From: Octopus sinensis
Taxonomy: Eukaryota
Assembly (NCBI RefSeq): GCF_006345805.1
Contig: NW_021823658.1
Coordinates: 1 to 21,649 of the forward strand
Direction: 5' to 3'
DNA: 21,649 bases
In this document: piece by piece, positions 1 to 21,649 of the stretch
How the letters are laid out: each line of letters opens with the position of its first letter
Position numbering within the stretch: the stretch's first letter is position 1
The notes under the pieces: generated by a model
Seen by the model: the letters and a program-made list of their open reading frames with translations, nothing else
Database searches by the model: none
What the model was told of the DNA's origin: nothing
Position numbers and translations under genes: made by a program

Positions 1-31
1 GTCAAGAACCGGATCATCGTAGTAATTTCGA

Positions 32-70
32 ACATACATACATACATACATACATACATACATACATACA
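32..70. repeat. (ATAC)n microsatellite
   Basis: Perfect ATAC tandem run. Confidence 0.95.
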
Positions 71-226
71 TTTATATTCATATACATAATACGCATATAT
101 ATACACACATATATATATTTAATATTTATTCATTTATGTGTATATATATAACGCATACATATATATACATATACACATATTTATCTGCACATAAACATAT
201 ATGCATGTATGGATTTGCGTGTATGT

Positions 227-234
<8 letters not shown>

Positions 235-272
<38 letters not shown>
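235..272. repeat. (GA)n microsatellite
   Basis: Perfect GA run. Confidence 0.95.
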
Positions 273-275
<3 letters not shown>

Positions 276-876
276 TGTGTGTGGGCGCGCGGGCGAGCGT
301 GTGTGTATGTGTGTAATGCACTTTTCCGTTGCAAATGTCACATGACCACTCAACAACCAATCGTCTGTGAGCTGACCTTTAACTAGCACCTTGCACCAAC
401 GTCCTTTGCCTGCTCCCCCCTCTTTCTCTTTCACTTCATTACTACAGGACGGCGTTAAATATCAAATAACGACCTTACTGGACAAATGTTGTTGAGTGCA
501 AATCCTAGATGACTCTCCCTCTCTCTCTCCTAATTGAGTAACTTGGATATGTGCTCAGTCTGCCACCTGCCGGGCACATAATGGCACACGTTCGAAACTG
601 CAGGGATGCAGCACACAAACAGATCGATATCGATATCCTTTGCCATCGCAGTCCTATCCTCAAACCAAACCCTGGTCCGTCCTGATGTTTGCAACTCAGT
701 GAGCTCCACTAAAAGCACCCGGAATTGCCAAAGAATCAAGTCTACCCAAATAGGCCAAAGCAAGATTTGAACTCAGAATGCAAACATCCAGTACAGGTAC
801 AGCAAGGCATCCACTCCGACGTTCTTGCAGTTCCACAATTTCGTGGCCCAAGACTCATCAGATTTTATCTGCAATC

Positions 877-977
877 AAAGAATGAAACCCAAAGAGAACC
901 ACGGCTGGGATTTGATCTCAGAGCACTGTTGGAACAAATACCACAAAGCATTTTATCGATGCTCTACCGAGTCTGGC
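877..977 (-). mobile_element. Degenerate family-A SINE fragment (head/core)
   Basis: aaagaatgaaacccaaagagaaccacggctgggatttgatctcagag...aagcatttt aligns by eye with the minus copy at 9661-9758 (aaaggatgaaaggcaaagtcaacctcggcagaatttgaactcagaac). Confidence 0.6.
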
Positions 978-1117
978 TGTTCACGTGATTCTACTAAACT
1001 GCATATTACAAGTTGCGCTCATGCTCCAGTTCATTATATACATATGTGTACGCGCGTGTATATATATGTACACACACACACGCACACATATACACACACA
1101 TATGTATGTACATGTAT

Positions 1118-1178
1118 ATACATACATACATACATACATACATACATACATACATACATACATACATACATACATACA

Positions 1179-1207
<29 letters not shown>
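1118..1207. repeat. (ATAC)n microsatellite directly 5' of the RLE retrotransposon fragment
   Basis: About 22 ATAC units followed by a short inverted (TATG) stretch at 1208-1219. Confidence 0.95.
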
Positions 1208-1211
<4 letters not shown>

Positions 1212-1219
1212 GTATGTAT

Positions 1220-1527
1220 TTAATGATTTGGGATAGAGAAGAGAAACTGTGCACAGTTGAGGAAATTAGCTGCCCAGCGGATGTTAACATAAAGCTGAAG
1301 ATTAGTGAAAAAGAGAACACCTTTGTTGAGCTGTAGAGAAATCTGCAGTTATTCTATCCAGGTTACTAGATCGGGTTTATACCAGTAATTATTGGGGCCC
1401 TGGGATATGTAAAGCACTGCCCAAATACCAATCTTGATAAATTAAGCTTATTCGAAGACTACAGATCCAATCCATCACTGGAACTGTAAAAGTCTGTAAA
1501 ACTTTCCAGAAGTTTATCATGTTTAGA
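1220..1527 (+). mobile_element. 5'-truncated, decayed R4/Dong-clade non-LTR retrotransposon: C-terminal restriction-like endonuclease (RLE) remnant
   Basis: Frame from 1220 reads LMIWDREEKLCTVEEISCPADVNIKLKISEKENTFVEL*RNLQLFYPGY*IGFIPVIIGALGYVKHC..., then after a frameshift IQSITGTVKVCKTFQKF. This matches the RLE pattern (PD)xxxxD..K..C..(E/D)..P.D.N...K..EK...Y..L.......P.IIGALG. Two in-frame stops; the catalytic PD is lost at the 5' break. Motif recognition only, no alignment run. Confidence 0.8.
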
Positions 1528-1575
1528 TATGCAAATATATGTATGAGAATACATACATAAAACAAAACATACAAA

Positions 1576-1855
1576 TCTGCACATACATACACACATACAT
1601 ACATACATACATGCATACATACACACATACATACATACATACACACATACATACATACATATATACATACATGCATACATACATACATACATACATACAT
1701 ACACACATACATGCATGCATGCATGCATAGATACATACATACATACATACATACATACATACATACATACATACATACATACACACATACATACATACAT
1801 ACATACATACATACATACATACATACATACATACATACATACATACATACATGCA

Positions 1856-1889
<34 letters not shown>

Positions 1890-1966
1890 CATACATACAT
1901 ACATACACACATACATACATACATACATACATACATACATACATGCATACATACATACATACATAC
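1576..1966. repeat. Long imperfect (ATAC)n array, probably within the retrotransposon 3' UTR
   Basis: About 390 bp of ATAC with ATGC/ACAC variants, followed by unique sequence 1967-2053 with an AATAAA signal and then more ACAT-like repeat. Confidence 0.9.
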
Positions 1967-2829
1967 AAAAAGACCCAATGAAGGAGCCTTGAATCTAGTT
2001 TAGAAAGCAGTTTTTCTCTATTGGCAAGAAATGTTGAAATAAACTGAATAATGACATATATACATACTCACATGCAGATATATATATATATACATATACA
2101 AAGGTATATATATATACATATACATTCGCATACACACAAATACAAATGTATATGTAAACAAATGCGTGTGTCTGTGTGTGTCCGCGTTTGACTATACAAA
2201 TGCAGAACTCGGCACAATCTAGTCTATATATGTTCATTCAAAGTTGGTCAACCACTTCGTTCCTCATCTGTTTCTCTCGACATGAAATAACTCGGGTGAC
2301 AAAGTGATATATGAACGATTCTTTGAAATAAAGGTACGAGGCGTCAAATGACTTGATTTTCATTGGTAGGCTCCTGTCAGGTGCTAAGTCTACGGAGAAT
2401 GTATGAGTGGCAGGTTGTTCCCGTATGAGAGGTCGTCGGATTTCTGTAGAGATGGTCTGTCTGAGTATCACTTGTACAAGAGGGGCAGATATGATAAAGG
2501 AGCCGGTATAATCAGGTAAAACTGCGGAAGGATTAGAGATATTACCGTGTGTCTTTTGGCGGTTTACGGTTGTGATGGATGCTTGGTGTGCAGTTGAAGT
2601 TTTTTTCTGAAGAAATTTCGATTTATGTCTACACGTGAAGAATTTCTCAGATTTTCTGCCTTCCTTTCAAAATGTTCTTTTCTGTCAAGCATAAATTGCC
2701 ACTGTTTGGTAAATTTAAACAGGAGCTTGCAGTTTCGATTATATTGCGGTTAATAGAGAGGCGTTTAGCTTCCAAATGTATTAGGACAGATATGGTCACG
2801 TACACATGGTCACACACACATGTACTGTG

Positions 2830-2950
2830 TGAGCGTGTGTGTGTGTGTGTGTTGTGTGTGTGTGTGTGTGTGTCTGTGTCTGTGTCTGTGTGTGTGTGTG
2901 TGTCTCTGTGTGTGTGTGTGTCTGTGTGTGTGTGTGTGTGTGTGCGTGTG
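2830..2950. repeat. Compound (TG)n/(TGTC)n microsatellite
   Basis: Direct reading. Confidence 0.9.
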
Positions 2951-3019
2951 TGCTATTAGAGGTTGATGCTTGTGTAAATAAACATCTGTGTAGCTGTGAG
3001 TAAAGAGGTTTGGTGGAAT

Positions 3020-3378
3020 TGTCAAAGACAGAGAGAAATAGAGACGGATATAGTGACAGATAAGAGGGGAAGAGAGACAGAGGGATAAAGTGACAGACGT
3101 GGTTAGAGAGAGATGGAAAACAGAGAGGAGGAAGAGTGAATATGAGGGAGACTGAAGCATCGAGAGTATGAGACAGACAGACAGACAGAACGATAGATAG
3201 ATACTGTAAGGAAATGAAAGATTACAATGAACGAGGGAATGAGAATGAAGGAGGGATAATGAAAGAGAAGGAAGGAGTGTGTATGTGTAAGTAATGAGAA
3301 GGATGAGGAATAATGGACGTACATGAATGAAACGGGGGTAGGTAGAATGAAAAGGAACAATGAAAAGTATGGAAGAGT

Positions 3379-3416
<38 letters not shown>

Positions 3417-3567
3417 TGTGGATTACCGTAGTAAAAAAGCTAAGGAGAGGAGATAAAAGAGTGAGAGCCGTGCCTCCATCTTTGTTTTAGGGATAGACAG
3501 AGGCATAGATATATTAAGTGACACAGGGAGAGAGACATAAACGCGCATATAGACACACACACACACA

Positions 3568-3641
<74 letters not shown>

Positions 3642-3720
3642 CAAGAGAAATACACAAAGACAGAGAGTGAGAGAGAGAGCGAGAGAGTGAGAAGAAACAG
3701 AGATGAAGAAATTATTGAAG
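3020..3720. repeat. GA-rich low-complexity tract with (GA)n, (CA)n and (TA)n runs
   Basis: Purine-rich degenerate repeats; (GA)n 3380-3415, (CA)n 3553-3601, (TA)n 3602-3640. Confidence 0.8.
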
Positions 3721-4622
3721 GGGGCAAATATGCAAAAAAAAAAAGGAAAAAAAGAAGAACAATATAACATAATGTAATGTGAATTAATAAAGAGGTTCGA
3801 AATGGGGGGAATTGTGTGGGGTAAGTCGGGGTTAGGGTAGGATGGATGGCCAGACGACGCAGCAACAACAACGACAACACGATTGGATGATGGTGGGGAG
3901 GCATGTCTGATATGTAATATGCTTGTATTGATACAGTACATACATACACATGTACATAGGCATACATGTGTGTGTGTGTGTGTGTGTAATAAATGAGGCT
4001 GTACGACACAAGTATGGAATAATTAATACATTACTTAAGAGTTGTCTTCTCTTTCTCTGCTCTCCTCTTATGAAAATGACCTTTCATTCTTTCTCTTTTT
4101 TTTGATGGAATGGGGGTCTTTACCGTTCCCCCCACTTTTTTTTGCTCACTTTTTTCCCCTCCAAAACTGATTGTTGAGCAGACGACATGTGTCTGTTAAC
4201 AATATTGCAGCCGACAATTTTTACTCACTTTGATTGTTATCTCATCAACATCTCGCTGTCATCTCGCTGTCATCTCAGCATCCAGTTGAGCCCTAAACAG
4301 CATGTGTTCATCTCATCCCATTGGAATTCCACTCTGTAAACGACCGGCTACATTTCCTCACAGCCATCTATCAACACCATCATCGTCACCACCGACACGG
4401 CCACCAAATAATTACTAATCTATGAACGTTCCGTTTTTTGGGGGGTTTTTTGCTATATTTTTTTGTTCTGGTAAAATCCATTAACCTCATCAATCAAATC
4501 TTATCTTCGAATTCTTGCAGAACCGCTGTCGTCGGCGAGAGAGACTTGTTTCTTCGCACTTTAGAATAAAGCAGACATAATACCCTCCACCAAACACACA
4601 CACAACACGTATGTAACAGACT

Positions 4623-4667
<45 letters not shown>

Positions 4668-4724
4668 ACACACACACATATATATATATATGTATGTGAA
4701 TATATATATATATATATATATATA

Positions 4725-4853
4725 GTCTATCATATCCACTCAAAAGGCTTTTTGTCGTCCCCAGAATATAGTAGAAGATATTTGCCGGTGCCATGCAGTG
4801 GGACTGAACCTGAAACCATGTGGTTAGGAAGCAAGCTTCTTACCACACAGCCG
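4725..4853 (-). mobile_element. tRNA-derived CORE-type SINE (family B), partial
   Basis: ccactcaaaaggctt...tagtagaagatatttgcc-ggtgccatgcagtgggactgaacc matches 20866-20945 and the reverse complement of 6157-6317; the minus strand has a B-box-like ggttcagtccc. Confidence 0.8.
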
Positions 4854-4938
4854 CGAAAGATATATATATATAACATATGCCCATGTATAACGCATGCCAT
4901 ACTTGATGAAATAGTGTTTGTACTGCCGTTCAAGGTTT

Positions 4939-5017
4939 TAGAAATAGCAACCAAATCTCTCTCAGAGCACACCTTACCGGCTTCAAGAAGGCAGAGTACA
5001 TTATACAATATCGTCCT
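4939..5017 (+). mobile_element. Family-C dispersed repeat fragment
   Basis: tagaaatagcaaccaaatct...agtacattatacaatatcgtcct resembles 6487-6570. Confidence 0.5.
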
Positions 5018-5154
5018 AACTGATCGGTCGTCGACTTCGACGATGATCATTTGGTTGCTCGACTGAAAGCTAGATGGCTGAGTACTCCACAGAAACGAGT
5101 TGCCATAACATAATTCTCAGGCAACATCAGTGTTATGTAATATGTGATAAGGGA

Positions 5155-5386
5155 AGGCGTTGAGCTGGCAGAAAGGTTAGCACACCGGACGAAATGCTTA
5201 GCGGTATTTCGTCCGCCGTTACGTTCTGAGTTCAAATTCCGCCGAGGTCGACTTTGCCTTTCATCCTTTCGGAGTCGATTAAATAAGTACCAGTTACGCA
5301 CTGGGGTCGACCTAATCGACTTAATCCCTTTGTCTGTCCATGTTTGTCCCCTCTATGTTTAGCCTCCCGTGGACAACAAAGAAATA
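5155..5386 (+). mobile_element. Full-length tRNA-derived SINE (family A, tail 1) with 16-bp TSD
   Basis: A-box-like tggcagaaaggttag; B-box-like gagttcaaattcc; central gcctttcatcctttcgg.gtcgat.aa.taagtaccag; tail ending aaagaaata. TSD aatatgtgataaggga at 5139-5154 and 5387-5402. Confidence 0.92.
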
Positions 5387-5516
5387 AATATGTGATAAGG
5401 GAGTTTTCAACAACAGGAAGAATCTAGAAGAAGAGGGGGGGGTGAGATAGAAGGCGGGGTAGGGGAGATACAGTTAGAGGAAAATCGATCCCAAAACTGG
5501 GATTATCTTCTCTTTA

Positions 5517-5645
5517 TTCATCGATTCAGGAATGGTGAAAGTCAAAGCTGGCCTCTGTGGAATTTGGAATCCGAACGTAGAAAGTCGGAAGGAAACCATA
5601 AAACATTTTATTGAAGTCGTAACGATGCTAACAACTCGTTACCTT
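5517..5645 (-). mobile_element. Degenerate family-A SINE
   Basis: atcgattcaggaatggtgaaagtcaaagctggcctctgtggaatttggaatccgaacgtag... aligns with the minus-strand family-A pattern. Confidence 0.65.
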
Positions 5646-5887
5646 GAACACGTTTTTTAGATACAATATGTCTGCTAACAGGAGGCAGTCAAGTCAGGAA
5701 CACGCTTCGATTCTGGGTCTGCTGGATTAAGCTTGACTTGAATAAGCAGCCACTACGACACACAGACACAACCGCTTATACATTATGCAATGGTAGCATA
5801 AAGTCACACAGTCATAGACAAAAATCATGTATTCGTAATCCAACTGAAGCCATCTTCTCTTTTCCAGACGTAAAAAGTATAGGATTG

Positions 5888-6076
5888 AAGGCGGCGAGCT
5901 GGCAGAAACGTTAGCACACCGGGTGAAATGCTTAGTGGTATTTCGTCCGCCGTCACGTTCTCAGTTCAAATTCTGCCGAGGTCGACTTTGCCTTTCATAA
6001 TTTCGGGTTCGATAAATTAAGTACCAGTTGCGATAAATTAAGTACCGGGCCTTGTGCCAAGAGTAGAAAATAATAT
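5888..6076 (+). mobile_element. Family-A SINE with alternative tail (tail 2), an internal duplication and an 11-bp TSD
   Basis: Same head and core as 5155. cgataaattaagtacc occurs twice, then ggccttgtgccaagagtagaaaa. TSD gtataggattg at 5877-5887 and 6077-6087. Confidence 0.9.
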
Positions 6077-6156
6077 GTATAGGATTGCATTGCTCAGTGC
6101 GTTTTTCTGCTTTTAGAACAAAAGAGTGTAAATGAGGAAGAAAACATATACACCAT

Positions 6157-6317
6157 AGGTGTGGCTGTCTAGTAAGAAGTTTGCTACCGAACCTCATGAA
6201 TTCAGGTTCAATCCCATTGCGTGGCACCTTGGGCGAGTGTCTTTTACTAAAGCCTTGGGACAGTCAAAGCCTTGTGAGTTGATTTAGTAGATGGAAAATG
6301 TAAGAAGCCTGTCATGG
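6157..6317 (+). mobile_element. CORE-type SINE (family B), partial
   Basis: gtggctgtctagtaag...ggttcaatccc head; CORE-like gcaccttgggcgagtgtctt; aaagccttgtgagt...gaagcctgtc. Confidence 0.8.
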
Positions 6318-6320
6318 ATA

Positions 6321-6353
<33 letters not shown>

Positions 6354-6363
6354 TTGTCGTTCA

Positions 6364-6457
6364 ATGACAAATCGACTTCTACGGAATTTGAACTCATAAC
6401 GTAAAGACGGACGAAATGCGGCGAAGCATTTTGTCCGGCACTATAACGATTCTGACA
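6364..6457 (-). mobile_element. Family-A SINE head fragment
   Basis: ggaatttgaactcataacgtaaagacggacgaaatgcggcgaagcattttgtccgg is the reverse complement of the family-A head. Confidence 0.75.
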
Positions 6458-6478
6458 AGAGAACTTCCAAGGTTTTAC

Positions 6479-6650
6479 TTGACCTGCTAAAAGTAACTGC
6501 CAAATCTTCAGTCAAACCTGGCCAACTTTAAAGAGAAGAAGGATACACTAGGCAATGTAGTCGTCGATATACATGGGATGGTCACGGTTGAATTGTCTTT
6601 ATAATTAAAGGTTTGCTCAGTCACGTTCGACCTGACTCTAAACAATAATT
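6479..6650 (+). mobile_element. Family-C dispersed repeat (probable retroposon 3' end with AAC-rich tail)
   Basis: gggatggtcacggttgaattgtcttt matches the reverse complement of 21445-21473; ends in ctaaacaataattacaac. Confidence 0.55.
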
Positions 6651-6804
6651 ACAACAATAGCAGAAAAGAAACAATTGCGACACAGCAATTCCTTTTATCT
6701 GCATGTTCTGACCATGGCCACCCCCAACAACACCAACAACATCAAAACTAGAAAAGTGACCGCGAAATAGCTGTAGGAATATTACAATGAACAGAAAAAC
6801 TGAA

Positions 6805-6863
<59 letters not shown>

Positions 6864-6910
6864 CTCTCTCTCTCTTTCTCTTGCTCTCTCTCTCTCACAC
6901 ACACACACAC
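6805..6910. repeat. (CT)n followed by (CA)n microsatellite
   Basis: Direct reading. Confidence 0.95.
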
Positions 6911-7229
6911 CCTCTCTCCCTTTTTCTCACACTCTCTCTGTCTTTCTCCTGACCACAAGACAGAGTTCATTCCAAACAGAAGGACACCCCAACCCCCACC
7001 CAATACTTCTACCCGAAATCGAAACCTTATTGTCTATGTGTGTGTGTATGCATGTGTGAATCTCTATATGAGTCTGTGTATGTGCGCGTGTGTGTGTGTG
7101 CGTGCGTGCATGTGTGTGTGTATATGTCTGTTTGATCTGACTGTATGTGTATTTAGGCTCCGCCATCAACTACACCGCCGCCGCCGCCTCATATTTGCCG
7201 TATGTTGGTGCAATAAAAACCCGGTGAAA

Positions 7230-7273
7230 ACCGGAAATGCATAATTCGAAGCCATTTGAACGCAGCCATATTG
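7230..7273. promoter_or_regulatory. Putative ETS + YY1 motif cluster
   Basis: ACCGGAAAT 7230-7238; GCCATTT 7251-7257; GCAGCCATATTG 7262-7273 (reverse complement CAATATGGCTGC, YY1-like). Lies in a GC-richer unique island. Confidence 0.3.
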
Positions 7274-7354
7274 GAAGTTAAGTTGGAAGAGGAAGACAAA
7301 GGTGGCGCCGCCGGTGGTGGGGATAACAGTAGAGATTTTTGTAGGGTTTTTTTG

Positions 7355-7600
7355 TTTTTTGCTATTGTTATTATTGTTGTCGCAGTAGTTGTTATTGCTT
7401 TCGTTGTTGTTGTTGTTGTTTTCTTCTTTTGAGGATGTATTTTTTCGATGATCGTTGTTACTACAATTATCATTATCATTGTTGTTGTTGTTCTTGTTGT
7501 TGTTGTTACTATTATCACTGTTGTTGTTGCTGTTGTTAATGTTATAGCTGTTATTCCTTACTTATTGTTCTTTTTATAGTTGTTGTTGTTGTTGCTTAAG
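7355..7600. repeat. Degenerate (GTT/ATT)n trinucleotide tract
   Basis: Direct reading. Confidence 0.85.
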
Positions 7601-8199
7601 GAAAGGGGCTGAATGCAGGGGGTTATTACTCTTATTACTGTTGTTGTTATTGTTACAAATATTGCTGCCCCCCTCCTTCTCCTCTCCCTCTTACCCAACA
7701 ATTACGCGAACCGGTCACCTCAGTAATCACAACTTTAAATCCCAGTTCTAACGGCTGATCCACACTTCTAAAGTGGACGGAGGATCGTTTTATGTCCAAC
7801 CACGACAACCGCCACCACCTCCACCCTTCTCTTATCTCTATCTGCGAACAACATCGGCTCATTATGAGGAAACATCAAATACTAATCCATTATCTCACTC
7901 TCCCTTATCTGCTTCTCTTCTCTCTTTCCTCTCACCTTTATTCTTTCATTCCTCTCTGTACTCCTTTCAATCTGCTTTATATATATTTATGGACATCAGC
8001 CCCCACACACGCTTTTTCTCACACACGTACATGCATATATGTACGCGTGCACACACATAATGCACATGCGTGTGTGTATGTGTGCATACGTACATGCTTA
8101 TCCGAATATTCATATTGATCCATCAGTCTAGCAAGCTGGTTAGATTTACAGCCTCATATATCTGTACATGCATATACATGCACACAGGCCTATATATAA

Positions 8200-8200
<1 letters not shown>

Positions 8201-8250
<50 letters not shown>
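8201..8250. repeat. (TG)n microsatellite
   Basis: About 25 TG units. Confidence 0.95.
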
Positions 8251-8253
<3 letters not shown>

Positions 8254-8788
8254 AGTTTAAAATATGCTAATATTAACAATTATAAAACTGATTTGTCCAT
8301 TATGAAACATGCGTCCTTTACATTAATGGTTCTCAAAGGTGTGTTCATGGTGTCTCGGAAAAAATTCAACATTCTATTACAGGCTTTTGCAATTTTGAAC
8401 AAAAGGTTAGAATTAGTGAATTCTTGCAGGCGCGTCCATCGATATTTAATGAGGAATTTCCAGCTACCAACTGGTTACAACAGTCTATTTCCTATATAAT
8501 GCATTTGCATGACCTTGAAAGTTCGGTCATGTATTGAAAAAAGAATCGCTCATCAACATAACTAAAATAACAATGGCGGCGATGTTCCTTGATTTTCTGC
8601 ATTTTATGTCTTTCATGCTTTCAGTATCAAATTTCACGTACTTTGCATGTTAGTAGTCAAATACATCACATGTCCTACGCGTGAAAACTGAACAGATAGA
8701 GGTATGCCGCATTTTCTAATGGTTTCAAAACAGCCAATCAAATACTGACGTCTATTTTGATATGGTTTACAAATGTTTTTATAGAAAA

Positions 8789-9225
8789 GTGCAGCCTGCA
8801 GAGACCTATCTATTAACTACGAGTCATCCCTTCTCACTGGAACCGAGGCCAAAATTAATTTTTTGGGATATACAACAGCAAGGTGGTAGATAACGCCGTC
8901 AACATCAAACGATTCCAAAATATTCAACAAAACAATGGCTACCCACTACTTTTCGACAAACGTTCGCATGAGCTTATCTACCAAAGGAAGGCCCACACTG
9001 TCAAAATTAGTATGTGCTTCTTGAGCCAACCATATTTGAATGAAATTGCCACAACTGAAATCCAGAAAGAGATGATCTGTAGAGAGAAAGATCACTTCGT
9101 TGTCCTTGAAAACATCCCTGTCTGACAGCAATAGGACATGCGCACTCGCCTGTCCATCTCTTAACAGACATTCACACAAAGCTGCTGCATCATCAGCCAT
9201 GTCAACATATGTTCGATGCCCCCCC
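8789..9225 (+). pseudogene. Decayed piggyBac-family transposase C-terminal remnant
   Basis: VQPAETYLLTTSHPFSLEPRPKLIFWD, then after a +1 shift YNS-K(GG)VDN; compare piggyBac KPAKMVYLLSS...KPQMVMYYNQTKGGVD (recalled). Then KYSTKQWLP (YSTK..RWP motif) and a Cys-rich tail, RTCALACPS..TQSCCIISHVNIC. Several frameshifts and stops. Confidence 0.55.
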
Positions 9226-9545
9226 CCCCCTAGGATGTACCATATAGTCTACAATATATTCGTGAATACCATTGGTTAATTTAATGACTACAAAATATCA
9301 AACAGACACATCCAAGAATCTTTTCTAGTTTTCTTTTAAATAGGATTGGCATAAAACTAAAATAGGCTAAAAAAAAATATGCCGGAACGAACAGACTTTC
9401 TTCCTGAACGTCAAATTAAAACACTTTACTGTTTTCTCGCCTTTTCGTTTTTGTGTGATTTTAAACCATATAAAATATACGTTCAGTTTGATCCTGCCTG
9501 GCTGAACCGCCTCCTATCTCAGACCCTCATCTTTCCTACTTTCTT

Positions 9546-9758
9546 ATTTCTTCATTGCCCACAAGGGGCTAAATATAGAAGGGACAAACAAGGACAGACA
9601 AACGGATTAAGTCGATTACATCGACCCCAGTGCGTAACTGGTACTTATTTAATCGACCCCGAAAGGATGAAAGGCAAAGTCAACCTCGGCAGAATTTGAA
9701 CTCAGAACGTAACGGCATTTCGCCCGGTGCGCTAACGTTTCTGTCAGCTCGACGCCTT
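9546..9758 (-). mobile_element. Family-A SINE (tail 1) with internal deletion and 15-bp TSD
   Basis: Reverse complement of the 5155-5386 type, with about 25 nt deleted in the head. ctttcctactttctt at 9531-9545 and 9766-9780. Confidence 0.92.
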
Positions 9759-10384
9759 ATTTCTACTTTCCTACTTTCTTCTCGGGTTTTTGCCCCCTCT
9801 CATGAGTCACTTCACCACCACTTCACCCGGATTACCATTGGAACTTTATGCTTCTCGGATTCTACCACCATGGGGCTTACTGTACACTGTAGTTGATTCC
9901 CATATAGATTTAATTTGATTCACAACTGGTGACTATTCTCTTGTATCTGGTGAAAGCATAAAACGTGGTGCTGTGGCTGTCATCGCGTATTTATTTTGAT
10001 TTGGGGAGACATGGGAATAAATGGGGGGGGGGCGGATGTTAGAACATGTTAGGACAAGTTTTGACACGTTATAATATTTAAGATTAAGGGCCGTTTGCAT
10101 GGGATTAACTGATTAAACATATAAAAGAGACTGAAGGCCACAGAATAGGGGAAATGGATTCATTTAAACAGACTTTGTGTAAGACAAACAATGTTACATG
10201 GGGATGGGGAGGGTGGATGAACGGGAGGAGGAGGGGAGAGTTATAAAGAGAGAGGGAGAGGGGGAGTTGTGAGGGTGTCTAGACTTTAGCACCATTGATG
10301 TCTAGAGTTGATGAAGATGGAAGGGATTCACAAATTAAACAATAGGTAATCAATTAAAAACTGACAACTAATTGATATGGGAAA

Positions 10385-10385
10385 A

Positions 10386-10421
<36 letters not shown>

Positions 10422-10646
10422 AGACGAAGACGAAGAAGATGATATTGATGATGATGATGAGGAGGATGATGGTGAGGAGGAGGAGGAGGAGGGATGATAT
10501 GATGATGATGGTGATAATGATAATGATGGTGGATGATGATGATGGTGACGGTGATGATGATGATGATGATGATGATGGTGATGGTGGATGATGATGATGA
10601 TGATGATGATGGTGATGGTGGATGATGATGATGATGATGATGATGG

Positions 10647-10689
<43 letters not shown>

Positions 10690-11760
10690 CCGATCGGTCA
10701 TTAAACAGCAACAACGACACCAATACAGCAATATTGATAATTATGTCGCAATAAAAGATTTACAACAGTTCTGTAATGACACACAGACAGAACGGGGAGA
10801 GGGGAGGGGGGAGGGGAGAGGAGAGAAGTCGGCGGGAGATTGTATATATAATATTGTTTCAGACAGTTTTAATGTTGCTTTAATATAAGAGTTATGGCGG
10901 CGGCGGCGGCGGCGGCGGTGGTGACGACGATGATGAAGACATGACGACGTCGACAACAACGATGATGATGATGACAACGATGATGATGATGATGATGGCA
11001 ACGATGATGATGATGATGATAACGATGATGAGGAGGAGGAGGAGGAGGAGGATCTTTCAAATAGTGAAGATGTTGCTGATATCAATAGCATCATCATTAT
11101 CATCATCATCACCACCAACCACTACCACCATCTTCATCTTCATCATCATCATCATCATTACTAAGACGATTAGGATTTGGATGGTTAGGGTTGGTGAGTG
11201 GGTAGTAGTGGTGGCAGTGGTGGTGGTGGTGGTGGTGGTGGTGGTGGTGGTGGTGGTGGTGGTGGTGGTGGGGTGGTGTTGGGCCAAATAGAAAAAAGAT
11301 AACTCTGATGACAAGGTATCACTAAAACTACAATAAATTCGTCTGACCGCTTCCGTCCCCCATCCCCGCCTCCATTCCCTCGTTCTCCGCCAACCAACTC
11401 CAGCATGACCATCACCACATCAATCACCACCTGCCTTACATCAAAAGCACCACCTCCACTGCCATCGCCCACACCATTCACCATCTGTATCGTCGCCATC
11501 GACACCAACACCGACGACATCGCTGCAGACAATAGCAATAATCATAGCAACAACAACAACAGCACTGGAGTTAGCGCCACCACCACTACCATAGCTACCA
11601 CCATCAACACCACCACCACCACGGCTACCACAATCATCATCACCACCATCATCACCACCATCATCGCTATCACCACCACCACCATCAACACCACCACCAT
11701 CGGTACCACTACCACCACCACCACCACGGCCACCACCACGGCCACCACCACTCCATACTA
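10385..11760. repeat. Compound trinucleotide repeat field: (GAC)n, (GAT)n, (GAG)n, (GGC)n, (CAT)n, (GGT)n, (CAC)n, (CAA)n
   Basis: Direct reading; explains the poly-amino-acid ORFs on both strands. Confidence 0.9.
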
Positions 11761-12372
11761 CTCCGTCAACATCAGTTTCCATCTTCCCTAATCACAACCA
11801 GTATTAACCCGTTAACAACGACGACAACGACAACTTCCCCCCGCCGCCAGCCTCCCTCCTCAATGCGACTCCATTCCACCCCCTCCAACCACTGCCTCCA
11901 CCACCACCACCACCCACCCACCAATGACTCGCCAATGACGTTTTCGGTAAATTTTTCTCACTTTTTTGTCCCAGGTTCTTTTTTTTATTCCATTTCGCCT
12001 ATTTTTTTGTAGTTCGAACGTGTATTCGTTCCGCTTGGTCGAGTAGATGTTTCGGTTGGCTGCCTTCAGGAACCCCCTTTTGCAGGCTGTGCGAGCGAGG
12101 GGAGAAACAGCCTGGAACCCGTATGCCAAGTGAAACGTGACTGTTGTCTACGGCAAGGGACAATAACATAACGCCCTTCCTCTCAACCAGATAAGGCGGC
12201 GGCGGCGGCGGTGGTGGTGGTCGTGGGGAGAGAGGGTAGAGATTTCCAGCTTTACGTACAATTCCGAGCTACGTAATGCTTAAAGGACATTAAAGCCAAA
12301 AAATAATAGGAGCAAAGAAAAGAAAAGGAAAAGCCAGGAACATGAAAAAGCAAAAACAACAGCAAAAAAACA

Positions 12373-12374
<2 letters not shown>

Positions 12375-12420
<46 letters not shown>

Positions 12421-12423
12421 TAA
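12375..12423. repeat. (AAT)n microsatellite
   Basis: Direct reading. Confidence 0.95.
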
Positions 12424-12790
12424 TGATGAGACGTCACTGGGTTTAGGGCGTGATGCTTTTATTAAGTTATGAGGGCAGATAAATAAATATGAAGGAAAAT
12501 GATGATTGCTTCTGTAGTATTTGAGTCCCGACAATTAGGGGGGGTCATCCCTTAGATGACACACAACTGAACGCACCGAGTTTGGTGTAGAGGGGAAAAA
12601 AGGGGGAAAAAACTGGGTTATCAGGAGTTTTTTATGAGATGATGTTGAATGGTTTGTAGGTTGCAATCAGATTCGTTCACTTTATTATCTCTCTCTCTCA
12701 TATGTGTGCGCGCGTGTGTGGTGTGTGTGTGTGTGTGTTTGTGTGTGTAAGATGTATCATATACGATTTTTATGAGGGAAAGATTGACAC

Positions 12791-12850
12791 TGACGTCCAA
12801 GCTGTTTCGGATTTCTTTCCTTCGTCAGAAGTTTCGACGAAAGACATCCG
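12791..12850 (-). ncRNA. Hammerhead-ribozyme-like core, probably degenerate
   Basis: Minus strand reads CUGACGA-A-GGA(AAGAAA)UCC-GAAAC-AGC. Conserved core and stem II are present; stems I and III do not close canonically. Confidence 0.35.
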
Positions 12851-13141
12851 ATAGAATACAGGATCTGTTCCAGAATATGTGACAGTCTGAAAAGAATCAC
12901 AGATATCGAAGCCAATCTGTTCGAATAAACCCTTCAAGGTCGCACTTCAATGACTGAAGCCAGTAAATGATTAAAGGTACTCGTGTATGTTCTTAGCTTA
13001 ATGCTTTGTACTTAATTTTGCTATTCCAAGTATGAAAGCACCCCCCGCTGCATTTCAGTGTGCGCATCGTTAACCAATGTTTTCGTTCTTTCAACAGGTG
13101 GAACCCTGGTGGTAGTTATTATAGGGGAGATAATATATGTA

Positions 13142-13545
13142 CAGGGGTTGGACAAAATAATGGAAACACCTAGCATCATAGCATCATAATTTTGAAATAT
13201 CTATAAAACCGTCAAATGCTTGTTTATTTTTATGTTTTGGGATTTATTATTAGTATTGCTTAATATGTTTTGCTAAAATTCCTCTTTCTTTTCAGATATC
13301 ATCAGAAAAAAGTAATTAGAATTCATTAAAATGACAGATCTATCGGACTTTCAAGGAGGTCAAATTGTTGGTGCTCGTACGGCAAGCGCTAGCGTAACGA
13401 AAACAGCCGAAATGTTTGGTGTATCAAGAAGTACTCTCTCGAAAGTAATGACAGCCCTTGAGAAAGAGGGAAAAAACCTCCTTGTCGAAACAAAACTCAG
13501 GAAGAAAGCCAAATCTTTCAGATAGGGAACCGGAGACTGCTTTAG
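13142..13545 (+). mobile_element. Tc1-family DNA transposon 5' fragment (left TIR plus N-terminal HTH of the transposase)
   Basis: TA at 13140-13141, then caggggttggacaaaataatggaaacacc (Tc1-type TIR). ATG at 13331: MTDLSDFQGGQIVGARTASASVTKTAEMFGVSRSTLSKVMTALEKEGK, frameshift, TSLSKQNSGRKPNLSDR. No DDE domain or right TIR seen. Confidence 0.88.
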
Positions 13546-14104
13546 CTGAAGAATAGACAAAAATTCTTTTGGAAACAATTCAAACTTTGCATGAGTCCAT
13601 ACCTCGTAGAAATGAAGTCACCCTAAAGAGACATCTGTTCGCCATTGGATTATGGAGATGAACGCTTGTACAGCACCAGAACCACTCTCTGGGTCTCCGT
13701 GATAAGTACCATAGGGACAGGCCAAGGGAATATATGACCAGTAACCAGGTGAAACCGCTGCTTTTACATCAGAATATCCCTCTCCTAGGAGGATGCTGTG
13801 ATAACATGCTCGGAGTCCCTCACTCCCGCTGATTTACTGTGCGCCCTGACACCAACTAAGGGTATTTTTGCATCCCCGCACTCAGGTGGTTAACCCATAC
13901 TTGGGACCCAAACAGGTGTTACTGTTCTGGATCAGATTAGAACTTGGTACGATAGGGGCTAAGAGATGGTTTCACGCTTCCCAAAATCTTGGACTTCCGA
14001 ACCAGAGCCCCTCTACCGGATGCACTTTAAAATCGTATCCAAGACATACATATGTATGCTTGTTTGTATGTATACATGTATGGATGTATATGTGTGTAGA
14101 TACA

Positions 14105-14116
14105 AACATACATACA

Positions 14117-14149
<33 letters not shown>

Positions 14150-14444
14150 GTGTGTGTGTGTGTGTGTATACATACATATGTGTATGTGTTTGTTAAATAA
14201 AATGAGACAACAAAGCCAACGTATATATACGTATATATATATATATACGTACTTATACATATACTTACATATATATATACATATATATATATATGCAAGA
14301 AAACATATATAACGGCATGTTACACACAAAGACACATACACCACACAATACATACATACTACATACATACATGCAGACATGCATACATACATACATACAT
14401 AACATAATACATACATATTACATACATGCATACAGACATACATA

Positions 14445-14475
<31 letters not shown>

Positions 14476-14565
14476 CATGCATACATACATACATGCATAC
14501 ATACATACATACATACATACATACATGCATACATACATACATACATGCATACATACATACATACA

Positions 14566-14598
<33 letters not shown>

Positions 14599-14650
14599 GC
14601 ATACATACATACATACATGCACGCATACATACATACATACATACATACGA
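14105..14650. repeat. (ATAC)n/(TA)n/(TG)n compound microsatellite field
   Basis: Direct reading. Confidence 0.9.
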
Positions 14651-14749
14651 ATGTAATGCAATATATTTGAAACGATACGCAATATAATTAAAAATGAATA
14701 CACCACAACAATGCAAGTCGAAAACATAAATTCAGTTGCATACATTTAT

Positions 14750-14793
14750 ACACACACACACATACATACATTCTGCATATATACATATATACT

Positions 14794-14848
<55 letters not shown>

Positions 14849-14956
14849 CATACATAACATCACCATATATCCGTTTCTTTGGTTTTCCTGTCTAGACAGA
14901 TTTTGATACAATCATATTTGTTTATTTAACTTAAATAATTAAATTGCACACACACA

Positions 14957-15011
<55 letters not shown>

Positions 15012-15186
15012 ATATATATAATATATATATATTATATATATATACATACATATATAATATATATACATAAATAATACATACATACATACATAAACACACA
15101 CACACAACAAACGCACACACACATACATACATACATACATACATACATACATACATACATACATACATACATACATACATACATAC
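14750..15186. repeat. (CA)n/(TA)n/(ATAC)n microsatellites
   Basis: Direct reading, with a short unique gap at about 14860-14945. Confidence 0.85.
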
Positions 15187-15789
15187 GCAAATTCTTCCAC
15201 TTCTAGAATTTCTCTTCGCCGTGTTCTTTCTCTAATTAAAGCAAATTCTAAATCAGTTTGATATTTCAGATTTGTTCCAAATCAACCTTTTGTCCTTCAC
15301 CAAACTCGAGTCCGTTTCTTCAGCTCCAACTTTCTTCTGGAATGTCTTCTCACACTTTGGATATATGGTTCTTGAATCATCAGACAAAAAAGTAAGAGAC
15401 CAAACTTTCCTTTGTAATCACTGATGAATTCGTTATTTTTACCAAATAATCCAGAGAAATGATGTTGAGGATTTTTTGTTAGTCTCACACATTTGTGGAT
15501 TTTGATGTTTGAAGAACGATCGAGTTTGGCAGTTTGCTGTGATCAAGGCTCGATCTCTGCATTCAAATCTGGTCTTCAACAATTATTGTATCTCACTCAA
15601 ATTGATTTGTGATCGAGATAATTTCCTTCACGTAAATCGACCAGAAAGTGCTTGTTTACGACTCCGAGCTGATGTGTGTGTGTGTGTACGTGTGTGTGTG
15701 TGTGTGCAGACAAGGTATATTACTGCGTGTACAGAAATAAATATGTATATATGTTTGTTTACGACTCCGAACTGATGTGTGTGTGTGTG

Positions 15790-15906
15790 TGTGTTTGTGT
15801 CTCTGTGACCCACCACCGCTTCACAACCCGTGTTGGTGTGTTTACGCACCCATAACATAGCTGTTCGGCGACAGACACCGATAGAATAAGTACCAGACTT
15901 TAAAAA
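15790..15906 (+). mobile_element. 3' portion of family-B SINE
   Basis: ccaccaccgcttcacaacccgtgttggtgtgtttacg..ccataac..agc.gttcggc....agaccgatagaataagtaccag is the reverse complement of 20710-20790. Confidence 0.75.
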
Positions 15907-16085
15907 AGGACAACCCACCACAAATGTTTTCCATCCATGACCATCATGCTATTTTAGACATAGTTGATCTCAGATTATAACATCCAATATGTCGTTTATA
16001 GGCGGTGTAGTTTGACTGCTATGTTTAGCAATCCAGAAGGACACATTGAGTCCGGCTTTCTTTAAAAGTGGTTGGTCGAGGACAA

Positions 16086-16215
16086 GATGACGTCATCGGG
16101 TGAACGAGATCGGTGTGTTTAATAGAGCGTAACGAGCACCTGGGGGAAGGGAGAAGGGGGGAGGTCTCTATTGGCCTCAGCCCCTCTCCATGGTGACGAC
16201 GTAATGTGACGTCAC
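16086..16215. promoter_or_regulatory. Putative CREB/ATF-responsive module: two perfect CRE palindromes, a half site and a CCAAT box
   Basis: GATGACGTCATC 16086-16097; ATTGG 16170-16174; TGACGACGTAAT 16194-16205; GTGACGTCAC 16206-16215. Confidence 0.45.
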
Positions 16216-16689
16216 TTGGTTGTGTTGTGTGGTGCAGGGACACAAATAGAGGAGACAATACACGGATAGGAGTTAGTTCAATGTGTTTAGGGGTCATAAG
16301 GTCACGGTCAAATCAATAGCTGGGAAGTGGCGGTTGTGGCGGGGTGGAGGTGCAGTGGGTTGAGTGGGGAATGGGAGAAGGAGGCGGGTGGCGGAGGGTA
16401 TTTCTAAAGGCTTATTCAAGTTGTAAATAAAATACCTGCTTTTATTTCGGGACAAGAAAGTAAATTGAACGAAGATAAACATAAATCGAAAAAAAGCATC
16501 GGGAGAAGAAGGAGAGGAAGAAGAAGGAGAGGAAGAAGAAGGAGAGGGGAGTAGAGAAGAGAAAGAGGGAGAAGGGAGAAGGAAGGAAAGAAGAAGGGGA
16601 TTAGTTTGTATGAGAATGAAAAAGGAAAGACAAAAGGGGTTTAAAATCTGGACGGCCAAGATACAAAGAAATTCTGAGATTGGTCTCTT

Positions 16690-16693
16690 CCCC

Positions 16694-16728
<35 letters not shown>

Positions 16729-16760
16729 CATGCACTCACACACACACACACATACATAGA

Positions 16761-16792
<32 letters not shown>

Positions 16793-17047
16793 CATACACA
16801 CAAACACACAAAAATACATACATACACACACACACACAATACATGCATACATATATACACACATATACACACGCAAACGCACACACACACACACACATAC
16901 ATACATACATACATACATACATACATACATACATACATACATACATACATACATACATACACACACACATACATACATACGTACATACACACATACATAC
17001 ATACATACATACATACATACATACATACATACATACATACATACATA
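16690..17047. repeat. (CT)n, (CA)n and (ATAC)n compound microsatellite
   Basis: Direct reading. Confidence 0.92.
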
Positions 17048-17252
17048 GGATCGAGGTGTAGGAAAAAAGTTAGCTTCGAGTAATCCGTAGTAAATATAAA
17101 AAAACAACTTTTCGGGGCCAGTAGTGGTTTATTGAGACGGAAGGTTGCGGACCATTTTTCTTTATCGGAGAACGATGAGCTGAAAAAAGTTCTTTTTATA
17201 TTCCCCGGTAGGTGACGAGGGTTGAAGAGTTTGCGAAAAAGAATACAAGAGT

Positions 17253-17573
17253 TATGGAATGGAATATGGGAAATCCGGACTACGTATGTTCGATAGCGAG
17301 TGGAACCTCAGAAGTGGTAAAAATCCGAGTGAGGATTCGATTAAAGGCTATATTGTCACATGGAGATACATGTTAACTCAAAGAGGATTCGGTCAGAATA
17401 TCGTCTTTGTGTTAACATGTACCTCTTTGCAACAATGTAGCCTTTAATCGAATCAAAATATCCTTGGCCTGAAGAGAAGCCGGCAGGATACACCTCGCTT
17501 GGATATTTACCACTTCAGAGGTTCCACTCGCTATGAAACATATTTAGCCTGGATTTCCCATACTCCATTCCGT
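17253..17573. repeat. Long imperfect inverted repeat (fold-back hairpin)
   Basis: 17253-17333 pairs with 17494-17573, and 17334-17390 pairs with 17396-17454. Loop of about 5 nt; 39-nt insert 17455-17493 on the right arm; 20 substitutions and one 1-nt indel between arms. Confidence 0.95.
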
Positions 17574-18595
17574 ATACATATCAGTCTCGCTATGCCCTGT
17601 AAAAGAACTGGGAAGGTTGGACCTCCAGCCAGGCCTTTCACGATAATCTTCGTGCTGGAAACTTTCTAACACCCCCGTCGTGTGTAGATAGCTTAAAATC
17701 TATTTGTTGATGTGCAACATCGCCGCACAAATGGAACAAAATTAATCTCAGAATTAGAAGCAGATTTAATTACCTAAACATTTGCAAGGTCACACGCTCT
17801 GTGTATGTTTTTTTAAGGCGCTTATTGGCGGAAAGTAATACATGTTTGGGGTTTTAATGATTAAAACAACTGGGTTTTTTTTAATGAAATTTGTGGTGTA
17901 TATATGGATGTATATACGTATCTATGTAGGTATATAGGTTATATAGATATGTTTATATGTATGTACAAATGAATGTACGTATGTGTAGGTATGTATGAAT
18001 GAATATATATATATATGTACGTATGCATGTAAGTATGAATGTATGTATGTATTTACATACGTACGCATGTATGTATGTGCACATGCATGGATGTATGTAT
18101 GTGTGTAGGTAGGTAGGTAGGTAGGTAGGGGGTAGGTAGGTGGGTACCTACGTATGCATGTATGTATGCTTTCGTAGATGTATGTATGTTTCCATGTCGT
18201 GAGTTTTACGAAGCCATGGAAGAGATGGAGTTTTAGAGGAGAAAATGAGTTTAGTGAGAGAGAGAGAGAGAGAGAGACATGAGTGTGAGGGAGAGGGAGA
18301 AGATAGAAATAGAGAGAGAGAGAGAGAGGGAGGACGTAGAGATGGAGAGAGGGCGAGAGAAAGTGGGGGAAAAGATGCGTGTTTAGAAAGAATTACCTTG
18401 ACTGTCAAGTCAGGTGTGGACTGCATTTATTAATTAACACAAAAGGAAGGTGTGAAACAGTGAGTCACTGCGTATTGTAGTGAAGGTGGCAGTGGTGGGG
18501 GGGGGGGAGTATTTTCTCAATATTCTTTCAAGGTATATTTATATGTACATCACACACACATAAGGTTGTGTGTGGGGCGGTGTTTCTGTTTGTGT

Positions 18596-18785
18596 AGGCG
18601 TGTGGCTTAGGGTGTTGCACTCAGGATCCTATGATTGTGGTTTCGATTCCTGGACCGGGCGACGCGTTGTGTTCTTGAGCAAAACACTTCACGTTGCTCC
18701 AGTCCACTCAGCTGACAAAAATGAGAAACTAGGCGACGGACCGATGTCCCTTCTGGGGCATTGAGGAATATATACGCTACAGAAT
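18596..18785 (+). mobile_element. tRNA-derived SINE (family D) with CORE-like centre
   Basis: gtggcttag (shortened A box), ggtttcgattcc (B box), gtgttcttgagcaaaacactt (CORE-like), ccagtccactcagctg, gcgacggaccgatgtccc. Confidence 0.7.
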
Positions 18786-18815
18786 CCTGGAACCATGTGG
18801 TTGGGAAGCAAGCTT
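18786..18815 (-). mobile_element. 30-nt family-B SINE head fragment
   Basis: ggaaccatgtggttgggaagcaagctt is nearly identical to 4812-4839. Confidence 0.7.
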
Positions 18816-18840
18816 ATATATATATATATCACAAATATAT

Positions 18841-18875
<35 letters not shown>

Positions 18876-18952
18876 CACAAATATATATATATATATAATA
18901 AATATATATAATATATATATATATATCACAAATATATAATATATATATATCA

Positions 18953-18988
<36 letters not shown>

Positions 18989-19026
18989 CACAATATATAT
19001 ATTATATATATATATATATATCACAA

Positions 19027-19057
<31 letters not shown>

Positions 19058-19094
19058 ATATATATATATCACAAATATATATTATATATATCAC

Positions 19095-19128
<34 letters not shown>

Positions 19129-19170
19129 ATATATATATCACAAATATATATATATATATATATATATATC

Positions 19171-19204
<34 letters not shown>

Positions 19205-19206
19205 AA

Positions 19207-19237
<31 letters not shown>

Positions 19238-19282
19238 CACAAATATATATATATATATATATATATATCACAAATATATATA

Positions 19283-19316
<34 letters not shown>

Positions 19317-19347
19317 CTTATATATATCTATATATATAATATATATC

Positions 19348-19387
<40 letters not shown>

Positions 19388-19417
19388 ATGTATGTATGTA
19401 TGTATGTATATGTACAT

Positions 19418-19451
<34 letters not shown>

Positions 19452-19452
19452 A
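18816..19452. repeat. (TA)n array punctuated by TCACAA(A) (higher-order minisatellite)
   Basis: About 14 TCACAA(A)-like punctuations between 18829 and 19351. Confidence 0.9.
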
Positions 19453-19963
19453 CGCGTCCACATACAAACACATGCACTCGCGTGCGCATAGACTTCAATC
19501 TATCGTAACTTCAACGCAAACAAGGCTGTTTCTGTAAGAAAGGAAATAGAAAAGAATAAGATAAAAGTGAGTTGAAGTTTGTATGGGAAAGAAAAATGGT
19601 AAACTGTAACAGCAATGTGTATGGCTGGAAGAATAGAAGAGGGTTACTACAAACATATTGTGGTAGAAAGAGTATAAAATGAACGGTGATAAAGTGGGGG
19701 ATACGTCTTAAAGAAAATAACTGAACAGGAAATAGGCAGAAGCAGATCTAATAACGGAACAGTGGTTCAAGAATGTCACCATTTACCTCTGAGATTTGTT
19801 AACAATTCCACCATTGTCGGGAGAACAGGAGGAATAGATTAGATCTACATGAATGTTTGTCAACTGCCTTTCCTCCTGTTATTGTTGAAAGAATAGAGAA
19901 ACCACCCAAACTGAAAGTTAACGCTTAGCAACCTGATAGAAAATATCTCTTACAAGAAAGATA

Positions 19964-20173
19964 TTGGCTTCAAATTTTAGCACAGGGCCGGCAATTATGG
20001 GGCGGGGAGGGGGTAGTCGGTTATATCGACCTCCAGCATTCAGCTGGTACTTATTTTCTCGACTACGAAAGAAGGAAAGACAAAATCGACCCCGTCGGCA
20101 GTTGAACTCGGATGGGATAGTCGGAAGGAATATCGCTAAGAATCTTTTGCGGCGCGGTAACGATTCTGCCACC
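19964..20173 (-). mobile_element. Diverged family-A SINE with tail 2
   Basis: ttggcttcaaattttagcacagggccggcaat (tail), ctggtacttatttt.tcgac...aaag (core), ggtaacgattctgcca (head). Confidence 0.75.
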
Positions 20174-20600
20174 AACAATATCAAAATTGAGTAAATTGGC
20201 GGCACATAGGAGGAGCATGTAGATGTTCAGGGGAGCGACTAATCTACAAAATTATACAAGAAGGAACTTTAAAGAATCGTTGGAACTCGTCGATTGGTCT
20301 AAATATGGAATGTGCATTTTGGACGAGAAGACGAGGAAAACTGATGTCCTGTTTCCCGAATCTTAACATGAACGGCTTAACAAAGCAACCTCTAGATTCG
20401 GGTTCAGAACAACCTTTATCTTAACAGAAAGTATGATAGACCCTTTAATAAGGGGAGGACAAGAAATGAATATCTAAAGAGAGGAAAGAAAATATGATTA
20501 TCAAAACTCTCAGTTATCCATTACATCACATTTCTGGGTTTATTCTGAGGTCATCAGTTCTTATTGGGAATTGATCAGAAACTTATCAATGTTCATCTTT

Positions 20601-20948
20601 TATCTCTTATCATTTACTTGTTGCAATCATTAGACTGCGCCCATGCTGGGACACCGACTTGAAGAATTTTAAGTCCAATGTATCAACCGCAGGGCTTATA
20701 TTTTAAAACCTGGTACTTGTTCTATAGGTCTCTTTTGCGAACCTCTAAATTATGGGGACATAAATACATCAACACCGGTTGTCAAGCACAGTGGGGACAA
20801 AGATACACACAAAGCCACGCACTTATATATATACGACGGGCTTCCTTCAGTTTCCGCCTACCAAATCCACTCAGAAGGCTTTGGTCCGTCCGAGGCTATA
20901 GTAGAAGACACTTGCCCAAGGTGCCACGCAGTGGGACTGAACCCGGAG
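20601..20948 (-). mobile_element. Family-B CORE-type SINE, near full length, lacking the extreme 5' head
   Basis: gacgggcttccttcagtttccgcctaccaaatccactcagaaggctttggtccgtccgaggctatagtagaagacacttgcccaaggtgccacgcagtgggactgaacccgg plus a long tail. Confidence 0.85.
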
Positions 20949-21254
20949 CAATCAAATCTTTCTATAATTAAATATGCAAATTGTCTGATTGTAAATTCAA
21001 ATCACTAACTTGCAAATAGAATAAAATAATTGGTCAAATTGCCTCGAGAGACAAGAGAGAGAGGGGGAGGGAGAGATGATGATGATGATGATAATGATGA
21101 TGATGATGATGGCTATGAGTCAATCCGGTGCAACAAAAGAGACAGATGTATTTGTCTGAAACAAACGGCCGCCATATTCATTGCGGTTTTTGAGTCTTGT
21201 TTAATGTGACGGATTTTAAATCGCTGACTTGTCATCGAGTTAAGATTACAAAAG

Positions 21255-21402
21255 ATGTTGTTGTTGTTGCTGCTGCTGATGATGATGATGGTGATGTTGT
21301 TTTAATGGTGATGGTGATGCTGATGCTGATGTTATTGTTGATGTTGCTCTGGTTGTTGTTGTTGTTGTTGATGTTGTTGTTCCTGCTTCTGTTGTCGTCG
21401 TC
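21255..21402. repeat. (GTT/GAT)n tract
   Basis: Direct reading; abuts the 3' end of the minus-strand family-C copy. Confidence 0.85.
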
Positions 21403-21566
21403 GTTTAGACCAAATGCTCCCTGGATCAAGCGGACACAATATCAAAGGCTTTCCAACCGTAACAATCCCGTCTTTTCACACATGGGCTGACATACTCTAA
21501 TGTGCCCTTTACTCAAGTCGACGAGATATTACTGTAAGGAAGATTAGACTGCTATATTTAGCCTGT
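21403..21566 (-). mobile_element. Family-C dispersed repeat
   Basis: Reverse complement resembles 6479-6650. Confidence 0.55.
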
Positions 21567-21605
21567 TAAACCACTCTGTAGTGACTCCACTGACAAATAC
21601 TGAAA

Positions 21606-21606
21606 C

Positions 21607-21646
<40 letters not shown>
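21606..21646. repeat. (CT)n microsatellite
   Basis: Direct reading. Confidence 0.95.

Positions 21647-21649
<3 letters not shown>

What the first reader, a model, noticed from the sequence alone, without database searches (positions are those of the whole stretch)
17253..17573. 321-nt fold-back hairpin with a three-way junction: candidate hpRNA/endo-siRNA or ADAR substrate, or a foldback-element core
Seen, paired by hand: the outer stem has 82 positions with 69 Watson-Crick pairs, 5 G-U, 7 mismatches and 1 bulge. The inner stem is about 55 bp and opens with 16 perfect pairs (attcgattaaaggcta/tagcctttaatcgaat), closing on a loop of about 5 nt. The right arm carries 39 extra nt (17455-17493) that fold on their own (tatcct-tggc...gccg-gc-aggata). 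The sequence matches none of the SINE families here and lies about 200 bp from an (ATAC)n array. G-U versus A-C counts on the plus strand are 7 versus 6, so there is no strand bias to show RNA-level selection. Inference, alternatives: (i) a Drosophila-hpRNA-like silencing locus, (ii) an editing substrate, since A-C mismatches are favoured ADAR sites, (iii) the core of a foldback/MITE/Helentron-type element or a viral terminal hairpin, (iv) an old neutral fold-back duplication. Near-zero-loop palindromes are unstable, so persistence to about 15% arm divergence is itself notable.
Basis: partly seen in the sequence, partly recalled or inferred. Interest (0 to 1): 0.7.

Follow-up and report, generated by a model that had tools for sequence, protein, structure and literature searches.

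The report
Decayed palindromic DNA repeat in octopus
The 322-base fold-back is real, but it looks like an ordinary decaying palindromic piece of DNA in an octopus-type genome, most likely a dead miniature transposon, and nothing suggests a selected RNA gene.

Summary
Window 17253-17574 is a 322-nt imperfect palindrome. It forms 137 predicted pairs, with RNA MFE -196 (+) and -191 (-) kcal/mol and z about -24 and -21. The right arm carries 39 extra nt (17455-17493). It is the only non-microsatellite fold-back in the window.

Nothing indicates RNA-level selection:
- Both strands fold equally well.
- G·U versus A·C counts are 7 versus 6.
- 9 of 20 arm differences sit at CpG, including 5 of the 7 G·U pairs. 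That is the pattern of neutral DNA decay.
- Rfam gives no match, and no ORF has a homologue.

Inverted homology stops abruptly at both ends. The flanks are unrelated in either orientation. The ancestral palindrome ends exactly in TA...TA, the target-site signature of Tc1/mariner elements, which are the dominant DNA transposons in Octopus vulgaris.

My best reading is a relic of a palindromic MITE-like element (about 0.5). The main rival is an old in-situ inverted duplication (about 0.25).

The decisive test is copy number and orthologous empty sites. I could not run it because no cephalopod genome collection was available.

Published surveys report no evident endo-siRNA pathway in molluscs, so the hpRNA reading is disfavoured. 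If the locus is transcribed, it would be a passive ADAR hyper-editing substrate like many other octopus loci. Interest is low.

The parts
17253..17574 (.). Whole imperfect palindrome (322 bp), including the terminal TA dinucleotides
   Evidence: Self-inverse blastn match 17253-17574. Folds.
17253..17254 (.). Left TA: candidate target-site duplication, or the last two paired bases of the palindrome
   Evidence: Sequence. TA frequency in non-repeat parts of the window is 0.070.
17573..17574 (.). Right TA: candidate target-site duplication
   Evidence: Sequence. The next bases outward, 17252 T and 17575 T, do not pair.
17255..17390 (+). Left arm (candidate left terminal inverted repeat), starting TGGAATGGAATATGGGAAATCC
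   Evidence: Alignment of the left arm to the reverse complement of the right arm gives 125 matches and 21 mismatches. Helices are listed.
17391..17395 (.). Apical loop, 5 nt (GGTCA)
   Evidence: MFE structure
17396..17572 (-). Right arm (candidate right terminal inverted repeat). Its outer end reads CGGAATGGAGTATGGGAAATCC on the - strand.
17455..17493 (+). 39 nt present only in the right arm: an insertion here or a deletion from the left arm. It forms a weak 12-bp side hairpin.
   Evidence: Gap in the arm alignment. Fold of -9.8 kcal/mol, z -2.1. No target-site duplication is visible around it.

Best explanation
The locus is a relic of a small, non-coding, wholly palindromic DNA transposon: a MITE-like, non-autonomous terminal-inverted-repeat element of the TA-targeting (Tc1/mariner-type) kind.

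Inferred mechanism: a transposase supplied in trans by an autonomous relative bound the two arms. It cut the element out and pasted it into a TA dinucleotide, which was duplicated on either side. The copy has since decayed neutrally, with about 15% difference between arms, CpG-biased changes and one 39-nt indel, and it is now immobile. It has no selected RNA function. If it lies in a transcribed region, its RNA would fold into a duplex of about 137 bp and be hyper-edited by ADAR as a by-product.

Shown here: the palindrome, its sharp ends, the TA ends, the lack of coding capacity, and the neutral, strand-symmetric substitution pattern.

Inferred, not shown: mobility, family membership (copy number) and the transposase superfamily.
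For: - Homology between the arms drops from 85-86% to random exactly at 17253 and 17574. The flanks 17048-17252 and 17575-17896 are unrelated in either orientation; the local alignment score equals the shuffle mean.
- The differing third position (T at 17255 versus C on the other arm) is a CpG-to-TpG change. The ancestral palindrome therefore read TACGGAATGG...CCATTCCGTA and ended in TA on both sides. TA frequency is 0.07, so this end is about 14 times likelier under a TA-targeting element than under arbitrary ends (my inference).
- The element is 322 bp. Its ORFs are at most 62 aa and have no convincing homologue or Pfam family.
- 13 of 20 arm differences are transitions. 9 of 20 lie at CpG, although the arms hold only 4-6 CpGs each. 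G·U versus A·C is 7 versus 6, and both strands fold equally well.
- In Octopus vulgaris, Tc1-Mariner elements make up 119 Mb of the 190 Mb of TIR transposon DNA, and a further 15% of the genome is unclassified repeat (PMC13282606 supplement). The window is repeat-rich octopod DNA: its SINEs are 84-89% identical to a copy in an O. vulgaris locus, and it holds a Tc1-like fragment.
- A precedent exists in the roughly 200-bp palindromic Harbinger repeat of Xenopus, which folds on itself (PMC5625713).
Against: - No second copy was seen in the window, in a 20-kb O. vulgaris locus, or in the viral, metagenome and prokaryote collections. None of these has power for a family of hundreds to thousands of copies in a genome of about 2.8 Gb, so multi-copy status, the defining feature, is untested.
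- TA is self-complementary, so it cannot be told apart from two more bases of palindrome.
- The termini (YGGAATGG) do not resemble the commonest Tc1/mariner ends (CAGT or TTAGG types, from my own knowledge).
- The Tc1-like fragment at about 13.1-13.6 kb has unrelated ends.
Confidence: 0.5

Rival explanations
1. An old, single-copy, in-situ inverted duplication. A fold-back or template switch during replication or break repair copied about 160 bp of local sequence in reverse next to the original. Both arms have since drifted neutrally by about 8% each.
For: - A sharp outer boundary and a tiny spacer are also expected from this mechanism.
- No other copy was found anywhere searched.
- The decay pattern is neutral and CpG-driven.
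- Short motifs from the apex recur at the junction of the outer and inner stems: GAGGATTCG at 17331 and 17383, and TCARAATATC at 17393 and 17453. This could reflect local template switching.
Against: - The palindrome ending exactly in TA has only about a 7% prior under arbitrary ends.
- The number of short direct repeats is what shuffles give: 1 observed against 1.07 expected.
- A perfect 160-bp palindrome with a 5-nt spacer would have had to survive its unstable early phase (established knowledge of palindrome instability).
Confidence: 0.25
2. Two members of an unrecognised short interspersed repeat of about 140-180 bp that inserted head-to-head by chance or by target preference. The '86% arm identity' would then be ordinary between-copy divergence.
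For: Arm identity of 85-86% falls in the same range as identities between SINE copies in this window and in L001, which are 72-89%.
Against: - Both the outer and inner ends of the two arms coincide to the base, with only a 5-nt gap.
- There is no tail, no A/B box and no tRNA-like part.
- No single-arm copy occurs in 42 kb of octopod DNA, where true SINEs recur many times.
Confidence: 0.07
3. A selected RNA hairpin gene, whatever its DNA origin: an hpRNA/endo-siRNA or miRNA-like precursor, or a dedicated ADAR-binding RNA.
For: - The duplex is very stable, with 137 bp in total (129 WC, 8 G·U) and an inner stem that opens with 17 perfect pairs.
- Octopus nervous tissue shows exceptionally high hyper-editing of long dsRNA (PMC5625713).
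Against: - There is no strand asymmetry: 7 G·U versus 6 A·C, and -196 versus -191 kcal/mol.
- 5 of the 7 G·U pairs are CpG decay products.
- No Rfam family matches; the best is mir-513 at 17.5 bits against a gathering score of 72.
- No evidence of an endo-siRNA pathway was found in molluscs, including O. bimaculoides (PMC12479628).
- The arm ORF has no homologue that could be a target.
- The stem is far longer than a canonical pre-miRNA.
Confidence: 0.05
4. A terminal hairpin of an integrated virus (parvovirus/densovirus-like) or of a Helentron or Foldback element.
For: Only the general shape: a long hairpin with a side arm.
Against: - No viral or transposase ORF lies next to it. The flanks are 205 and 322 bp of unique non-coding DNA, then microsatellites.
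- Three conserved blocks of the arms gave no exact match in IMG/VR.
- The arms have no tandem sub-repeats, and there is no 9-bp duplication (4 of 9 bases match), as Foldback elements would show (sequence).
- The arms are about ten times longer than Helentron subterminal repeats (my own knowledge).
Confidence: 0.02

Closest known systems
Palindromic MITEs, e.g. the roughly 200-bp Harbinger-derived palindromic repeat of Xenopus tropicalis (PMC5625713) and Stowaway/Tc1-mariner-type MITEs
   Same: Small (322 bp) and non-coding. The two arms meet in the middle, so the whole element folds back on itself with a very short loop. TA sits at both ends, as in Tc1/mariner-type MITEs. Its RNA would be a tight duplex.
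   Different: Copy number, a parent transposon and empty sites are not shown. The terminal sequence (YGGAATGG) matches no element I could compare it with. Harbinger MITEs have TWA duplications, which are not present here.
Drosophila hpRNA loci (hpRNA1, hp-CG4068 and similar)
   Same: A long inverted repeat able to form a duplex of more than 100 bp in one transcript.
   Different: No target homology was found and there is no strand-specific conservation. The host clade has no evident endo-siRNA pathway (PMC12479628). Transcription is unknown.
Drosophila Foldback (FB) elements
   Same: Long inverted arms that make up nearly the whole element.
   Different: FB arms are kilobase-scale and built of tandem sub-repeats, with 9-bp duplications. 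This locus has 140-180-bp arms, no sub-repeats and no 9-bp duplication.
Spontaneous inverted (fold-back) duplications from template switching
   Same: A near-zero spacer, sharp ends and a single locus as far as could be seen.
   Different: The TA ends are unexpected under this origin (about 7%). No single-arm ancestral state could be examined.

Membership tests
MITE (Tc1/mariner-type, TA-targeting) | Terminal inverted repeats | tested here: met
   Arms have 125 matches and 21 mismatches in the gapped alignment, or 113 of 133 ungapped. Homology ends sharply at 17253 and 17574.
MITE (Tc1/mariner-type, TA-targeting) | Small size and no coding capacity | tested here: met
   322 bp. ORFs are at most 62 aa with no convincing homologue or Pfam family.
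MITE (Tc1/mariner-type, TA-targeting) | TA target-site duplication | tested here: inconclusive
   TA is present on both sides (17253-54 and 17573-74). Because TA is self-complementary, it could equally be part of the palindrome. TA frequency is 0.07.
MITE (Tc1/mariner-type, TA-targeting) | Many dispersed copies in the genome | not testable with these tools
   No cephalopod genome collection was available. There were 0 extra copies in the 21.6-kb window and in 20 kb of O. vulgaris. The protein database has almost no power here: a control search with a high-copy SINE ORF returned 1 hit.
MITE (Tc1/mariner-type, TA-targeting) | Autonomous relative with the same termini | not tested
   The only candidate in reach, the Tc1-like fragment at about 13.1-13.6 kb, shares no similarity with the hairpin.
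hpRNA / endo-siRNA locus | Arm homologous to a target gene | tested here: inconclusive
   The 62-aa arm ORF has no convincing homologue among 5.8 billion or 1.84 billion proteins. The six weak matches (E 1e-5 to 7e-4) are short, multi-stretch hits to long proteins. Only one reading frame was searched, and non-coding targets were not searched.
hpRNA / endo-siRNA locus | Strand-specific conservation of pairing (excess of G·U over A·C on the transcribed strand) | tested here: not met
   7 G·U versus 6 A·C. 5 of the 7 G·U pairs are CpG decay products. MFE is -196 versus -191 kcal/mol.
hpRNA / endo-siRNA locus | Dicer-dependent 21-22-nt small RNAs from the stem | not testable with these tools
   No read data were available. 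[quoted passage not shown]
Known RNA families (Rfam 15: miRNA precursors, ribozymes and others) | Score at or above the family gathering threshold | tested here: not met
   No match at gathering thresholds. The best match inside the hairpin at E up to 10 is mir-513 at 17.5 bits against 72.1.
Foldback (FB) elements | Arms built of tandem sub-repeats, with a 9-bp duplication | tested here: not met
   No internal tandem or direct-repeat structure beyond chance. The flanking 9-mers match at 4 of 9 bases (sequence).
Integrated parvovirus/densovirus-type terminal hairpin | Adjacency to viral replication or capsid genes | tested here: not met
   No protein-like ORFs in the flanks. No exact match in IMG/VR for three conserved blocks.
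ADAR hyper-editing substrate (passive) | Long, near-perfect intramolecular duplex | tested here: met
   137 pairs, of which 129 are Watson-Crick and 8 are G·U.
ADAR hyper-editing substrate (passive) | Transcription and clustered A-to-G changes in RNA reads | not testable with these tools

The most novel reading that the evidence does not exclude
The hairpin is a transcribed, lineage-specific dsRNA gene in octopus that is kept for its structure. It might act as a dedicated ADAR-binding or hyper-editing hub in neurons, or as a Dicer substrate in a clade thought to lack endo-siRNAs. It would have been recruited from a palindromic transposon.
Probability: 0.04. Interest if true: 0.6.

Novelty: new member of a known kind. 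Interest (0 to 1): 0.14.

Why it matters
It matters little on its own. Octopus genomes are about two-thirds repeats and are unusually rich in loci that can form long dsRNA. This locus is one plain example of how such structures arise, as a self-complementary repeat. If it proves to belong to a multi-copy family, that family would be a useful entry for cephalopod repeat libraries, where 15% of the O. vulgaris genome is still 'unknown' repeat. It would also be a candidate contributor to the heavy non-coding hyper-editing seen in octopus nervous tissue.

Tried and rejected
- **Larger palindrome.** I tested whether the hairpin is the core of a larger palindrome reaching the oppositely oriented (ACAT)n and (TGTA)n arrays. 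The flanks between them show no homology in either orientation, so I rejected this.
- **Protein route to relatives.**
  - The 62-aa ORF across the left arm gave no hit in the word-indexed search.
  - The exhaustive HMMER search gave only six weak multi-stretch matches to long proteins, which I took as noise.
  - A control with a high-copy SINE ORF returned a single O. vulgaris protein. These databases therefore cannot see octopus non-coding repeats, and the negative result carries little weight.
- **Exact look-ups.** Three window ORFs were looked up to find the source contig or independent assemblies. None is on record.
- **Pattern scans.** Conserved blocks of the arms found nothing in viral contigs (three patterns), metagenome contigs (two patterns) or prokaryote genome contigs (one pattern).
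- **Literature string search.** Searching for arm 12-15-mers gave only chance matches to primers.
- **Sampling more octopus DNA.** I considered using the last protein search and the remaining look-ups for this. It would give at most about 200 kb of a 2.8-Gb genome, roughly a 7% chance of meeting a 1,000-copy family, so I did not spend the shared compute.
- **Hammerhead-like motif.** CUGAAGA in the 39-nt insert has no helix II or GAAA partner and no Rfam ribozyme match, so I rejected it.
- **Nested or recursive origin.** The repeated apex motifs could suggest this, but the number of such repeats equals the chance expectation. I left it as an unexplained detail.
- **Other target-site duplications.** I checked for duplications of 3, 4 (TTAA), 8 and 9 bp by eye from the sequence. 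None is present.

Full report
**Observation.** The fold-back is real.
- Window 17253-17574 matches its own reverse complement and nothing else in the window.
- As RNA, the + strand folds to -195.2 kcal/mol for 17253-17573 (z -24.4) and -196.3 for 17253-17574. The - strand folds to -190.9 (z -21.4). As DNA it folds to -109.5 (z -17.4). No shuffle came close.
- The minimum-energy structure has 137 pairs (129 Watson-Crick, 8 G·U) and a 5-nt loop at 17391-17395.
The outer stem has 81 ungapped positions with 69 Watson-Crick pairs, 5 G·U and 7 mismatches. Across both stems G·U versus A·C is 7 versus 6. The inner stem opens with 17 perfect pairs.
- The right arm has 39 extra nucleotides at 17455-17493. 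Their own hairpin, which creates the 'three-way junction', is marginal: -9.8 kcal/mol, z -2.1, and 6 of 200 shuffles fold as well.

**Context.** The window is non-coding, repeat-rich DNA of an octopus-type genome.
- It has many (ACAT)n, (CA)n, (GA)n and trinucleotide arrays.
- Its tRNA-derived SINE copies are 84-89% identical to a SINE copy in an Octopus vulgaris chromosome locus.
- A Tc1-like transposase N-terminal fragment lies at 13316-13522, with only weak helix-turn-helix matches.
- No ORF in the window has a convincing protein family.
- No tRNA gene and no Rfam family is present.
- The hairpin sits in 849 bp of unique sequence between an (ACAT)n array ending at 17047 and a degenerate (TGTA)n array starting at 17897.

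**Ends.** Identity between the arms is 86% in the gapped alignment (125 matches, 21 mismatches) and 85% over 133 ungapped positions.
- Outside 17253 and 17574 it falls at once to random. The left flank and the right flank give alignment scores equal to the shuffle mean in both orientations. This is therefore a discrete 322-bp unit, not the centre of a larger palindrome.
- The outermost paired bases are TA on both sides.
- The third position differs between the arms (T versus C) in a CpG context. The ancestral ends therefore read TACGGAATGG...CCATTCCGTA.
- TA makes up 7.0% of dinucleotides in the non-repeat parts of the window. A palindrome ending exactly in TA is thus about fourteen times likelier if a TA-targeting transposon made it than if the ends are arbitrary. 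That ratio is my inference. Because TA is self-complementary, the duplication cannot be proved.
- Duplications of 3, 4, 8 or 9 bp are absent (sequence).

**Substitution pattern.**
- Of 20 differences between the arms, 13 are transitions.
- 9 lie in a CpG of one arm, although each arm holds only 4-6 CpGs in 133 positions.
- 5 of the 7 G·U 'wobbles' are such CpG decay products.
- The counts are symmetric between strands (7 versus 6), and the two strands fold equally well.
- This is what neutral decay of double-stranded DNA gives. It is not what selection on one RNA strand gives.
- The Jukes-Cantor distance between arms is 0.17, or about 0.08 per arm if they were once identical. That is close to the younger of the two transposon expansion waves reported for O. 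bimaculoides, at 0.09 (cited in PMC13282606). This is suggestive only.

**Search for relatives.** No tool here holds cephalopod genomes, so the key test, copy number and orthologous sites, could not be made.
- Exact-pattern scans of conserved arm blocks found nothing in viral contigs (three patterns), metagenome contigs (two patterns) or prokaryote genome contigs (one pattern).
- The arm ORF found nothing believable among proteins.
- A control with an ORF from a very abundant SINE found only one annotated O. vulgaris protein. That route has almost no power.
- The hairpin and its termini are absent from the one 20-kb O. vulgaris locus I could fetch.
- Exact look-ups of three window ORFs, made to find the source contig, failed.

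**Literature.**
[quoted passage not shown] This weighs against a Drosophila-style hpRNA.
- Octopus shows an exceptionally strong hyper-editing signal. It also has an exceptionally high fraction of loci able to form long near-perfect dsRNA, 4.4e-3 of random 50-mers.
- In the frog, the other extreme species, the most edited repeat is a roughly 200-bp palindromic Harbinger element that folds on itself (PMC5625713).
- At that frequency, about 95 bp of such structure is expected per 21.6-kb window. One 322-bp hairpin in this window is therefore unremarkable. This is my rough inference, since the definitions differ.
- In O. vulgaris about 66% of the genome is repeats. Tc1-Mariner elements are 119 Mb of the 190 Mb of TIR transposons, and 15% of the genome is unclassified repeat (PMC13282606).

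**Interpretation.** The best-supported reading (about 0.5) is a dead, wholly palindromic, non-autonomous TIR element of the TA-targeting kind, that is, a MITE-like relic.
- Supporting features: small and non-coding, with arms that meet in the middle, sharp ends, TA on both sides, neutral decay, and a host genome where Tc1/mariner-type DNA dominates.
- The main rival (about 0.25) is an old single-copy inverted duplication made in place by template switching. It explains everything except the TA ends.
- Short motifs from the apex recur at the junction of the outer and inner stems: GAGGATTCG at 17331 and 17383, and TCARAATATC at 17393 and 17453. This hints at local copying, but the number of such repeats equals chance.
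- Minor rivals are two head-to-head copies of an unknown short repeat (about 0.07), a selected RNA hairpin (about 0.05), and a viral, Helentron or Foldback terminus (about 0.02). Each of the last three fails a defining feature tested here.
- An assembly artefact is unlikely, because artefactual fold-backs have near-identical arms.
- Whatever its origin, the sequence would be a passive ADAR substrate if transcribed. That is a property, not a demonstrated function.

**Verdict.** I file the locus as a probable new member of a known kind, a palindromic MITE-like repeat, with family membership unproven because copy number could not be tested. Interest is low.

Noticed in passing
window 16738-17047 and 17897-18189: All seven sizeable tetranucleotide arrays in the window read (ACAT)n on the + strand. 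The one exception is the degenerate (TGTA)n array just downstream of the hairpin. The two arrays flanking the hairpin are 78% complementary over 144 nt. In one transcript they could form a second, long-range duplex enclosing the hairpin. The unique DNA between them is not inverted-homologous.
   Followed up: partly
window 17331-17339 / 17383-17391 and 17393-17402 / 17453-17462: The motif at the hairpin apex (GAGGATTCG..TCAGAATATC) recurs at the outer/inner stem junction, split across it. The second half starts the 39-nt extra segment. The number of such repeats is at chance level, but their positions are curious. This may be a trace of template switching.
   Followed up: partly
L001 1556-2458 and 4681-5581 (O. 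vulgaris OX597819.1): A 906-bp inverted repeat at 98.9% identity, with arms 2.2 kb apart. It is either a young long-TIR element or a recent inverted duplication. A small 62-bp palindrome also lies at 20221-20282.
   Followed up: no
window ~13140-13640: Fragment of a Tc1-like transposon. It has a TIR-like start (TACAGGGGTTGGACAAAATAATGGAAACACC) and a 69-aa stop-to-stop frame (13316-13522) holding a 64-aa ATG-started ORF, with only weak helix-turn-helix matches. It is truncated and unrelated to the hairpin.
   Followed up: partly
window 5154-5394, 5888-6032, 9543-9758 (-), 20015-20171 (-); second family at 4699-4855, 6157-6357, 15775-15893, 20601-20947: Several copies of at least two short interspersed repeat families shared with O. 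vulgaris at 72-89% identity. One O. vulgaris copy is annotated as a 116-aa 'hypothetical predicted protein' (P0001), which is probably a spurious gene model over a SINE.
   Followed up: partly
window 18815-19452: A 640-bp (TA)n array interrupted many times by the motif CACAAA. This suggests a higher-order repeat rather than a pure dinucleotide array.
   Followed up: no
window 10387-11751: A 1.4-kb block of trinucleotide arrays, (GAC)n, (GAT)n, (GTG)n and (CCA)n, gives long low-complexity ORFs on both strands. No evidence of a real gene was found. The window length of 21,649 would fit a 1,649-bp gene model with 10-kb flanks, but I could not confirm one.
   Followed up: partly
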